DNA of 64,000 bases from positions 32,001 through 96,000 of the forward strand of contig JAGWFT010000002.1 in NCBI GenBank assembly GCA_028867755.1, given 5' to 3'. Position numbers and translations under genes: made by a program. The first letter of the stretch is position 1; each line of letters starts with the position of its first letter. Source of the DNA: Nitrososphaerota archaeon (lineage in GTDB: Archaea > Thermoproteota > Nitrososphaeria > Nitrososphaerales > Nitrosopumilaceae). The notes below the pieces were generated by a model. It was not told where the DNA came from. It searched no databases and was given only the letters and a program-made list of their open reading frames with translations. This document shows positions 1 to 64,000 of this stretch, in pieces.

Positions 1-2
1 GA

Positions 3-1403
3 ATGCCATGGTCAAGAAGAGATGACGGAAGGATTGGTCAGAGAAACTTTGGTGGATATAGTTTTCCAAGGGCAACATATGCTCAGGATAAGGTAGGATT
101 CTACGAAATGCAAACTCTGTATGACACATGTCAAAAATTCGATAACATCGAATTCTATAACGAATGGTTTGTCACATCGATAGTCCATGATGGTCAAAGA
201 TTCTGTGGTATCACTGCAATAGAAATGTCAAGTGGTACTTTTTACACATTCAAGGCAAAGGCACTGATTATTGCTACAGGCGGAGCAGGAAGGGTATACA
301 GTTTTTCAACTTATGCATTAGCTTCGACTCCAGACGGTTTGGATATGGCATACCGAGCTGGGATGGCTCTAAAGGACATGGAGTTTGTCCAATTCCACCC
401 TACTGGTATACTACCTTCGGGAATTTTGATTACTGAAGGTGCCAGAGGCGAGGGCGGATATCTTCTTAATAACAAAGGAGAACGTTTTATGAAAAAATAT
501 GCCCCAAGCAAACTAGAGCTAGCATCAAGAGACGTTGTATCACGTGCTATGATTACTGAAATAAACGAAGGACGTGGATTCAAGCATGATACAGGTGTAG
601 ATTGCTTGAAATTAGATTTGAGGCACTTGGGAAAAGAGTTGATTATAAGAAAACTTCCTGCAATACGTGAGATATCATTAAAATTCTCAGGAATTGATCC
701 ATCTAATGAACCAGTTGATGTCAGACCTGTATGCCATTACATGATGGGAGGCATTCATAGTAACATAGACGGGGCAACTGAAATTCAAGGAATATGGACA
801 GCTGGAGAAGCTGCATGCAATAGCGTTCATGGAGCAAACAGATTAGGCGCAAACTCTACCGCAGAGTGTCTTGTATGGGGTAAGATCACAGGTGAGCTTG
901 CGGCAAAATATATTTTAGAAGATAAATCTTCTCCACCATTCCCATTACATTTGGTTGCAACTGAGGAAAAAAGAATCTATGATGGCATATTCAGAGGTAC
1001 AGGCAGCGTAAATCCATATGAAGTTAGACAGGAATTAACCGAGGTAATGAATAACAAAGCTTACGTTTTTAGAAATGAAAATGATCTTGTAGAAGGCCTC
1101 AAGTTGGTAAGGGGATTAAGACAAAAAACATGGAAACATGTAGACGACAAAGCTAAAGAATACAATACCAATTTCACAAATGTGATGGAACTTGATTCCA
1201 TGTTTCGCATCGCTGAAGTAATTCTAATGGGTGCAATTTGGAGAAAAGAATCTCGAGGAGCTCATGCAAGAACAGATTATCCAGACAGGGATGACAAGAA
1301 CTTTTTGGCTCACACTCTAGTTTATTATGATACAAAAGAGCCTGTCATCAAGACTCACCCTGTCACTATTACTAAATACAAGCCAGTGGAGAGAAAATAC
1401 TGA
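3..1403 (+). CDS. sdhA: Succinate dehydrogenase flavoprotein subunit (5'-truncated by window edge)
   Basis: Motifs FVQFHPTG, ITEGARGEGG, HYMMGGI, HGANRLGANS, RKESRGAH; first gene of sdh operon. Confidence 0.97.
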   Translation: MPWSRRDDGRIGQRNFGGYSFPRATYAQDKVGFYEMQTLYDTCQKFDNIEFYNEWFVTSIVHDGQRFCGITAIEMSSGTFYTFKAKALIIATGGAGRVYSFSTYALASTPDGLDMAYRAGMALKDMEFVQFHPTGILPSGILITEGARGEGGYLLNNKGERFMKKYAPSKLELASRDVVSRAMITEINEGRGFKHDTGVDCLKLDLRHLGKELIIRKLPAIREISLKFSGIDPSNEPVDVRPVCHYMMGGIHSNIDGATEIQGIWTAGEAACNSVHGANRLGANSTAECLVWGKITGELAAKYILEDKSSPPFPLHLVATEEKRIYDGIFRGTGSVNPYEVRQELTEVMNNKAYVFRNENDLVEGLKLVRGLRQKTWKHVDDKAKEYNTNFTNVMELDSMFRIAEVILMGAIWRKESRGAHARTDYPDRDDKNFLAHTLVYYDTKEPVIKTHPVTITKYKPVERKY

Positions 1404-1837
1404 TGGCTGAACAATTCTCTAACCGCGAAGGCATCAAGGGAATGATAAACCCAACTCGTTATGGATTAGAGCGAGTTGCATATTGGATGCAAAGACTAAG
1501 CGGACTTGGCCTTCTCGCATATTTGATTGGGCATATTTATGAAACAAGCACTATTCTCAACGGAAAGGCTGCATGGAACAACATGTTATCATTGACACAA
1601 ACTCCGGGAGGTCACCTCGTACTTGTAATCGTAATAGGAATGTGTGTTTTTCATACGGGAAATGGAATACGACTAATGATAAGTGAAGGAGGAAAGGGAA
1701 TAGGAAGACCTGGTCAGCCTGAATATCCATATCGCGCTTCTTCGTTGAACTATAAGCAAAGACTTTGCATTTGGGTGTCAATAGCACTTGCAGCATTAGC
1801 AATGATGTATGGTGCTGGCGTATTGCTTGGTGATTAA
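1403..1837 (+). CDS. sdhC: Succinate dehydrogenase membrane anchor, cytochrome b subunit
   Basis: QRLSG and FHTGNGIR heme-His motifs, three TM segments, overlaps sdhA stop. Confidence 0.9.
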   Translation: MAEQFSNREGIKGMINPTRYGLERVAYWMQRLSGLGLLAYLIGHIYETSTILNGKAAWNNMLSLTQTPGGHLVLVIVIGMCVFHTGNGIRLMISEGGKGIGRPGQPEYPYRASSLNYKQRLCIWVSIALAALAMMYGAGVLLGD

Positions 1838-1838
1838 G

Positions 1839-2183
1839 ATGAGAGAAAGCATAATCATGAAGATACATTATGGAACTGCGCTTGGAGCAGTGGCACTTGT
1901 AGCTATACATATTCTCATGAGGATGTCGCAGAAATATTCTGATTCGTTACAATATCAAAATGTAATCGCAAACTATCACCTTCTACCATATGCACTCATG
2001 CTTGAAGTGATACTGGTCTTGTTATCAGTTCATGGATTTAATGGACTACGTGTTATTCTATTGGAGCTAAAGCAAGGTGTTGCATATGAAAGAGCAATTA
2101 ACTATGGCTCGATTGCAGCAATGGCTGCTCTAGTAGCATATGGTTCAAGAACTATATTGATGGCTGGAATGGGAGTTTCATAA
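1839..2183 (+). CDS. sdhD: Succinate dehydrogenase hydrophobic anchor subunit
   Basis: VHGFNGLRVIL motif; ATG at 1839 just after sdhC stop preferred over the 1809 ORF start. Confidence 0.88.
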   Translation: MRESIIMKIHYGTALGAVALVAIHILMRMSQKYSDSLQYQNVIANYHLLPYALMLEVILVLLSVHGFNGLRVILLELKQGVAYERAINYGSIAAMAALVAYGSRTILMAGMGVS

Positions 2184-2185
2184 CA

Positions 2186-2971
2186 ATGGCAACAGTAGAG
2201 GTTTCAACAGAAAAAAAAGCAGAACCACCTCAGACATCTGTGCCTGCACCTTCCAAACCAAAAACAATAACACTTAGAATATCTAGGTTTAACCCGTCAG
2301 AGAACGCAGAAACAAAATTTGAGGAATTCAAGATTCCAGTACAAAAATGGACTACTGTACTAGAAGCAATTCTGTATGTGAAAGAGAATCTTGATCATTC
2401 TGTTGCTGTTAGATATTCATGCAGACAAGCATCATGTGGCTCATGTGGAATGAAAATTAATGGCAAACCTAGACTTGCTTGCTATACAAAAATTTCTGAG
2501 CTTGAGTCAAACGTTGTCACAGTAGAACCAATGAATAATTTTCCTATAATTCGAGATTTAGCAGTTGACTTTAAGCAACTCTTCTCAACTCACAAGAAAA
2601 TGAAGCCATTTATCATAAATGAAGAGTCTGAAGTGCAGCCTGGAGCTAAGGAATTTATTCAGACCCCACAAGATCTTGAAAAATTCCTACAATTTTCATA
2701 TTGTATTAAATGTGGCCTGTGTAACTCTGCCTGCCCAACCATGGCAACAGACAAGTCGTTTGTCGGACCTCAAGGCCTTGCACAAGCCTACAGATACACT
2801 GCCGATAACAGGGATCAAGGAAAGAAGGATAGGCTCAAAATCGTAGATCAATCTCATGGTATATGGAGATGTCACTTTGCCGGTTCTTGCAGTAATGTGT
2901 GTCCAAAGGGAGTAGATCCTGCAATGGCAATACAATTACTTAGGGGATATCTGCTAGGATTTAGAAAATAA
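2186..2971 (+). CDS. sdhB: Succinate dehydrogenase iron-sulfur subunit
   Basis: SCRQASCGSC [2Fe-2S], CIKCGLCNSACP and CHFAGSCSNVCP motifs. Confidence 0.97.
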   Translation: MATVEVSTEKKAEPPQTSVPAPSKPKTITLRISRFNPSENAETKFEEFKIPVQKWTTVLEAILYVKENLDHSVAVRYSCRQASCGSCGMKINGKPRLACYTKISELESNVVTVEPMNNFPIIRDLAVDFKQLFSTHKKMKPFIINEESEVQPGAKEFIQTPQDLEKFLQFSYCIKCGLCNSACPTMATDKSFVGPQGLAQAYRYTADNRDQGKKDRLKIVDQSHGIWRCHFAGSCSNVCPKGVDPAMAIQLLRGYLLGFRK

Positions 2972-2977
2972 GTCTCT

Positions 2978-3298
2978 CTAAGGCTTTTTAGGATTTTTGC
3001 TTGAATTTACCTGATTATTGATAGCTTCTGCCATGAAATGATTTGAGACATTCAGCTTCACATCGTCTACTCCATCTATCTTCAACAAGCCATCATGAAC
3101 ATCTTGAGCAATCTTAAATCCAAATATTGCAGGACAGAAAGGACTAGTCAGATGCAAATCTACTTTGACATCTGAACCGTTAATGTCAATATTATCTATC
3201 AATTCAAGCTCCATTATTGAGACATTGATTTCCGGATCAACTATTTTTGTCAGCTCATCGAAGATTTGTCTTCTTAAATCAGTGGATGCCTGTGCCAT
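2978..3298 (-). CDS. DUF59/MIP18-family Fe-S cluster assembly protein
   Basis: DPEINVSIMELELI and LTSPFCP motifs. Confidence 0.85.
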   Translation of the reverse strand: MAQASTDLRRQIFDELTKIVDPEINVSIMELELIDNIDINGSDVKVDLHLTSPFCPAIFGFKIAQDVHDGLLKIDGVDDVKLNVSNHFMAEAINNQVNSSKNPKKP

Positions 3299-3348
3299 AA
3301 ATCAAAAAAGCGTCTATGCTATATATAACCATTTTATTTCCTAAGTTG

Positions 3349-4818
3349 ATGTACAGGTCTAGATTAGACGGAAAATTAGACGACGTTACATTAGAATTTC
3401 TTTCATCCATTTCTGACGACTTTGAAATTGTTTTGTATGATATTCTAGGAAGTCAAGCCCACACACTGATGCTTTTAGAAAATAAAATCATCAGCAGGAA
3501 TGAAGCAATCAAGATTTTAAGTGCACTTGAAAAATTAAAAAAAGAAAACATTTCAAAAAAATCTGAAGCCGAAGATATTCACGAGCTCATAGAATCCATG
3601 GTCATAAAGAAAGCAGGAAAGGAAGCTGGAGGAAAGATGCATACGGCAAGATCAAGAAATGATCAGGTTGCACTTGACATTAGGATGAAAATTCGTGATG
3701 ATATCAATATGGTTTGCTTTTGTCTGAATCAGACAATAGTGACTCTCATTGATTTGGCAGAGAAAAACCAACGTGTTATAATGCCATTGTATACTCACAC
3801 ACAGCAAGCGCAAGTAGGGCTATTTTCCCACTTTCTTCTTGCATACGCAGACGCTCTTTTCAGGGATCTTGACAGGTTCTATATGGCATATGGGCGAGTC
3901 AACGAGTCGCCACTAGGAGCAGGCCCTGTAGGAGGAACAAGCATTCCTATTGATAGACAGTTCACAGCTAAGATGCTTGGTTTTAAAGGTCTGGTGGAAA
4001 ACTCTATTGATGCAACAACCTCTCGCGACTTTGTTGCTGAATACCTTGGAAACGCAGCAATACTTATGACAAATTTGAGCCGAATAGCAGAGGACTTTAT
4101 TATCTGGTCTACCTTGGAATTTTCTTTCATTGAACTCTCTGATAGATTTACTTCCACTTCTAGCGTGATGCCACAAAAGAAAAACCCCGATGTATTGGAA
4201 TTAATTCGTGGCAAGACATCTCAGGTCATTGGATATCAGATGTCAGTATTGTCAAACCTCAAAGGATTACCATCTGGATACAATAGGGATTTGCAACAAA
4301 TCAAGGTCTCAATATGGCCCACATCCAAAATAATAATCTCGTCACTCTTGGTTGCAAACTCACTCCTTAAGACAATGAAAGTAAATGAAAAGAAACTACG
4401 TCAAGCAATAGATGGTGGATATTCAATATCACTTGACATAGCAGAAGCCCTAGTACGAAAAGGAATTCCTTTCAGAGATGCTCACAAAATTGTTGGTCAT
4501 CTAGTACAACTTGGTGTAAATTCAAAAAAACCCCTTTCATCTCTTTCATCTAATGAGATAAAGACTGTGATCTCAAGCAATGAAATAGACTCAAAGGAAT
4601 TGCATAAAATAATCCAGTCAACTACACCTGAATCTTCACTTGAAACTAGGACATCTCAAGGATCTGCAGGTAAACATGAACAACAACGTATGATTGCTGA
4701 CAGGAAACGCAAAGTTCAAGCTTACATGACAGGAACCAACAAAAGAACTAACGAGATAAGGCAATCTCTTGAAGCGTTGAATAGCAAGGTAATGTCATTA
4801 ATAAAAAACAAAGTTTAG
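3349..4818 (+). CDS. argH: Argininosuccinate lyase
   Basis: HTARSRNDQ and SSVMPQKKNPD signature; ATG 3349 (MYRSRL) preferred over 3316. Confidence 0.96.
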   Translation: MYRSRLDGKLDDVTLEFLSSISDDFEIVLYDILGSQAHTLMLLENKIISRNEAIKILSALEKLKKENISKKSEAEDIHELIESMVIKKAGKEAGGKMHTARSRNDQVALDIRMKIRDDINMVCFCLNQTIVTLIDLAEKNQRVIMPLYTHTQQAQVGLFSHFLLAYADALFRDLDRFYMAYGRVNESPLGAGPVGGTSIPIDRQFTAKMLGFKGLVENSIDATTSRDFVAEYLGNAAILMTNLSRIAEDFIIWSTLEFSFIELSDRFTSTSSVMPQKKNPDVLELIRGKTSQVIGYQMSVLSNLKGLPSGYNRDLQQIKVSIWPTSKIIISSLLVANSLLKTMKVNEKKLRQAIDGGYSISLDIAEALVRKGIPFRDAHKIVGHLVQLGVNSKKPLSSLSSNEIKTVISSNEIDSKELHKIIQSTTPESSLETRTSQGSAGKHEQQRMIADRKRKVQAYMTGTNKRTNEIRQSLEALNSKVMSLIKNKV

Positions 4819-5262
4819 TGATAGTAAAATATCTCTTTTAGATTTAGTTTATTGAATGATATTTAGTTGGTTTCAAGATCTAAAGTTCGAATCTGCTTTT
4901 TACAGTTTTTGATTTCATAATTTGAGCTTGCATTAGTCCAGACATTCTATTTCGTAGCATCGTACTCATAGATTGAGTATCAATTTGATGTTCCATTTAC
5001 TTATATGAATAACATTCAGAAATATAAGATTGGTCTGCCATTTTTGGAAATGACACCATCTTTTGATGCTCTGGGGGCTTAGTTAACTGGGGAACAACTA
5101 ATAATGATACAGAACCAAAAAAATTGATAAAGCTAAGTTTTACTGAAATTTTTTGCAAATTATGATGCCTAAAGGAGCAATTTTAATGGAGTAATCTTGA
5201 CTTTTTCATTGATTTTACTTCACATTGCTATAGATAAAAAATCCCTGCAATGAGATGCAAGT

Positions 5263-5475
5263 ATGTACCAATTCGTACAACCACAATCGGACAACAAACC
5301 TAACTACACTGCGGGTCAAACGTGGGGAGCTTTGAAGAAGGCATGGCGAGGATACAAGATTGCCAAAGTGCAAAGTGATCACGCCAGAATGTCAGAATAT
5401 GCTACAAAAATCAGAACCCTTCAGAATGACTTGGGAATAAAACAAGCAGAATTTCCAGAACTACACCTGCATTAG
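5263..5475 (+). CDS. Small hypothetical protein (70 aa)
   Basis: Clean ORF in otherwise empty intergenic space, helical charged composition, T-rich tract downstream. Confidence 0.7.
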   Translation: MYQFVQPQSDNKPNYTAGQTWGALKKAWRGYKIAKVQSDHARMSEYATKIRTLQNDLGIKQAEFPELHLH

Positions 5476-5573
5476 TTAGAACTCCCTTCTTTTTAGAGAC
5501 AATCTGCCAGTAGTAACTATTAGAAAAAATTCACAATTTTAGGATAATGCCAAGTATTAATCAAGTGAAGATA

Positions 5574-5650
5574 TGGCGGGTTCGCGGGGATTCGGACCCC
5601 GGACAGCCGGATTAAAAGTCCGGTACTCTACCTGGCTGAGCTACGAACCC
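5574..5650 (-). tRNA. tRNA-Lys(TTT), CCA encoded
   Basis: Acceptor GGGTTCG/CGAACCC, anticodon arm CCGGA-CTTTTAA-TCCGG; T-loop reads TCCGAAT. Confidence 0.93.
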
Positions 5651-5748
5651 ATAGCGGAGGGTCATCGTTGTGTATAATTTAGTCCTTTACAAAATTTTTA
5701 GATGAAAAGAAAGCTTTAAACTCAGATTTTTGTTCACAATACTTCAAC

Positions 5749-5857
5749 GCCCTTGTAGTATAGAGAGGATATGGGGTAAAATCCAGTCCTTGTATAGCCC
5801 GGTCTAGAATGGGGCCCTGTCACGGCCTCGACGCGAGTTCAAATCCCGCCAAGGGCG
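5749..5857 (+). tRNA. tRNA-Asp(GTC) with 34-nt intron at 15/16 (5764-5797)
   Basis: Acceptor GCCCTTG/CAAGGGC, anticodon loop CTGTCAC; removing 5764-5797 restores the D-arm; relaxed BHB at the junctions. Confidence 0.88.
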
Positions 5858-5902
5858 CTTACACTTTTTATATTCAAAACTAGGTGTTAGATGTTTTATT
5901 AT

Positions 5903-6709
5903 TCAGTTTGGTAAATTCAATTTCTTGAGAGTTTCATTGAGGATTTCCTGACTGGCTGCTGCGATAAAAGAAATTCTTTGGTCGTAGCCAAGAGCTGAAT
6001 CAAGATGATTTGCATTCTTATCTACTATGATTCCGCCTGCTTCTAATGCAATAAGATATCCGGCAGCAACATCTGTGATTCTTAGCTTTTCTCTAAGGTC
6101 TACAAATAGGTCTACCATACCACGAGCAAATATTGCAAGCTCTAGTGCAACAGCACCAAAATGTCTGATGTGGTTAGATGCTGAAATGATAGGGGATAAT
6201 TTCTGCAGGGAATCAGGAGATATTCCAGACAAATCCACTCCTACTACAAAGTAAAGTGGCTTCTCTTTGTGAACCATGATCTTTTTTCTATTCATAAAAG
6301 CTCCATGACCTTTTGATGCAGAATACATATCACCAGTATACAAATCAATGATGACTGCATCAGTAACGGAACTAAGTTTATCTTTTGTAGCAAATGCAAG
6401 AGAACAACAAGAAAAGGGAATACCTCTTACTGCATTTGTGGAACCATCAACCGCATCCATTATTATAAAACCCTCTGGATTTTTTGAAAGCTCAACCTTG
6501 CCGCATTCTTCTCCAAGAACTATGCAGGGAAAACTAATTTCCCTTAGATAGTCCAAAACTGTTTTTTCTGCTACTATGTCTATTCGTCGTGATATATCTC
6601 CGCCTGCACCTCTGCCAAAATCTCCTGCAGATTCTTCTGTTCCTGGAAGATGTTTAACATTATCATAAACTCTCTTTGCAGCTTCCTCTAAAACCTCAAT
6701 TTTTTTCAA
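5903..6709 (-). CDS. Inositol monophosphatase / fructose-1,6-bisphosphatase family
   Basis: LGEE, DAVDGSTN, DVAAG motifs; TTG start. Confidence 0.9.
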   Translation of the reverse strand: MKKIEVLEEAAKRVYDNVKHLPGTEESAGDFGRGAGGDISRRIDIVAEKTVLDYLREISFPCIVLGEECGKVELSKNPEGFIIMDAVDGSTNAVRGIPFSCCSLAFATKDKLSSVTDAVIIDLYTGDMYSASKGHGAFMNRKKIMVHKEKPLYFVVGVDLSGISPDSLQKLSPIISASNHIRHFGAVALELAIFARGMVDLFVDLREKLRITDVAAGYLIALEAGGIIVDKNANHLDSALGYDQRISFIAAASQEILNETLKKLNLPN

Positions 6710-6784
6710 GGATTTTTTTATTCACAATCCTAATTTATTTCAAGTAATCAAGAAAATAGCTCAATGCATAAATAGCAAAAGAAG

Positions 6785-7915
6785 TTGTGCCAATATGTGA
6801 GTAGCAAAGACGAGTCAATTTTTAGCAAAGAAGCCTTGATGTCAACAAAACCGGGAAAGGATATAGTAAAACAAGCTTTGTTCAAAAGTAAGGGTTACAA
6901 ACAGTTTGACAAATACAAAAAGGAAGCAGAAGATGAACTTCCGAAATTTACAAAGAGATTTGCTGAAGATCTATTAAGGCAAATAAAATCTGATGATAAC
7001 CCCAATGAAACTCAAGAAAAATTTGCTGCTGAAGTGGGTTCAAGCGAGATAACTCTAGAGAAATCTCAAATAGATTCGGTCAAAAAGAGGCTAGAAAACT
7101 ACGATACCTTGTTTGATAGGGTGACCAGAATTCTTAATTCTAACTTTGTTAAAATGACATTTCCAGTTTTTAGCGCTCTTTATGATGCTTCATCGCAATA
7201 CTTTGGAGATCCAAATGATGTCAAAAAGAAAACTGACATCATAGACGGGCACATTATTGCAATAGATCTAAGTGAGCCAATGGATAGGATAATGGACAAA
7301 GATGAGGATGTGGAGTACCTTGATGACTACAAACTAATGAATCCATACATTCTACAACTTGCCAGAGCTAAGATTGCAAGTGGAGGGCAACATGTGTTGG
7401 AAGAATTTGAGCGAGGTTTCAAGGATGCAAGAATAGGTCAATATGTTGATTTTAAACTGAAAATGAAACCAAAGAACATAACAGAAGAATCTATGATTGA
7501 ATGTTATAAAAAATACAGAGCTGTCATGGGCACGGCAGGAAAGAACATGGCACTTGCCCGTCTTCCACTAGGTGAAATTTTCTACCTGGGAATGGCAAAA
7601 GCAGCAGAGTCAGTAGGATGTGGCAATGAGATAGAAGACTCGATCAAGAACAAGTTTGTTAAAGTTCCTTCTTGGCCACTTTATTATACAATTCTTAGAA
7701 ATGATGTACAAAAGGGATTTGAATTTACTATGAAAAAAAGCGAATTATATCTAAGTGAAGCAAGGCTTGCCTTGGAACTTTTGCCTGAAAACTTTTCACA
7801 TAGAGACTTTCTTGAATTCTTATTTCTTACTGTTGAACATTATAACTCATTCTGGTTTAACCAACTCCAAAAACAAAAACTTTGGTCAGAATTTGATTCA
7901 AAGCTTCACAAGTGA
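6785..7915 (+). CDS. Hypothetical protein (376 aa), probably co-transcribed with rfcL
   Basis: Long ORF with no recognised motif; GTG at 6797 is a possible start. Confidence 0.8.
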   Translation: MCQYVSSKDESIFSKEALMSTKPGKDIVKQALFKSKGYKQFDKYKKEAEDELPKFTKRFAEDLLRQIKSDDNPNETQEKFAAEVGSSEITLEKSQIDSVKKRLENYDTLFDRVTRILNSNFVKMTFPVFSALYDASSQYFGDPNDVKKKTDIIDGHIIAIDLSEPMDRIMDKDEDVEYLDDYKLMNPYILQLARAKIASGGQHVLEEFERGFKDARIGQYVDFKLKMKPKNITEESMIECYKKYRAVMGTAGKNMALARLPLGEIFYLGMAKAAESVGCGNEIEDSIKNKFVKVPSWPLYYTILRNDVQKGFEFTMKKSELYLSEARLALELLPENFSHRDFLEFLFLTVEHYNSFWFNQLQKQKLWSEFDSKLHK

Positions 7916-7921
7916 TAGAAA

Positions 7922-9082
7922 ATGATGTGGTCTGAAAAATATAGGCCAAAAAATCTTCTTGAAATGATTGGCAATGAAGAAGCAAAGGAATCGTTTGTCA
8001 AGTGGATTGCCAAGTGGGTCAAGGGAACAAAACCGCTACTTTTGGTTGGGCCTCCAGGAATTGGAAAGACTACAATGGCTATGCTCTGTGCAAGACAATT
8101 TGGATATGATCTGATAAGTCTCAACGCAAGCGATGTCAGAAACAAACAGCGTATACAAGATATACTTAATCCGGTTCTGGGAAACCTCAGTGTACTTGGT
8201 AAAGCCATGATCTTTGTGGATGAAGTAGATGGAATCCACGGAAGATCTGATTTTGGTGGAGTGGGGGCACTTGTAGATATTCTAAAGGAACCAACAGTTC
8301 CAATAATCTTGGCTGCAAATTCTGATAATTCTGATAAAATGAAGGACATTAAGAAAGCTACAACAACGATAAGAATGAGACCCATACCGCCCAGGCTTTT
8401 ACGATTTTATCTGGAAGAGATTTTACGACGAGAGGGTGCCTCACTTAAGATTGGGACCATGATAAAATTAGTTCTTGATTCTAGAGGAGACATTAGATCA
8501 ATTCTAAATTCTTCTCAGGCCCTTGTATCTGGATTTGAACCACAAACTGACAAGTCTTTTGAAACAACAGACATAGAGTCTGCAATCAATGCATTTTTCA
8601 AGGCAAAATCACCAGAAGAAGCACTGTTAATACTTTATTCTTTAAGGATTGATCCACAAGAAAAGATAAACGCATTTTATTCAAGTGTGATAACAAGTTC
8701 ACTTTCAAAAGAAGAAATGAAAATGATGTTGGATGTGATATCAGAAGCTGATATGCTTTATGGAAAGATAATGAGAGAACAACAATGGAGGCTTTTACGA
8801 TATCTAGATTCGATTCTTGTTAGACTTTATAAAATAGGAACTACGGTCAGATATTCGCAATATAACCTCTCTTGGCCATTGATAACTCGATTGAGATGGG
8901 ATGGCAAAGCAATAAAGGAATTGGAAGCAAACCTGGCAAAACGAATGCATGTCTCTCGAAGTACGTTTGCAACTTTTTATCTTCCCTACATGTTGGCATG
9001 TATCAAAAACAAGACCTTGGTAATGGATCTCAATGAGAATGAAAATGCGATCATCCAAAAGGAGATGGCTATTACAAAATGA
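7922..9082 (+). CDS. rfcL: Replication factor C large subunit
   Basis: WSEKYRP, Walker A GPPGIGKT, LNASD, DEVDG, GDIR. Confidence 0.95.
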   Translation: MMWSEKYRPKNLLEMIGNEEAKESFVKWIAKWVKGTKPLLLVGPPGIGKTTMAMLCARQFGYDLISLNASDVRNKQRIQDILNPVLGNLSVLGKAMIFVDEVDGIHGRSDFGGVGALVDILKEPTVPIILAANSDNSDKMKDIKKATTTIRMRPIPPRLLRFYLEEILRREGASLKIGTMIKLVLDSRGDIRSILNSSQALVSGFEPQTDKSFETTDIESAINAFFKAKSPEEALLILYSLRIDPQEKINAFYSSVITSSLSKEEMKMMLDVISEADMLYGKIMREQQWRLLRYLDSILVRLYKIGTTVRYSQYNLSWPLITRLRWDGKAIKELEANLAKRMHVSRSTFATFYLPYMLACIKNKTLVMDLNENENAIIQKEMAITK

Positions 9083-9396
9083 GCTGGCGTGCAATACCGA
9101 TGAAATTTCCTGGAACTTGCATAGTTTGCAAGAAAAAGATCGAAATAAGTGAAGTTGCCTTATGGGCAAAAGGACTAGGAGTCAAACATCAAGCATGTTC
9201 TGAAGTTGTGGATCTAAAATGTGTTATCTGCGGAGGACCAGCAGGATGCCAACAATGTGAATTTACAGATGACTGTGACAGAAACAAAGTTTCACAGATG
9301 TGTATATGCAAAAAATGCCAGGAGGGAAAAGAATCCTTTATTTTGTATCAAAAGGCCATTTCAAAGCATTTCCCAATTCTGAATCTGAAAGATTGA
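9079..9396 (+). CDS. Cys-rich putative multi-zinc-finger protein
   Basis: CxxC...HxxC then several CxxC pairs; overlaps rfcL stop. Confidence 0.75.
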   Translation: MSWRAIPMKFPGTCIVCKKKIEISEVALWAKGLGVKHQACSEVVDLKCVICGGPAGCQQCEFTDDCDRNKVSQMCICKKCQEGKESFILYQKAISKHFPILNLKD

Positions 9397-9464
9397 ATTT
9401 ATCGATTAGTTTCTTGGCAAATAAGAGTAGAAAGTTAAAATTTACCCTCAATAGAGTGTGATCA

Positions 9465-9737
9465 ATGCCAGAAGGGACCACGAAGATTACTCCGATCGAT
9501 CCGATATTCCATGGAGAGTCCAACTATGAAGTAGGACTTGAAACCTTACTTGCCGAGACAAGAGATAAGGTCAGAAAATTACAATCCGATCCGAATACAA
9601 GCAAAGAGACTATACAAGACCTAACTGAACAATTGCAGGTCCTGGAAACCTTGTGGGAGAATTATCACATAGGAATGAACGTTTTCAGAAATGCAAAGGG
9701 TGGTCGTGACGGAATCCGAGAAGTCAAACCTGAGTAA
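9465..9737 (+). CDS. Hypothetical protein (90 aa)
   Basis: Clean ORF upstream of carboxylase genes, coiled-coil-like middle. Confidence 0.7.
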   Translation: MPEGTTKITPIDPIFHGESNYEVGLETLLAETRDKVRKLQSDPNTSKETIQDLTEQLQVLETLWENYHIGMNVFRNAKGGRDGIREVKPE

Positions 9738-9773
9738 ATTAATATAGGTTGAGAGTCGCTTCTAATTCGAAAC

Positions 9774-11321
9774 ATGCACTCTGAAAAATTGAAAAATTTT
9801 TTGCATAAGAGGCGACAAGCAGAGCAGAGTGGTGGAGAAGAAAAAATTCAATCTCAGCATGAGAAAGGGAAACTTACTGCAAGAGAGCGAATAGATCTTT
9901 TACTTGACGAAAGTAGTTTTACAGAAATAGATGCTCTTGTGACTCATCATTATTATGAATTTGACATGCAAAATAAGAAATTCTTTGGAGATGGTGTAGT
10001 AACAGGTTACGGAACAATAAATGGTCGCAAGGTCTTTCTCTTTGCCTATGATTTTACTGTTCTTGGGGGAACACTAAGCGAGATGGGTGCCAAAAAAATA
10101 ACCAAAGTCATGGAACATGCAACTCGTGTGGGTTGCCCCATAATTGGAATAATAGATTCGGGAGGAGCTAGAATTCAAGAAGGAATTCTAAGTCTGGATG
10201 GATTTGCTAGCATATTTTATCACAACCAACTTGCCTCTGGAGTAGTTCCTCAAATTACCTGTAGTATAGGCCCATCTGCTGGCGGTGCAGTCTATTCTCC
10301 TGCAATGACCGATTTTGTTATAATGGTAGACAAGATTTCAACTATGTTTGTAACTGGTCCAGAAGTAGTAAAGACTGTTCTTGGAGAAGAAGTCTCATTT
10401 GACGAGCTTGGAGGTGCAATGTCACATGGAAAAATCAGTGGCGTCTCCCATTTTGTTGCAAAGAATGAATATCAATGCATGGACACTGTCAAATCTTTAT
10501 TGTCATACATGCCTCAAAACAATACTGAAGAACCACCTATAGTAGATACTGGTGATGATCCAAACAGACTTGATAATAATTTGATAAACATAGTTCCAGA
10601 GAATCCATTACAACCTTATGACATGAAAGAAATCATACATTCAATTGTTGATAATCATCAATTCTTTGAGATCCATGAACTATTTGCACAAAATGTCATT
10701 GTAGGATTTGGCAGATTGCATGGCAAAACTGTGGGGATTGTTGCAAATCAACCAATGGTATTGGCAGGTGCACTTGATATAGACTCATCAAACAAAGCGT
10801 CAAGATTTGTAAGACTCTGTGATTGTTACAATATACCAATTGTCACTCTTGTTGATACTCCGGGATATATGCCTGGAACCCATCAAGAACATGGAGGTAT
10901 AATTCGACATGGAAGCAAACTTTTGTATGCATATTGCGAAGCAACTGTACCCAAGATCACTATTATAATAGGAAAGGCATATGGAGGCGCTTACATTGCA
11001 ATGGGCAGCAAGAATCTGGGTACAGATATGAACTATGCCTGGCCAACAGCTCAAATCGCAGTATTAGGTTCAGAGGCAGCAGTAAGAATCATGAATAGGA
11101 AGGAAATTGAAACAGCAAAAGATCCCATATCTCTGAAAAAACAACTAGTTGATAATTTTACTGAAAAATTTGCAAATCCATATGTTGCTGCATCATATGG
11201 AACAATTGATACCGTGATTGATCCAGCTGAAACCCGACCTGTTATTATTCGTGCTTTAGAAGGTCTTACAAACAAGAGAGAAAGAAGAATTCCACGCAAA
11301 CACGGAAACATAAACCTCTAA
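9774..11321 (+). CDS. Acetyl/propionyl-CoA carboxylase carboxyltransferase subunit (3HP/4HB cycle)
   Basis: GKLTARERI, DSGGARIQEG, GGAYIAM, RKHGNINL; AccD/PccB type, clustered with accC/accB. Confidence 0.95.
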   Translation: MHSEKLKNFLHKRRQAEQSGGEEKIQSQHEKGKLTARERIDLLLDESSFTEIDALVTHHYYEFDMQNKKFFGDGVVTGYGTINGRKVFLFAYDFTVLGGTLSEMGAKKITKVMEHATRVGCPIIGIIDSGGARIQEGILSLDGFASIFYHNQLASGVVPQITCSIGPSAGGAVYSPAMTDFVIMVDKISTMFVTGPEVVKTVLGEEVSFDELGGAMSHGKISGVSHFVAKNEYQCMDTVKSLLSYMPQNNTEEPPIVDTGDDPNRLDNNLINIVPENPLQPYDMKEIIHSIVDNHQFFEIHELFAQNVIVGFGRLHGKTVGIVANQPMVLAGALDIDSSNKASRFVRLCDCYNIPIVTLVDTPGYMPGTHQEHGGIIRHGSKLLYAYCEATVPKITIIIGKAYGGAYIAMGSKNLGTDMNYAWPTAQIAVLGSEAAVRIMNRKEIETAKDPISLKKQLVDNFTEKFANPYVAASYGTIDTVIDPAETRPVIIRALEGLTNKRERRIPRKHGNINL

Positions 11322-11328
11322 CTTGGAT

Positions 11329-12822
11329 ATGATCAAAAAAATTCTTGTCGCAAACAGGGGAGAAATTGCCATTCGTGTAATCAAGGCATGTAATGCTTTA
11401 GGGATAAAATCAGTTGCAGTCTATTCTGATGAAGACGTAAATTCAAAACATGTGAAAATAGCCTCCGAGTCATATCACATAGGACCACCATCCCCTGGAC
11501 AAAGCTATCTTAACATGGAAAAGATAGTTGAATCAGCACTAAGCTCTGGTGCTGATGCAATTCATCCAGGATATGGTTTTCTTTCAGAAAATGCTGACTT
11601 TGCTGATCTTTGTGAGAAAAATAAGATCAACTTTATAGGTCCTTCTGGAAAGTCCATGCGACTTTGTGGAGATAAGATGTTATGCAAAGAAGCAATGATA
11701 AAAGCCAAAGTACCGACTGTCCCAGGAAGTCTTGGTATTGTTGAAGAAGTAGAAAAAGCTCTTGATATAGCAAATAAAATAGGATATCCAGTTTTACTCA
11801 AGTCAGTATTTGGTGGTGGAGGTAGAGGAATTAGACTTGTACATAATGAAAAAGAACTGAAACAAGCATTTGAACTTGCATCAGGAGAATCAAAAGCTGC
11901 CTTTGGCAAGTCTGCACTTTTTGTTGAAAAGTTTTTGCCAAAAATAAGACATATTGAATTTCAATTAGCAAGAGACAAACATGGAAATGCTGTACATATT
12001 TTCGAAAGAGAGTGTTCTATTCAAAGACGACATCAGAAATTAATCGAAATGTCACCATCTCCTGTGGTTGATCAAAAAACCCGTGATGAAATAGGTCAGA
12101 TGGCTGTAAATGCAGCGATTGCAGTAGATTATCTTAATGCAGGCACTGCAGAATTTCTTAGACTGGATGACGGTACTTTTTACTTTATTGAAATAAATGC
12201 CAGGCTTCAAGTTGAACATCCTGTAACAGAATTTGTCTCTGGACTTGATCTTGTAAAACTACAAATTGATATTGCAAATGGAAAAGAAATACCATTCAAA
12301 CAAAAAGACCTCAAGGTAAATGGTTGTGCCATAGAATGTAGAATAAATGCAGAAGATACATTTCTTGACTTTGCTCCCTCGACAGGAAGAATTTATGACG
12401 TAAATATTCCATCAGGTCCAGGAGTTAGGGTTGACACTTATCTATATCCTGGATGTACTGTTTCGCCATACTATGATTCATTGATGGCAAAACTTATCAC
12501 GTGGGGACAAAACTTTGAGGAAGCACGACAAAGAATGCAAATCTCGCTTTCAGACTTTTATATCGAAGGGGTAGAGACTTCAATTCCACTCTATAGGACT
12601 ATACTTGATACTAAAGAATTCATTTCAGGAGATTTATCAACAGACTTTCTTGAAAGATTCAAGATTCTTGACAGGCTACGTGACGATATCAAAAAAGAGG
12701 CATCACAGAAATCTGATGCTGCCCTAGCTGCTACACTGATACATTCTGAGTTTCTCAAGAACAAAATAAGATCGCACAAGGAACAAAATCTTCGCTGGAA
12801 GGCACAATTGGATAGGAATTAG
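11329..12822 (+). CDS. accC: Biotin carboxylase
   Basis: ANRGEIA, HPGYGFLSEN, RECSIQRRHQK, EINARLQVEH. Confidence 0.96.
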   Translation: MIKKILVANRGEIAIRVIKACNALGIKSVAVYSDEDVNSKHVKIASESYHIGPPSPGQSYLNMEKIVESALSSGADAIHPGYGFLSENADFADLCEKNKINFIGPSGKSMRLCGDKMLCKEAMIKAKVPTVPGSLGIVEEVEKALDIANKIGYPVLLKSVFGGGGRGIRLVHNEKELKQAFELASGESKAAFGKSALFVEKFLPKIRHIEFQLARDKHGNAVHIFERECSIQRRHQKLIEMSPSPVVDQKTRDEIGQMAVNAAIAVDYLNAGTAEFLRLDDGTFYFIEINARLQVEHPVTEFVSGLDLVKLQIDIANGKEIPFKQKDLKVNGCAIECRINAEDTFLDFAPSTGRIYDVNIPSGPGVRVDTYLYPGCTVSPYYDSLMAKLITWGQNFEEARQRMQISLSDFYIEGVETSIPLYRTILDTKEFISGDLSTDFLERFKILDRLRDDIKKEASQKSDAALAATLIHSEFLKNKIRSHKEQNLRWKAQLDRN

Positions 12823-12824
12823 AA

Positions 12825-13337
12825 ATGAAATTCAAACTAGAAAATACAGATGAAACTTTAGATGGTGAGATAGTAAAGTCTCTTGGAAATGCTGAATTTG
12901 TTATAAAAATCAAGAATAGTGAGCGCAATCTGAAGATCCTAAACATGAGTCATGAAAAAATTGAATTCATGTTAGATAATTCATTTCATATTGTAAAGTA
13001 TCTAGAAAACAGTACGTCCAGAATTACCATAGTGGTTGATGGTGTCAAACTTACATTCAACAAACGCCCAGATTTGGACAAAGTTGTTTACAAAAATTCT
13101 GGTATGGAATCAGCCGCAGATTCGCAGGTAAATTTGAAAAGCCAAATTCCTGGAAGGGTTGCCTCGATAAATGTATCACAGGGTGATAATGTAAAGAAAG
13201 GTGATGTAATCTGCGTTTTAGAATCAATGAAGATGCAAGTTTCAATTAAATCACATAAAGATGGTGTGATAAAGTCTTTGAAAATAAAACAAGGTGCATC
13301 AGTTGCAAAAAATGATATTCTTGCAGAAATAGAATAA
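12825..13337 (+). CDS. accB: Biotin carboxyl carrier protein
   Basis: ESMKMQ biotinylation motif in C-terminal lipoyl/biotinyl domain. Confidence 0.93.
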   Translation: MKFKLENTDETLDGEIVKSLGNAEFVIKIKNSERNLKILNMSHEKIEFMLDNSFHIVKYLENSTSRITIVVDGVKLTFNKRPDLDKVVYKNSGMESAADSQVNLKSQIPGRVASINVSQGDNVKKGDVICVLESMKMQVSIKSHKDGVIKSLKIKQGASVAKNDILAEIE

Positions 13338-13382
13338 CGCAGCATCTGTTAAAAATAAGAAAATAAAAATATTGAAGGAAAA

Positions 13383-13883
13383 TTACTTTCCTTTCTTTAG
13401 AAAATTCATTATCTCTTGGTAGTTTGGCTCTATCAAAGGGTTATCAGAAACCCACTTGTACACAATCTCTCCTTTCTCATCTACAATAAAGACAGATCTT
13501 TTTGCTGCATCGTATCCTTTAACATGAAGCAAATCAGGCATTAGTATACCATAGTCGCGAATAGTTTGGCTCTTGTAATCGCCAAGCACCGGAAAATTGA
13601 GGTGATGTATTTCTGCAAATGCCTTGTTGGCAAATGGTCCATCGTTGCTTATGCCAATCACCTGAGCTCCAAGTTTTGAGATTTCATCCCAACTATCTCT
13701 AAAAGTACACATTTCTTTGGTGCATACTGGAGAACTTGCTGCGACAAAAAAAGAGAGAACCACTTTCTTTCCTTTAAAGTCGTCCAAATTTCTCATTTTG
13801 AGTTCTGTGTCTACCAAGGTAAAAGATGGTGCTTTGTCTCCAACATTTACCATAAAGGGAGTTTTGCTATAGTCATATATCAA
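13383..13883 (-). CDS. Peroxiredoxin (AhpC/TSA, BCP-like)
   Basis: SPVCTKEMC motif; true start may be 13853 (MVNVG). Confidence 0.9.
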   Translation of the reverse strand: MIYDYSKTPFMVNVGDKAPSFTLVDTELKMRNLDDFKGKKVVLSFFVAASSPVCTKEMCTFRDSWDEISKLGAQVIGISNDGPFANKAFAEIHHLNFPVLGDYKSQTIRDYGILMPDLLHVKGYDAAKRSVFIVDEKGEIVYKWVSDNPLIEPNYQEIMNFLKKGK

Positions 13884-14011
13884 TCATTTTCAAGAATGCA
13901 AGTGCTTGCTTAATTTTAAAATTTTTGTACAATTAATCAAATAAAAATTTTGATTAACTTGTAGAAAATTGATGAAAAATTACTTTCAGCTAAAAATAGT
14001 GATCGCAGAAT

Positions 14012-14428
14012 GTGCATAGCTTTTTATACTCTCCGATTGGCTTGTTAGCTACTTTGGTAGGAGAAGCTGCGAGTAGTTTTAGTCCAGTTTTACTAATGTT
14101 CGGATTTGCAGTCGTAGCAACAGGACCGGCTTTGATTCTTTCTCGAATGATTGCACCTCGAAGAACTAGCAGCCCTGTGAAGTTCCTTCCTATGGAATCA
14201 GGTCAAGTTCCAAAAGAAGAAGGTCGTACGCATTTCATGATGCAATACTATTCCTATGTCTTGATGTTCGTTGTCTTTGATGTGATGTCAATTTTTCTCT
14301 ATGCTTGGGGTAGCAGTATTATAGGTTTACCAAAAGCGGCAACTCTTCCAATTATTGCTTTTCTTGGGATAATGTTTGCAGCTTTTGCTTATGCCTTGTA
14401 TCAAGCAGGGAGGAAAAACGTTTGGTAA
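14012..14428 (+). CDS. nuoA: Complex I subunit A
   Basis: ESGQVP loop, FVVFDV TM motif. Confidence 0.92.
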   Translation: MHSFLYSPIGLLATLVGEAASSFSPVLLMFGFAVVATGPALILSRMIAPRRTSSPVKFLPMESGQVPKEEGRTHFMMQYYSYVLMFVVFDVMSIFLYAWGSSIIGLPKAATLPIIAFLGIMFAAFAYALYQAGRKNVW

Positions 14429-14471
14429 CTTTTAAATCAAATATTGGAAGAACTCGGGATAGGGAAAAGAG

Positions 14472-14999
14472 ATGCTAAAGGAGTTCTTTAATCAAGAAAC
14501 TGCACCACATGCTACTAATGTACTAGTTGGAAAACTAGGTGAAGTACTTGTGAGAGCAGTTGGAAAACCTCTTGATTATGCAATAAATTGGGGTAGAATT
14601 TGGTCATTGTGGCCTGTGCACCTTGAAACTGCATGCTGCAGTGTAGAGTTTGGTGCTGCTTCTAGTCCGAGATATGATGTAGAGCGATTTGGAATTATAG
14701 AAGCATTTGGTTCTCTCCGACAATGTGATCTTATTGTTGTAATGGGTACAATTACCAGAAAGATGGCTCCTAGATTAAGAATGGTTTACGATCAAATGCC
14801 TGATCCTAAATATGTGATAGCCATGGGTGCATGTGCGATTACTGGTGGATTATACTTTGATTCATACAATGTACTTCCAGGTATTGATGGAGTTCTTCCA
14901 GTTGATATCTACGTTCCAGGTTGTCCGCCAAGACCTGAAACTCTCATTCAAGGATGTATGCTACTTCAGGAAAAAATTAAGCGGATGAAGGGTGCATAA
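14472..14999 (+). CDS. nuoB: Complex I subunit B
   Basis: TACCSVE, MGACAITGG, PGCPPRPE (N2 cluster ligands). Confidence 0.96.
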   Translation: MLKEFFNQETAPHATNVLVGKLGEVLVRAVGKPLDYAINWGRIWSLWPVHLETACCSVEFGAASSPRYDVERFGIIEAFGSLRQCDLIVVMGTITRKMAPRLRMVYDQMPDPKYVIAMGACAITGGLYFDSYNVLPGIDGVLPVDIYVPGCPPRPETLIQGCMLLQEKIKRMKGA

Positions 15000-15001
15000 C
15001 C

Positions 15002-15649
15002 ATGAGCTCAGAAAATGAAAAGGACGAACAGCCAAGTGATACTGTGGCAGCACATTCTGAAGATACCGAGTCTTTATCAAAAGACGAAGCAAAAAAATTT
15101 TATGAAGAAAAAGGTATAGATTTTTCTCCAGACTCGCCTATTCACCCTAAACCAATTCCTCCATTTGAAAAATCTATTTCTGACAAAATCGCCTCAAAAT
15201 TTAATTCAAAAATAAATGTAGATTATGTAAGAGAAAGCAGAATTCGTGTCTCTACAAAAAAAGAAGATATTCTAGATGTAGCATTTTTCATTCGTGATGA
15301 ATTAGGTTATGATCATGCAGTATCAGTTTCTGGTGTAGACTATCCAGATTCAAAAGAAATCGAAGTTGTTTATCATCTTGGTTCGTACACTGATGAAAAG
15401 CTGGCTAGTCAGGTTCTAACACTTGCTACTCGAGTACCACGTGAAGAAATTCCAAATCCAGGAAAAGACAGTTCAAGAATGACATCTCTGAGAGAGGTTT
15501 TTTACAGCGTTGAATTTCACGAAAGAGAATGTTTTGAAATGTTTGGTGTGTACTTTGAAGGTCATCCAGACAATAGACGACTGCTTTTACCGGAAGATTG
15601 GGCAGACATTCCACCATTTAGAAAAGATTTCAAGATAAAAGGAAGATAA
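15002..15649 (+). CDS. nuoC: Complex I subunit C
   Basis: ERECFEMFG..FEGHP..RRLLLP; acidic N-terminal extension. Confidence 0.93.
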   Translation: MSSENEKDEQPSDTVAAHSEDTESLSKDEAKKFYEEKGIDFSPDSPIHPKPIPPFEKSISDKIASKFNSKINVDYVRESRIRVSTKKEDILDVAFFIRDELGYDHAVSVSGVDYPDSKEIEVVYHLGSYTDEKLASQVLTLATRVPREEIPNPGKDSSRMTSLREVFYSVEFHERECFEMFGVYFEGHPDNRRLLLPEDWADIPPFRKDFKIKGR

Positions 15650-15650
15650 A

Positions 15651-16784
15651 ATGACAACACCATTGCCACCAGGAATACAACTTGAGAAAGTAGATGATAG
15701 AATAATGACGCTCAACGTTGGCCCACAACATCCAGGATCAGGCCATATGAGACTTATCATAAAAGTAGATGGCGACTACATTGTTTCATGTGATCCAGAT
15801 CCAGGCTATGTACATCGTGGTGAAGAAAAAATGGCAGAGTACAGAAACTACATTCAAAACATTCCTCACTTGGAAAGACCAGTAATTCACGATTCTTCAA
15901 ATATTCTTTATCCGTATTGCCTTGCAGTAGAAGAACTACTTGGAATTGAAGTTCCGGAGAGAGCAAAATACATTCGAGTCATAGCAGCTGAACTCAACAG
16001 ATGCATCTATACCCTTTACTGGCTTGCAATCTATGGAATCTTTTTGGGTCACTCTACAATGTTCATGTGGCCTGCAGGAGATCGTGAGCTATTCATTGAT
16101 CTTTTGGAGGCAATGTCTGGTGCACGAGTTACTCATGCATATCTTGTGCCAGGTGGAGTAAGAAATGATTTACCTGCTAACTTTGAAGAAAGATGTCTCA
16201 GACAAGTAGATTATTTTGAAAAGAGATTGAAAGAATATCAAGCAATATTCTATAAAAATCCAATTTTAATAAGCAGAACCGAAGGAACTGGTATACTATC
16301 AAGAACCGATGCAATACGACTTGGCACTACTGGTTCTGTTCTTAGGGCTTCTGGTGTGAATTATGACATAAGAAAGAAGGAACCTTATGACGTCTACGAA
16401 AATATGGATTTTGAAACCGTAGTGATGAAGGAAGGTGATAGCTATGCAAGGTCTTACATCCCGTATCTTGAGATGTTTGAAAGCTGTAGAATAATTAGAG
16501 ATGCAATAAGAAAGATGCCAAAATCAGGTTCTGTACGTACAAAACTAAAACCAAATCCCAAAGGTGGAAATGATGAAGTGTACAAAAGAGTGGAATCTGG
16601 TAGGGGGGAGCTTGGATATTACATAGTATCAAACAATAGACCAGAACCGTACAGAGTTAAGATTAGTGTTGGTTCCTTTAGAAATTTGATTTGTATGCCA
16701 TACTTGTTAAAAGGAGAGCTGTTAGGAAACATGCCATCTGTTTATTGGGGACTTAATTATTGGCCTGTGGAGGCAGATAGATAA
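15651..16784 (+). CDS. nuoD: Complex I subunit D
   Basis: GPQHPGSGH, GYVHRGEEK, ESGRGE, EADR. Confidence 0.95.
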   Translation: MTTPLPPGIQLEKVDDRIMTLNVGPQHPGSGHMRLIIKVDGDYIVSCDPDPGYVHRGEEKMAEYRNYIQNIPHLERPVIHDSSNILYPYCLAVEELLGIEVPERAKYIRVIAAELNRCIYTLYWLAIYGIFLGHSTMFMWPAGDRELFIDLLEAMSGARVTHAYLVPGGVRNDLPANFEERCLRQVDYFEKRLKEYQAIFYKNPILISRTEGTGILSRTDAIRLGTTGSVLRASGVNYDIRKKEPYDVYENMDFETVVMKEGDSYARSYIPYLEMFESCRIIRDAIRKMPKSGSVRTKLKPNPKGGNDEVYKRVESGRGELGYYIVSNNRPEPYRVKISVGSFRNLICMPYLLKGELLGNMPSVYWGLNYWPVEADR

Positions 16785-18086
16785 ATGTCAACAATTGCTC
16801 CACAGTTTAGACTAAGCAGATTCATCGCTTCATTATTTGATATCATCTTTTGGGTTCTTCTGATATTCTCACTAGTCGGACTTCCAATCGTCTTTATCAT
16901 ATTATTTTACATCAAAATGCCAATTGTCAATCACCAATTGTTGACACCATATCTAGCCATGACATGGATGGCTGATCCATCGCGTACATTACCTATAATC
17001 AAGACGCTACTTCATACAACGTTCTTCCATGTTGTTGCATTTCCTGGATTCGGATTTGCGGCACTTCTTGCAGCAGCCACAATCTTCGTTGAACGAAAAT
17101 TCTTAGCCAAAATTCAGCTTCGGGTCGGTCCACTTTACTGTGGTAAAATCGAGGGCATACTTCAGCTGATGGGTGACGGTCTGAAATTGATCTCAAAAGA
17201 AATTATAATTCCAGCAAAGGCCGATAAACCAATCTTCTGGGTTGGACCATTGTTATTTGTTGGCACTGCTGGTGCTTTTGTCTCTCTAATCCCAGTTGCG
17301 CCTGGATGGGTTGTTGCAAATCCTAATGTGGGGTTGCTTGCAGTCTTTGCCACAATTGGCTTCTTTCCAATAATATCAGTTCTCTCTGCTTGGGCTGCAA
17401 ATAACAAGTGGACATTCATTGGCGGCCTAAGGGCACTACACCAAATGATTGCATTTGAAATCCCATTGATTTTGTCTTTGCTCAGTATTGTTATTATGAC
17501 AGGAACACTGAATCTTTCACAAATCGTTGAATCGCAACAGCACTATTGGTGGATTGTCTTTGCTCCTGTTAGCGCCATTGTATTTTTCATTTGTATAATT
17601 GCGGAACTTGAGAGAGTACCGTTTGATCTTCCAGAAGCAGAAAGTGAGATTGTAGCAGGATGGCTAACTGAATTCTCAGGCATGATGTATGGGCTCATTC
17701 AACTTGGAACTTATCTGAAACTCTATGCATTTGCTGGATTATTTACTGTGTTATTCCTTGGTGGGTGGAACGGACCAATGGTTTGGCCTGCCTTTCCAGC
17801 AGATATAGTGACTCAAGGAATTACTATAGGACCAATAACAGCAAAGATAGCAGGTCTTCCCTTATTTGATCAAGACATGCTCAACGGAACTTTATGGTTT
17901 GTAATAAAAACTGTTGGAGTTATACTTTTGATTCTTTTGCCACGTGGTGTATTTCCAAGAATAAGAATAGACATGTTATTGCACACTGGCTGGTACAAAC
18001 TGATAGGTTTGTCTTTCATTAACATCTTTATAGCTCTTGGATTGTTATACGCAGGTGTCTTGGGGCCTGGAGGATTAATTCAATGA
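16785..18086 (+). CDS. nuoH: Complex I subunit H
   Basis: ERKFLAKIQLRVGP, RVPFDLPEAESE. Confidence 0.95.
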   Translation: MSTIAPQFRLSRFIASLFDIIFWVLLIFSLVGLPIVFIILFYIKMPIVNHQLLTPYLAMTWMADPSRTLPIIKTLLHTTFFHVVAFPGFGFAALLAAATIFVERKFLAKIQLRVGPLYCGKIEGILQLMGDGLKLISKEIIIPAKADKPIFWVGPLLFVGTAGAFVSLIPVAPGWVVANPNVGLLAVFATIGFFPIISVLSAWAANNKWTFIGGLRALHQMIAFEIPLILSLLSIVIMTGTLNLSQIVESQQHYWWIVFAPVSAIVFFICIIAELERVPFDLPEAESEIVAGWLTEFSGMMYGLIQLGTYLKLYAFAGLFTVLFLGGWNGPMVWPAFPADIVTQGITIGPITAKIAGLPLFDQDMLNGTLWFVIKTVGVILLILLPRGVFPRIRIDMLLHTGWYKLIGLSFINIFIALGLLYAGVLGPGGLIQ

Positions 18087-18580
18087 GCACTGCTGGCGGA
18101 ATTATAAGAGCACTGAATTCGGGAATAAAACATCTTGCAGTTAGAAGATTTACGCTACGCTATCCTGAACAAAAGCTAAAATTTGTTGGAGATGGTTTCC
18201 AATTTAATCCAGAGACAGGAGTAGGAATAGCTGGGCTGCGAGGTCGACATATACTATATCATGATCATTGTACAGGTTGTCAACTTTGTGCTGTGGCATG
18301 TGAAGGTATAGCAGAGGCCATCGGCATGGTCAAGGTAAACGAGACATGGAAACAAAATAAGAAAGCAATAATGCCACAGATAGATTATGGTAAATGTGTA
18401 TTCTGTGGTCTATGTGTAGATGCATGTCCATTCTATGCATTATACATGACAAATGACTATGAGCTTTCTTCCTTTACTAAATCTGCTTTAATTTATACCC
18501 CTGCTCAGCTTGCTGTCAAGCCGAAGATCTCACAGGATGTAGAAATAAAAATCGATGACAGGGGTGCAACACATGGTTGA
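18083..18580 (+). CDS. nuoI: Complex I subunit I
   Basis: Two CxxCxxCxxxC ferredoxin motifs. Confidence 0.95.
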   Translation: MSTAGGIIRALNSGIKHLAVRRFTLRYPEQKLKFVGDGFQFNPETGVGIAGLRGRHILYHDHCTGCQLCAVACEGIAEAIGMVKVNETWKQNKKAIMPQIDYGKCVFCGLCVDACPFYALYMTNDYELSSFTKSALIYTPAQLAVKPKISQDVEIKIDDRGATHG

Positions 18581-19085
18581 TACAGTATTCTTAGCCCTCT
18601 CTGTTTTAACAATTGGTAGTGCTATAGTCGCACTTGAGATTCGCTCACTGATTTATGGTTCAATAGCATTAATGATAACATTATCTGGCATAGCTGGATT
18701 TTTCTTGTTACTGGATGCACCTTTTGTAGCAATGTTCCAACTTTCAGTTTATGTTGGTTCTATTGCAGTACTTATTCTGTTTACTGTAATGTTGGTAAGA
18801 CGCGAGCTGATATTCAACAAGATAGAAGATAAGCGAAGAAGATATGCAGGAATAGGGCTAATGCTTGCGCTAATGCTTGGCATTGGCATGATAATTATTG
18901 GTTCTGGTATGAAGTCTATGGAGACAAACTCTCCAACAGTAGACTACAAGAAAATAGGTGCAGACTTTCTCACATATTATTCACCAGCTCTTATAGTAAT
19001 GGCACTGATTCTAGCCTCATCGGTAGTTGGTGCTCTAACTTTGGCAAGAAGGGAGGATATAACAAATGACCAACGGGCTGATTGA
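18573..19085 (+). CDS. nuoJ: Complex I subunit J
   Basis: VYVGSIAVLILF motif; ATG 18573 overlapping nuoI stop. Confidence 0.9.
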   Translation: MVDTVFLALSVLTIGSAIVALEIRSLIYGSIALMITLSGIAGFFLLLDAPFVAMFQLSVYVGSIAVLILFTVMLVRRELIFNKIEDKRRRYAGIGLMLALMLGIGMIIIGSGMKSMETNSPTVDYKKIGADFLTYYSPALIVMALILASSVVGALTLARREDITNDQRAD

Positions 19086-19371
19086 TTTTGTTCTAGTTTC
19101 AGTGGCTCTTTTGGCCATTGGGATTTATGGATTAGCAGTAAAGAGAAACGCAATCAGGATGCTATTTGGGGTAGAAATGATAATCAATTCTGCAAATCTA
19201 AATCTAGTAGCATTTGCAAGATTTATTCCAAACAGTCAAGGACAAACATTGGCTCTTTTTTCAATTGCAATTGCTGCCGCAGAAGTTGCAGTAGGACTTG
19301 CACTAGTTATTGTAGCATATAGAATGTATCAGAATATTGATATCAAGGACTTTAGGAGCCTGAAAGGATGA
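19066..19371 (+). CDS. nuoK: Complex I subunit K
   Basis: GVEMIINS and AAAEVAVGLAL glutamate motifs. Confidence 0.93.
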   Translation: MTNGLIDFVLVSVALLAIGIYGLAVKRNAIRMLFGVEMIINSANLNLVAFARFIPNSQGQTLALFSIAIAAAEVAVGLALVIVAYRMYQNIDIKDFRSLKG

Positions 19372-20930
19372 TGCAATACGTCTTACTTCAGGCAATTTTT
19401 CTGCCACTGTTATTGTCACCAGTAGCATATTTCCTTGGAAGAAAATCAGGACCTAATGCTGCAACTTGGTTTAGTTTTGGAATATTGGCTTATTGTACTG
19501 CAATAATCATACTAGCGTCAATGTCTGGAACATATGAAGAACACTATCAGTGGACTCAGCAATTTGGAGAGTTTGGTCTAATGTTAGATGGTCTAGCATC
19601 GCCATTTGCAATAATAATTTATGTCATTTCTACAGTAGTTGTACTATTTTCAAAACCATACATGGTTGCTAAGATCACAGCACAGTATGAGGAAAAAATG
19701 GGTGCTCAAAAACAAATGGTCGGTGATGGACCTACTGCAATGGTAGAATCATCATCAATGAAAAGCTATGTGAATAATCAGATAGGCGTTTACTTTGCAC
19801 TATATCTTGTCATGGCTATGGGTATGCTAGGATCTGTACTTGCAACCAATCTAATAGAATTCTATGTCTTTTTTGAGGTTATGTTGATTCCAGGATTTTT
19901 CATTATTGCATTCTGGGGCTATGAAGCAAAGAGAAGGGTTGCTCTACTGTTCTTCTTCTGGACTCACGTTGGAGCAGTAATTCTACTTCTTGGTTTTCTT
20001 ACAATAGGGTTCAATGCAGGCAGCTTCAACTATGCTGACATTCATGAACATGCAATATCGCATCGTCTTTTGGCGCTTGCTGCAGTGGCAATAATTGTAG
20101 GACTTGGCGTAAAGATGGCTGCATTTGTTGTGCATATATGGTTACCACATACGTATAGAGCAGCTCCGACACCACTTAATGCGTTATCGTCTGGAGCAAT
20201 GCTAGGTGTTGGTGCTTACGGTTTCTTCAGACTGATAGTAATGCTCTTGCCAGGAGAGTATGGTCATTTTGCTTTGTTTTTGAACCTGTGGGGAGTTGGA
20301 ACCATGATCTATGGTGGTGTGATGGCACTAGTTCAAGATGACATCAAAAAATTCTTTGCCTATTCAAGCATTAGTCAAATGGGATACATTCTATTTGGTA
20401 TAGGCTCTGCATCTGCTCTGGGTCTTTCTGGCTCTGAGATGTTATTTGTATCCCATAGTATAGGTAAAGTAATTCTCTTCATGATGGTTGGTGCAATTAT
20501 TCTTCAAGTAGGAACAAGAAGCATTACAAAGATGGGTGGACTTGCAGGAAAAATGCCAATCACTGCAACCTGTGCAATGATTGGAGTGCTTACCATAGTT
20601 GGAGTTCCTCCAACAAGTGGATTTATGGCTGAATGGACCATGTTTAATGGTGCACTACAAACAGCAATTCAAGAGGGATCTACAATCAGAATGATTTCAT
20701 TTGCTCTTGGACTGATTGCGACTGTTATTACTATGGCATATTCTTTGTGGATGATAAAAAGAGTCTTCCTTGGAAAACTTCCACAACATCTTGAAAATAC
20801 TAAAGAAGCAAACTGGTACGTAACAGGCCCAATGATGGTATTAGCAGGATTTACAGTTGTTATTGGAATAGATCCGGATATTTTCTTTAATCAAATAATT
20901 CCTTTCATGAAAGGATTGGTGGGAGTTTAG
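19368..20930 (+). CDS. nuoM: Complex I subunit M
   Basis: FYVFFEVMLIP, HIWLP, SSISQMG, GVPPTSGF. Confidence 0.92.
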   Translation: MMQYVLLQAIFLPLLLSPVAYFLGRKSGPNAATWFSFGILAYCTAIIILASMSGTYEEHYQWTQQFGEFGLMLDGLASPFAIIIYVISTVVVLFSKPYMVAKITAQYEEKMGAQKQMVGDGPTAMVESSSMKSYVNNQIGVYFALYLVMAMGMLGSVLATNLIEFYVFFEVMLIPGFFIIAFWGYEAKRRVALLFFFWTHVGAVILLLGFLTIGFNAGSFNYADIHEHAISHRLLALAAVAIIVGLGVKMAAFVVHIWLPHTYRAAPTPLNALSSGAMLGVGAYGFFRLIVMLLPGEYGHFALFLNLWGVGTMIYGGVMALVQDDIKKFFAYSSISQMGYILFGIGSASALGLSGSEMLFVSHSIGKVILFMMVGAIILQVGTRSITKMGGLAGKMPITATCAMIGVLTIVGVPPTSGFMAEWTMFNGALQTAIQEGSTIRMISFALGLIATVITMAYSLWMIKRVFLGKLPQHLENTKEANWYVTGPMMVLAGFTVVIGIDPDIFFNQIIPFMKGLVGV

Positions 20931-20933
20931 AGC

Positions 20934-23012
20934 ATGGATTTTAGTTCTCTTGGTTTTAGTGCTAGCGCATTAAATGTGTGGGCAATTTGGATATTGCCAT
21001 TTGTTGGCGCATTGGTAATACCTGCTGTAGCAAAAATCTCAAAAAAATCTCCAGGATATGTGGCAGTAGCATTTGCTCTGGTCAGTGCTCTTTCAGCTGC
21101 AACACTTCTTCCACTTGCATTACATAATCAAGAAATTCATAATCAAATTCCATGGATATCATCAATTGGACTAAAAGCTGGTATCTTGGCCGACCCATTG
21201 GCAGCATTGATGACCAACATAGTTGCCTGGATATCACTTCTGATTTTCATATATAGCACAGGTTACATGAAGGGCGACAAAGACCTGATGAGGTTCTTTT
21301 TCTGGATGTCGTTCTTCATTGGCTCCATGCAGCTAATTGTATTATCAGATAATTTCCTGCAGCTCTTCTTTGGTTGGGAGGGTGTGGGTCTTGCATCGTA
21401 TGCACTGGTAGGATTTTGGTATAAAGACAAAAAGAAGGATCATGTTGGAACAGAAGGACGTACCGTCCTTGGCCTGTTGGATTATTACTCTCCTACTCAA
21501 GCAGGAATGAAGGCATTCATCATGACCAAAGTTGGAGACATCATGATGTTGGCTGGAATGTTCCTAATCTTTGCATTTGCAGGAACGTTTGGATTTAAAG
21601 AATTGGCAGCAAATACAAGCTGGGCAACTGCAATGTCTTCTCAAAATTTGTTGATCCCAGCTGCAATCTTGTTATTTGGAGGAGCTATAGGCAAGTCAGC
21701 ACAATTTCCACTAAATGAGTGGTTACTGGAGGCAATGACTGGTCCTACTCCAGTTTCTGCACTCATTCATGCAGCCACAATGGTAAAGGCTGGTGTATTT
21801 TTGGTTGCAAGATTAGGCCCATTATTCTTTGCCTTGGCTGCAGCTGGTCTAAACATGGATCAGTTCTTTGAAGTGGTGGCTTGGGTTGGAGCAATCACTG
21901 CATTCTTGTTAGCTACTCAAGGAATGGTTCACACAGAAATAAAGAAAGTACTTGCATATTCAACAGGTTCGCAGATTGGTTACATGATGATGGCACTTGG
22001 CATAGCTGGACTTTCAAGGCAATTTGTCGATGGTTATACTGCAGGTTTCTTCCATCTGATATCACATGCAATGTTCAAAGCTTCATTATTCATGGCAGCA
22101 GGCTCATTACTGCATATAGTTGGATCTAGGTTTATGACTGACATGGGAGGACTACGAAAAGTCATGTCAAAGACATATGTCTTCATGTGGATAGCAGGAC
22201 TTGGATTGATGGGCGCTCCATTTATCACAACAGGCTTTTGGAGCAAGGATGCTATTTTTGGAGCTGTTTACCAGTCAGGCAACACTTGGGCTCTGCCAAT
22301 ATTTATCATGGCAGTGATCACTGCAGTGATGACTACATTCTATACAACTAGGATGATTGGTATGGTCTTCTTTGGTAACAAGAGTAAACATGTTGAACAT
22401 TTGGAAAAAGAGGGTTATCACATACACGAAGCAAGCCCAGTAATGTGGATTCCATATGGAATTCTGGCTGCCCTTACAATTGGAGTTGGTGTTCTAGGCT
22501 TGGCATTTGAACACAAAATACATGACATTTTCACTAATTATCTATCCTCAACATTTGGAATCCAGTCTCAAGTGGGAATGGTTGCTACAGAATCTCAACA
22601 ACTACTTGGAGGGTTCCTAACAGGCATTAATCCAATCGCACTAATCGCTTCTCTTTCAGCGTTCGCAATTGGCTTTGTGCTAGGGTACATTTTCTATATT
22701 GGAAGATTTGCAGATCCTACTAAATTTGTAAACTCAAATATTTTCTTTTATGCAATACACAAGTTTTTCCTTAACAGATGGTATCTTGATGCATTAATCA
22801 ACTGGACATTTGTTGTAGGTCCACTGTATGTAGCACGAGGAATTTATCGATACTTTGAGGATAGAGTCATGGAAGGCTTTAACCTAGTGCCAGAAAAAAC
22901 AATGGCTGGTGGAGCAAGAATATTACAATCTACACAAACAGGAATATCTCAATCTTACTTGTATGTATTTGGTGCAGGAATATTGATAGTGGTACTACTG
23001 TTATTTATTTAG
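20934..23012 (+). CDS. nuoL: Complex I subunit L
   Basis: GWEGVG, KSAQFPL..WLLEAMTGPTPVSALIHAATMV. Confidence 0.95.
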   Translation: MDFSSLGFSASALNVWAIWILPFVGALVIPAVAKISKKSPGYVAVAFALVSALSAATLLPLALHNQEIHNQIPWISSIGLKAGILADPLAALMTNIVAWISLLIFIYSTGYMKGDKDLMRFFFWMSFFIGSMQLIVLSDNFLQLFFGWEGVGLASYALVGFWYKDKKKDHVGTEGRTVLGLLDYYSPTQAGMKAFIMTKVGDIMMLAGMFLIFAFAGTFGFKELAANTSWATAMSSQNLLIPAAILLFGGAIGKSAQFPLNEWLLEAMTGPTPVSALIHAATMVKAGVFLVARLGPLFFALAAAGLNMDQFFEVVAWVGAITAFLLATQGMVHTEIKKVLAYSTGSQIGYMMMALGIAGLSRQFVDGYTAGFFHLISHAMFKASLFMAAGSLLHIVGSRFMTDMGGLRKVMSKTYVFMWIAGLGLMGAPFITTGFWSKDAIFGAVYQSGNTWALPIFIMAVITAVMTTFYTTRMIGMVFFGNKSKHVEHLEKEGYHIHEASPVMWIPYGILAALTIGVGVLGLAFEHKIHDIFTNYLSSTFGIQSQVGMVATESQQLLGGFLTGINPIALIASLSAFAIGFVLGYIFYIGRFADPTKFVNSNIFFYAIHKFFLNRWYLDALINWTFVVGPLYVARGIYRYFEDRVMEGFNLVPEKTMAGGARILQSTQTGISQSYLYVFGAGILIVVLLLFI

Positions 23013-23022
23013 GTGAAAAAAT

Positions 23023-24510
23023 ATGATAGACTTTACCTCTACACCAATAATTCTAACTCTGATGCTGGGAGCAGTTGGAGTAATTATTCCAGTAATTAGT
23101 GCAGCACGAAAAGAGAAGAACGATTCGCTTTATGGTGGAATTGCGTTTAGTGCACTAGCGGCTGCAATTGGATTTGTTGTATATCAAATAATATCAAAGC
23201 ATGTTACACCTGCAGCAATTTTCTCAAAGGATGTTCTTGCAAATGATATGTTTGGATCTTTCTTTGCAATTGCAATGCTAATTGTTGGTATAATGACAAC
23301 AGTTGGTTCGTTTAATTACATGAGAGGACGATCAAATCCAGCTGTCTACTATTCTCTGATAGTATTATCATCAATAGGAATGGTGCTGATTGCATATTCA
23401 ACTGATCTAGTAATGTTGTTTGTCGCTTGGGAGTTGATGAGTATTCCAACTTATGTTCTTGCAGGATATCTCAAAAAGGATCCATCTTCTAACGAAGCAG
23501 CTATCAAATACTTCCTATTTGGCGCACTGTCTTCGGGAATAATAATCTGGGGCATCTCAATAGCGTATGGTATTACTGGTTCAACTAACATAGAACAAGT
23601 GATAGCTGGCTTTTCACATCTGAGTCCAGATATGACACCATTAGCCATACTTGCAGTTGGAATGTTTATCGCAGGATTTGGATTCAAAATTGGCCTAGTG
23701 CCTTTCCATATGTGGCTTCCAGATACGTATGAGGGAGCCCCACCAACAATCTCTGCGTTGCTTGCTGCAGGAACAAAAAAAGCTGGTTTTGCTGCAGCCT
23801 TACGTGTAATAATAATGGGCGCAATAGCCCTTAATCTCAACTGGTCACTTGCTCTTGCTGTAATAGCTATAGTCACTATGACCTTTGGAAACTTGGCAGC
23901 TATAAGGCAAAAAAATCTCTCAAGAATGCTTGCGTATTCTAGCATTGGCCATGCTGGGTACATTCTGATTGGTTTGAGCATTGCTCCATTTTCTGCAATT
24001 GGTATAGCAGCTGCACTATTTCATATTCTAAATCATGCAGTTATGAAGGCAGCAGCGTTTATAGCTGTAGCTGGAATAGTTGCAACATTATCAATATCTC
24101 ATATTGATAAGCTTCGTGGTCTTGGCAGGAGAATGCCAATTACTTCGCTTGGACTAGTTATATCGCTTTTAGCATTGGCAGGAGTCCCACCCCTCAATGG
24201 ATTTTGGAGTAAACTCATGCTATTTGGTTCTGCAATAAATGCTGGCTCAGCTATCCCATGGGCACCGTATCTGGCAGTAGCAGGTGTACTGAACAGTGCA
24301 TTATCTCTTGCATATTATGGTTGGATAATACGAAAAATGTACTTTGAAGAAGGTGAATCTGAAAAGAGAGTAAAAGAACCAAAATCAATAATAGCTGTAA
24401 TGATATTTTCGATAATCTTTATGGTTGGAATCGGAGTGTATCCAGATCCCTTTATTGCATTTGCAAAATCAGCTGTTCCAGTTCTAACAAATCTTTCTAC
24501 GATACATTAA
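23023..24510 (+). CDS. nuoN: Complex I subunit N
   Basis: EAAIKYF, FKIGLVPFHMWLPD, RMLAYSSI. Confidence 0.95.
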   Translation: MIDFTSTPIILTLMLGAVGVIIPVISAARKEKNDSLYGGIAFSALAAAIGFVVYQIISKHVTPAAIFSKDVLANDMFGSFFAIAMLIVGIMTTVGSFNYMRGRSNPAVYYSLIVLSSIGMVLIAYSTDLVMLFVAWELMSIPTYVLAGYLKKDPSSNEAAIKYFLFGALSSGIIIWGISIAYGITGSTNIEQVIAGFSHLSPDMTPLAILAVGMFIAGFGFKIGLVPFHMWLPDTYEGAPPTISALLAAGTKKAGFAAALRVIIMGAIALNLNWSLALAVIAIVTMTFGNLAAIRQKNLSRMLAYSSIGHAGYILIGLSIAPFSAIGIAAALFHILNHAVMKAAAFIAVAGIVATLSISHIDKLRGLGRRMPITSLGLVISLLALAGVPPLNGFWSKLMLFGSAINAGSAIPWAPYLAVAGVLNSALSLAYYGWIIRKMYFEEGESEKRVKEPKSIIAVMIFSIIFMVGIGVYPDPFIAFAKSAVPVLTNLSTIH

Positions 24511-25351
24511 GCATAGTAAGATCTAGCAAACTTTCTAGTCTTCTTCTTGCTGGGCCGTCATTTATTTTCCTAAGTGCAGTTTTAGCTTTCTTTGAATAGC
24601 TATTTAGTAACATGTCCATGTGATCAAAAACATGACGCGGATCTGGACTTTTCTTAATCAAGATATTGAACAGTTTATCCTCGTTATTCCAATCTTGTAA
24701 ATCGTCACGAATCTGGTACGCAATTCCCATGTTTTTGCCATACTCGGCAAATGCCATTACCTGCTCCTCATTACCGCCTCCTAGAATGGCGCCAATCTTT
24801 GTTGCTGCCTCAAACGCAGTTGCAGTCTTGTATTCCATGACCTTGATATAGTCATCAAAGGTGATGTCTTCGCTTGTTTCCAATCTAGTCTCTATCATTT
24901 CTCCATCACTCATCATCATGGCTGTGTTGGCAAGTTCTCTTGATATTCTTGAATTGTCAAGTCGAGAAGATATGTTCAGGATTAAACCTAGAACAAAATC
25001 CCCCGTGATTATGCTCGTATTGTATCCATACTTGATATGGAATGGATCCTTTCGTCTCCTTAGAATTTCATTATCAATTATATCATCATGAATCACAGAC
25101 TCGGTATGCAACAGCTCAACTGCACATGCAGCAGTGAAAGCGTTTCCATCACATCTGCCAACGCTTTCAGCAGCTAAAATTAAGATGATAGGCCTTATTC
25201 TCTTTCCTCCCTCTAATGCATATTGTAGAGGCTCAAAAAATTCTGATGCAGAATAAAGTTCTAATTCTTTTTTGAGTGCTTGATCGATTGTATCGATATA
25301 ATTCTTGTAATCCTTGATTAATGGGTTGATCTCAAAGTTTTTTCTATCCAA
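24497..25351 (-). CDS. Polyprenyl (geranylgeranyl) diphosphate synthase
   Basis: GGKRIRP, HDDIID..RR, YKTA, QIRDD. Confidence 0.92.
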   Translation of the reverse strand: MDRKNFEINPLIKDYKNYIDTIDQALKKELELYSASEFFEPLQYALEGGKRIRPIILILAAESVGRCDGNAFTAACAVELLHTESVIHDDIIDNEILRRRKDPFHIKYGYNTSIITGDFVLGLILNISSRLDNSRISRELANTAMMMSDGEMIETRLETSEDITFDDYIKVMEYKTATAFEAATKIGAILGGGNEEQVMAFAEYGKNMGIAYQIRDDLQDWNNEDKLFNILIKKSPDPRHVFDHMDMLLNSYSKKAKTALRKINDGPARRRLESLLDLTMLNVS

Positions 25352-25404
25352 AAATTTGCACTAACGTGCGTAACCAATGGTAAGGATATTAATGCTTTTG
25401 TAGG

Positions 25405-25495
25405 TGCTCCAGCCGGGATTTTCATCATATAGAATTTGAACCCGGGTCGGAGGATTGAAAGTCCCCCATGCTTGACCGGTCTACACCACTGGAGC
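25405..25495 (-). tRNA. tRNA-Glu(TTC) with 16-nt intron at 59/60 (25419-25434)
   Basis: Acceptor GCTCCAG/CTGGAGC, anticodon loop CTTTCAA; strict BHB CCGGG-TTCA-AAT-TC..GA-TGAA-AAT-CCCGG. Confidence 0.93.
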
Positions 25496-25579
25496 CCGAC
25501 CTGCATCCTGTTTCCTGTCCATAAAATCCTTTTGGAGTCATTCAAAAGATTTTTTTAGTGCCGAATTTTGATAAATCGC

Positions 25580-26218
25580 ATGAACTCCATCATTCAAAGA
25601 ATTGATAAAATTATTGAGGACCAAAGCCTTCTCAAACACAAATTCTATGTAATGTGGAACGAGGGAAAATTATCGCTCGAGTCCCTCAGTGGTTATTCTA
25701 AAGAATACTTTCAACTGGTAAAATCGGTTCCTTCCTTTGTAGGTGCAATAATGGAAAATAGCCAATCAAATCTCACAGGTACGATAGCTGCCAATCAAAA
25801 GGAGGAATATGAGCATATTGAACCGTGGACAAAATTTGCAGGTTCTTTGGGCATATCACGTGAAGAGATGCAGCATTATACTGGACTAGATAAAACAAGA
25901 AAAGCCGTATCAAATCTTTCTACCCTGATGAATTCATTTGAGGGTGGTGCTGCCGCCATGTATGCATTAGAACAAGAAATTCCAAAGATCAGCCTTTCAA
26001 AGATAGATGGTTTGAGGAAATTCTATGGTGTAACAGACGATGATGCAATTGAATATTTCAGAATTCATGCAGAGGCTGATATCAGACATGCAGCACTCTG
26101 GAGGAGAGTTCTTGAGAAATCCCAGGCAATCAAAGAAGATGACCTAGTTCAAATTGCCGGCGAATCGCTAGCAGCTCAAAATCTCTTACTTGATAGCTGC
26201 TATGAAGCGTATTGTTAA
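25580..26218 (+). CDS. CADD/PqqC-like heme-oxygenase-fold dimetal oxidase (possible pABA synthase)
   Basis: HKFY, EE..EH, YALEQEIP..SKIDG, H.EAD.RH match the CADD ligand pattern. Confidence 0.8.
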   Translation: MNSIIQRIDKIIEDQSLLKHKFYVMWNEGKLSLESLSGYSKEYFQLVKSVPSFVGAIMENSQSNLTGTIAANQKEEYEHIEPWTKFAGSLGISREEMQHYTGLDKTRKAVSNLSTLMNSFEGGAAAMYALEQEIPKISLSKIDGLRKFYGVTDDDAIEYFRIHAEADIRHAALWRRVLEKSQAIKEDDLVQIAGESLAAQNLLLDSCYEAYC

Positions 26219-26260
26219 CTCTATACCATTTTATACTGCATACCAAATTGTTCTGTCGTT

Positions 26261-26334
26261 GGGCCCATAACTCAGCTTGGTAGAGTAACCGGCTCATAAC
26301 CGGTGAGCCAAGGGATCGAAGCCCTTTGGGCCCA
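26261..26334 (+). tRNA. tRNA with CAT anticodon (probably Ile2, otherwise elongator Met)
   Basis: Acceptor GGGCCCA/TGGGCCC, arm ACCGG-CTCATAA-CCGGT; not the initiator pattern; T-loop ATCGAAG. Confidence 0.88.
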
Positions 26335-26463
26335 TCTATCTTAAATTTTGATTAGTCTAATAATTTCTATAATTATTATTTGGATCGTAAATGAAATTTT
26401 ATCTTGTAATGTTCCGCATGTCATAAAACCAATTTTAAAATAATCAGTTAACTATCTTGATTT

Positions 26464-26527
26464 GGCTGCAATGAAGAATCAGAGTTATGGCTGAAATTAT
26501 GATGTAAAGGCATTTGTCTGAGCTGCC
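26464..26527 (+). ncRNA. C/D box methylation-guide sRNA
   Basis: C ATGAAGA 26471, D' CTGA 26491, C' ATGATGT 26499, D CTGA 26518; 13- and 12-nt guides; terminal stem GGCTGC/GCTGCC; TATA-like TTTAAAA ~24 nt upstream. Confidence 0.85.
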
Positions 26528-26619
26528 AAAAATCTAAAAAAGATTTGATAAATTTGACACAAAGAACATCATCATGAAACGGTACAGAGTATATATAAAG
26601 CCCATATATAAGCAGCAGA

Positions 26620-27183
26620 ATGCCTCAAACAAAACCAATCGTAAGTATTGAAAATGTTGTGGCATCAGCTTCAGTTGATCAACGCATTGATCTTAATGTT
26701 ATCACGCAAACTTTTCCTGATGTAGAATATCATCCTGATCAATTTCCAGGTTTAGTCTTTAGACTAAAATCGCCAAAGACTGCAACACTGATCTTCAGCT
26801 CAGGCAAAATGGTTTGCACCGGAGCAAAATCTGAAGAGCAAGCAATCAAAGCAGTGAGAAGTGTAGTACAAAAATTAAGAAAAGGTGGAATTAAGATCAA
26901 AAAAGATGCAGTTATAGTAATACAAAACATAGTAGCTTCTGCTAGTCTTGGAGGAAAAATACATCTAGAACAGGCTGCAAGAAGCTTGCCTAGAAGTATG
27001 TACGAACCAGAACAATTTCCAGGTTTGATACATCGAATGCTTGACCCAAAGACTGTTATCTTGTTATTTGCATCGGGAAAACTCGTTTGTACGGGGGCAA
27101 AGAAAGAATCTGAGGTATATCGTGCAGTACATAATCTACATACATTACTTGAGGAAAAAGAACTAATGATATACGAGAGCTAA
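26620..27183 (+). CDS. tbp: TATA-box binding protein
   Basis: Two repeats NVVAS..PDQFPGL..IFSSGKMVCTG / NIVAS..PEQFPGL..LFASGKLVCTG. Confidence 0.98.
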   Translation: MPQTKPIVSIENVVASASVDQRIDLNVITQTFPDVEYHPDQFPGLVFRLKSPKTATLIFSSGKMVCTGAKSEEQAIKAVRSVVQKLRKGGIKIKKDAVIVIQNIVASASLGGKIHLEQAARSLPRSMYEPEQFPGLIHRMLDPKTVILLFASGKLVCTGAKKESEVYRAVHNLHTLLEEKELMIYES

Positions 27184-27195
27184 ATCTGTTGGCCC

Positions 27196-27804
27196 TCAGT
27201 TAGCACTCATTTGTTTTTTGATTCGTTCAAAAGTTTGCTCATCAAGTAACCCTTCGTTGTATAATATACTTGAAATTTTTACCACGTCTGTAACTTCATG
27301 CAATTTTACACCCTCGGAAGCCAAAAGTTCCCTTGCTCCCTCAAATCTATTTATTATTACAACTGCATCAATTACAATCATTTTGGCATCCTTTAGTGCT
27401 TTAATAGCATTGGCCAGAGACAGCCCTGTCGTTCCTACGTCATCGACAAGCAATATCTTTGTTCCCTGTTCTATCTTTCCTTCAATTAAGCTGCCTGTGC
27501 CATAGTCTTTTGGCTTTTGTCTGATATATACAAGAGGTTTCATTGTTTCTATTGCTAAAGCAGAAGCTATCACAAGACCAGATGTTGGCACTGACGCGAT
27601 GCAGTCAAAACTATCAAGACCAATCTTCTCAGATATTGTATTTTGAAGGTATTTTATCATATTTCTGAATTGATGTGGAAAACTTGGTACTATTCGAAGA
27701 TCTACATAATATGCGCTTTCTTTTCCGCTAGAAAGTCTGAAATTTCCAAACTTTATGGCAGTACTTTCCTGTAAAAATATCGCAAATTCTTTGACAAAAC
27801 CCAC
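27196..27804 (-). CDS. pyrE: Orotate phosphoribosyltransferase
   Basis: LSSGKES, YIRQKPKDYG, LVDDVGTTG. Confidence 0.93.
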   Translation of the reverse strand: MGFVKEFAIFLQESTAIKFGNFRLSSGKESAYYVDLRIVPSFPHQFRNMIKYLQNTISEKIGLDSFDCIASVPTSGLVIASALAIETMKPLVYIRQKPKDYGTGSLIEGKIEQGTKILLVDDVGTTGLSLANAIKALKDAKMIVIDAVVIINRFEGARELLASEGVKLHEVTDVVKISSILYNEGLLDEQTFERIKKQMSAN

Positions 27805-27853
27805 AGCAAAATTTACCGAACTAGATTTATTTTAACTGTCTCATCGGTACTGT

Positions 27854-28942
27854 ATGCCTGAGATTTGGCTTAGCTATGGCCCAACAGAGGTTGTTTTGGA
27901 TATAAAGGCTGAAAACCTTGAGAGGCAAATAACGGCTGAAGGTACAAATCTGAGCGATTCTGAAATCGCCTCGAAATTACAGTCAATAGATCTTACCAAA
28001 CCAACAGAGATTGTTATTTTGGAATCCACAAAAGCTGTTCAAAAGGTAATCTCAGTTTTGTTAGAAATCTGCAATCAAAAATCACTTCCTACACCAAAAA
28101 TTCTTGTGGATAAATCAAACTTACATCTTGTTAAAAACATGTTTTCTGATCCTTTGATATCTATCTCTGAATTTGATAATTCTCAGTTAACAGGCACAAA
28201 TCTAATGTTTGTCGGTGAGATGGAATTTGATGGATTGTTTGGATACAGTACCATATCTACAAAATTATTACGAAAATTTGGAAAAGAGCAAATGTTAGAA
28301 GCTTATGAAAAGAAAAATGGAAATCTCCCGCATCCTGGAGAAGACTTGTCAACTATTGAGGTGGCAAAAAAATTTACAGATGGGTTTGAAATATCTGCAC
28401 TTGAAGTTATTGCAAATTCGTCCGGAATAACTGATGTATCTACAGGACATCCATCCTCCACACTATCGCTTTCAAAATCTCTACCTCTGTTAACAATAAA
28501 TGATGTGGGCAAACATAGAATATTGTTTATCAGTACTGGTAAAGAATCTAGTAATGAAACACTAAGTAGATCGCTTTCTGCATTATGGAATTGTGCTAAT
28601 GCTGTAAAAGAAGAAGGTCTTGCAATACTTTTGGCTGAATGTAAAAATGGTTTAGGATCTGAGGCCATTCTTCAATATGCAGAAGGTAGAATGAGCTTGG
28701 ACAGATTAAAAAATCCTGCTAAATATGTTGACGGAATGGAAAACTTGCTTTTTTTAACTGAAATGCAAAAACAATTCCAAATTGGTATTGTCTCAATACT
28801 GCCGCATTATTATACAAAAGACAAACTTACAATGATTCCATTTGGCGGTACCAAAGAATCTATGGAATATGTACTAAAAACATATGGTGAGAGACAAAAA
28901 GCTGTAATAGTATCAGACGGTACGCACGTTCTACTCAGGTAA
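27854..28942 (+). CDS. Degenerate LarA/DUF2088-like domain protein
   Basis: N-terminal LSYG, LSKSL..LWN..AVKEEG.AILLAEC.NGLG resembles the LarA C-terminal domain. Confidence 0.55.
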   Translation: MPEIWLSYGPTEVVLDIKAENLERQITAEGTNLSDSEIASKLQSIDLTKPTEIVILESTKAVQKVISVLLEICNQKSLPTPKILVDKSNLHLVKNMFSDPLISISEFDNSQLTGTNLMFVGEMEFDGLFGYSTISTKLLRKFGKEQMLEAYEKKNGNLPHPGEDLSTIEVAKKFTDGFEISALEVIANSSGITDVSTGHPSSTLSLSKSLPLLTINDVGKHRILFISTGKESSNETLSRSLSALWNCANAVKEEGLAILLAECKNGLGSEAILQYAEGRMSLDRLKNPAKYVDGMENLLFLTEMQKQFQIGIVSILPHYYTKDKLTMIPFGGTKESMEYVLKTYGERQKAVIVSDGTHVLLR

Positions 28943-30013
28943 TATAGAAAATGGGAGCGGTGCACAAAGAAAAGCTAGGCCCATGACAAGTGCAAACATA
29001 TTTTTTCTTTTTGGAGACAGTGGTGATATATCATCAAGGGGTCTTACATCTTGACTTCTCATACTTAGCATCAACACAAAAAATGCCATTATGAAATATC
29101 CTGTTACAAAAAGTATTCCTATACTGGCATAAGTGAGAATTCTATGCCATTTTATTCCAAATGTTGCACGTGCTACATGCCCTCCATCGAGCTGCCATGC
29201 TGGAAGAAGATTCAAAAAAGTAATAAGAAATCCAAACCATGCTGCTAACAAAACAGGTGACATCACAAGTTCCTCTCCTGATACATGTTTTCCTGCAAGC
29301 ATAATTGTCACATCCATGAGAATGCTTGAATGCACCTCTTCAAGTCCTTGTTTTGCAGATAGTTCCTGAGCAACCGAAATTGGTATCAAAGGAGATAGGT
29401 ATGCGCCGTAGGTTGAGACTAGTATAGCTACGATAAGGCCAGCTATGGGTCCTGATATTCCTACATCAAAGAGTATGTTTCTATTTGTGATTAGACCACG
29501 TGACATGATAAGAGCACCAAATGTGGGAATGAATCCAACTATTGGAATTCCTGGAATAAAATATGGCCAGCTCACCTTGAGTTTGTGTTTTTTTGATGCA
29601 ATTATGTGGCCCAATTCATGGATGCCAAGAATTCCCATCAATGATATTGTATAAAGAATTGCTGTGATGAGTGGATCTCCAATCTTTGCGATAGAATTTG
29701 TAGCTACTGCACGATAGTAACCATCTATCATGACTGTTGTAATAGTTCCAACAAACAATATGCGAGGAACCCATGACTTTCTTGCAGTAGGTGGATTAAA
29801 TCTTGATATTGTGATAAACATGCCTTCGAAATCTTTCTCCAACCTAGCTATGAGATTTTTCTGCTCCATTTTTTGAGCAAGTTTTTGAAATTTTTCTGTT
29901 ATTTCTGTTTCACTTATCTCAATTTTCAGAGATTCGGTAGTCTGGTTTATTCCTTTTATGGTGAAAAAAGTAGAAACAATAGATATGACCTCATCTGTAG
30001 TAGGTATGCTCAA
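28931..30013 (-). CDS. Site-2 protease (M50) intramembrane metalloprotease
   Basis: HELGH, ISGPIAG, NLLPAWQLDGG. Confidence 0.92.
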   Translation of the reverse strand: MSIPTTDEVISIVSTFFTIKGINQTTESLKIEISETEITEKFQKLAQKMEQKNLIARLEKDFEGMFITISRFNPPTARKSWVPRILFVGTITTVMIDGYYRAVATNSIAKIGDPLITAILYTISLMGILGIHELGHIIASKKHKLKVSWPYFIPGIPIVGFIPTFGALIMSRGLITNRNILFDVGISGPIAGLIVAILVSTYGAYLSPLIPISVAQELSAKQGLEEVHSSILMDVTIMLAGKHVSGEELVMSPVLLAAWFGFLITFLNLLPAWQLDGGHVARATFGIKWHRILTYASIGILFVTGYFIMAFFVLMLSMRSQDVRPLDDISPLSPKRKNMFALVMGLAFLCAPLPFSILPE

Positions 30014-30093
30014 CTGACATTTCCAAGAGTTTCTTCACATTAATTCTTTTATTTGCTTAAAGTTAAATAATTAATAATTCTAGTATTCTCGGA

Positions 30094-30594
30094 ATGCAGG
30101 TGGCTCTTAGAGAAATTGGTAGTTGCATAATCAGAAGATGTGACTCTTCAGATATAATCCCTGTAATGGAGATTAACCTGAAAACCTTACCCGAACACTA
30201 TTCTGATTATTTCTATGAAAGTCTGCTTGCTGAGTTACCTGAAGCATTTCTTGTGGCTGAAATTGAAAGGAAATTAGTGGGATATATAATGTGCAAAATT
30301 GAATATGGTTTTTCAAACTTCAAAAAGCTAGGATTTGTAAAAAAGGGACATGTTGTCTCTGTTGCAGTTCTGCCTGACTACAGACAAAAAGGGATCGGTA
30401 GGGCTCTAGTTGAAGAGGCCATGACAGGTGTAAAACTAAAGAAATCAGATGAATTGTATCTAGAGGTAAGATGTAGTAATAATGAAGCAATAAGACTGTA
30501 TGAAAAGCTCGGTTTTATAATAAAACAGAGGCTAAAGGCATACTACAGAGATGGCGAAGACGCTTATCTTATGGCGATTGAATTCACGTACTAG
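30094..30594 (+). CDS. rimI: RimI/Ard1-type N-terminal acetyltransferase
   Basis: LPEHY, YRQKGIG, LYLEVR.SN, YYRDGEDA. Confidence 0.9.
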   Translation: MQVALREIGSCIIRRCDSSDIIPVMEINLKTLPEHYSDYFYESLLAELPEAFLVAEIERKLVGYIMCKIEYGFSNFKKLGFVKKGHVVSVAVLPDYRQKGIGRALVEEAMTGVKLKKSDELYLEVRCSNNEAIRLYEKLGFIIKQRLKAYYRDGEDAYLMAIEFTY

Positions 30595-30629
30595 ATTAAA
30601 ATAAATAAGTCTGGAAAAGGTTTAGCGTT

Positions 30630-30854
30630 ATGACAAAACGACGTACTGTCGGAATAACGATCTTTGGTTTATCCATCGGAGGATTCTTTGTATATGCATA
30701 CTTGCTAATGCTTTCGGAGTGGAGTCCTATAGTACTTCAACTCTCAGTACTTATGGCGGTAGGGGGAATTTTGGGAGTTATATCTTGGATAGGTTATAAC
30801 ATGGCAACATCCAAACCGCCACCTTCTTCTTTTATAACTGACGACAAAAAATAA
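30630..30854 (+). CDS. Small two-TM membrane protein
   Basis: Two hydrophobic segments, stop abuts trm5 stop. Confidence 0.7.
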   Translation: MTKRRTVGITIFGLSIGGFFVYAYLLMLSEWSPIVLQLSVLMAVGGILGVISWIGYNMATSKPPPSSFITDDKK

Positions 30855-31691
30855 TTATTTAGATATTACGGCATCTACAACTGCCTGATAAAATCTTGGA
30901 CCCACTGGTCTGACAATTTTTGAACCAAGAACTTTAGCTCCAACTGTAATGACTGATTGAAAATGACTGGTGGCCACTGCTGAGACCTGATTTTTTTTAT
31001 CTGAATGTACATGGCAATAATAATGCAGGGTTCCTTTTTGTTTTAGTGCCTTTATAGCAGAATCTAAAAACTCGTCTGATCTCTCAGGTAACAACATCAA
31101 GACTCTGTCGCCTTTTCCAGATAATTCTTTTTCTATAATGTCTGCTGCATCTCCTTCGATTGAATCAATCGTACCCTTTAACTTGTTAAGAGCGATGTTT
31201 TCTGAACAAAGCTTTGCAGCATATGGATTTATGTCTACATTATACACATGGCATTTCTTCTTTTTTGCAGCTACAATGGAAAACATTCCAACCCCGCCAA
31301 ACATATTGACGATTACATCTCCATCATTTACTAAATCCGCTATTCTAAGGCGTTCGGTTGCAAGCCTAGGTGAAAAAAATGTTTTTTCAACATCTACTCT
31401 GAATCTACATCCATGTTCTTTGTATTCTGTCTCTGTACTGTCTTCACCAGCAAGTAATTCTAGTTGACGAATTCGGTAATCTCCCTCTACTGGAGATGAC
31501 TGATAAAATATTGACTTGGCGGTCTTTACCTTTTCTAAGAGAACCTCGCCAATTGTCTTTCTTTTAGAAAGTAGAGAATCTGGAATTCTTAATATTATTA
31601 TATTTCCTATCTGATCAAATGCACCGTACATCTCCTCAGCTTCCTCTGACGTCAATATGCTTGCCATTGCTTGTTTTAGCATCTTTGTCAA
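30855..31691 (-). CDS. Trm5/Taw2-family SAM-dependent tRNA methyltransferase
   Basis: FFSPRLATER, NMFGGVGMF, DINP. Confidence 0.88.
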   Translation of the reverse strand: MTKMLKQAMASILTSEEAEEMYGAFDQIGNIIILRIPDSLLSKRKTIGEVLLEKVKTAKSIFYQSSPVEGDYRIRQLELLAGEDSTETEYKEHGCRFRVDVEKTFFSPRLATERLRIADLVNDGDVIVNMFGGVGMFSIVAAKKKKCHVYNVDINPYAAKLCSENIALNKLKGTIDSIEGDAADIIEKELSGKGDRVLMLLPERSDEFLDSAIKALKQKGTLHYYCHVHSDKKNQVSAVATSHFQSVITVGAKVLGSKIVRPVGPRFYQAVVDAVISK

Positions 31692-33472
31692 TTTCTATAA
31701 TAGAAATGCCCAGATTGTTTCTGTCCCCTATCGAGCCTACTTTCTGATTTGTTTACTCGTGGCCTCATGCTTGTCTCATCTCTTCGATAAGTAATATCAA
31801 GTGATCTCAAAAACTGATTCATTCCTTGAGCTTTTGACATTGGAGATGTAGCATGTCCTTCTCTACTGGGGCTACCATGAAAAATTACAAGAGAATCCGA
31901 AATTAAATCCATCAACTGTATGTCATGATCAATTATTATTGCTGATTTTCCATAAGAGCGAACAAACCTTTGGATTAATTTTGCTATTGCAATTCTATCT
32001 TCAACGTCAAGAAATGCAGAAGGCTCATCAAGTGCATACAAATCAACTTTTTGCAGTAAGCATGTGGCAATAGCTACTTTTTGAAGTTCACCTCCTGACA
32101 AATTTTTAACTGATTTATTGTAGAGTTTTTTTATTTTCATAGGATGAGTAATTAATTCCTCTTCTGTAGTTCCATCAATTGCACCATTGTTTGCTTTTTC
32201 TAATAGAGAAATAACATCAACATCATAATCGTTTGAAAGATATTGTGGCTTGTATGCTATCTTGATTTTCGTGTCTATCGTTCCAGAATCAGGTTTCTCA
32301 ACACCTGCTATCATTTTCATCATAGTTGTTTTTCCCAATGCATTTGCACCAACTATTCCTAGCACTTCACTTTTTCGTACTCTTCCTACATCAATTGTTA
32401 AAGAAAAATTAGAAAATTTCTTCTCTAACGTGGGATATTCTATAATATTTTCACTCATGACAAATTCATCTGTTGATGTTGATGCATCAAATCTAAATGC
32501 CGAGTCTCTAAATCTTACATTCTCGTTGGGCAAATAACCGTCCAAAAACACATTTATCCCAACTTTTGTTGAAAGCAAATTTGCAACTACACCATATGCT
32601 GCAGGCTCTCCATAGATAATCTCAATAAAATCACTTAGATAATCAAGCAAGGTGAGATCATGCTCAACTACCATAACGCTTTTTCCAATCTTTGCAAGAT
32701 TCTGGATAACGCGCGCAACCCCCATTCTCTGAAAAACATCATTATAAGAAGATGGTTCATCAAAAAAGTAAAAATCAGACTCTCTTGAAGCTGTTACCGC
32801 TACTGCAATTCTCTGCAACTCGCCTCCGCTCAAATCCGAGATCTTGGTATCTAGTGAGTTTTGCAAACCAAGTTCTTGTACCAATTCATTGATCTTATTT
32901 CGCTCATCATATTTTTCAAGTAATTCTTTTGCAGTTCCATCAAAGACCTTGGAAAGATTATACACCTGCTGTGGTTTTATGGATGCCTTCAAATCTTTAT
33001 TTGCAATTTTCTCGAAATGTACTTTTAATTCTGTACCGTGATAATGTTTCAAAATCTCACTCCATTCTGGTGGAGATGAATAATTACCCAAATTTGGTTT
33101 AAGATTTCCAGATAAAATGCCAACCACTGTGCTTTTTCCTATACCATTTCTTCCAAGCAAACCCATCACCTGACCTTTCTTTAAGGAGGGAATTCGATAC
33201 AATCTGAACGAGTTTATTCCATATTGATGAATTTTATCCGATTTTAGCTCTTCTGCAAGATTGACAATTGTTATTGCATCAAAGGGACAAACTTTTACGC
33301 AAATTCCACATCCATTGCAAAGATTTTCATCTATCTGGGCCTTTCCGATCTCCTGATTCATTATTATGCAGTCTGCACCTGATTTGTTCACGGGACAATA
33401 CTTGATACATTCAAGTCCACATTTCTTTGGTTGACAGATTTCTTTGTCAAGGACCGCCACTCGATGAGTCAT
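31688..33472 (-). CDS. rli: ABCE1/RLI ribosome recycling ATPase
   Basis: N-terminal Fe-S cysteines, two Walker A and two LSGGELQ, RPRVNK. Confidence 0.97.
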   Translation of the reverse strand: MTHRVAVLDKEICQPKKCGLECIKYCPVNKSGADCIIMNQEIGKAQIDENLCNGCGICVKVCPFDAITIVNLAEELKSDKIHQYGINSFRLYRIPSLKKGQVMGLLGRNGIGKSTVVGILSGNLKPNLGNYSSPPEWSEILKHYHGTELKVHFEKIANKDLKASIKPQQVYNLSKVFDGTAKELLEKYDERNKINELVQELGLQNSLDTKISDLSGGELQRIAVAVTASRESDFYFFDEPSSYNDVFQRMGVARVIQNLAKIGKSVMVVEHDLTLLDYLSDFIEIIYGEPAAYGVVANLLSTKVGINVFLDGYLPNENVRFRDSAFRFDASTSTDEFVMSENIIEYPTLEKKFSNFSLTIDVGRVRKSEVLGIVGANALGKTTMMKMIAGVEKPDSGTIDTKIKIAYKPQYLSNDYDVDVISLLEKANNGAIDGTTEEELITHPMKIKKLYNKSVKNLSGGELQKVAIATCLLQKVDLYALDEPSAFLDVEDRIAIAKLIQRFVRSYGKSAIIIDHDIQLMDLISDSLVIFHGSPSREGHATSPMSKAQGMNQFLRSLDITYRRDETSMRPRVNKSESRLDRGQKQSGHFYYRN

Positions 33473-33548
33473 GGCTAATCACGACATCCTTAATTTATAT
33501 CTCTATCAAGCAAGATTAATACAGAACATTATTAATCACACTGATCAA

Positions 33549-33662
33549 GCCGGCCATAGCGTTGGGGTCCGACCCGGTCCCATTCCGAACCCGGAAGTCA
33601 AACCCAATGTCGCTACTGTGTTACTAAGGTGCGAGAGCCCTTGGGAAGCAGTAGTGCTGGCG
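33549..33662 (+). rRNA. rrf: 5S rRNA (unlinked from 16S/23S)
   Basis: GGCCATAGC...CCCATTCCGAACCCGGAAGTCAA conserved core, terminal helix GCCGGC/GCTGGC; ends approximate. Confidence 0.93.
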
Positions 33663-33668
33663 CCTTTT

Positions 33669-33926
33669 CTATTCTAGAGCAACAGAATTGGGAGAGCCCT
33701 TCCATACTGTCTGCGTTGCAATATTTTTCTCAACCCCTCTTTTCTGAGCATCATCAGGAAAGCTTTCTACATACTCTGATATTAGAGCCCTTATCGTTTG
33801 TTCGATGTCTACCACTGAACCTATGTCAGTAAAGAGATATGGTATTTCACTACAATCTACTACGTATCCATTGGCGTTAGGAGTTATGGTAAAAGTCAGT
33901 TTAGGTAATTTTTGAATCCTTACCAT
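33669..33926 (-). CDS. HicB-like small protein
   Basis: F.ITPNANGYVV.CSEIP..FT..G...D.EQ.I..LI pattern of the HicB N-terminal domain. Confidence 0.5.
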   Translation of the reverse strand: MVRIQKLPKLTFTITPNANGYVVDCSEIPYLFTDIGSVVDIEQTIRALISEYVESFPDDAQKRGVEKNIATQTVWKGSPNSVALE

Positions 33927-33977
33927 ACATTCTATATTGCAACAAAGCCTAAAAAGATCTTCTTATTTGTTAGATCT

Positions 33978-34106
33978 ATGAATAACTGTGCAGTTTGCGG
34001 TGAGAAATTCACGGATGATATAAGATTCTTAAACCATATGATGGAAAAACACGGATTTAGGAATCCAAACGTAGGTACTCCAGATAGAAATAGCAGGGGA
34101 TACTAA
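33978..34106 (+). CDS. Small C2H2 zinc-finger protein
   Basis: CAVC.EKF......NHMMEKH; ATG 33978 preferred. Confidence 0.7.
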   Translation: MNNCAVCGEKFTDDIRFLNHMMEKHGFRNPNVGTPDRNSRGY

Positions 34107-34136
34107 TTCCACCATGTCTTGTTCTTGCTTGAAAAG

Positions 34137-34523
34137 CTACCCTAGTGGTATCTTCTGACTATTTGAGAGAAGAGTTCTTACTCTCATAAAAAATGCCTTT
34201 GTAGTCTTACAATCATCTCCATATATCAAAGGCATATCTTTCAAAGGTGTTTTTCTAGATCTTCTCTTCAGGATGGCAAAAATCAGCGGTAAAATTCCTG
34301 CTCTCCCGCCATATGCTATTTTATCTGTTACAAACCAAAACATTCTAGTTGCATCATAATCTTTTGGAAAGATCTCTGACTTGATTTCTTTACCACTTTC
34401 AGTATTATGACCTACAATTAGGATATTTTTTCCCGCAAGAGACTTTACAATACTAGCGAACTTTGAACAATGATAACAACTATCATCGTAAATCAATAAT
34501 GGCAGAAGATCCCTAACATTCAT
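34137..34523 (-). CDS. DCC1-like thiol-disulfide oxidoreductase
   Basis: N-terminal YDDSCYHC (DxxCxxC) and YGGRAGI. Confidence 0.75.
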   Translation of the reverse strand: MNVRDLLPLLIYDDSCYHCSKFASIVKSLAGKNILIVGHNTESGKEIKSEIFPKDYDATRMFWFVTDKIAYGGRAGILPLIFAILKRRSRKTPLKDMPLIYGDDCKTTKAFFMRVRTLLSNSQKIPLG

Positions 34524-34649
34524 GTCTTTAATTGGCTTGTTTCAGATTAAAATTTTGTGAAATAACTTTTTATTGGCTCCAAATGCGCTAAAATTCATGA
34601 GTTTGAGCTCACAGAATGATTATCTAGAAACTCAAATTTTAGAACGGAT

Positions 34650-36317
34650 ATGGGCCTAAATTACTATTATATTTTCAAAAGAGTACGAGAAGCCAGAAAA
34701 CTTGTCATTAAAGGTACAACAGCTGCTGGTTCTGGCCATCCGGGAGGATCATTCTCTATGGCTGAGATTATGGGTTGTATGTACTACAAATTTCTCCGTC
34801 ACGATCCAAAAAATCCCCTTTGGCAAGATAGGGATAGATTAGTTCTATCAAAAGGCCATGCATCTCCTGGGTTGTTTTCTAATTTGGCAATTGCAGGCTA
34901 TTTTGATAAATCCGAAATCGAAACTTTGCGAAAATTTGGAAGCAGATTGCAAGGCCATCCAGACTTCAAATGCCCGGGGGTTGAATTCTGTGGAGGCTCA
35001 CTTGGTCTAGGGTTATCGTTTTCAATTGGTATGGCTCTTGCAGCAAGAATAGATGGCAAAAATCATCATATTTACACTATAATTGGAGATGGTGAATCTG
35101 ATGAGGGACAAGTCTGGGAGGCAGCTATGGCAGGATCAAAATTTAGACTTGATAACCTGACTGTCTTCTTAGACAGGAATTTCATCCAACAAGATGATTA
35201 TACTGAACGAGTTATGCCTCTTGATGAAGAGTTAATCGGTGATGACATTTCAGAAATGTGGAAAAATGCAGCAAGGTGGAAAGTAGGCGATAAATGGAGA
35301 TCATTTGGATGGAATGTTCTAGAAATTGATGGACATCGCATAGAGCAGATTGTAAAGGCAATAAACTCTGCATTGCAAACTAGAGGTACGCCATCAATAA
35401 TTGTAGCACGTACTATTAAGGGAAAATCCGTTGAACACATGGAAGATAACCCAAAATGGCATGGAGTTGCACCAAACCCAAAAATCTCGCCGATTATAGA
35501 ACTTGAACTTGACTGCCAATCTCTTATCGCGCCATCTATTATTGCAGGGGATATGACTAATTTAGAAAATGAAGTAAAGAGGGCCACTCATGGTAGATCT
35601 GATTTTATACATCTTGACGTAATGGACGGTCAGTTTGTTCCAAACAAAACATTTGATCACGAAAAAATAAAACAACTAAGACCTATCACTCATACCCCAT
35701 TTGATACTCATCTCATGATAAATGAACCCGTAAAACATGTTAGAGACTATGCTACTGCTGGTAGTGACATTATTACAGTACATGCAGAAGTTTGTGATGC
35801 ATCAAGCTTTGGAGAAATTCATGATATTCTACGATCAAATGAGATAGGTCTTGGCTTGGCAATCAATCCTGAAACTGAACTGCCACCTTGGGCTGAAAAA
35901 TTCATTCCAGATTTAGACCAGCTAATAATAATGTCAGTTGTTCCTGGAAAATCAGGCCAGAAATACATTGAATCAACTCACGAAAAAACCCAAAGAATAT
36001 CAAAATTCCTTGCAGAAAGAAACTTTCAAGGCCTAATTGAAGCAGACGGAGGAGTAGATTTGTCCAATATCGAGTCGTGTTTCTTAGATGGTGCTAGGGT
36101 ATTTGTTGGAGGTAGTGCTATAATAGGTCAAAAAGACGTACGTCTGACCATAACAGAATTTAGAAAACGTTTGATGCATGCAAGAAGAAAACTCTTGATA
36201 AACAAAGCACATAGTCTTGGTGGATCTGAGCTTGTGACCCAATGGATAGATCTTCATGAAGTGGGAAAGAAGAAAACCGATCTTCTTCAGATTGCAAAGG
36301 AGGCTGGTTTTGTATGA
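34650..36317 (+). CDS. Transketolase N-terminal domain fused to ribulose-5-phosphate 3-epimerase
   Basis: SGHPGG, LSKGHA, GDGESDEG then APSII, HLDVMDGQFVPN, DTHLM, MSVVPGKSGQ, EADGG. Confidence 0.93.
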   Translation: MGLNYYYIFKRVREARKLVIKGTTAAGSGHPGGSFSMAEIMGCMYYKFLRHDPKNPLWQDRDRLVLSKGHASPGLFSNLAIAGYFDKSEIETLRKFGSRLQGHPDFKCPGVEFCGGSLGLGLSFSIGMALAARIDGKNHHIYTIIGDGESDEGQVWEAAMAGSKFRLDNLTVFLDRNFIQQDDYTERVMPLDEELIGDDISEMWKNAARWKVGDKWRSFGWNVLEIDGHRIEQIVKAINSALQTRGTPSIIVARTIKGKSVEHMEDNPKWHGVAPNPKISPIIELELDCQSLIAPSIIAGDMTNLENEVKRATHGRSDFIHLDVMDGQFVPNKTFDHEKIKQLRPITHTPFDTHLMINEPVKHVRDYATAGSDIITVHAEVCDASSFGEIHDILRSNEIGLGLAINPETELPPWAEKFIPDLDQLIIMSVVPGKSGQKYIESTHEKTQRISKFLAERNFQGLIEADGGVDLSNIESCFLDGARVFVGGSAIIGQKDVRLTITEFRKRLMHARRKLLINKAHSLGGSELVTQWIDLHEVGKKKTDLLQIAKEAGFV

Positions 36318-37282
36318 CTGAATTTGCAGATATGAGAACAGTTTATGGAGACACTTTGATCAAAATAGGAGAAGAGAATCCAAATGTGGTTGTAGTAGGA
36401 GCTGACACTACTGATTCGCTTAAAACAAAACCATTTGGTAAAAAATTTCCAAATAGATTTTTTAATGTAGGAATTGCAGAGGGTAATCTAATAACCATAG
36501 CAGCAGGACTTGCCAACGAAGGCAAAACTCCTTTTGTTAGCACCTATGCTGCTTTCCTACCTGGCAGATGCGTCGACCAGATAAGAAATGTAATTGCGTA
36601 TCCTACTAGAAATGGGAAAAATGGACTAAATGTAAAGATGGTTGTTTCCCATGGTGGGCTAAGTGTAGGTGCTGATGGTGGGTCGCATCAACAAATTGAA
36701 GATATTGCAGTAATGCGAGCTATTCCTAACATCAAGGTTTTAATTCCAGCAGACACAATTGCCGTAGAGAAACTCATAAAACTAATTTCACAACTGTATG
36801 GGCCATTTTACATGAGAATGACACGATCAAAAACTCCAATCATACATTCACAAGAACAAGAATTTCAATTAGGTAAAGGAATAATATTACGAGATGGTTC
36901 TGATTGCACTATTGCAGCATGTGGAATCACAGTGAAAATGGCTCTTGATGCTGCTGATGCATTAAAACAGGAAGGAATTTCATGCAGAGTAATAGACATG
37001 TTCTCAATAAAGCCAATAGATTCTGATCTTTTAGAAAAATCTGCACGTGAGACAGGCGGTATTGTTACATGTGAAGAGCACAATATTATGGCAGGTTTTG
37101 GTTCTGCAGTGTCTGAGGTTGTTTCTGAGAAATACCCAGTGCCAATAAGACGAATAGGTGTAAGAGACCAATTTGGTGAATCTGCTAGAGATGGTGAAAT
37201 TTCACTACTGTTAGAAAAACATGGTATGACATCAATTCATATATCTAATGCTGTTAAGGATATCAGGAGTAAGAAACAATGA
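36314..37282 (+). CDS. Transketolase C-terminal subunit
   Basis: NVGIAE, DGGSHQQIED, VTCEEHN. Confidence 0.93.
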   Translation: MTEFADMRTVYGDTLIKIGEENPNVVVVGADTTDSLKTKPFGKKFPNRFFNVGIAEGNLITIAAGLANEGKTPFVSTYAAFLPGRCVDQIRNVIAYPTRNGKNGLNVKMVVSHGGLSVGADGGSHQQIEDIAVMRAIPNIKVLIPADTIAVEKLIKLISQLYGPFYMRMTRSKTPIIHSQEQEFQLGKGIILRDGSDCTIAACGITVKMALDAADALKQEGISCRVIDMFSIKPIDSDLLEKSARETGGIVTCEEHNIMAGFGSAVSEVVSEKYPVPIRRIGVRDQFGESARDGEISLLLEKHGMTSIHISNAVKDIRSKKQ

Positions 37283-37944
37283 AAATATTCCTTGATACTG
37301 CAAATCTTGCTTCGATAAAAATGTACAATGACATGGGTCTTGTAGACGGAATTACAACCAATCCATCACTTTTGGCAAAAGAGGGTGGAGATCCACAAAA
37401 AACAATGGCAGAAATTGTTCAAATTGTGAAAGGGGATGTTAGTCTAGAAGTAGTTAGTACCGAAACTTCAGGAATGATAGAGGAAGGAAAACGACTTCAA
37501 AAATATGGTAATAATGTTGTGGTAAAATGTCCACTGACTGCAGAAGGACTCAAAGCATGCAAAAGTCTGACATCTGAAGGAATACCTGTTAATGTAACCC
37601 TTTGTTTTTCAGTAAATCAAGCACTATTGGCAGCAAAGGCAGGTGCAAAATACATCAGTCCATTCATTGGTAGATTAGATGATAATGGACAGGATGGAAT
37701 TCACTTGATTAAAGAAATTCATGAAGTGTTTCAAAATTATAAATTCAATACACAAATTCTAGTTGCAAGCGTAAGACATCCTATGCATGTAGTAGAGGCA
37801 GCAAAGATTGGAGCAGATGTAGTAACATTACCCCCTGATGTACTAGGAAAAATGTTAAAACATCCACTAACTGATATAGGACTCAAGAATTTCCTTGCAG
37901 ACTGGGAAAAACTCAAGAAAGAAAATCCGAGTATTAGAATTTAA
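37279..37944 (+). CDS. tal: Transaldolase (TalC/FSA type)
   Basis: FLDTA, GITTNPS, VVKCP, SPFIGRLDD. Confidence 0.93.
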   Translation: MKIFLDTANLASIKMYNDMGLVDGITTNPSLLAKEGGDPQKTMAEIVQIVKGDVSLEVVSTETSGMIEEGKRLQKYGNNVVVKCPLTAEGLKACKSLTSEGIPVNVTLCFSVNQALLAAKAGAKYISPFIGRLDDNGQDGIHLIKEIHEVFQNYKFNTQILVASVRHPMHVVEAAKIGADVVTLPPDVLGKMLKHPLTDIGLKNFLADWEKLKKENPSIRI

Positions 37945-37961
37945 CAAAGACTAAACAACTG

Positions 37962-38417
37962 TTAATGTTTTCCAATCCATTGATATCTGTATTCTTCATC
38001 AAATAACTCTGATTTGATGTCATTATTGTTTATCTTAGCGTCTAATTTGGCCTCAAAAAATCCCAGACTTCCTTTGTATGGAATTGGTATTCTTAGCTCT
38101 TTTGGGTTCTTCAATAGAAATCCATACTTGTGATCAAGAAGTTCTTTACTTGCAAAGTGTTTACTATGATCAGATTTTATTTCCTTAAGAGTTCTGTACA
38201 TCTTAACATCGTAGAGTTCTACCCTGCCTATTATCACTCCAGTTCTAAGATTTGATTCATCAATTCCTAGCCTTCTGCACGCCTCGGTTTTTACTCTAAG
38301 TGGGGCATGAACAAGAAATTCTCCTCTGAATCTAGTATTCCATGTTCTCAACTCAATCGTTTTCTTACCTTGAATTATAAGATCAGCATACGGTTGAGAG
38401 ACCGACAAGCATTTCAT
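37962..38417 (-). CDS. ASCH domain protein
   Basis: LSVSQPYA..I..GKKTIELRTW (GxKxxExR). Confidence 0.88.
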   Translation of the reverse strand: MKCLSVSQPYADLIIQGKKTIELRTWNTRFRGEFLVHAPLRVKTEACRRLGIDESNLRTGVIIGRVELYDVKMYRTLKEIKSDHSKHFASKELLDHKYGFLLKNPKELRIPIPYKGSLGFFEAKLDAKINNNDIKSELFDEEYRYQWIGKH

Positions 38418-38418
38418 G

Positions 38419-39987
38419 TTAGTCTGTTCCTAACACGTTTAAGACTCGTTTTGGAATCTCATTTAATCTACTTACCGCAAGAGTTCGCTCGTAACCCAGC
38501 CTTCTCAAGTTATTTGCTATTGTAATCGAATACCCAGTATCAAGACCAACACCTATTGCGACCATCTTTGTGCCTAGCATCTTAAAATCCCTCATTACTG
38601 ATCTTACCGCGTCTGGGTCTGACGGCTCTCCATCAGTTAGTGTAAGAAAGATGTCGGGTTTTTTCGAACGTATAGTGGGAAGTAAAAGGTTGTAAACTTC
38701 AGCTAATGGAGTACTACCATTTGCCTTTATCTGTGCAAGACGCTTTGCAGATACGTTATTCCATTGCAAGTTTTCAGGTTTTATCAGCCAACATGTAACT
38801 TGTTTTTGTTCTGTGTTAAATGCATAAACAGAAAATTGCACTTTTAAAAAATTTAAAACTTCACAAAGAGCCAATGTTGCCTTTTTGTATTGAGTCTCCT
38901 GCTCAGCTATGCTAGAAGAATGATCAAGAAGTATGAATATTCTAGTCTTAATTGCTATTTTTTTATCTGTCATGAATGGTTTATGGCCTTCCATGTATGT
39001 TTCTTGATCAAATTCGTCACCAGTAACTACATGTTGTTCTTTCCAGCCTGATTTCCATTCCTTGAATTTGACTTTGAGATTATTAATCAAATCAGTATCA
39101 TAGATCTTGGTTTCATCTACATTTGTTAAAACTGGAACACTAATTCCTGCTACTTCTGTTGTTAGACCTTTATTTTGATTCTTTTTTGTCTCTTCAAGTA
39201 AAACTTTGAATTCATCAAATACTTGTTTTCCATCTGAAATTTTTGTTGGATCTAGTTCTCCAAAGTCGCTTTCTCGGTATTTTGCAATTTTGTTCAGTGT
39301 TTTCATAAATTCTTGTTCAGTCATGGCAATTCCTGAAGAAATTTTTGGCATAGAAATAGGAATGGTCAGAAGTGGATCAATCTCTAGAACCCTAATAATG
39401 TCTGAAACTTTCTTTTCAAGCCAATCTGTGCCATATTTTTTTTCTACTGCCTCGCATACAGACTCGCTGGCTATCTTGGCTGCTTTTTGGATCTTTTCAA
39501 ATGAGCTTGGGGGAATCTCTCCTTTTATGTCTCCAAGCAGAAAATATTGTGTAAATCCCTCAACAATTCTGTTATGGCCGTACAAAGAATTGAGTAGTGG
39601 CCTATACAACCACGCAAATCCATAACTGAATATTATTTCCTCATCCATTCCTTGCCAATATTTCCTGCCTATGGATTCTATCCTTCTTGTCTCCAGTGTA
39701 TTTAGTATAAATCCAAATGCATGATCGTTACTTAGAATCTTGCTAGAGTGCCTTATTCTCATCGATTCATACCAAAGGGCAGTTCTAAGTTGCCTATATT
39801 TTTGAAAATCTGTGCCTTGGTACCTGTCTAGTGGAAACATTGTAACCTTGTTTTCACGTAGTTTTGTTTGAATCTCTTTTTGGTCTTTAATGCTTAAAGT
39901 AACCTGCTCTTTTCCAGACCATCGTCGAACTAGAAACGTACCTATTTCAAGTAATGTATCATTTCTTAGTTGTAATGAATGCATCAA
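38419..39987 (-). CDS. vWA domain protein (NorD/CbbO-like)
   Basis: Intact MIDAS: LLDHSSS, GSTP, LTDGEP. Confidence 0.87.
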   Translation of the reverse strand: MMHSLQLRNDTLLEIGTFLVRRWSGKEQVTLSIKDQKEIQTKLRENKVTMFPLDRYQGTDFQKYRQLRTALWYESMRIRHSSKILSNDHAFGFILNTLETRRIESIGRKYWQGMDEEIIFSYGFAWLYRPLLNSLYGHNRIVEGFTQYFLLGDIKGEIPPSSFEKIQKAAKIASESVCEAVEKKYGTDWLEKKVSDIIRVLEIDPLLTIPISMPKISSGIAMTEQEFMKTLNKIAKYRESDFGELDPTKISDGKQVFDEFKVLLEETKKNQNKGLTTEVAGISVPVLTNVDETKIYDTDLINNLKVKFKEWKSGWKEQHVVTGDEFDQETYMEGHKPFMTDKKIAIKTRIFILLDHSSSIAEQETQYKKATLALCEVLNFLKVQFSVYAFNTEQKQVTCWLIKPENLQWNNVSAKRLAQIKANGSTPLAEVYNLLLPTIRSKKPDIFLTLTDGEPSDPDAVRSVMRDFKMLGTKMVAIGVGLDTGYSITIANNLRRLGYERTLAVSRLNEIPKRVLNVLGTD

Positions 39988-40781
39988 TTCCCAAACATCG
40001 ATGTTATGATATCGTTTACCTTTTGATATTCAACATTGCCCCACTGGGCATACACGTTTGCAAATACAATATCTGCAGCTTGCCTTGGCTTTATGCCAGA
40101 ATCAAGTATCTTACCAAATGCTATGGTCTCACGTAAGCTGGGAGAATAGTAAAGCTCTTCAACTGCAGCTGCTTGTCGCAAAGTACTTGCAAGTCTGATT
40201 CCTTGAATGATATCATTCTCGTGAGCACCAGTTACGTGTTTTTTTACTATTTGCAACTCTATCTCTTCTGGTGGATAATCTAGCCTGATCCTTACTGGAA
40301 ATCTGCTGAGTAATTGAGGTGGAAGCTCTTTGGTACCAACATGTGATAATGGGTTTATAGTTGCAACTACAAACCATCCTTTTGCAGCTTCAATTAGCTC
40401 ACCACCAGCTTCTTTGAGAACTATCTGCCTTCTGTCGTCTAATGCTTCGTCTAATCTAAGTAAAACATCTGCTTCGGCTGAGTTTATTTCATCAAGATAA
40501 AGCATGTCGCCTTCCTTCATGGATTTTACTAGTATCCCCTCCTCAAAACCTACTGTTCCGCTCTCTAGAGTTTTTGAGCCTACCAGATGACTTTCACGAG
40601 TTCTCAAACTGAAATTAATTGATTCGAGTTTCATTCCCTTTCTTGCAGCAAATTCTCTCACAAGAGTAGTTTTGCCAGTTCCCTTTGGACCTATTATGAT
40701 AGCAAACAAACCTGATGCATATGCTTTATCCAAAACTTCAAAGGAATTATTCCAATCTATGTATAATGATTCTGCTAGCAC
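39984..40781 (-). CDS. MoxR-family AAA+ ATPase (CbbQ/NirQ/NorQ-like)
   Basis: GPKGTGKT, YLDEIN, ATINP, LLSRF, SPSLRE. Confidence 0.9.
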   Translation of the reverse strand: MLAESLYIDWNNSFEVLDKAYASGLFAIIIGPKGTGKTTLVREFAARKGMKLESINFSLRTRESHLVGSKTLESGTVGFEEGILVKSMKEGDMLYLDEINSAEADVLLRLDEALDDRRQIVLKEAGGELIEAAKGWFVVATINPLSHVGTKELPPQLLSRFPVRIRLDYPPEEIELQIVKKHVTGAHENDIIQGIRLASTLRQAAAVEELYYSPSLRETIAFGKILDSGIKPRQAADIVFANVYAQWGNVEYQKVNDIITSMFGN

Positions 40782-40834
40782 GTTAATTAGCGGTTTTTTC
40801 CTTAATTTAAGACTGTCTTAAATTATTGATATTC

Positions 40835-42295
40835 TTAACTATTTTCAAGTCTTGCATAAGACTCGTCTAGGACTTTATGAAGTGTCTTATGCCATGTGTC
40901 GTATCCATCAGGTGTCTTGGGGAAATTATAGTAATGCTCTGTCAATATCTTATTTTGTTGTGCAGTGAATCTTAATCCGTCTGCTAACTTTTTGTTCAAA
41001 GCACCTCTGATCATCATTCCGAGTTTTCCAACTGTTCCAAAGTCAGGGTGTTCGCCCTTGCTGATTGCTTCAACATCTAACTTTGACAAAAAGTGTTTCA
41101 TGCCGTAGTTTATCTGCTCATTTGTCAGCGTTTGGAGTAATCTTCGGAAAATCTCCAATCCTGCAGTTTTGTAACCGTAATCGTTGATAAAATCTATGTT
41201 ATATTTCCATAATTCTCGCTCGCTAACATCTCCTGCCTCGATTGCTTCAACAGCATTCTTTCCAATTATTGTTGCAGCAACTATTGCAGGACCAATACCT
41301 CCAGCATCTAGTGGTTTTGGCATCCATGCAGAATCTCCTACCAACATGTATCCATTTGCAACCAAACAATCATTCTGTCTTCTTACTGAGACCTGCCAAT
41401 TTCCAGTTGCATTCATTGAATCGCTTGAATCATCTGATAATTTTGGATCCTTCATTGCTTTGTTGATCTTAACATAATCGTTTATCAATTTGGTAACGTC
41501 ATCACTCTTTCCTAATCTCTGATTTCTTTTCAGTAGTTCTTTTTGCTGTACACCTAGTCCTATGTTCACTTTGTTTTGACCCTTGGGAAAGACCCAACCA
41601 TATCCTCCAGGAGCAATGTCTTGATCTAGATGTATGATGCAATAATCTGGGTCAAAATCTGTTTTGTCATCTCCAACATGCTCAAATTTCATTATGTGTC
41701 TTCCTGTAGACTCTAGATCATCGCGGTCAATTTTTTTCTCAATTTTTGAATCTATAGCAAGCCCATTTCTCAGCATGGAGGTAACGCCTGTAGCGTCAAT
41801 TACTATTTTTGCAGTCTTCTTGAATGGTTCATTAGTGATAAGGTTAGTTCCTTCTACACCAACAACAGTGCCGTTTTCATATATCAGACCTCTTAATGCA
41901 ACAGAAAATTGCATGTTGATTCCCATCTTCTTAGAGTCGCTTAGTTGACGTCGAGGTAGTTGTTGTCTATTTAACATGAATCCATCCCCATCAAAAGGAA
42001 TGGAAGTTTCTCTATCTGGCGAAAAGGCCATCACACCTTTAACTGGGTGTTCAATCTCTGGGCTTCCCCAACTAATCTTTATCCGCTCTGTCATATAGTC
42101 AACTGTGTTTTTGCCAACAGCATCTCCACAAATCCAACCGTTTATCGTTTTTTTACCTACAGTTGGTTCTTGATTTCTATCAATGACAAGAATCGATAAT
42201 TTTTGTTTTGAATAGAACGCTGCTGATTGTGCTGAGATCATTCCAGCCAAACCTCCTCCCGCTACTATAATATCATAATCAGTTTTCACAGCCAA
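40835..42295 (-). CDS. Geranylgeranyl reductase family FAD oxidoreductase
   Basis: GGGLAG, ICGDAV, GYGWVFPKG, LVGDSA..P.DAGGI. Confidence 0.9.
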   Translation of the reverse strand: MAVKTDYDIIVAGGGLAGMISAQSAAFYSKQKLSILVIDRNQEPTVGKKTINGWICGDAVGKNTVDYMTERIKISWGSPEIEHPVKGVMAFSPDRETSIPFDGDGFMLNRQQLPRRQLSDSKKMGINMQFSVALRGLIYENGTVVGVEGTNLITNEPFKKTAKIVIDATGVTSMLRNGLAIDSKIEKKIDRDDLESTGRHIMKFEHVGDDKTDFDPDYCIIHLDQDIAPGGYGWVFPKGQNKVNIGLGVQQKELLKRNQRLGKSDDVTKLINDYVKINKAMKDPKLSDDSSDSMNATGNWQVSVRRQNDCLVANGYMLVGDSAWMPKPLDAGGIGPAIVAATIIGKNAVEAIEAGDVSERELWKYNIDFINDYGYKTAGLEIFRRLLQTLTNEQINYGMKHFLSKLDVEAISKGEHPDFGTVGKLGMMIRGALNKKLADGLRFTAQQNKILTEHYYNFPKTPDGYDTWHKTLHKVLDESYARLENS

Positions 42296-42334
42296 AAAAC
42301 AGGATCTACTCTATTTAAAAGAACCGTATCTTCA

Positions 42335-42417
42335 TAGATCAGGTTTTTGGGTCGGTTCGTCGCGGCTTCCTCACAGCTAATGCTCAGACTGGAGCGGCAA
42401 AATATTACCTCATTCCC
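42335..42417 (-). ncRNA. Candidate C/D box sRNA with long guides
   Basis: C-like ATGAGGT (42407-42413), D' CTGA (42384-42387), C' GTGAGGA (42368-42374), D CTGA (42339-42342); GC-rich; TATA-like TTTAATA 24 nt upstream. Confidence 0.7.
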
Positions 42418-42478
42418 TTTTGTCAATGTTCTTCGAATACTATTAAACTATGCTTCAAAAACAGATGAATTTTGTAAA

Positions 42479-42904
42479 TTAGGCCTTCAATAATTCGGTA
42501 TATGTTTTTGTTATATCTGATTTTTTGTAAATTGGAACTTTTATTCTAATTTTTATTGCATTATTTTGTTGTAAACTAATACTCTTTCCCACAAGCTCCT
42601 TTTTTCCTATTCTAAGAAATAAAGAAGAGTTCTCAAAGTACATCTCAATATTGTCTAGAACTTCGTCTAATTGTAATCTTGAAATTTTAGTAACTAATGT
42701 TTTTACAAACCCTTCTGCTCTTTTCTTTGTAAGTGTGACTCTAAAAAGCATGATTGGATTTCCATAATGACCTACGATTTCCTCTTGTGAAAACTCTTCT
42801 TTTTTTATCTGAAATAAATCAAATATGGGTTCAAAAATTTTCTCACTGTCTTCTGTAGCATGAAATATTATCTCGATACTAGCTTCGATCTGATTTGCCA
42901 TCAC
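42479..42904 (-). CDS. DUF54-like RNA-binding protein
   Basis: HATEDSEK, GHYGNPI, LFLRIGK. Confidence 0.8.
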   Translation of the reverse strand: MMANQIEASIEIIFHATEDSEKIFEPIFDLFQIKKEEFSQEEIVGHYGNPIMLFRVTLTKKRAEGFVKTLVTKISRLQLDEVLDNIEMYFENSSLFLRIGKKELVGKSISLQQNNAIKIRIKVPIYKKSDITKTYTELLKA

Positions 42905-42931
42905 TATGAGTATTTTATATGACGATTAAAT

Positions 42932-43549
42932 CTATTTGGCTTGTAACAGGACTGTTTCTGCCTCTGCTGTTCTGATAAGTTTTGCCTTTTCAATTCCTAT
43001 GTGTCTTACATGAATTATTTTCTTAACTGCTGCCATTATGTCAGAATTTATCTTGCCAAATGCTGTGGCTTGGATAAATTGGTCTATTGTCATCTCTGGT
43101 ATGTGTTTTGCCATTATCTCCTTTGCAATTAATCTCAGAGCGTGCTTTCTTGAGGTGTTAAGCTTTTTCTGAGTTAGTGCGATGACTTTAATTCTGAAAA
43201 GATATCCATCCTTAGTTCTTACATCTCCAATAAAATTGATCAAAGAAGAACCTCGTCTTACAAGACTTCGAAGAAATTCCTTTGCATATTCATATCGTTT
43301 AAAGATCGAAATGGCAGTTTCTCCTTCAACTTTGCTTATCTGGAAGTAAAGCTTGAATTGGTGTTGAGAAGGATCGCCTTTTACAATATCAAATAAGGTA
43401 ACTTCAACAACTCTACCAACAGCGCTTTCATCATCAGTTATGGGAATATACGCAATTGGTACACTATTGAATGCTGCAGGGGCAAGAACAGTAACCCATT
43501 TTTTTTCTCTCCACTTGTCTTTAACCCTTGTAGTCTTTTGGCGAGCCAA
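42932..43549 (-). CDS. rps3ae: 30S ribosomal protein S3Ae (eS1)
   Basis: KDKWREKKW, LRSLVRRGSS. Confidence 0.95.
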   Translation of the reverse strand: MARQKTTRVKDKWREKKWVTVLAPAAFNSVPIAYIPITDDESAVGRVVEVTLFDIVKGDPSQHQFKLYFQISKVEGETAISIFKRYEYAKEFLRSLVRRGSSLINFIGDVRTKDGYLFRIKVIALTQKKLNTSRKHALRLIAKEIMAKHIPEMTIDQFIQATAFGKINSDIMAAVKKIIHVRHIGIEKAKLIRTAEAETVLLQAK

Positions 43550-43593
43550 CTAAAACCAACCTTTTAAGCCAAAATATAAGTTGTACGACATTT

Positions 43594-44856
43594 TTAGATC
43601 GTGCTTGCACCAACGTATTTCTGTAAAACCTTTGGTATGGATATGTGTCCATCCTTTGTTTGAAAGTTTTCTAGTATTGCAACCATTGTTCTTGTAGTTG
43701 CAACAAGAGTGCTGTTTAGCGTGTGCAGATACTGTGGTTGTTCATTGGTTTTATCACGGAACCTTATCTTGAGTCTTCTTGCCTGAAAGTCAAGACAATT
43801 AGAACAAGAGATAATCTCTCTGTAATTATTCTGACCTGCCATCCATGCCTCAAGATCGTATGTTTTTGCAGAAACCTTTCCCATATCACCACTTGAAAGC
43901 AACATGACTCTATATGGTAACCCAATTTTTTGATAAAATTCTTCTACAGTTAATAGCATTTTTTCGTGTTCGCTCCAAGACTCTTCAGGTCTTGAAAAAA
44001 CAAATTGCTCTACTTTTTCAAACTGATGTACACGAAATATTCCCTTTTGGTCTCGACCATGGGCTCCAGCTTCCTTTCTAAAACATGGACTAACACCAGC
44101 ATATCTAAGAGGCAAAATTTTTCCTTCAATTATCTCGTCTGAATGCATTGAGGCAACAGCGTGTTCAGATGTTCCAATCAAGTAAAGATCTTCTCCCTCA
44201 ACCTTGTAAATCACATCTTCAAAATCATGTGCGATTATTGCTCCTTCCATAGAACTTTTGTTTATCATGTAGGGAGTTTGAATGGGCGTATAGTTCTTTT
44301 CGGATAGAAAATCTAATGCAAACTGAATTAATGATTGGTTTAGCCTGACGAGCTGATTTTTCAGATAGTAGAATCTCGCACCAGCAGTCTTTGCAGCTCT
44401 TTCCAGATCTACTAGGTCAAGACTTTGCGTCAAGTCTATGTGGTCTCTCACCTTGAAATCAAATGTGGGTATATTTCCCCATTTTTTTATTTCCTTATTT
44501 GCTGTCTCATCTTTTCCAGTAGGGACAGATTCATGAATCAAATTAGGTAATGTCAGAGAAAGTTTTTTGTAGGAATCTTCAGCTCTAATCTGAGTTTCTT
44601 CTAGTCTTTGCAGTTCATCTGAGACTGAACGCATTTGTTCCATAATGCTTGTCGAATCTTCGTTTGATTTTTTTTTCTTTGCAACCTCGATTGATATTTG
44701 ATTTCTTGTCTTTCTTAGCTCGTCTGTTTTTATTATTAGCTCTCTTCTCTCTTTGTCTAATTTTATGAGTTCATCTAGTGGAAAGTCAACATCTCTTGCT
44801 TCAAGCATATTTCTTATTTTGTCAGGATTGTCTCGTATGAGTTTTGGATCAAACAT
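43594..44856 (-). CDS. serS: Seryl-tRNA synthetase
   Basis: LIGTSEH, FRKEAG..GIFRVHQFEK, EIISCS, HTLNS. Confidence 0.97.
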   Translation of the reverse strand: MFDPKLIRDNPDKIRNMLEARDVDFPLDELIKLDKERRELIIKTDELRKTRNQISIEVAKKKKSNEDSTSIMEQMRSVSDELQRLEETQIRAEDSYKKLSLTLPNLIHESVPTGKDETANKEIKKWGNIPTFDFKVRDHIDLTQSLDLVDLERAAKTAGARFYYLKNQLVRLNQSLIQFALDFLSEKNYTPIQTPYMINKSSMEGAIIAHDFEDVIYKVEGEDLYLIGTSEHAVASMHSDEIIEGKILPLRYAGVSPCFRKEAGAHGRDQKGIFRVHQFEKVEQFVFSRPEESWSEHEKMLLTVEEFYQKIGLPYRVMLLSSGDMGKVSAKTYDLEAWMAGQNNYREIISCSNCLDFQARRLKIRFRDKTNEQPQYLHTLNSTLVATTRTMVAILENFQTKDGHISIPKVLQKYVGASTI

Positions 44857-45098
44857 TAGCTAGTCACTCTGAGGATAACTTGGGTCTGTTCAAGAACTTC
44901 ATCAATAGTAGAGATCAATGTTCGTATATTTCCTTTACCTTCAAATGTGAAAATTAGTTTTCCCTTGTCATCTTCAATTTTAAAGGATAGGTCTTTTGGG
45001 AACTCTACGTTATCAGGTTCCAAAGCTTTGTGAATAGCTTCTGCCTTTTTTTCAGAGATATTATTTAGAAACACTTGTACTTTGCATTCTAGAGACAT
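44856..45098 (-). CDS. pcc1: KEOPS complex Pcc1-like subunit
   Basis: ALEPDN, LISTIDEVL; ATG 45098 preferred. Confidence 0.8.
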   Translation of the reverse strand: MSLECKVQVFLNNISEKKAEAIHKALEPDNVEFPKDLSFKIEDDKGKLIFTFEGKGNIRTLISTIDEVLEQTQVILRVTS

Positions 45099-46479
45099 TT
45101 TCTTCCAAGTAATCCAGGAATTCATCTAATTTATCCTTAGTAATCCTGGCACCAGCGGCTGCATTGTGTCCGCCGCCTACTCCTGAAACCTTTGCAGCGC
45201 ATTCTCTCATGAGTAGCCCTAAATTCACTTCCGATTTGCATCCTGTAGATTTTCGCGAAGAGAATTTTATAGTGCCTTCCTCACCATTTGTCCTAAGTAT
45301 TATTATTTTCCCAGTATTTTTTTGTGAACCGCCCAGAAGTGAAGATACGGCTCCAGTCATATTTTCTGGTACCAATCCCTCGCCATTTACTAGCACGTAT
45401 GAGCCATTGTCTGTTACTCTCCATCTCTCGCTTGACAGTGTATTCATGTATGTTCTCAAAAATGTTCTATATTCCACCAAAATGCTCTCACCTTCTTGCA
45501 ACATCTTAGTTCTATCTCCCATGCAGATTGCGATACCAACTCCTGCTTTGCGTATTCTGCCACATGAGTTTAATACTGTAGAAAATTCTCTTGCATCGCG
45601 CAAAAAGCTTCGCTTGTCTTCTCCTGCCAGTGTGTAGGTATAACCAACAAGCTCGTCAATAATGTCACTTGCATTCTTGTTTGGAATGAACTTGGAAATA
45701 GTTTGTAAAAGAGTTCTTTTTTCATCTTCGGTAAGTTCTGCTGGAACTCTCCATCTCCCACCGTCTTTTAGCCTGATTCCTGATGAATTTAGCAACGAGA
45801 GACACGCATCACGGTTCCAAGTAAGGCCCTCTATGAAAGGCTGTGAGGTAAAGGCAAGAGCATCAGGAAGTGGTCTTGTTTCTCTTCCAACTAATAGTAT
45901 GTCAAGATCAATTTCTAGCTGGTGGTTCTTTTTTGCTGTTGCTGCAATCTCAACGTTAACTCCAGTAAAAGATTTTTTTTCACCTTGATCTTGACGATCC
46001 CCTAATGCAGCTACTACTGCAATCCATGCCAAATCTGTATTTTCTTTATGTAAAGCCTTTGAGACTAGATATGCCATGCTACCTGCCGATGCATCTACTC
46101 CTCCATCAAGGTCATACTTCCAAGCATTGATGACTCTATCATTATCAAGTTCTTCTTGAGGGATCTGATGATGATCAACAATCATCCAATTATCATCAAG
46201 TGCACTGTCCAAGTCTTTTGCAAATCCTCCTCCAAGATCAGTTATAATGTGAAATTGTCTTGAATCATTTTTGAGTCTGTCAATCAAATTTTTGCTGAAT
46301 TCATTAACTGTTTTAACAGTGCATTTTGCTCCTGATCTAATGAGTGATTTTGTTACAATACTTCCTGATGTAATTCCGTCGCAATCTAGATGAGTTATTA
46401 CAGAGATGTTCTTGCCAGACTTGATACAATCAGTAACTTTGTCATGAAAATGGGATAATGCTTGGTCTAACTTACTCAT
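45061..46479 (-). CDS. DHH/DHHA1 phosphoesterase (RecJ/GAN-like)
   Basis: HLDCDG, DLG, VDHH, GGGHNAAAG; adjacent to rps15. Confidence 0.9.
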   Translation of the reverse strand: MSKLDQALSHFHDKVTDCIKSGKNISVITHLDCDGITSGSIVTKSLIRSGAKCTVKTVNEFSKNLIDRLKNDSRQFHIITDLGGGFAKDLDSALDDNWMIVDHHQIPQEELDNDRVINAWKYDLDGGVDASAGSMAYLVSKALHKENTDLAWIAVVAALGDRQDQGEKKSFTGVNVEIAATAKKNHQLEIDLDILLVGRETRPLPDALAFTSQPFIEGLTWNRDACLSLLNSSGIRLKDGGRWRVPAELTEDEKRTLLQTISKFIPNKNASDIIDELVGYTYTLAGEDKRSFLRDAREFSTVLNSCGRIRKAGVGIAICMGDRTKMLQEGESILVEYRTFLRTYMNTLSSERWRVTDNGSYVLVNGEGLVPENMTGAVSSLLGGSQKNTGKIIILRTNGEEGTIKFSSRKSTGCKSEVNLGLLMRECAAKVSGVGGGHNAAAGARITKDKLDEFLDYLEENVSRMQSTSVSK

Positions 46480-46928
46480 TACTCAAGTTGAGCAATGACT
46501 GCCTTATATTTCCAAGTTTTGGGAATACGGCCGATCTTCTTGTAATACGAAGATAGTCTGTGAACCTTGGCCTCTAACAACTCCAACGATCTAACATTTC
46601 TCTTATCTGATTTGTTAGCCTTTAGATGTTTTTGCAGACCCAATGCTTTTGTAACAAGGTTATTGAGGTCTTCTGGCATCTCCGGCTTGACTCCTTTTTG
46701 TTCCAAAATATGCACTAGTGATTTTTTAACAATTTGCTTGGTGAGTGGAATTGCATATTGATCTCGTAGCTTTACTCCAATCTCGCTTGGCTTGAGTCCT
46801 TCTTTTGAATATTTTACTATGAGCTCTTCTATCTCAGCTGGGGTCTGTTTTACCCAAGTCGGTGCACTGGGGGTGACAGGTCTTATAGAATGAGATTTTC
46901 CATGTCGGTGTGAATGAAGACGGCCCAC
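46479..46928 (-). CDS. rps15: 30S ribosomal protein S15 (uS15)
   Basis: MGRLHSHRHGKSHS, PEDL, EAKVHRL..YYK; GTG start. Confidence 0.96.
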   Translation of the reverse strand: MGRLHSHRHGKSHSIRPVTPSAPTWVKQTPAEIEELIVKYSKEGLKPSEIGVKLRDQYAIPLTKQIVKKSLVHILEQKGVKPEMPEDLNNLVTKALGLQKHLKANKSDKRNVRSLELLEAKVHRLSSYYKKIGRIPKTWKYKAVIAQLE

Positions 46929-47034
46929 GGAGCGCTTGTTTTTTCAGCAAACATAAATGTTACTTGCAGATCGCAAGTCTTGATTTACATAAGAGTTAAA
47001 TACCAACAGAAGTCATTTTGAGATAGGTGCTAAA

Positions 47035-47346
47035 ATGAACAAACCAATAATTATTGGAGCCGCACTATTTGCCCTCTTCGTAGTGTCATCATTTGCTCCA
47101 TTCGCTGCGGCACAGTACGCAGGTGTGGGTGGCGGCGGTGGCATTACTCTAGAAGACCAGTTAAAGCTAGCACGTGCAAGAATAGCAGATGTACAAGCAA
47201 ACCCACATGCTGGGTCTGGTACACCATATCTTGACGCTAACGGTGTCATTGGTGCTACAATCATATCTGGTGCTATATTCGGCGGAATCTTCATTGCTTT
47301 CGTCGTAAGAGCAAAGCAAGTAGAAAAGGCAAGAAAACAACGCTAG
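47035..47346 (+). CDS. amoZ: Probable ammonia monooxygenase accessory subunit AmoZ
   Basis: Signal peptide, GSGTPYL motif, C-terminal TM; position next to rps15 and near amo genes as recalled for AOA. Confidence 0.6.
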   Translation: MNKPIIIGAALFALFVVSSFAPFAAAQYAGVGGGGGITLEDQLKLARARIADVQANPHAGSGTPYLDANGVIGATIISGAIFGGIFIAFVVRAKQVEKARKQR

Positions 47347-47433
47347 ATTTTCTCTTTTTCTTATTTTATTATTTATTCTTAGATCCCATTTTATCAAATA
47401 CTACAGAAATGTATATATCGTACCTAAATTGTT

Positions 47434-47712
47434 TTGAATAATATGATGAGCGCGATATTCATGCTCGTAGGTATGCTGTCTAACTTTGCAGGTCAAATAG
47501 GTCCAAACTATGACCCGCTATTCTATGATGTCATGACCTACATATTTGCAACTATGATGTTCGCAGTATTCCTACTCGGCGTCATTGCTTTCTGGCTCAG
47601 AGCACACGGAATGGGTTCAGGCGCTGTCAGAGAAAGATGGGTCTCTGAACTCGACAAGCACTTTGAGAGAGAAGGCATTGGTCTGATACCAGACAACGGA
47701 AAATACTGGTAG
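47434..47712 (+). CDS. amoY: Probable ammonia monooxygenase accessory subunit AmoY
   Basis: Small TM protein directly after amoZ candidate; assignment by synteny; start 47434 (TTG) or 47443. Confidence 0.5.
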   Translation: MNNMMSAIFMLVGMLSNFAGQIGPNYDPLFYDVMTYIFATMMFAVFLLGVIAFWLRAHGMGSGAVRERWVSELDKHFEREGIGLIPDNGKYW

Positions 47713-47778
47713 AATTCCATCCTTTTTCCTTCTTTTTAATTACGACTAGTGCTATCGTTAAGATAATTGATTGGCCCT

Positions 47779-48294
47779 TTAACTCGGTGGAGTAAAGGTT
47801 GGTGCTCCCTGGCTGTTCTTTGAGACAAATTCTGCTCTATAATGCGCACCATCTTGTAAGAGTGTGTGGATGAAATCAGGTGACTCTACTCCATTGACAT
47901 AGATCTTGGACTGTTTATCGTCCATATCTCGCAAATCAAATCCCATTAACCATAAGAAATGGCCTACTTCGAACGGATATTCTTTTGTCCATGCAGCATG
48001 AATTACCCCGTCATCTGATAGAGTATAGATAGACCGTTGGCAATCTTTTGTAATTCCAATGTTGGCAGGTATGTCTTGTTTTGCTCCATCCACATAAATC
48101 TCCAAAGTGGCAGATAATTGATATTTTATGTCACGGCCGTTTATGCACTGGTAAAGAGGATCATCTGCTTTTACTATCTTTTGGATTACCAATGTATTGG
48201 TTAATGCTATCCCAATTCCTATGGCTGCTGTAATTGCAAGATACCTGAGGGTTTTCTTCCGTTTTGATGGATCCCCCATTCCAGGCCAGATCAT
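47779..48294 (-). CDS. Membrane-anchored exported hypothetical protein
   Basis: N-terminal TM, Cys pair, VDG..IPANIGI..C motif. Confidence 0.75.
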   Translation of the reverse strand: MIWPGMGDPSKRKKTLRYLAITAAIGIGIALTNTLVIQKIVKADDPLYQCINGRDIKYQLSATLEIYVDGAKQDIPANIGITKDCQRSIYTLSDDGVIHAAWTKEYPFEVGHFLWLMGFDLRDMDDKQSKIYVNGVESPDFIHTLLQDGAHYRAEFVSKNSQGAPTFTPPS

Positions 48295-48380
48295 GAGCTT
48301 GCTTGTGGGTTAATCGAGTTATATACATTGACATCTAGCACATTAGGACTAGATTTTGTGAAAATATGTATAAAAGAAAT

Positions 48381-48722
48381 TTAGAGTGAAGACTCGCCGC
48401 GCTTTTTGGTTCCTACATCTATGGCGTCATCTACATTATAGATGAATATTTTGCCTTCTCCTGTCATACCAGTACTTGCATGAGATGTTATGGCATCAAC
48501 GACTTTGTCCACCATGTTATCATGTACTACAACATAGATGTTTACGTTCACATTAAAGGCAGATTGGAATCGTCCACCTCTCCCAGATGATACCATCTCT
48601 CTGGGTCTCTTTCCTCTACCTTTTGCTGTGAAATATGTGAAGCCACCGATGTCTAATTGTGTTAATGCAGTAAAGACTGGATCTAACTTGTCTTCTGGAA
48701 TTACAGCTTCTATTTTTTTCAT
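48381..48722 (-). CDS. glnB: Nitrogen regulatory protein P-II
   Basis: MKKIEAVI, KGRG T-loop, TGMTGEGKIF, GTKKRGE. Confidence 0.93.
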   Translation of the reverse strand: MKKIEAVIPEDKLDPVFTALTQLDIGGFTYFTAKGRGKRPREMVSSGRGGRFQSAFNVNVNIYVVVHDNMVDKVVDAITSHASTGMTGEGKIFIYNVDDAIDVGTKKRGESSL

Positions 48723-48794
48723 AGCTAGATTCATTGCAACTATGAAATGCTTTTATTAAAATTATTGCTTAGATGTATACTAAAGAAAGAATAA

Positions 48795-48836
48795 TATCAT
48801 AAAAAGACGATTTTGGGATAAAATACCTTTTATAGA
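48795..48836 (+). promoter_or_regulatory. Promoter copy 1 of the amt-type 42-bp element (upstream of Cas4-like gene)
   Basis: TATCATAAAAAGACGATTTTGGGATAAAATACCTTTTATAGA; 37/42 identical to 51382-51423; 22 nt to ATG. Confidence 0.85.
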
Positions 48837-48858
48837 TCAAAAACCGCTTTTTCAAAGA

Positions 48859-49605
48859 ATGACCGAATCTAAAATCAAGAAGGTTCGAATAGTAGAGAAA
48901 GTTCAAGAAAAACTCAAGCAGGGAATCGATAACTATAGAGCAGCAGGTGACGCAGCACCAAAATTTGATGTCTATGATGTGATCGAAGAAGTGTTTGCAG
49001 CAATTAATCCAACAATAGCTGACGAAGGTAAAGTAACAGTGGATGAGGTCAGCGGTTGTCTGCGAGCTTCATATCTGGACAGAAAAGATCCATCTGAAAA
49101 AACTCACAAACAGATGCTGTCAAAAATTATGCAAAAGAGTGCATTGAGCATTATGGAAAAACCCGTAGAGGGACAGCTTGATGCAGGCTCCGGCGTAAAA
49201 CTAGTTGGCAGAGCAGAAAGAGTTGAAGATGATGTAGCAATGGTGTTCAAGGCAGTCGAGGAATTACCAGAGATGCCATATCCAGAACACTTCATACAGC
49301 TAAATTCCTATCTGCACATGTTTGGAAAACCAGAAGGTGTAATCGTCTACTTCGACAAAGAAGGAAATGAAATGGAATTCCAAGTTCCAAGAAGTGACCG
49401 ACTCATGGGTGAAACCAAACGTAGAGCTCGTATATTGAACACATTGTTGAAAAACAATATTGCTCCTGCAATAGAACCATCCGAAAGATGTCTTAGTTGC
49501 CCACATAACGAAAAGTGTTACTATACATCTGAGGACAAACAAAAATGGGGCTTTTGGGCTCGTGGCAAATGGCGCGAACTTAAACCAAAAGACAACATCC
49601 TATAA
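48859..49605 (+). CDS. Solo Cas4-like Fe-S protein with degenerate nuclease site
   Basis: C67 plus C211xxC214x5C220; QxxxY (Q147-Y151) kept; motif II GRAE, motif III VFK; no cas genes or array nearby. Confidence 0.75.
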   Translation: MTESKIKKVRIVEKVQEKLKQGIDNYRAAGDAAPKFDVYDVIEEVFAAINPTIADEGKVTVDEVSGCLRASYLDRKDPSEKTHKQMLSKIMQKSALSIMEKPVEGQLDAGSGVKLVGRAERVEDDVAMVFKAVEELPEMPYPEHFIQLNSYLHMFGKPEGVIVYFDKEGNEMEFQVPRSDRLMGETKRRARILNTLLKNNIAPAIEPSERCLSCPHNEKCYYTSEDKQKWGFWARGKWRELKPKDNIL

Positions 49606-49720
49606 CTACACTTTTTTATTCTAATTTTTATTTTATGGAATGCCAATAACTGAATTTGATCTCTTATCCCTCTCTCATAAGATCTAATAGTACAAAGCAG
49701 AAATTATGTAATTCTGTAAA

Positions 49721-49945
49721 TCACTTCAATGTGTCTGAATTTTCTACATTTCTTAGGTAAACTTTAGTCTTGAATGGTTTTTGTGCGTCCTTGTGATGAT
49801 ACAAGATCTTGATGCCGTGCTCAAAAGGTACAATCTGAATAGAATCAGTTGGCTGTAATGAATTATCAGTCTCTCTTAGATATTCAACTAATTCTCTTTG
49901 TGGCATTTTAAGAATTTCTTCTATTTTTTTTCTGCTAGATTTCAA
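49721..49945 (-). CDS. Hypothetical protein (74 aa)
   Basis: ORF with TATA-like element upstream; TTG start. Confidence 0.6.
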   Translation of the reverse strand: MKSSRKKIEEILKMPQRELVEYLRETDNSLQPTDSIQIVPFEHGIKILYHHKDAQKPFKTKVYLRNVENSDTLK

Positions 49946-50063
49946 TATGTTCCGAATTCAATTCTGATATATAATGTGTCTTGATTTTGGTACTCATTGA
50001 TGATACTGTTGATACGGTGTCATGTTTACTGTTAAATATGCTAAATGATTTGAGACCTTTGAT

Positions 50064-50540
50064 ATGGTTGATAGCAAAATAGATTGGTTTGAAAATTTTC
50101 TAGGACTTGGGTATCATCTTTATGATGTCAGGCCAGTTTTACTTGTTCTTTTAGATGAAAGAAAGGAAATTGCTAATACTTGGAATAAGATTCTGAAATA
50201 TTTTCCAGACGATGAAATTAAAACAAGATTCATAGAAAGAGGATCTACCTATGAATTTGTTCTTTATTGTGAATCTCGTATATTGCAGACTACATGGGTT
50301 TTCCTAAAATCTCTTAACATGTCTGAGCATTACAAGCAGTTCAAAGAAGACTATGATGGTGCAGCTGTACTAAAACTAGCATTGTACATCAAAAAAAAGA
50401 AAGGTGACAACGAACTAGAGATATTCAAGTATCAAAAAAGACTAACAAATGTAAAATTTCTTACTGAACCAGAAGCAGAACAGGATTTCATACTGACAAG
50501 AGCTACTCAGAAGCTTCATGACAAGCCACATGATAATTAA
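50064..50540 (+). CDS. Hypothetical protein (158 aa)
   Basis: ORF with TTAAATA about 25 nt upstream. Confidence 0.75.
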   Translation: MVDSKIDWFENFLGLGYHLYDVRPVLLVLLDERKEIANTWNKILKYFPDDEIKTRFIERGSTYEFVLYCESRILQTTWVFLKSLNMSEHYKQFKEDYDGAAVLKLALYIKKKKGDNELEIFKYQKRLTNVKFLTEPEAEQDFILTRATQKLHDKPHDN

Positions 50541-50561
50541 AACCACGATAGATAGTGTATG

Positions 50562-51080
50562 CTACAAGTGTGATTTTATCAAATTTACCCATTCATCCCA
50601 ATCCAAGCTATAATACATCAGTGGCTGTCGTTGGGGATAATTTATCACGGCTCTTGTTATGGCAAATTCATACTTCTTTATCTTGTTTTTTTGGTCTTTG
50701 AATGTGATTCTAAGAAAGTTTACTTTTCTAGATGTGACGCTCTCAACATTTACTATGGAACTCAATGGAATCATCCAACTTTTAGAACTCTTTGATATGT
50801 CCTCGTCTAGATCTGCTTCAGAATAATGTGCAAGTTTTCCCACCCTTGCCTTGTCGTCACCAAAGTACTTCTCCCTCTCTTTAGGCGTGATATACAAATA
50901 ATGAGGGGCAAAAATTACATTCTTGTCTGTTAATGCAAGAACTCCTTCCTTACTTTTATGGAAAAAGCCTGCTAATCCAAGAGCTATTCCCCAAATCTTT
51001 GGAAGCGAAGCTATGATGTATTCTTCGTCTTCTAAATTAACTCTCATTGAAATAAGCAATACTGAAGATGGGTAAATCAA
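50562..51080 (-). CDS. Hypothetical protein, possible PH-like fold
   Basis: GVLALTDKNVIF...IPLSSIVNVE pattern; start may be 51047. Confidence 0.7.
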   Translation of the reverse strand: MIYPSSVLLISMRVNLEDEEYIIASLPKIWGIALGLAGFFHKSKEGVLALTDKNVIFAPHYLYITPKEREKYFGDDKARVGKLAHYSEADLDEDISKSSKSWMIPLSSIVNVESVTSRKVNFLRITFKDQKNKIKKYEFAITRAVINYPQRQPLMYYSLDWDEWVNLIKSHL

Positions 51081-51120
51081 TCTATCTTGCTATAGTGAAA
51101 TATTAAAAATAACGTGGATT

Positions 51121-51282
51121 TTATGGATGGCCTTCGCCTTCAAACGTCATTCCATAAGTTCCAGCATGTTTGCCTTCTTTGATTCTCTTGTATCGATACG
51201 CCCTTTCACCAAAGTAAATGGCAATCGTCATTCCAAGAGCAACTGCAGTTGCAATGAATATAGTTATGTCTGCTTCTGCCAT
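51121..51282 (-). CDS. 53-aa single-TM protein divergent from amt (absent from ORF track)
   Basis: MAEADITIFIATAVALGMTIAIYFGERAYRYKRIKEGKHAGTYGMTFEGEGHP; ATG..TAA, TM then basic cluster. Confidence 0.7.
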   Translation of the reverse strand: MAEADITIFIATAVALGMTIAIYFGERAYRYKRIKEGKHAGTYGMTFEGEGHP

Positions 51283-51381
51283 GGCAAAGATACTTGGTAG
51301 CTTGTATAATAATTTTCTTTAAGATTTTTTGAAATTTTATGATACCATAATTCGATCAAAAGTATCATATCTTCTGTATAG

Positions 51382-51423
51382 TATCATAAAAAAGAGTTTT
51401 TAGGATAAAATACCTTTTATAGA
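51382..51423 (+). promoter_or_regulatory. amt promoter (copy 2 of the 42-bp element)
   Basis: TATCATAAAAAAGAGTTTTTAGGATAAAATACCTTTTATAGA with TATA-like TTTTATAG; 22 nt to ATG. Confidence 0.85.
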
Positions 51424-51445
51424 CGAGAACCATCTCTACGAAAAG

Positions 51446-52951
51446 ATGTCGGAAACAATCTCGAGAATGCCATTACAGATATTATCTAAGCACAAATGGC
51501 CGCTCGTTTTTGCCTTGGCAGCTTTGGTCGTCACAGTGTCAGGATTCACTGCAATGCAAGACGCACAAGCACAATTTGGTCCAATTGGCAATCTTGCCAA
51601 TCCGCAAAAGACAAATGAAATTCACTGTGGTCAAGCAATGACCCCACCAGGAAATGGAACCTTTGGTGGTAGTGAAGCACCATGTATCGATACAGGAGAT
51701 ACAACTTTCATGTACGCAGCAGCTGTGTTCGTCATGATAATGACACCAGGTGGTGTCGGTTTCTTGTATGGTGGTGCCACACGAAGAAAACAAGCACTAA
51801 CAGTCATCTTACAGAATTTCATGGTCTACTCAATTGTGAGTGTTCAGTGGGTCGTTTGGGGTTATGCAATAATGTTTGGTCCATCTGCAGATCCATATGG
51901 TTTCATCGGAAACTTGGATTGGTTTGGACTGAATAATGTCTTTCATAATGCACCAGCTGACGTTTACGCACCAACAATTCCACACTTGGCCTATGTTATG
52001 TTCCAGCTCATGTTCGCTGCTATCACTCCTGCACTTGCAATCGCAGGATATGCTGATAGAGTCAAAATGAGTGCATTTCTGATTCATGTAGTTCTATGGA
52101 CTACATTTGTCTATGACTTTGTTGGACATGCAAACTGGTCACTTGGAAGTCAGGGCACTTCAGTAGGTTGGTTAGCAAAAATAGGGACAGAAGACTTTGC
52201 AGGTGGTACAGTCATCCACATCACATCAGGTTTTGCTGGATTAGCTGCCGCAATGTTCCTTGGACGTAGAATAGGTTATGGAAAAGCTCCATTTGAACCT
52301 CATTCAATTCCGCTAATTATCCTAGGAGCTACAATTCTTTGGTTTGGTTGGTTCGGTTTCAACCCAGGAAGTGCAGGATTTGCAGGGTTCCTTGAAACTC
52401 AGGCTTTCCAAAACACGAACGTGGCAACGGCTGTTGCGGCAATTTGGTGGCTGTTTCTATCTTGGGCTCACACAGGAAAAGCAAGTGCAATTGGCGCTTG
52501 TAACGGTGCAGTAGCTGGACTTGTAGCAATTACGCCAGCGTCAGGTTTCATTGGAACTTGGGCATCAATAATCGTAGGCTTTGCATGTGCAACTGTCTGC
52601 TTCTATTGTGTCTTAATCAAGAACCGGGCAAGAATAGACGATGCGTTGGATACATGGGGTGTCCACGGAATGGGTGGTGTTACTGGTGCACTCTTAACAG
52701 GTGCGTTCAGTGAAACACGTATCAATCCATACGGTCACAACGGACTATTCTTTGGAAACCCAATGCAGTTTGTAATCAACTGTGAAGGAGCAGGCTTTGG
52801 AGCCGCATGGTCATTTGGTATCACTTACATAATATGGAGAATACAAGATGCAATTTGGCCTGGCGGTGTAAGAGTCACACCAAAAGAAGAAGAGATAGGC
52901 TTAGACTTGTCACAAGTCGGAGAAAGAGCATACTCGCAATTTGCGGAGTAG
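51446..52951 (+). CDS. amt: Ammonium transporter (Amt) with N-terminal signal/extension
   Basis: FQLMFA, DFAGGTVIH, WFGWFGFNPGS, GVHG twin-His and Phe-gate residues. Confidence 0.97.
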   Translation: MSETISRMPLQILSKHKWPLVFALAALVVTVSGFTAMQDAQAQFGPIGNLANPQKTNEIHCGQAMTPPGNGTFGGSEAPCIDTGDTTFMYAAAVFVMIMTPGGVGFLYGGATRRKQALTVILQNFMVYSIVSVQWVVWGYAIMFGPSADPYGFIGNLDWFGLNNVFHNAPADVYAPTIPHLAYVMFQLMFAAITPALAIAGYADRVKMSAFLIHVVLWTTFVYDFVGHANWSLGSQGTSVGWLAKIGTEDFAGGTVIHITSGFAGLAAAMFLGRRIGYGKAPFEPHSIPLIILGATILWFGWFGFNPGSAGFAGFLETQAFQNTNVATAVAAIWWLFLSWAHTGKASAIGACNGAVAGLVAITPASGFIGTWASIIVGFACATVCFYCVLIKNRARIDDALDTWGVHGMGGVTGALLTGAFSETRINPYGHNGLFFGNPMQFVINCEGAGFGAAWSFGITYIIWRIQDAIWPGGVRVTPKEEEIGLDLSQVGERAYSQFAE

Positions 52952-53057
52952 TGTTCAGAACCCCTTCATTTTTCTGTTTATTTTTCATAATCTAGAGTGA
53001 GATGAATCTATTTTGGTTTCAGAAACGGTAAAAAGGATGGGGGCTTAGACTCAAACA

Positions 53058-53270
53058 ATGGTCGACAAATGGTTAGCATTTTGTGCATCACAATTCCTAA
53101 GCGGAGGATTGGGATTCTATTGGGGATTTGCAGCAAGAGCTGATCCACATCATTATAATTTGATATTCATGTATGTCGGAGGTTTCTTTTTCTCACTTGG
53201 CGTATTTGCTATAACTCGATGGGGATTTGACAGGTGGAAGTCAAAACAGAAACCACGACGACGTAAATAA
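53058..53270 (+). CDS. Small two-TM membrane protein
   Basis: Two hydrophobic segments, basic C-terminus; follows amt. Confidence 0.7.
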   Translation: MVDKWLAFCASQFLSGGLGFYWGFAARADPHHYNLIFMYVGGFFFSLGVFAITRWGFDRWKSKQKPRRRK

Positions 53271-53359
53271 ATCCCAACTTTTTCATACCTTTTAAAATTA
53301 ATTTTTTATAAATTAGGTTTGTTTATATCAACCAGTCTTACGAATACCTTTGATCTTCT

Positions 53360-54052
53360 TTGTCCAAAGACAAATCATTTCATTTGACCAGAAAAAAACG
53401 CTATATGATCTTTGCAGTTATTACAGCAGTGGGAGTGGGAATTGCACTCTCTAATTCTTTGAGCAGCTTCAATTATGGGCATACAAAAGACTGGAATTTT
53501 GATTCTTACCAAAATAATACTTTGCCTGCAGATTTTGCAGCCTTTGAATCAAATTCTGAATCTGGATTGTGGGTGGTAAAAGCTGATGACTCGACATCAT
53601 CAAAACCTAATGTGTTAGCAACATTGCCTACCGTAAATAGTTCAGGTTATCATATGCAAATAATGCCTGATTCTCCTGCAGTATCTGATGCTGAAATCAG
53701 TGTAAAATTCAAGATAATGCCTGGTCACAAGGTAGAGCAAGCTGGACTGGTAATCCGATTTATTGACCCAAGTCACTATTTTGTTTTGATGGCAGATCCG
53801 GCAAACAATAGGCTCTCATTGTGTAAAGCTGATATTCAATTTGTAGTGTGTAACTATGAGATAAACACGCCAATTAGTACAGGTGAATGGCACACTTTGA
53901 AAGCTACTACCTCATCAGAGGGCATAGGAGGGTGGTTAGATGGTAGCGAACTGATCAAAGCCAATAATGAATACTATCAAACTGGACAGGTGGGACTGTG
54001 GACCAAGGATGATACTGAAGCTTCTTTTGATGACCTGAAAATCGACTACTAG
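53360..54052 (+). CDS. Membrane-anchored concanavalin/DUF1080-like beta-sandwich protein
   Basis: QAGLVIRF, WHTLK, GQVGLW..SFDDLKI; TTG start. Confidence 0.7.
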   Translation: MSKDKSFHLTRKKRYMIFAVITAVGVGIALSNSLSSFNYGHTKDWNFDSYQNNTLPADFAAFESNSESGLWVVKADDSTSSKPNVLATLPTVNSSGYHMQIMPDSPAVSDAEISVKFKIMPGHKVEQAGLVIRFIDPSHYFVLMADPANNRLSLCKADIQFVVCNYEINTPISTGEWHTLKATTSSEGIGGWLDGSELIKANNEYYQTGQVGLWTKDDTEASFDDLKIDY

Positions 54053-54139
54053 CGATTTCGATAAAAACATCCCTGCTGAAATCCTAATGCTAGGCAAAGT
54101 TTTTGAAACTTTTATTAAATGACTAGGTGAAACTAAGAT

Positions 54140-54448
54140 ATGTTATTTGGAATTTTTGCAGTGCACAGTCCAGAATTGTGTCCATTGAACAACACCCGAA
54201 GCAAGAAAATTTTCTTGGAAATTGAAAACAAAATGAAAGCAAACATGAAGAAATTCAATATATCCAAAGTCGTTAACTTTTACATGTCAGTACTTGAGCA
54301 CGAATGGATAATTATCTTGGATGCAAAAAATGCACATGATATAGAACAGCTTTGTATTGCTGTTGGGATATCGTCTCTGAGTACTGTAAAAATTGTGCCT
54401 ATGAATGACTTTAAAGTAGTTGCAAAAAAATTCAAATCTAAAAACTGA
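54140..54448 (+). CDS. Small ferredoxin-fold-like hypothetical protein
   Basis: HSPELCP and EH motif, VKIVPM C-terminus. Confidence 0.65.
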   Translation: MLFGIFAVHSPELCPLNNTRSKKIFLEIENKMKANMKKFNISKVVNFYMSVLEHEWIIILDAKNAHDIEQLCIAVGISSLSTVKIVPMNDFKVVAKKFKSKN

Positions 54449-54501
54449 TATCTTCTGCCTAAATAGGCAGGAATTAGTATGGCCAAAGTCTAAGGTTTAC
54501 T

Positions 54502-54792
54502 GTGAGCTCAAGCAAGGATAATCACGAAAAAGTTCGTTTGCGAAGTCAGCTAATTCTTGCATTGATTCCAAGTTTTATTTCACAGATGATTGCCTTCTAC
54601 AGAATTAGAAAAGTGCTTTACGGAATTATAATAGAGGTAGCAATTTTCTTCATTGCTCTTGTCATTAACTTGGTAATATCGTGGCCAATTGGGATGGTGT
54701 TTGCTTTGCCAATAACTGTTGGAATTCCTGTCTATTATATCAGAAAATGGACTATGGAATTTAATCGTGCAGATCAAGGTATGTTTGGATAA
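54502..54792 (+). CDS. Small membrane protein
   Basis: Hydrophobic ORF convergent with amoB. Confidence 0.65.
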   Translation: MSSSKDNHEKVRLRSQLILALIPSFISQMIAFYRIRKVLYGIIIEVAIFFIALVINLVISWPIGMVFALPITVGIPVYYIRKWTMEFNRADQGMFG

Positions 54793-54843
54793 AGTCACCG
54801 CTAGTTGTGGTTTAATAAAATGAAAAGAGAGGGGGTGATTTTT

Positions 54844-55410
54844 TTAAATCACTTGCCACGGTCTTGTTGCAAATGTAATCGCATAACCTACTCCAATCAC
54901 TATTGATTGATATACAATGTTTGTATATGGAATTGGTTTTACGATTGGGTCGCCTGTTACGACTATAGTTTGTCCTGGACCAAGACCTGGACCGATGCTT
55001 GCTACGTTAAGCTGCGTATGCATGTGATATACTGCTGGCTCTAAAGCCCTGATTGTGAGCTTGTATGGAACCACACCGTTTGCTGGAATCGTAATTACGT
55101 TTCCTGGTGGGTCTCTTGAGACAATCTCCCATCTGTTACCAGCGTTAGGAGAGTCACCATATACAGTGTACCAGCCTCTGAGATCTCTATTTACGAGACT
55201 CACAAACTTGCCAGAATCTGTCAGAGTATCGCCTGTTTGGACAGATTGTTTAGACCAAGTCTCATCGTCTATCCTTACGAAACGGCTCTGCAGCTGTGCT
55301 TGTACACCGTGAGCTTCTGCATGTTGGAACATTTGTGCAAATGATGGTCCAACTGCTCCAAGTGCTACTATCACACCTATTGCAGCTACAATAAACTTCT
55401 TATCGACCAT
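54844..55410 (-). CDS. amoB: Ammonia monooxygenase subunit B
   Basis: AHGVQAQLQSRFV, YHMHTQLNV, C-terminal TM ending RPWQVI. Confidence 0.97.
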   Translation of the reverse strand: MVDKKFIVAAIGVIVALGAVGPSFAQMFQHAEAHGVQAQLQSRFVRIDDETWSKQSVQTGDTLTDSGKFVSLVNRDLRGWYTVYGDSPNAGNRWEIVSRDPPGNVITIPANGVVPYKLTIRALEPAVYHMHTQLNVASIGPGLGPGQTIVVTGDPIVKPIPYTNIVYQSIVIGVGYAITFATRPWQVI

Positions 55411-55496
55411 ATCGCTTAACTAATCCAACTGACAAACAACAATGATATATGTTTTGCCCTATCTGTAATCGATCAAAAATAAACGTGAGGTAAAGG

Positions 55497-55520
55497 ATGA
55501 TTAACATCGACGTTAATCAT
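55497..55520. promoter_or_regulatory. Perfect 9-bp inverted repeat between divergent amoB and amoC
   Basis: ATGATTAAC-ATCGAC-GTTAATCAT. Confidence 0.6.
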
Positions 55521-55673
55521 GAATGTGACAGTCATTTAGCATTGAATTCATAACTTTAATTCTTGATTAAATTAAATATATTTTCTAATCATAGGCTAAA
55601 TATGAAATAATTAGAAAATATTATGTGGTTTTTACAACTCATACTTTAAATAAACACACAACTACTCTCACAC

Positions 55674-56237
55674 ATGGCACAAATGCCGGCACTGATTCCA
55701 AAAGAAGTTGAGATCCAGAGACTGAAGAAGATCTGGATGATCATCATCGCATTGGGATCGATCGCAGCATCCGTAGAGGTCGACAACTTTGTAGATGGAT
55801 CTCTACACCAGACATCAATCAGAGACAGTGCCTTCACACCAGCACACTGGTGGTTATACAGCCACTTTATTGCACTCCCATTAGGTTGGGCAGCAATTTC
55901 CATGTATGACAGGAAGGTACCAATCCTGAGAGGTCCAAACAACTCAATGAACACTGGTCTTAAGATGACTATTCTCGGTTATCTAGCAACAATGTTTACA
56001 ATCGGTGTTAATGAGATGTGGCACTTCTGGTATGTAGAGGAAATCTTTGCAGTTCCAAACCACTGGATGTTCAATATGGGTGTAGTCGTAGCATTCATGG
56101 GCGCACTTGCCTATGTAGTTAGAGTCTACGCACGTCTAGTCGAACTTGGCGCAGAAACACCAGGTGAGAATCCATATGTTGCAGAAATGTACAAGATGGC
56201 CTTAGAAGGCAAATTGTACAGCAGATCCATCCCATAA
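55674..56237 (+). CDS. amoC: Ammonia monooxygenase subunit C
   Basis: EVDNFVDGSLHQTSIRDSAFTPAHWW, NEMWHFW. Confidence 0.98.
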   Translation: MAQMPALIPKEVEIQRLKKIWMIIIALGSIAASVEVDNFVDGSLHQTSIRDSAFTPAHWWLYSHFIALPLGWAAISMYDRKVPILRGPNNSMNTGLKMTILGYLATMFTIGVNEMWHFWYVEEIFAVPNHWMFNMGVVVAFMGALAYVVRVYARLVELGAETPGENPYVAEMYKMALEGKLYSRSIP

Positions 56238-56343
56238 ACAAGCGCAAAAGCGCCTTTTTTCTTATTTTTGAGATCTACTAATGCTAAATTAGTACTCTCA
56301 TTCAGGAAAAACTTAAAAGCAAATGCCTTTCTAATTAAGCCAA

Positions 56344-56706
56344 ATGACCTTACCAAAAGGATTCGGTTCAGGTGGCGGAGCCTCTAGTTCTGACGTTTCC
56401 AAGATGATTGGTAGACGTATAGAGAACTACATTGGTCCAATCACAGGCATATTCATTGGTCTGTGGCTAGGAACATGGGGAGGAGTTGCCGTCGCAGTTA
56501 CCTACTATCCGTGGGCATATCCACCGCCAAGCGCACACTATGCATTAACTGTGCTTACAATCATTGAGGCTATTGGATACATGTTATGTGTTAAAGTAGC
56601 AACTGAAGGCACAGACAAAGCAAAGACATACAATGGTCTTATTGCAGGCGTGATAGCCGCAATTGCTGTCGCAACAGTACTGACAGATTGCTTCTTCTTC
56701 GGATAG
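56344..56706 (+). CDS. amoX: Ammonia monooxygenase subunit X
   Basis: MTLPKGFGSGGG, YYPWAYP; between amoC and amoA. Confidence 0.88.
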   Translation: MTLPKGFGSGGGASSSDVSKMIGRRIENYIGPITGIFIGLWLGTWGGVAVAVTYYPWAYPPPSAHYALTVLTIIEAIGYMLCVKVATEGTDKAKTYNGLIAGVIAAIAVATVLTDCFFFG

Positions 56707-56820
56707 AAGAACTATCCATTTTTCCTTTCTTTTATTAAATACAGGGCCTCAGTTGAGGCTTTGATCCTGATCTCGTACCTCATAAAATTTTATATACATC
56801 ACATATGTCATTAGTAGCTA

Positions 56821-57471
56821 ATGGTCTGGCTAAGACGATGTACTCACTACTTATTCATAGTAGTGGTGGCAGTAAACTCGACCTTGTTGACAATCAACGC
56901 GGGAGACTACATCTTCTACACTGACTGGATGTGGACATCATATGTGATATTCACTTTATCACAATCACTGATGCTCGCAGTCGGTGCAGCATATTACCTT
57001 ACGTTCACTGGAGTACCAGGAACGGCAACCTACTATGCGCTGATAATGACAGTGTATACATGGATTGCAAAAGGTGCGTGGTTCTCTCTAGGATATCCGT
57101 ACAGCTTTATCGTTGTACCAGTATGGATTCCATCGGCGATACTGATGGATCTGGCATATTGGGCAACCAAGAGAAACAAACACATGCTTATCTTGGTTGG
57201 AGGCGTGCTGTGTGGAATGTCCATGTCGATGTTCAACATGATCAATCTATTGACAATAGATGATCCACTAGAGACTGCCTTCAAATATCCAAGAACTACA
57301 TTGCCTCCATACATGACTCCTATAGAACCCCAAGTAGGGAAGTTCTATGATAGTCCGGTAGCGCTAGGTGCAGGTGCTGGTGCAGTTTTGACAGTTACAA
57401 TGACTGCATTAGGCTGCAAATTAACAACCTGGACCTACAGATGGATGGCAGCTTGGTCTAAGTGGGATTAA
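56821..57471 (+). CDS. amoA: Ammonia monooxygenase subunit A
   Basis: MVWLRRCTHYLFIVVVAVNSTLLTINAGDYIFYTDW...RWMAAWSKWD. Confidence 0.99.
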   Translation: MVWLRRCTHYLFIVVVAVNSTLLTINAGDYIFYTDWMWTSYVIFTLSQSLMLAVGAAYYLTFTGVPGTATYYALIMTVYTWIAKGAWFSLGYPYSFIVVPVWIPSAILMDLAYWATKRNKHMLILVGGVLCGMSMSMFNMINLLTIDDPLETAFKYPRTTLPPYMTPIEPQVGKFYDSPVALGAGAGAVLTVTMTALGCKLTTWTYRWMAAWSKWD

Positions 57472-57606
57472 CCCCCTTTCCTTTTACTTTATTTTATTAG
57501 GATTATCGAGAGATTTACTCTCATTAATTTTGATTAAAAAAAGTTACACAATGTGTGATCTTTTCTTATCATGGTATTTTCTATAACATTTTGAAATTAG
57601 TCTATA

Positions 57607-58464
57607 TTGAAGCAAGAATATCGATTAATTTCATCAACACCAAAACCCTTTGTAAAGTGGGCTGGAGGAAAAAGACAACTTTTACCTGTCATTACAAATC
57701 ATATTCCAAAATTTGAGAGATATTTTGAACCATTCCTGGGTGGAGGTGCAGTATTTTTCAGTCTGGTTTCTCAAGACCGATATGTCAAATGGTCTGTATC
57801 TGATCTGAATTCTGATCTAGTCCTGTCTTATGTTACAATACGAGATAGAGTAAAGGAATTGATTTCTGCCTTGGAACTGCATTCTACAAATTATTTCAAG
57901 AACCCAAGTTCATACTATTACAAAATTCGTGAAAGCAACCCAAAAGGACAGATTGAGAAGGTGTCAAAACTCATCTTTCTCAATAAGACGTGCTTTAATG
58001 GGCTGTATCGAGTAAACAGTAAAGGAAAGTTCAATGTGCCTCTTGGCAAGTACGTAAATCCAAACATCGTGAATAAAGAAAATCTTCTAGCAGTAAGTGA
58101 AACTCTACAATCAAAAGAGATCTCAATTAAATGCCAGGATTTTGAAAGAGCACTCAAAAACGCAACCAGCGACGACTTTGTCTACTTGGATCCTCCATAC
58201 CAACCAGTAAGCGAGACTGCAAACTTTACAAGCTATACAGATGGGAGTTTTGGATACGATGACCAGGAAAGACTATGTGCCAAATTCAAGGCCCTTGACA
58301 GAAAAGGTGTCAAAGTGTTGCTATCAAACTCAAAATCTTCTGAAATACTTGAGCTCTTCGATGAGTTCTCAGACGGCATTATAGAGATAAACGCAAACCG
58401 ATTCATAAATTCAGTATCTAAGAAAAGAACAGGCCATACTGAGCTTCTCATTAAAAACTACTGA
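57607..58464 (+). CDS. dam: Dam-family (D12 class) N6-adenine DNA methyltransferase
   Basis: KWAGGK, EPFLGGGAV, FNGLYRVN, DPPY; TTG start. Confidence 0.92.
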   Translation: MKQEYRLISSTPKPFVKWAGGKRQLLPVITNHIPKFERYFEPFLGGGAVFFSLVSQDRYVKWSVSDLNSDLVLSYVTIRDRVKELISALELHSTNYFKNPSSYYYKIRESNPKGQIEKVSKLIFLNKTCFNGLYRVNSKGKFNVPLGKYVNPNIVNKENLLAVSETLQSKEISIKCQDFERALKNATSDDFVYLDPPYQPVSETANFTSYTDGSFGYDDQERLCAKFKALDRKGVKVLLSNSKSSEILELFDEFSDGIIEINANRFINSVSKKRTGHTELLIKNY

Positions 58465-58522
58465 TAACTCTAGCAATGTTTTTTCAGATAAGGTAAAATC
58501 AAAGATATTTTACAGGATCAAA

Positions 58523-59065
58523 GTGAGCAACACAAACAAAGGAGAGATCCTACGACTTGCAGAATCTACAAGCGTTGACCTTTTGGAGGAAAAAAAGTCC
58601 CTCCATGACATACTGCTAACCTGCAAAAATATTGCAAAATCATTGCATGTATCTGATGGGAATTCTTGGATAGATCTTGAACTCAATGGATACTTGGTCA
58701 AATACAAAACTAGGGACCAGCTTTGCGATAGCCTGCCAGACTATAGAAAGACAAGCTGGAAGTTCTATGACCTTTATGGAAATGCGGTATCTCTACCTTC
58801 TGACATATTAGACCTCTTTGGCAAGTCTACTGTGCATCATTCTATACAAGAGCTGGAAAATAGCAATCAGGTTGTCATTGGGAGCCAGCTGTTGGAAAAA
58901 TTTAACAAATTCATATCTGAACACGGAATGGACTATGCGTCAAAAAATATGAGGATACACGAGGCAAAAATTTCAAAAAATGAAATAAATCAGGTTCTAA
59001 GCGGTGCAAAAAATAAGGCACAAGAATTCCTTGATAATGTCATAGCTATACTTGAAATTAACTAA
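58523..59065 (+). CDS. AbiTii-domain protein
   Basis: L.DILL.CK.IA..L....WIDLELNGY...PDYRK pattern. Confidence 0.65.
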   Translation: MSNTNKGEILRLAESTSVDLLEEKKSLHDILLTCKNIAKSLHVSDGNSWIDLELNGYLVKYKTRDQLCDSLPDYRKTSWKFYDLYGNAVSLPSDILDLFGKSTVHHSIQELENSNQVVIGSQLLEKFNKFISEHGMDYASKNMRIHEAKISKNEINQVLSGAKNKAQEFLDNVIAILEIN

Positions 59066-59160
59066 CTTTTAATTTCGTGATTTTAGGCAACCTGTGAAAA
59101 GTTAATCTTCTAGTCTCACCTTATCTTACTGTTGCAAGGGGTTGCTAAGAAGAGGAAGAC

Positions 59161-60492
59161 ATGAGCTCGTTTAGCTCTATTGGTGGCTTGCTGTTAGGAA
59201 TTTTAGGTTTGTTAGCTGTTGCTTACGGGTTAGATCCGACGACACCTTATGCAAGTCAGGCCTTCTCGGTAGGTGTTGTGGGCGCAGGAGCTGGTGGTAT
59301 TATTGTTTGGGCAAGTAGTAGAAAACCAAGCAAAAGTATTCTCGTTCAACAATATGAAAACAAATCTTCAAAGGATGATTCTATTCAAGACTTGGTAAAA
59401 TACAAGAATCTTTATGAAGGATCTCCTGTCATGCAGCGGACTGTTAACACTGACGGAATAATAATTGAGTGCAACCAAATGTACGTAAAGAACTTTGGCA
59501 ATGAAAAAAGCGACATTATTGGAAAATCTCTCTTTGAACATGTAGCTGAAAACAATAGAGAGAATATGCAAAAAACATTTGAAAGCTGGAAGAAAAGCGG
59601 CAGAGTTGAAAACGAGGAGATCTGGCTTAAACGAAAAGATGGCAGTACATTTCCAGCCTTGCTCAGTGCTAATAACATACACGATAACAAAGGCAGATTG
59701 ATTGGAAGTAACACACTGATAAGAGATATCTCTCAAACTTACCACGCACACAAAATTGTGGAGGATAATGAAAGGCAAAAAATCCAACTCGATGAATTGA
59801 AGAAAATGAACGCACTAAAAGAAGAGTTTTACATGACCGTCTCAAAAGAATGTCAAATACCTCTAGAATTAGTAAAAAGGCACTGTGATATTCTAAAAGA
59901 CTCTGCAGCTGGAAAACTAGATGTCAAACAACTTGATGTAATAGATGAGATTTACAACAACGCTGGCAAACTAGAACAACTGATACAGGACATAATTGAT
60001 GTGCAAAAACTCAACAGCAATAAAATGGAATTTAAAAAGGAGTTGTTACAAGTTGATGAATTTATGCACAACATGGATGATGTTTTCTCCCCCATGATGA
60101 AGGAAAAAAATATTGAATTTGTCACCCATGCCTCTACAAAATATGCACTTACCAGCGACAAAGCGCGCCTAAAGCAAGTGTTTTACAATTTGGTACAAAA
60201 TGCAGTTGATTTTGTACCTAGTGAGAAGGGAAAGATTGAGATTGCTGCACGTGAAGAAGGAGATTCTGTTTTATTTTATGTTAAAGACAACGGAATAGGC
60301 ATATCTGAGAAGCGAAAGGAATCTGTTTTTAAGAAATTTTACCAGGTCAATCTCTCCTTTAAGAGAAAATATGGCGGAAGCGGATTTGGACTGGTAATTT
60401 GCAAGGGGATTGTAGAAAATCTTGGCGGAAAAATTTGGTTTGAAAGCAAGGAAGCAGAGGGAACCACGTTTTATTTCTCAATTCCAAAATAA
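59161..60492 (+). CDS. Membrane-anchored PAS-HisKA-HATPase sensor kinase lacking the H-box His
   Basis: 2 TM, PAS (KRKDG..F...RDI), H-box SKECQIPL, N box NLVQNA, DNGIG, GSGFGL. Confidence 0.88.
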   Translation: MSSFSSIGGLLLGILGLLAVAYGLDPTTPYASQAFSVGVVGAGAGGIIVWASSRKPSKSILVQQYENKSSKDDSIQDLVKYKNLYEGSPVMQRTVNTDGIIIECNQMYVKNFGNEKSDIIGKSLFEHVAENNRENMQKTFESWKKSGRVENEEIWLKRKDGSTFPALLSANNIHDNKGRLIGSNTLIRDISQTYHAHKIVEDNERQKIQLDELKKMNALKEEFYMTVSKECQIPLELVKRHCDILKDSAAGKLDVKQLDVIDEIYNNAGKLEQLIQDIIDVQKLNSNKMEFKKELLQVDEFMHNMDDVFSPMMKEKNIEFVTHASTKYALTSDKARLKQVFYNLVQNAVDFVPSEKGKIEIAAREEGDSVLFYVKDNGIGISEKRKESVFKKFYQVNLSFKRKYGGSGFGLVICKGIVENLGGKIWFESKEAEGTTFYFSIPK

Positions 60493-60516
60493 TGTTGAAT
60501 CTGCCAAAAAACATTA

Positions 60517-60590
60517 AGCTTCGAACGGGATTCGATCCCGCGACCTTTACCTTACCAAGGTAACGCTCTACCAGGCTGAGCTATCGAAGC
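60517..60590 (-). tRNA. tRNA-Thr(GGT)
   Basis: Acceptor GCTTCGA/TCGAAGC, arm TTACC-TTGGTAA-GGTAA; T-loop ATCGAAT. Confidence 0.93.
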
Positions 60591-60688
60591 ATGAGATGCT
60601 CGACCTTGTGAATCCTTATTAATCTTACTTGGTTTTTTATTTTTTTTCCATAAAACGTTTAATTTCTCCAAACTTGTGCTAATAAAAC

Positions 60689-60807
60689 GCAGGAGTAGCC
60701 GAGCCTGGCCAAAGAAGGCATGGCCTTTGGACGCGCGGGACTTAAGATCATAAAAATGGGTGATCCCGTCTCTTAGGGGTTCGTGGGTTCAAATCCCACC
60801 TCCTGCA
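60689..60807 (+). tRNA. tRNA-Leu(TAA) with two introns (23/24: 60715-60732; 37/38: 60747-60762)
   Basis: Acceptor GCAGGAG/CTCCTGC, long variable arm; each intron forms a BHB-like motif. Confidence 0.9.
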
Positions 60808-60811
60808 CCTT

Positions 60812-61198
60812 TTATTTTTGGTGCTTTATTCCTCTAGCATTTAGAACTTCGTAGACTTCGGAAAGTGAAAATACAAACCCAACATGAACACAATCTTTTT
60901 CTTCGCACAGCATACAATAAAGTTCGCCATTTTGAACTGCAACTTCAGCAATTCTATTTTTGATATTGTCTTTTACTACTACTCTGTTATCGTCAGCTGA
61001 GATTTTTTCTAACTTGGGGGCATATCTTGCAAAGGTCTCGTCTTTTTGCATCAGATCTTCCATCATGAAAGTTATGTATCCTGCAAAGCTATTGACGCCT
61101 TTCATTGCAAGATCGTGTCTATTCTTCTTGTAAATATCGTGGAATCTATTGTAGACTTCTTCTGAAACTGTTATTGATTTGAAACCTGCTTTTGGCAA
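60812..61198 (-). CDS. Ribbon-helix-helix-like N-terminus plus CxxC...CxH zinc-binding C-terminus
   Basis: KSITVSEEVY..F; YCMLCEEKDCVH; TTG start. Confidence 0.7.
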   Translation of the reverse strand: MPKAGFKSITVSEEVYNRFHDIYKKNRHDLAMKGVNSFAGYITFMMEDLMQKDETFARYAPKLEKISADDNRVVVKDNIKNRIAEVAVQNGELYCMLCEEKDCVHVGFVFSLSEVYEVLNARGIKHQK

Positions 61199-61543
61199 AC
61201 TTTGTACCTATACCGTACTTTAAAGTACTGATATTTAATGTTTCTGAGCGCAAACAATGTGACCTGAGGTTAATTTCAAGTCAATCAAACCAGGACTGCA
61301 TTTCATTTTTTTTAATTACCGGTCTTGATTTTCAAATCTAATGCATATCAACATAAGATATTTTTGAAGCAAAACTGTTTTAATGAAAAAGAGCAAGTTC
61401 TTGATTAAACTTTTAAGTATTTAGTATCAATGATGCGCGGTTTTTATTTACTTTTTTTGCATTAATGTTATCAATAGTGCGCCTGTAATACAGCATACCA
61501 CCACCGCACTGGACCACTCAGACCATACCAAAGTACATGTCAA

Positions 61544-61570
61544 CGGATGACCTGAATTTCAGGTCACCCG
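61544..61570. promoter_or_regulatory. Inverted repeat upstream of the HTH-B12-fold regulator
   Basis: CGG-A-TGACCTGA-ATT-TCAGGTCA-C-CCG. Confidence 0.5.
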
Positions 61571-61615
61571 CTGATTTTTAGTAATTCTATATACCAGATA
61601 ACCAGATTAGAGTCT

Positions 61616-62512
61616 GTGGCACGAGGATACGATACTGAAGAAATGAGAGAGAAACTAATTGATGCGCTAAGCAAATCAAAAACTGGCCTTACAGGTATAG
61701 AAATTGCAGAAAAACTGCGTGTTAATCGGGTAACCATGTCAAAATATCTGAAATTTTTTGCAGCCGAGAGTCTAATCCAGCAAAAAAGCATTGGCAGTGT
61801 GAATTTATGGTTTATAGAAAAAGGTGTAGACCAACTAAGCTTTCCAGCAGATCTCTTTCATGTGAAGAATAGATATTTGGAATATGTAATGTCTGCATCA
61901 AGCCATGAGGCACATAATCTTATAAGAACTTCATTACATTCGGGCGCAAATCCATCTAAACTTGTAAACGAGGTCATTGTATCTGCCATAGATGCCGTAG
62001 AAAATTCCTACAAAAATGGAAAGATAGGCAAGTCTGAGAAGAACCTTCTTGATGAAATAATATCATCATCGATATACCTGATCAAACTATCAGAAAAAGA
62101 AGTAAATTCAAAAAAGAACATTGTAATTATATCAACTGACTATCAAAACTCTCTTCTTGCGCAAGCTGCCTCGTCTGCATTCCAGACTGAAGAATGGAAA
62201 GTATCGCTTTTGGGAGATATGTCTTCTGCAATAGATGTATTATTTGACATAGATTTGCAGAGGTTTCTTAACAAAGTATGGGCAAAAAGAGAAGGAATAA
62301 TGGTTGTTGCAATATTCTCATCCACAGAAGGGGCAATCAAGTTCTTCTCTCAAGCAGTTGATGCAAGTAGGGAAAAATTTGGCAAAAATCTGTATCTTGC
62401 ACTATGTAGCAAAATTGCAAAAAAGCCAAAGGTTAATGCAGATTTTGTTTCAGATGACTTGGAAACATTACTGCAATGGTCTCAGACAGTTTTTGAAAGT
62501 TCTCAGAATTAA
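61616..62512 (+). CDS. Winged-HTH regulator with cobalamin-binding-type cap and Rossmann domains (ligand His absent)
   Basis: HTH GLTGIEIAEKLRVNRVTMSKYL; cap helices ending KNGKI; Rossmann IVIIST...WKVSLLG; GTG start. Confidence 0.7.
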   Translation: MARGYDTEEMREKLIDALSKSKTGLTGIEIAEKLRVNRVTMSKYLKFFAAESLIQQKSIGSVNLWFIEKGVDQLSFPADLFHVKNRYLEYVMSASSHEAHNLIRTSLHSGANPSKLVNEVIVSAIDAVENSYKNGKIGKSEKNLLDEIISSSIYLIKLSEKEVNSKKNIVIISTDYQNSLLAQAASSAFQTEEWKVSLLGDMSSAIDVLFDIDLQRFLNKVWAKREGIMVVAIFSSTEGAIKFFSQAVDASREKFGKNLYLALCSKIAKKPKVNADFVSDDLETLLQWSQTVFESSQN

Positions 62513-62859
62513 TGAGATAGTATCTTTATTACCTTGAATGGAATCTCTGAGAAATTAATATTCTTCTCAGTTGATAATAACAGAACATTGTCTTTTACAG
62601 GAAAACTCATGATTATTACTTTCTCTCTATATGACATGGCAAACTGTACAGGCCCAAGTACCTTGTCAAACTCGCGTCTCATCTTTGCTCTGAGGACCAA
62701 TTCCATATACAACATTTCATCATCCCTTGAATCCTCAAGGGATTTGAATCCCTCCCTCATTCCACCTGCAAATAACCTCCCTTTTTCATTTATCATGCCG
62801 GCGAACCTTATTTTGGAATCCAATTCTATTACTTTCTTACATATTTTTTCATAGTCCAT
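62509..62859 (-). CDS. Roadblock/longin-like small protein common in AOA (DUF6659-like)
   Basis: IRFAGMINEKG....GGMREG, FDKVLGPV. Confidence 0.75.
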   Translation of the reverse strand: MDYEKICKKVIELDSKIRFAGMINEKGRLFAGGMREGFKSLEDSRDDEMLYMELVLRAKMRREFDKVLGPVQFAMSYREKVIIMSFPVKDNVLLLSTEKNINFSEIPFKVIKILSH

Positions 62860-62985
62860 GGCATGTTATCCTGCTGCCAAAATTACATGTTGATAGATTG
62901 ATTCTTGGCAACAGAGATGGTATAGAATTCACAACTATTTATCGAGATCTCTTGTATGCATCTTTAAAATAGTTATAAAACAAAA

Positions 62986-63073
62986 TGGGCCGAATGGGAT
63001 TCGAACCCACGACCTTTCGATATCTGAATAATTTTATCAGTCGAACGCTCCAGCCAAGCTGAGCTATCGGCCC
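62986..63073 (-). tRNA. tRNA-Ile(GAT) with 13-nt canonical intron (63022-63034)
   Basis: Acceptor GGGCCGA/TCGGCCC; BHB with CTGA/TCAG central helix at 37/38. Confidence 0.93.
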
Positions 63074-63099
63074 AAGAAATTTTCCGATTCAACTGTCAT

Positions 63100-63660
63100 T
63101 TAAGTCTGCTGGCTTTTCCACTTGATGGAACAACCCATCGATGGGTCAAAATCCTTCTCTATCTTTTTTCCTGAAAGTAGTTTCTCTACATTTAAAATCA
63201 TTGTCTTCTCTGTAGGGCTGTCTTCTGGTTTCATTGCATTGTCTATTCTACCATGGAAAACCAACTTTTGGTTATTGTCAAAGAGGAACGGGTCTGGAGT
63301 GCAGACTGCGCCGTATTTTTTTGCTATTTCTTGTGTCTCATCTACAAGATATGTGAATTTTATGCCTCGCTCTTTTGCAAACGTCTTCATGGCATCAAAA
63401 CTGTCATCTGGATAGTTTGTCGGGTCATTGCTGTTAATCCCAATCATTGCTAATTTTCCCTTGAATTTTTCAGCAACTTCATTCATTGCGGAAACCTTTG
63501 CTTGTACATATGGGCAGTGGTTGCACATGAAAACAACCAGCAATCCAGGGTGTTCCTTGAATTCTGATAGAGAGTGCTTTTTGTCATCTATTCCAAGCAG
63601 GTTAAACTCTGGCGCCTTGTCGCCTGTTTTTAAAACGATCTCAGATTTGAGTAAGACCAT
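63100..63660 (-). CDS. Thioredoxin-fold AhpC/TSA family protein
   Basis: FMCNHCPYV, GAVCTPD, SMGCSIKW; ATG 63660 preferred. Confidence 0.9.
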   Translation of the reverse strand: MVLLKSEIVLKTGDKAPEFNLLGIDDKKHSLSEFKEHPGLLVVFMCNHCPYVQAKVSAMNEVAEKFKGKLAMIGINSNDPTNYPDDSFDAMKTFAKERGIKFTYLVDETQEIAKKYGAVCTPDPFLFDNNQKLVFHGRIDNAMKPEDSPTEKTMILNVEKLLSGKKIEKDFDPSMGCSIKWKSQQT

Positions 63661-63746
63661 GATATCTTTCTGGTGTGCAATATCAATAAAATCTTTGTCA
63701 CACAAAGAGAACAATTAAAATCTGTGCGCTTTTCAATCCATGCAAT

Positions 63747-63818
63747 GGGCTGGTAGTTCAGCGGTAGAATACCCGCCTTGCACGCGGGGGGTCAGGGGTT
63801 CAAATCCCCTCCAGTCCA
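63747..63818 (+). tRNA. tRNA-Ala(TGC)
   Basis: Acceptor GGGCTGG/CCAGTCC, arm CCCGC-CTTGCAC-GCGGG, T-loop TTCAAAT. Confidence 0.95.
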
Positions 63819-63955
63819 TTCCTACTGTCATATAGGACAGGTCACAGTCAGCTACCATTTTTCTCCACTCTGCCTTCAACTTTGACTCTTGATCCTTTGA
63901 TTAGAAATCTGATCGCTTTTTTAAGATTATATTCACGAATGTAATAAAATGATAT

Positions 63956-64000
63956 ATGACAGAAATCTTATGTCGTAATTGTCGTAGAATAATAGATGTC
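63956..64000 (+). CDS. Start of a CxxC zinc-ribbon-like protein (runs off window)
   Basis: MTEILCRNCRRIIDV, TATA-like TTATATT about 25 nt upstream. Confidence 0.5.
   Translation, partial: MTEILCRNCRRIIDV

Follow-up and report, generated by a model that had tools for sequence, protein, structure and literature searches.

The amt locus and its genes

The window, which is the whole 64,000-nt stretch of DNA analysed here, comes from a soil ammonia-oxidising archaeon of the genus Nitrosotalea and carries an ammonium transporter gene (amt) and the gene of a Cas4-like iron-sulfur protein in the same orientation, together with a P-II gene and several conserved small genes. The genes are listed below, with positions counted from the first letter of the window.

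48381..48734, minus strand: P-II (GlnK/GlnB-like) gene, PF00543 match at E 1e-21, divergent from the Cas4-like gene
48859..49605, plus strand: gene of a Cas4-like PD-(D/E)XK iron-sulfur protein, 248 aa, four invariant Cys, ExK not conserved
49721..51282: stretch between the two promoters with four small conserved genes, of 74 aa (minus strand), 158 aa (plus), 172 aa (minus) and 53 aa (minus)
51446..52951, plus strand: amt, 501 aa, PF00909 match at E 3e-106 over positions 2-399 of the 399 in the profile

The amt product belongs to the Amt/MEP/Rh family by a full-length Ammonium_transp match, and amt is the sole ammonium-transporter gene found, with one PF00909 match in the whole genome. The P-II gene is also a single match in the genome, and its position is conserved in Nitrosotalea loci. 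The order of the four small genes is unchanged in about 60 related loci (45-96% identity), and none of the four received a family assignment from Pfam or NCBIfam. The 158-aa ORF had no usable match in the ESM Atlas, and the model of the 74-aa ORF (pLDDT 84, two helices and three strands) had no significant match in the PDB.

The Cas4-like protein matched the cas4 profile TIGR00372 at E 7e-5 with 22.7 bits, under the cut-off of 65. Its structural model (pLDDT 74) had the SSO0001 Cas4 structure 4ic1 as the top Foldseek match (E 5e-9, TM 0.55/0.66), and the protein is predicted from this model to adopt a PD-(D/E)XK/RecB-like fold. It has the N-terminal Cys and the three C-terminal ones typical of Cas4, namely C67, C211, C214 and C220, all invariant among the 28 sequences of the family alignment. 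The family thus resembles the Cas4 nucleases (SSO0001, 4ic1) in fold and four-Cys cluster, but differs from them in that the ExK is not conserved and the gene lies away from cas genes. The catalytic D...ExK motif of Cas4 was not found in the alignment, where the ExK column reads F-(K/R/E) and the Asp of motif II is replaced by Glu in this genome. No cas1, cas2 or CRISPR array is associated with the gene, whose neighbours are the P-II gene, the small conserved ORFs and amt, and the Cas1 matches of this genome lie on another contig.

The two genes are neighbours in every lineage with the 248-aa type of protein, and in 15 of the 17 other Nitrosopumilaceae genomes with coordinates compared they are divergent and at most 7 kb apart. 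Throughout the ammonia-oxidising archaea, amt is linked with the Cas4-like gene. A figure legend of Wang et al. 2019 (PMC6863869) has stand-alone Cas4 genes drawn beside the high-affinity Amt (HA-Amt) in Thaumarchaeota; in that paper the Cas4 gene is read as virus-related and a shared promoter is not noted. The ATPase operon drawn there does not flank the present locus, whose upstream genes are housekeeping genes.

The promoter module of amt and the Cas4-like gene

In the initial annotation, 48795-48836 (TATCATAAAAAGACGATTTTGGGATAAAATACCTTTTATAGA, before the Cas4-like gene) and 51382-51423 (TATCATAAAAAAGAGTTTTTAGGATAAAATACCTTTTATAGA, before amt) were reported to match at 37 of 42 positions, with a perfect 21-bp run and a gap of 22 nt before each ATG. 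Direct reading gave the same identity; the run is an exact 21-mer at 48816-48836 and 51403-51423, and the gap is true for both copies, with the ATGs at 48859 (248-aa ORF) and 51446 (501-aa ORF). In a repeat search the ungapped likeness reached 77 nt (48791-48867 against 51378-51454, 74% identity). The features of the two promoters are as follows.

48792..48836, plus strand: 45-nt promoter module in front of the Cas4-like gene, consensus TAaTATCATAAAAaaatnnTTTTAGGATAAAATACCTTTTATAGA, scoring 66.0 bits (maximum 72) on the matrix described below
48795..48820, plus strand: imperfect dyad TATCATAAAAA-GACG-ATTTTGGGATA of the Cas4-like gene, 8/11 complementary, centre -51.5 from the ATG
48816..48827, plus strand: conserved block GGATAAAATACC on the proximal side, directly adjoining the TATA where a BRE would be, near-invariant in Nitrosotalea
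48828..48835, plus strand: probable TATA box TTTTATAG of the Cas4-like gene, TTTATA start at -30 from the ATG
48837..48858, plus strand: TATA-to-ATG interval of the Cas4-like gene, 22 nt, gene-specific
51335..51349, minus strand: further copy of the distal TATCATAAAA box, inverted, which serves the divergent 53-aa gene, 93% complementary with 51377-51391
51379..51423, plus strand: promoter module of amt, 45 nt, 67.6 bits on the matrix, conserved across 32 unique Nitrosotalea sequences
51382..51407, plus strand: imperfect dyad TATCATAAAAA-AGAG-TTTTTAGGATA of amt, 10/11 complementary, centre -51.5 from the ATG
51415..51422, plus strand: probable TATA box TTTTATAG of amt, TTTATA start at -30 from the ATG

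A search with the 21-mer allowing up to 3 mismatches gave two matches, against none in any of 100 dinucleotide-preserving shuffles, and across the whole genome it found these two copies only; with up to 5 mismatches the extra matches were scattered and weak. A 45-column matrix made from Nitrosotalea promoters (maximum 72 bits) was applied to the whole 1.64-Mb genome, and apart from the two modules, at 67.6 and 66.0 bits, everything else scored below 8 bits, while none of the extra 21-mer matches exceeded 8 bits. By both the 21-mer search and the matrix scan the module is not common before unrelated genes, the abundance that the initial annotation had named as telling against its proposal. The same specific motif therefore stands at the same position before two genes and is rare elsewhere in the genome. 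A wider regulon was sought with the combined pattern of distal box, TATA and ATG and was rejected, since the pattern returned the two known sites and one probable chance match, and one match also appeared in each of four scrambled-box controls. In 151 genomes of the order, matches to the degenerate core ATAAAANANNNTTTATAG were, within Nitrosopumilaceae, confined to Nitrosotalea and the genus g25; in the large AT-rich Nitrososphaeraceae genomes the match frequency was about that of the reversed-pattern control.

A cis-regulatory RNA (riboswitch or leader) was rejected, as the conserved sequence is found upstream of the TATA and a search of the module region against Rfam gave nothing at E up to 1. 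The relic of a mobile element or repeat was also rejected, since the only two copies always precede the same two genes at a constant distance and neither terminal repeats nor any other structured repeat was seen.

Genome-wide, TTTAWA is most frequent at -30 from first ATGs, where it occurs 18 times compared with a background of about 1.5, and both copies lie exactly at this position, the modal one for the TATA of leaderless mRNAs. The TATA and the leaderless geometry proposed in the initial annotation agree with this genome-wide position, which is measured relative to the ATG only. The core of the module is thus probably the TATA box TTTTATAG, from which transcription would start at or next to the ATG and yield leaderless mRNAs; no Shine-Dalgarno-like sequence was seen on reading the 22-nt TATA-to-ATG interval. 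The same TATA layout was described for amoA (Bartossek 2012, PMC3379541). In 85 ordinary promoters of the same genome, aligned on the TATA, the information upstream of the TATA is about zero.

The initial annotation had placed a palindrome, AGGAT-AAAA-TACCT, next to the TATA. This sequence is present, but it is complementary only in the outer 3 bp (AGG/CCT), and it was rejected as the main symmetry because it falls outside the six best axes of the conserved motif and a better dyad lies further upstream. The top axis of the genus-wide motif is TATCATAAAAA-N4-TTTTTAGGATA, centred at -51.5, and this dyad is a candidate factor-binding site. Its arms are complementary at 9-10 of 11 positions in 59 of 79 unique promoters, a level of 9 that only 0.03% of random genomic 26-mers reach, although the dyad is largely an A-run opposite a T-run, which is cheap in an AT-rich spacer, and its informative core is only TATC/GATA. 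The information profile and intergenic footprints showed conserved arms, with variation confined to a middle spacer of 4-6 nt. Outside the A/T tracts, the conserved letters include TATC, GGAT and TACC at 1.5-2.2 bits. In the more distant Nitrosomirales and Nitrosopolaris the right half-site is poorly conserved. The inverted TATCATAAAA copy is conserved in the amt intergenic alignment, and its distance to the TATA of the 53-aa gene (TTATTATA, 51305-51312) is as in the module.

These sequence features also bear on another explanation, in which the module would be a very strong constitutive core promoter without a dedicated regulator, made of an extended BRE/TATA and phased A/T tracts bending the DNA, copied once and kept for fixed high output. 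On sequence reading there is one A/T tract per about 9-10 bp of the module, which fits such bending; amt transcripts are some of the most abundant in ammonia-oxidising archaea (Carini 2018, bioRxiv 10.1101/175141), and the locus lacks a transcription-factor gene. However, the conserved TATC, GGAT and TACC letters lie outside the tracts, a free spacer between fixed arms is the pattern of a protein site and not of curvature, other strongly placed promoters of the genome carry no module feature, and a third module copy stands before an unrelated small gene in one species (unpublished genome), which it would drive. We regard a constitutive promoter as unlikely.

Conservation and evolution of the two copies

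Dozens of public Nitrosotalea genomes have the two copies, spaced from the ATG as here, and the locus of the cultured N. devanaterra has the module as well. Outside Nitrosotalea, the module is carried by the genus g25 and by those Nitrososphaeraceae MAGs that have the locus. The pair was found in 16 of 22 genomes of the same genus, three of them unpublished (13 of 19 without those three), and the spacing of 21-23 nt to both ATGs is kept in all genomes with the pair. Column conservation of the Cas4-like gene module is at least 90% among 39 unique Nitrosotalea sequences. In distant Nitrosotalea the identity of the module to that of this genome is 0.87-0.89, compared with 0.53-0.61 at third codon positions, so the module is conserved above the neutral rate, with the arms fixed and the spacer free.

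The initial annotation had offered, as an alternative, a recently duplicated promoter. This did not hold up for the present lineage, as both copies are kept in Nitrosotalea species distant enough for their Cas4-like proteins to share only 76-95% identity, and there is no excess likeness within genomes, recent re-copying being seen only in sister lineages. Since the two Nitrosotalea modules are 0.77 alike within a genome and 0.77 between genomes, while the TATA-to-ATG interval is only about 0.42 alike, the likeness of the modules in this genus is held by selection and not by copying.

In the sister lineages, variants specific to a lineage are common to both promoters, namely in L108, L110 (a 74-nt identical run) and L114/L038 (80-84 nt identical, divergent genes). 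The perfect tracts of L110 and L114/L038 span the promoter, the interval and the first codons; here the two promoters were made identical over 74-84 nt by gene conversion. In this they resemble the concerted evolution that ectopic gene conversion brings about in dispersed paralogous segments, whereas Nitrosotalea differs in having no within-genome excess similarity. In Nitrosopumilus-type genera no shared promoter was found; amt has a different conserved motif there, and the Cas4-like homologue has no similar upstream sequence.

The perfect tracts of the sister lineages show that copying between the two sites occurs, and the Nitrosotalea pair could in principle lack a function, as a sequence recently duplicated or converted, or as what a repeat or mobile element left behind. 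In Nitrosotalea, however, each copy is conserved on its own between species whose synonymous sites are saturated, the 22-nt intervals next to the copies are specific to each gene, and each genome has two copies always 21-23 nt before the same two ATGs; terminal repeats were not seen and Rfam gave no match. A functionless copy is therefore extremely unlikely. The history would instead be an old duplication of the promoter and start region, after which the module was kept by purifying selection in Nitrosotalea, with gene conversion re-homogenising some sister lineages.

Candidate regulators and the function of the module

With moderate confidence, we interpret the two 45-nt stretches as two copies of one composite, shared factor-binding archaeal promoter. 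Next to the TATA core, the specific part would consist of the block GGATAAAATACC at the BRE position and the distal box TATCATAAAAA, directly upstream of the TATA, which together form the imperfect dyad TATCATAAAAA-N4-TTTT(T)AGGATA centred at -51.5. A sequence-specific factor, most likely a dimeric transcription factor, may bind the dyad and block and thus set both outputs. The factor would be expected to help recruit TFB/TBP, and so to activate, because the site lies upstream of BRE/TATA and not over the start, and because amt is top-expressed in these archaea. Production of the only ammonium transporter and of the Cas4-like iron-sulfur protein would then go together. The earlier proposal that both genes belong to one regulon is borne out in its promoter part, the two genes having one specific module in common.

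The arrangement can be compared with the amtB-glnK co-transcription of bacteria and archaea, in which a transporter likewise has a dedicated partner, and a single P-II gene lies in the same locus here. It differs in using twin promoters and not an operon, in that the co-promoted gene is Cas4-like, and in that the P-II gene has its own, different promoter.

To our knowledge, ammonia-oxidising archaea have no identified transcriptional regulator of nitrogen uptake. The literature searched, with most subscription journals outside it, named no regulator for amt, contained no amt promoter motif in these archaea and gave nothing with 'Nmar_1698'. Pfam and NCBIfam searches of all neighbouring ORFs found no transcription-factor gene in the locus, and the genome has four TFB paralogues and about 9 TrmB-type HTH genes.

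The initial annotation had already set the site apart from the NrpR operator, rightly so: GGAA-N6-TTCC is absent from both modules, and PF01995 had no match in this 99.95%-complete genome, while the control search found the domain in two methanogens. The NrpR operators of methanogen nitrogen genes are comparable in having a palindromic site near the promoter and a nitrogen-related target, here amt, but their sequence is unlike the module, whose site lies upstream of the TATA and not over or after it. Upstream activating sites just upstream of BRE/TATA are known for Ptr2 of Methanocaldococcus jannaschii and TFB-RF1 of Pyrococcus furiosus. These share with the module a dyad or near-dyad directly upstream of BRE/TATA and a standard TATA; the half-sites of the module (TATC/GATA plus A/T runs) and its 4-nt spacer differ, and activation by the module is suggested from position only. 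The glycolytic motif TATCAC-N5-GTGATA of Thermococcales is bound by TrmBL1/Tgr. The module half-site TATCA(C/T)/…GATA is similar and offers a lead only, as its hexamers are about 14-16 nt apart and not 5, and the organisms and target genes differ.

Lineage-specific conserved cis motifs, proposed as regulator sites, were described in the amoA/B/C/X promoters (Bartossek et al. 2012, PMC3379541), and in later work a motif common to all amo genes was not found (Hodgskiss 2023, PMC10030591). In the amo promoters, as in the present ones, the TATA lies 23-24 nt before the ATG, the mRNAs are probably leaderless and there are extra conserved motifs, but the motifs are different and belong to amo genes, whereas the module serves amt and a non-metabolic gene.

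The specific part might also be read by an alternative general factor, i.e. a particular TFB, perhaps with TBP, so that the two genes would form a small promoter class. The four TFB paralogues and the near-invariant block AAAATACC exactly at the BRE place speak for this; the BRE, however, spans only about 6-7 bp upstream of the TATA and conservation here extends to -67 with dyad symmetry, and a class of just two promoters would be unusual, which makes this reading quite unlikely.

Another candidate is the Cas4-like protein itself, which as a nuclease-dead iron-sulfur DNA-binding protein might act on the dyad and control amt and its own gene. Auto-regulated local regulators often have their own operator, the four invariant Cys and the Cas4 fold are kept while a conserved ExK is missing, the gene is linked to amt across ammonia-oxidising archaea, and the locus holds no other candidate. 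Against it, proteins of the Cas4 family are known as DNA-end nucleases and not as sequence-specific duplex binders, the Nitrosopumilus-type homologue is linked to amt yet has no common promoter, and a regulator would not normally have to match the output of a top-expressed transporter. We consider this very unlikely as the identity of the factor. On a broader and speculative suggestion, to which we give little credence, a nuclease-dead Cas4-like protein would be a working part of ammonium acquisition and not a DNA-repair or CRISPR leftover, in its boldest form as factor or redox/NO sensor on the dyad, controlling amt and itself.

Returning to the shared factor-binding promoter, one factor probably switches both genes on together in Nitrosotalea, and the module may be linked to nitrogen status. 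For a dedicated factor, two genes make a small regulon, and conservation by itself fits a regulated site or a fixed high-output promoter alike.

Ammonia-oxidising archaea carry out much of acid-soil nitrification. The module provides a defined 45-bp bait for the amt factor, with clear TATC/GATA mutant controls and two natural reporter genes. It is also a clean natural case of two dispersed promoters whose likeness is maintained by selection in one lineage and through gene conversion elsewhere. Finally, a widespread and unexplained stand-alone Cas4-like iron-sulfur protein is tied to the ammonium transporter, which gives it a testable physiological context.

Twin promoter before amt and the Cas4-like gene

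The genome (1.64 Mb, 38% G+C, 99.95% complete) holds one amt and one P-II gene, which lie in a single locus with a 248-aa ORF, the Cas4-like gene. The locus order is 171-aa (-), P-II (-), Cas4-like (+), 74-aa (-), 158-aa (+), 172-aa (-), 53-aa (-) and amt (+), and it is retained in about 60 related public loci. The 45-nt promoter found before the Cas4-like gene and amt is called the module.

Features of the locus (positions in the window)
48381-48734, minus strand: P-II gene, divergent from the 248-aa gene
48792-48836: module copy of the Cas4-like gene
48795-48820: dyad of the Cas4-like gene, 8/11 complementary, centre at -51.5 from the ATG
48859-49605, plus strand: Cas4-like gene, 248 aa
49721-51282: four small ORFs between the twin promoters (74, 158, 172 and 53 aa), order conserved in the same loci
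51121-51282, minus strand: 53-aa membrane-protein gene
51379-51423: module copy of amt
51382-51407: dyad of amt, 10/11 complementary, centre at -51.5 from the ATG
51446-52951, plus strand: amt, 501 aa (PF00909, E 3e-106)

As the initial annotation had claimed, 48795-48836 and 51382-51423 are identical at 37 of 42 positions, have the exact 21-mer GGATAAAATACCTTTTATAGA in common (48816-48836 and 51403-51423) and both stop 22 nt 5' of the ATG (48859 and 51446). In a repeat search, the likeness stretched to 77 nt ungapped (48791-48867 against 51378-51454, 74% identity), reaching into the first codons. When the window was shuffled 100 times with its dinucleotides preserved, no 21-mer match at ≤3 mismatches arose, and at the same threshold the genome contains two copies only, those of the two promoters. 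With a 45-column matrix made from 66 unique Nitrosotalea promoters (maximum score 72 bits), amt scored 67.6 bits and the Cas4-like gene 66.0 bits, while the rest of the genome never exceeded 8 bits; the refuting condition named in the initial annotation, a motif common before unrelated genes, is thus not borne out. The region had no Rfam match, and the module was not found described in the searched literature.

This genome gave one Amt match versus three each in the Nitrosotalea genomes G150, G003 and G181, where two further homologues (43-46% identical) lie beside the promoter-bearing one; the extra copies in G003, the genome covered by the scan, lack the 21-mer at ≤3 mismatches.

Core promoter and dyad

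Upstream of the first ATG of 1,195 ORFs (length ≥150 aa), the TTTAWA hexamer peaked sharply from -33 to -28; its highest count, 18, fell at -30, over a background near 1.5 per position. TTTATA begins at exactly -30 in both promoters, in agreement with the TATA assignment made earlier. No Shine-Dalgarno-like sequence occurs in the 22-nt interval, and the same layout was described for amoA in these archaea, with leaderless transcripts likewise inferred (Bartossek et al. 2012, PMC3379541). From the TATA-to-ATG geometry, leaderless mRNAs are predicted for both promoters.

When 85 ordinary promoters of the genome were aligned on the TATA, the information was about zero at every upstream position, so the approximately 35 conserved upstream bases of the module are neither a generic BRE nor a composition effect. 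A fixed strong promoter working without a regulator is an unlikely reading of the module.

The module consensus is TAaTATCATAAAAaaatnnTTTTAGGATAAAATACCTTTTATAGA. Among the symmetry axes of the motif across the genus, the best gave the dyad TATCATAAAAA-N4-TTTT(T)AGGATA. Of 79 unique promoters, 59 had 9-10 of the 11 arm positions paired, and only 0.03% of random genomic 26-mers reached 9; since much of the pairing is an A-run opposite a T-run, the informative core is TATC/GATA. The AGGAT-AAAA-TACCT palindrome proposed earlier kept its AGG/CCT pair, but only those bases pair, and it is absent from the top symmetry axes. An extra GTATCAT lies at 51362-51368, 13 nt 5' of the amt distal box; it shows no conservation in other Nitrosotalea, the consensus being variable there.

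The distal TATCATAAAA box recurs inverted at 51335-51349, at the divergent 53-aa gene, with the same distance to the TATA of that gene (51305-51312) as in the module; this inverted box is conserved across Nitrosotalea, and the 53-aa gene lacks the GGATAAAATACC block. The P-II start region (48720-48741) and the coding sequence near the 5' end of the 53-aa gene (51247-51268) form a 22-nt inverted repeat with 91% complementarity; a rough estimate puts the chance expectation for this 3.4-kb stretch at about 0.02 matches. A third full module copy stands in L016/L031 (G010:C43), again 22 nt 5' of an ATG, before a 96-aa ORF that is unrelated and predicted to encode a membrane or secreted protein; G010 is an unpublished genome, and this observation is publishable only with the depositors' permission.

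Conservation and copying of the module

The 21-mer pair was found in 16 of 22 same-genus genomes (13 of 19 when the unpublished G010, G011 and G017 are left aside), on the same strand and 2.5-3.3 kb apart. In every examined case the copies lie 21-23 nt 5' of two ATGs, those of amt and of the Cas4-like orthologue (amino-acid identity 76-95%). When the intergenic regions were aligned (39 and 32 unique Nitrosotalea sequences), the module columns were at least 90% conserved and the middle spacer was variable, as was the flank directly 5' of the module in the amt region. Between this genome and distant Nitrosotalea, identity was 0.87-0.89 in the module, 0.70-0.80 in the TATA-to-ATG interval and 0.53-0.61 at third codon positions of both genes. 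By these comparisons, both copies are under purifying selection in Nitrosotalea, and therefore the recent duplication offered in the initial annotation fails for this lineage; recent copying without function is hardly credible. The Cas4-like and amt modules of Nitrosotalea were equally alike within and between genomes (0.77 each, ungapped scoring), with 0.80-0.93 for copies in one register; the intervals next to them are gene-specific, at 0.42 identity.

In sister lineages, L110 (a Nitrosopumilaceae MAG locus) has an identical run of 74 nt between the twin promoters, L114 (a Nitrososphaeraceae MAG locus, the same as L038) has about 80-84 identical nt before divergent genes, first five codons included, and the loci L108 and L105-L109 show lineage-specific variants common to both promoters. 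These runs and variants indicate that the module originated when a promoter was copied together with its start region, and that gene conversion still re-copies it in some lineages.

The Cas4-like protein and candidate regulators

The 248-aa ORF has no Pfam match; its public relatives are titled Nitrosotalea, that of N. devanaterra (LN890280) being 78% identical. Its structural model (pLDDT 74) best matched the SSO0001 Cas4 in the PDB (4ic1, E 5e-9, TM 0.55/0.66), by which the protein is assigned a Cas4 fold. Four Cys are invariant in the family, the ExK column is F-(K/R/E), and the motif II Asp is replaced by Glu in this genome. That this protein regulates its own promoter is very improbable. 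The gene is not beside cas genes, and Cas1 is on another contig; two Cas1-family loci (CRISPR-Cas or casposon) lie on contig C24 at 274102-274941 and 439947-440906, positions unrelated to it. Neither a family nor a function could be given to the 74-, 158-, 172- and 53-aa ORFs, and the 74-aa model (pLDDT 84) had no PDB match. In Nitrosopolaris and Nitrosomirales records, too, the 74-aa gene comes immediately 3' of the Cas4-like gene.

The 248-aa type adjoins amt, in tandem or divergently, in every lineage that has it. Other Nitrosopumilaceae genera have a homologue of about 215 aa (30-37% identical), divergent from amt and within 7 kb of it in 15 of 17 genomes with comparable coordinates. The shared promoter is absent there, and amt has its own conserved cross-genus motif (L142-L162), roughly ATATAATAATTTACA, about 12-15 nt, CATCTCAATGCTTAAATAATTT, then the ATG. 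A figure legend in Wang 2019 (PMC6863869) has stand-alone Cas4 and high-affinity Amt as neighbours, with Cas4 read as virus-related. The whole locus also occurs in Nitrososphaeraceae, Nitrosopolaris and Nitrosomirales MAGs (L114/L038, L119, L121, L131, L115, L117), with Cas4-like proteins 68-72% and Amt 70-78% identical to those of Nitrosotalea, whereas the homologues in the other genera of its own family reach only 30-37% and about 47-59%; this closer likeness suggests that the locus may have been laterally transferred among soil lineages.

No NrpR domain was found in the genome. Its four TFB genes, roughly nine TrmB-type HTH genes and some twenty AsnC/RAM ORFs all lie outside the amt/Cas4-like locus. 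Recognition of the module by one TFB paralogue is improbable. The likeliest reading of the module is a composite promoter, in which a standard TATA giving leaderless mRNA is combined with a site further upstream where a sequence-specific factor would bind. Since the site lies upstream of the BRE/TATA and amt is highly expressed in these archaea, recruitment seems likelier than repression, and the putative factor would drive amt and the Cas4-like gene together.

What the first reader, a model, noticed from the sequence alone, without database searches (positions are those of the whole stretch)
48859..49605. Nuclease-degenerate Cas4-like Fe-S protein inside the P-II/Amt/AMO nitrogen locus
Seen: the protein keeps the four Cas4-type cluster cysteines (C67, C211, C214, C220) and the QxxxY motif. 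The RecB-like catalytic positions are altered: GxxD reads GRAE, ExK reads VFK, and the G..H of motif I is missing. It has an extra N-terminal helical segment and an aromatic/basic tail (WGFWARGKWR). It is divergent from glnB, shares the amt promoter, and has no CRISPR or cas neighbours. Known: Cas4/AddB folds wrap a [4Fe-4S] cluster around a PD-(D/E)xK nuclease, and solo Cas4s exist in archaea. Inference: a repurposed, non-cutting Fe-S/nucleic-acid-binding protein that may act as a redox/NO sensor or P-II partner in ammonium regulation.
Basis: partly seen in the sequence, partly recalled or inferred. Interest (0 to 1): 0.85.

Follow-up and report, generated by a model that had tools for sequence, protein, structure and literature searches.

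The report
Inactivated Cas4-like protein tied to Amt
Ammonia-oxidising archaea keep a Cas4-shaped iron-sulfur protein that has lost the residues needed to cut DNA; it always sits beside one type of ammonium-transporter gene and here is driven by a copy of that gene's promoter, so it most likely serves ammonium uptake or its control, not CRISPR or DNA repair.

Summary
A confident model matches Cas4 SSO0001 (Z 18). All four cluster cysteines are invariant. The motif-I His and the Glu of ExK are missing in every orthologue, whereas about 100 more distant homologues keep the full nuclease set.

It belongs to an AOA-specific clade with two paralogues, both degenerate. This paralogue lay within about 2 kb of an orthologous Amt wherever the contig allowed. 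That includes five genomes chosen only for having that Amt.

In this genome the gene and amt have twin promoters. They share a 21-mer found nowhere else in 1.64 Mb, plus a dyad just upstream of BRE/TATA. In two other lineages the twins are 75-88 nt identical, which indicates gene conversion.

A canonical cas4-cas1 pair lies on another contig. The genome's only Amt and only P-II flank this gene.

Best reading: an exapted, non-cutting Fe-S accessory or regulatory protein of the ammonium transporter. The NO/redox-sensor and P-II-partner ideas remain untested. The scan found this family and its twin promoters before, on other genomes; I re-tested those claims and they hold. Wang et al. 2019 drew the paralogue only as a 'stand-alone Cas4'.

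The parts
48859..49605 (+). Cas4-like Fe-S protein gene (Cas4L1), 248 aa. Cas4 core is about residues 34-224. It carries an N-terminal helix (3-31) and a C-terminal beta-hairpin (230-241) as additions.
   Evidence: ORF and translation. Fold Z 18 to 4ic1. Motif states. dN/dS 0.04-0.10.
48791..48858 (+). Promoter of Cas4L1. Dyad TATCATAAAAA-N4-TTTTGGGATA at 48795-48820. Shared 21-mer with TATA-like TTTTATAG at 48816-48836. The ATG lies about 23 nt after the TATA box, so the transcript is probably leaderless.
   Evidence: 77-nt direct repeat with the amt upstream region, in the same register to the ATG. The 21-mer occurs only at these two sites in the genome, even allowing up to 3 mismatches. The dyad occurs only at these two promoters. 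Leaderless status is inferred from the spacing.
51378..51445 (+). Twin promoter in front of amt. Dyad at 51382-51407 and the same 21-mer at 51403-51423. Extra GTATCATA-type half-sites lie upstream at 51335-51391.
51446..52951 (+). Ammonium transporter, called Amt-W in this report. It is the only Amt found in this genome. By its position near amoA and its signal peptide it corresponds to amt2 of N. devanaterra.
   Evidence: PF00909 at E 2.9e-106. Single match in the genome. PMC4836417 for the N. devanaterra naming; the equivalence is inferred.
48381..48734 (-). P-II (GlnB/GlnK family) gene, divergent from Cas4L1. It is the only P-II found in this genome.
   Evidence: PF00543 at E 1.4e-21. Single match in the genome.
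49606..49645 (+). Oligo-T tracts directly after the Cas4L1 stop codon. They fit archaeal termination and a monocistronic unit.
   Evidence: Sequence read. The function is inferred.
49721..49945 (-). orf74, a small protein of unknown family. It lies next to Cas4L1 in every Cas4L1 locus examined.
   Evidence: tblastn synteny. No family match.
50064..51080 (.). orf158 (+) and orf172 (-, weak PH/GRAM-like hit). Both are members of the same conserved module.
53058..54052 (+). orf70 (small membrane protein) and orf230 (N-terminal TM segment, weak lectin-like hit). In families f2 and f5, orf230 lies between Cas4L1 and amt.

Best explanation
This is an exapted member of the Cas4/RecB-nuclease fold that no longer cuts DNA. 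It works with the ammonium transporter Amt-W.

Shown here:
- The Cas4 scaffold and its four-cysteine metal-cluster site are kept under strong purifying selection.
- The His of motif I and the Glu of ExK are gone in all orthologues and in the sister paralogue.
- The gene is inherited together with, and next to, one Amt lineage across four AOA families.
- In three lineages it is transcribed from a copy of the amt promoter. The copy includes a dyad site just upstream of BRE/TATA.

Inferred:
- One unknown dimeric factor switches both genes on together, to similar levels.
- The protein carries an Fe-S cluster.
- It acts as a cytoplasmic accessory or regulatory partner of Amt-W. It would use its clade-specific N-terminal helix and its Arg-Gly-tipped C-terminal hairpin as interaction surfaces. 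It would tie ammonium uptake to a signal that an Fe-S cluster can read, such as redox state, NO or iron.

I favour a protein partner over a DNA-binding regulator for two reasons. Whole-promoter identity predicts transporter-like abundance. The clade has also lost the basic charge of its DNA-cutting relatives.
For: Fold:
- Family profile against 4ic1, E 5.5e-31.
- Model pLDDT 89.6. VIA-align Z 18.0 over 182 residues.

Degeneracy:
- Of 132 aligned homologues, about 100 show C..G..H..GxxD..ExK..H.
- All 20 tier-1 and all 8 tier-2 AOA sequences lack the His and the Glu, yet keep the four Cys.
- The two tiers form one clade (SH-aLRT 99).

Selection:
- dN/dS is 0.04-0.10.
- Orthologues are 51-95% identical across families.

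Linkage:
- An Amt gene lies within 0-2 kb in 14 of 16 Cas4L1 loci. The other two are cut by a contig end on that side.
- Five further genomes were chosen only for having an Amt at least 72% identical. All five have Cas4L1 about 1 kb from it.
- Two f2 genomes without that Amt lack Cas4L1 too.

Co-regulation:
- The 77-nt repeat sits in the same register to the ATG.
- The 21-mer and the dyad are unique to these two promoters in the genome.
- The twins are 75 nt identical in g9 and 87 of 88 nt identical in f3, running into the first codons. The orthologous promoters barely align between those lineages.

Not CRISPR:
- A canonical Cas4 (PF01930, E 7e-57) sits next to Cas1 on contig C24.
- This protein scores 22.7 bits against TIGR00372, whose cut-off is 65.

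Charge shift.

This genome's only Amt and only P-II flank the gene.
Against: - There is no experimental or expression data for this family. I found none in the paper library.
- Cas4L1 is one of about seven genes inherited together with this Amt. Linkage alone therefore does not single it out; only the promoter twin does.
- Twin promoters were not seen in families f2 and f5, so co-regulation by promoter copy is not universal.
- The sister paralogue (tier 2) lies near an Amt only within Nitrosopumilaceae. Elsewhere its steady neighbours are other genes.
- Asp120 (Glu here), Lys/Arg131, His144 and Gln147/Tyr151 survive, and a conserved acidic E123-D124-D125 loop is close by. A rearranged active site is therefore not excluded.
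- Fe-S binding is inferred from sequence only.
Confidence: 0.55

Rival explanations
1. The protein is an autoregulatory, sequence-specific DNA-binding regulator. The dead nuclease fold binds the dyad TATCATAAAAA-N3-5-TTTTAGGATA in front of its own gene and amt, and its Fe-S cluster modulates that binding in the manner of NsrR or IscR.
For: - The dyad sits just upstream of BRE/TATA at exactly two promoters in the genome: its own and amt's.
- The Cas4 fold can read short DNA sequences. PAM recognition in the Cas4-Cas1-Cas2 structures listed is the example; this is established knowledge.
- An inactivated Cas4-like protein serves as a DNA-binding nucleocapsid protein in TTV1, as cited in PMC5704561.
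Against: - The clade is mildly acidic, unlike its basic nuclease relatives.
- A regulator is rarely expressed from a full copy of the promoter of a very highly expressed target. This is inference.
- In f2 and f5 the gene keeps its place beside amt without any shared promoter.
- No HTH or other DNA-reading addition was found.
Confidence: 0.2
2. The protein is still a nuclease with a rearranged active site, for example D120 plus the E123-D124-D125 loop plus K/R131. It acts in DNA repair or recombination, and its place beside amt is historical.
For: - Acid migration is known within PD-(D/E)xK enzymes (established knowledge).
- D120, H144 and Q147/Y151 are largely kept.
- Wang et al. 2019 speculated that the neighbouring 'stand-alone Cas4' of Nitrosopumilaceae aids recombination at the atp operon.
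Against: - The metal-binding His and Glu are lost in all 28 clade members sampled. About 100 outgroup sequences keep them.
- Lys is Arg in most orthologues.
- Linkage with one Amt lineage persists through several local rearrangements across four families.
- The promoter twin argues for shared control with a transporter.
Confidence: 0.12
3. One reading: a P-II (GlnB/K) target whose Fe-S cluster senses NO or redox state.
For: - The gene is divergent from the genome's only P-II gene, with the dyad lying between them.
- That arrangement is conserved in genera g1 and g9.
Against: - P-II adjacency is absent in f2 and f5, and is loosened in f3.
- P-II next to amt is expected regardless of this gene (GlnK-AmtB, established knowledge).
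- Nothing tested here bears on NO or redox sensing.
Confidence: 0.1

Closest known systems
Cas4 SSO0001 of Saccharolobus solfataricus (PDB 4ic1) and the Cas4 family (Pfam PF01930, TIGR00372)
   Same: Same fold (Z 18.0, rmsd 3.0 over 182 residues). Same C-xN-C-x2-C-x5-C cluster ligands. Recognisable GRAD/E and QhxxY remnants.
   Different: - No motif-I His and no Glu of ExK; Lys is often Arg.
- Falls below both curated cut-offs.
- Not next to cas1/cas2 or a CRISPR array; the genome has a separate canonical cas4-cas1.
- Has an added N-terminal helix and C-terminal hairpin.
- Mildly acidic, not basic.
'Stand-alone Cas4' drawn next to the atp operon and the high-affinity Amt of Nitrosopumilaceae (Wang et al. 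2019, PMC6863869)
   Same: It is the sister paralogue (tier 2; 30-37% identity; one clade at SH-aLRT 99). It is also degenerate and also near an Amt gene within that family.
   Different: - That paper treats it as a Cas4 nuclease that may aid virus-mediated recombination. It does not note the lost catalytic residues.
- Tier 2 lacks the N- and C-terminal additions.
- Tier 2 lies in a u217-AtpC-m78 cluster and shows no twin promoter.
- This genome lacks tier 2.
TTV1 nucleocapsid protein TP1, an inactivated Cas4-like nuclease (as cited in Hudaiberdiev et al. 2017, PMC5704561)
   Same: A precedent for a Cas4-fold protein that lost catalysis and took on a non-enzymatic role.
   Different: TP1 is viral and structural, and it binds DNA. 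The AOA protein is cellular, chromosomal, conserved across families and tied to a transporter. I made no direct sequence comparison here.
GlnK-AmtB (a P-II protein gating an ammonium transporter, with the two genes co-expressed)
   Same: Works-like analogy only. A small cytoplasmic protein is co-expressed with an Amt gene and inherited with it.
   Different: The fold is unrelated. Binding is not shown. The likeness of the Arg-Gly hairpin tip to the GlnK T-loop is recalled from memory and was not tested.

Membership tests
Cas4 (PF01930 / TIGR00372) | RecB-like PD-(D/E)xK fold of the Cas4 type | tested here: met
   AF2 model pLDDT 89.6. 4ic1 at Foldseek E 3e-9 and Z 18.0 over 182 residues. Family profile against 4ic1, E 5.5e-31.
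Cas4 (PF01930 / TIGR00372) | Four cluster cysteines, C...C-x2-C-x5-C | tested here: met
   C67, C211, C214 and C220. They are invariant in 20 orthologues and nearly invariant in 132 homologues. Actual cluster binding is not testable here.
Cas4 (PF01930 / TIGR00372) | Catalytic motifs: His of motif I, Asp of GxxD, Glu and Lys of ExK | tested here: not met
   His is replaced by Leu or Phe. Glu is replaced by Val, Ile, Leu or Met in all orthologues. Asp is Glu here. Lys is Arg in most orthologues. Hudaiberdiev 2017 states that all Cas4 family members keep these motifs.
Cas4 (PF01930 / TIGR00372) | Score above the curated model cut-offs | tested here: not met
   TIGR00372 scores 22.7 bits against a cut-off of 65. 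PF01930 is not among the Pfam hits; only sub-threshold PDDEXK_3 and PDDEXK_1 appear. The six-frame PF01930 search of the genome finds only the contig C24 gene.
Cas4 (PF01930 / TIGR00372) | Association with cas1/cas2 or a CRISPR array (for CRISPR-linked Cas4) | tested here: not met
   No array in the window. Cas1 genes lie only on contig C24.
Cas4 (PF01930 / TIGR00372) | Metal-dependent DNA exonuclease or endonuclease activity | not testable with these tools
   Needs a biochemical assay.
AOA degenerate Cas4-like clade (tier 1 + tier 2, defined here) | Forms one clade apart from canonical homologues and shares the loss of His and Glu | tested here: met
   SH-aLRT 99 for the joint clade; 100 for tier 1 and 93 for tier 2. 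Motif table.
GlnK/P-II-type Amt regulators | P-II fold with a T-loop | tested here: not met
   The fold is Cas4-like. Any likeness is functional analogy only.
GlnK/P-II-type Amt regulators | Physical binding to the Amt cytoplasmic face | not tested
   The complex-prediction machine could not be reached.

The most novel reading that the evidence does not exclude
Cas4L1 is a new kind of ammonium-transporter gatekeeper: an Fe-S protein built from a dead nuclease. Its conserved C-terminal beta-hairpin has an invariant Arg235-Gly236 tip. The hairpin docks into the cytoplasmic exit of Amt-W, much as the GlnK T-loop does in AmtB. The cluster would make that gating respond to NO or redox state. This would link ammonia import to the state of the ammonia-oxidation pathway in archaea, where no regulator of AMO or Amt is known.
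Probability: 0.12. Interest if true: 0.9.

Novelty: new variant of a known kind. Interest (0 to 1): 0.6.

Why it matters
Ammonia-oxidising archaea drive much of global nitrification. Almost nothing is known about how they control ammonium uptake.

This finding supplies three things:
- A conserved, lineage-specific Fe-S protein that is genetically locked to one ammonium-transporter lineage.
- A two-member regulon marked by a unique promoter and dyad.
- A concrete handle for experiments: protein, operator and partner.

It also corrects an annotation. These genes are labelled 'CRISPR-associated exonuclease Cas4' in public records and in at least two papers. They are then read as signs of CRISPR immunity or viral recombination, although the catalytic residues are gone. 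Finally, it is a cellular example of a Cas4 fold recruited to a non-nuclease role.

Tried and rejected
1. A first AF2 run with only close orthologues gave pLDDT 55. It was replaced by a run on a 132-sequence alignment.
2. Complex prediction (Amt residues 60-501 with Cas4L1 as partner) was sent 16 times. The machine was never reachable, so there is no result of any kind on binding.
3. A search for longer, fused forms found none; the tool itself calls this weak evidence.
4. I looked for further members of the regulon. The 21-mer (up to 3 mismatches) and the dyad occur at no other promoter. The 11 TATCATAAAAA sites elsewhere have no matching promoter context.
5. I looked for twin promoters in families f2 and f5, and between the tier-2 operon and its neighbouring Amt. 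None was found.
6. Literature searches by likely locus tags (NDEV_1786-1791, Nmar_1693-1703) and by 'Cas4' plus AOA terms found no functional or expression data.
7. The ESM Atlas gave nothing for orf74. For the protein itself it returned only its own Nitrososphaerota 'DUF83' clusters.
8. Cluster look-up of the nearest canonical homologues gave no organism names, so the donor lineage of the clade is unknown.
9. Rejected: 'CRISPR adaptation Cas4'. It fails the motif, cut-off and context tests.
10. Rejected: 'pseudogene or chance ORF'. dN/dS is 0.04-0.10 and there are hundreds of orthologues.

Full report
**What is there**

The window comes from a 1.64-Mb AOA genome (99.95% complete, 112 contigs). 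Close hits carry Nitrosotalea names. The ORF at 48859-49605 (+) encodes 248 aa. It has its own promoter, and oligo-T tracts follow its stop codon directly, so it looks monocistronic.

- C67, C211, C214 and C220.
- GRAE at residues 117-120 and VFK at 129-131.
- QLNSY at 147-151.
- The tail WGFWARGKWREL at 230-241.

**Fold**

- Pfam gives only sub-threshold PDDEXK hits.
- TIGR00372 (cas4) scores 22.7 bits against a cut-off of 65.
- A direct PDB sequence search weakly finds SSO0001 (4ic1). It aligns GRAE/VFK/QLNSYL with GRAD/EIK/QLQIYL.
- A profile of 132 homologues hits 4ic1 at E 5.5e-31, 4r5q at 4.6e-13 and a type I-C Cas4 at 3.8e-7.
- AF2 on close orthologues alone failed, with pLDDT 55. With the deep alignment it gave pLDDT 89.6.
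- Foldseek then ranks 4ic1 first at E 3e-9.
- VIA-align gives Z 18.0, rmsd 3.0 over 182 residues, model range 34-224.

The N-terminal helix (3-31) and the C-terminal hairpin (230-241) therefore lie outside the Cas4 core.

**Degeneracy belongs to the family, not to this gene alone**

- Searches found about 116 clusters of orthologues, 55-95% identical and 239-258 aa long. All named ones are thaumarchaeal.
- In 20 representatives the four Cys are invariant. The ExK position reads [VILM]-F-[KR] in all of them. Most have GRAD; Glu120 is confined to the own genus and a few relatives.
- An exhaustive HMMER search found 181 relatives.
- In the 132-sequence alignment about 100 homologues carry the full set C..G..H..GxxD..ExK..H.
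- Two AOA groups lack the His and the Glu. These are tier 1 (this family) and tier 2 (about 215 aa, 30-37% identical).
- The two tiers form one clade (SH-aLRT 99), and each is monophyletic. The loss is therefore most simply explained as a single event before a duplication.
- dN/dS within the genus is 0.04-0.10.
- The clade is mildly acidic (pI 6.3 and 6.6). The canonical homologues are basic (pI 8.3, net +4.8).

**Distribution**

- In 201 genomes of the class, 159 had a match. All 114 genomes of the own family had one.
- Tier 1 is in the own genus (11 of 11; this tally includes the unpublished genome G132), in g9, in one genus of f3, in f5 and in f2. f2 is Nitrosocaldaceae by the names.
- The rest of the family has tier 2 only.
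- Two f3 genera had neither tier with this query.
- Some f2 genomes have both tiers. This genome has tier 1 only.

**Linkage with Amt**

- An Amt gene 70-95% identical to the window's lies 0-2 kb from Cas4L1 in 14 of 16 loci. The other two loci are cut by a contig end on that side.
- The local order differs between lineages. P-II is divergent from Cas4L1 in g1 and g9. Amt itself is divergent from it in f3. orf230 lies between the two genes in f2 and f5.
- As a forward test I searched 141 genomes of the order with the Amt alone. I took the five new genomes with a match of at least 72% identity. All five have Cas4L1 about 1 kb from that Amt.
- Two f2 genomes without that Amt lack tier 1.
- Cas4L1 is, however, one of about seven genes that travel together: orf74, orf158, orf172, orf70, orf230 and Amt. 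Linkage alone does not single it out.

**Twin promoters**

This lead came from earlier notes of the scan, and I tested it myself.
- The 68 nt before the Cas4L1 ATG and the 68 nt before the amt ATG form a repeat in the same register.
- They share the exact 21-mer GGATAAAATACCTTTTATAGA. This occurs nowhere else in the genome, even with 3 mismatches.
- They also share a dyad, TATCATAAAAA-N3-4-TTTTAGGATA, just upstream. It is likewise confined to these two promoters.
- The TATA-like element lies about 23 nt before each ATG, which suggests leaderless transcripts. This is inference.
- The twin is present in all genomes of g1 examined.
- In g9 the two copies are identical over 75 nt including ATGTCTGGAG.
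- In f3 they are 87 of 88 nt identical as an inverted repeat that runs about 19 nt into both coding regions. The orthologous promoters of these lineages barely align with those of the window. That pattern is concerted evolution by gene conversion.
- No twin was seen in f2 or f5, or at the tier-2 loci.

**Not CRISPR**

- The window has no repeat array.
- The genome has a canonical Cas4 (PF01930, E 7e-57) directly before Cas1 on contig C24, and a second, split Cas1 elsewhere.
- The window protein and that Cas4 share only the C-terminal Cys region.
- The genome's only Amt and only P-II are the two genes on either side of Cas4L1.
- amoB, amoC and amoA follow 5-8 kb downstream.

**What is known**

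- Hudaiberdiev et al. 2017 state that all Cas4 family members keep the catalytic motifs. They name TTV1 TP1 as an inactivated derivative.
- Wang et al. 2019 drew a 'stand-alone Cas4' beside the atp operon and the high-affinity Amt of Nitrosopumilaceae. They speculated about virus-mediated recombination.
- That gene is tier 2. It sits in a u217-AtpC-m78-Cas4L2 cluster divergent from an Amt paralogue plus a rhodanese.
- I found no paper that notes the lost residues or the tie to amt.
- Earlier follow-ups of this scan reached the same reading on other genomes. I re-derived the points I use.

**Interpretation**

- Shown: the fold, the conserved Cys, the lost catalytic residues, purifying selection, co-inheritance with one Amt lineage, and promoter twins in three lineages.
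- Inferred: Fe-S binding, co-expression, and a role with Amt-W.
- I favour a protein-level accessory or regulatory role (0.55). Full promoter identity predicts transporter-like abundance. The clade lost the basic charge of its relatives and gained conserved terminal appendages.
- Rivals: an autoregulatory dyad-binding factor (0.20), a nuclease with a rearranged site (0.12), and the P-II/NO-sensor version (0.10).
- A complex prediction with Amt could not be run because the machine was unreachable, so binding remains entirely open.

Noticed in passing
G000 contig C24:273620-274941 and C24:439947-440906 (outside the window): A canonical short Cas4 (PF01930, E 7e-57) sits directly upstream of a full Cas1. 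A second Cas1 is split into two adjacent matches, so it may be frameshifted or belong to a casposon.
   Followed up: partly
whole genome G000: Only one Amt and one P-II gene were found with the Pfam models, both in this locus. Three Amt genes are reported for N. devanaterra (PMC4836417).
   Followed up: partly
G000 contig C24:372208-377164 versus L049:3308-9941: The site that in other Nitrosopumilaceae holds rhodanese, HA-Amt, u217, AtpC, m78, Cas4L2 and u181 here keeps only u181, u217 and rhodanese, next to a distant (24% identity) AtpC. That fits the atp-operon replacement described by Wang et al. 2019. The tier-2 Cas4-like gene and that Amt are missing here.
   Followed up: partly
window 49721-51080 and 53058-54052: A conserved set of uncharacterised genes travels with Amt-W and Cas4L1 in four AOA families: orf74, orf158, orf172 with a weak PH/GRAM-like hit, the small membrane protein orf70, and the membrane-anchored orf230 with a weak lectin-like hit. 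None has a family assignment.
   Followed up: partly
window 51335-51391: Upstream of the amt promoter twin there are extra GTATCATA-type half-sites. They include a 15-nt inverted pair (93% complementary, 27 nt apart) that the Cas4L1 copy lacks. amt may therefore have additional regulator sites.
   Followed up: no
window 57607-58464: A D12-class (Dam-like) N6-adenine DNA methyltransferase gene lies directly downstream of amoA (PF02086, E 6e-64).
   Followed up: no
window 47035-47712: Two small membrane-protein ORFs (103 and 92 aa) lie between rpS15 and the P-II side of the locus. They are conserved at 61-98% across the genus.
   Followed up: no
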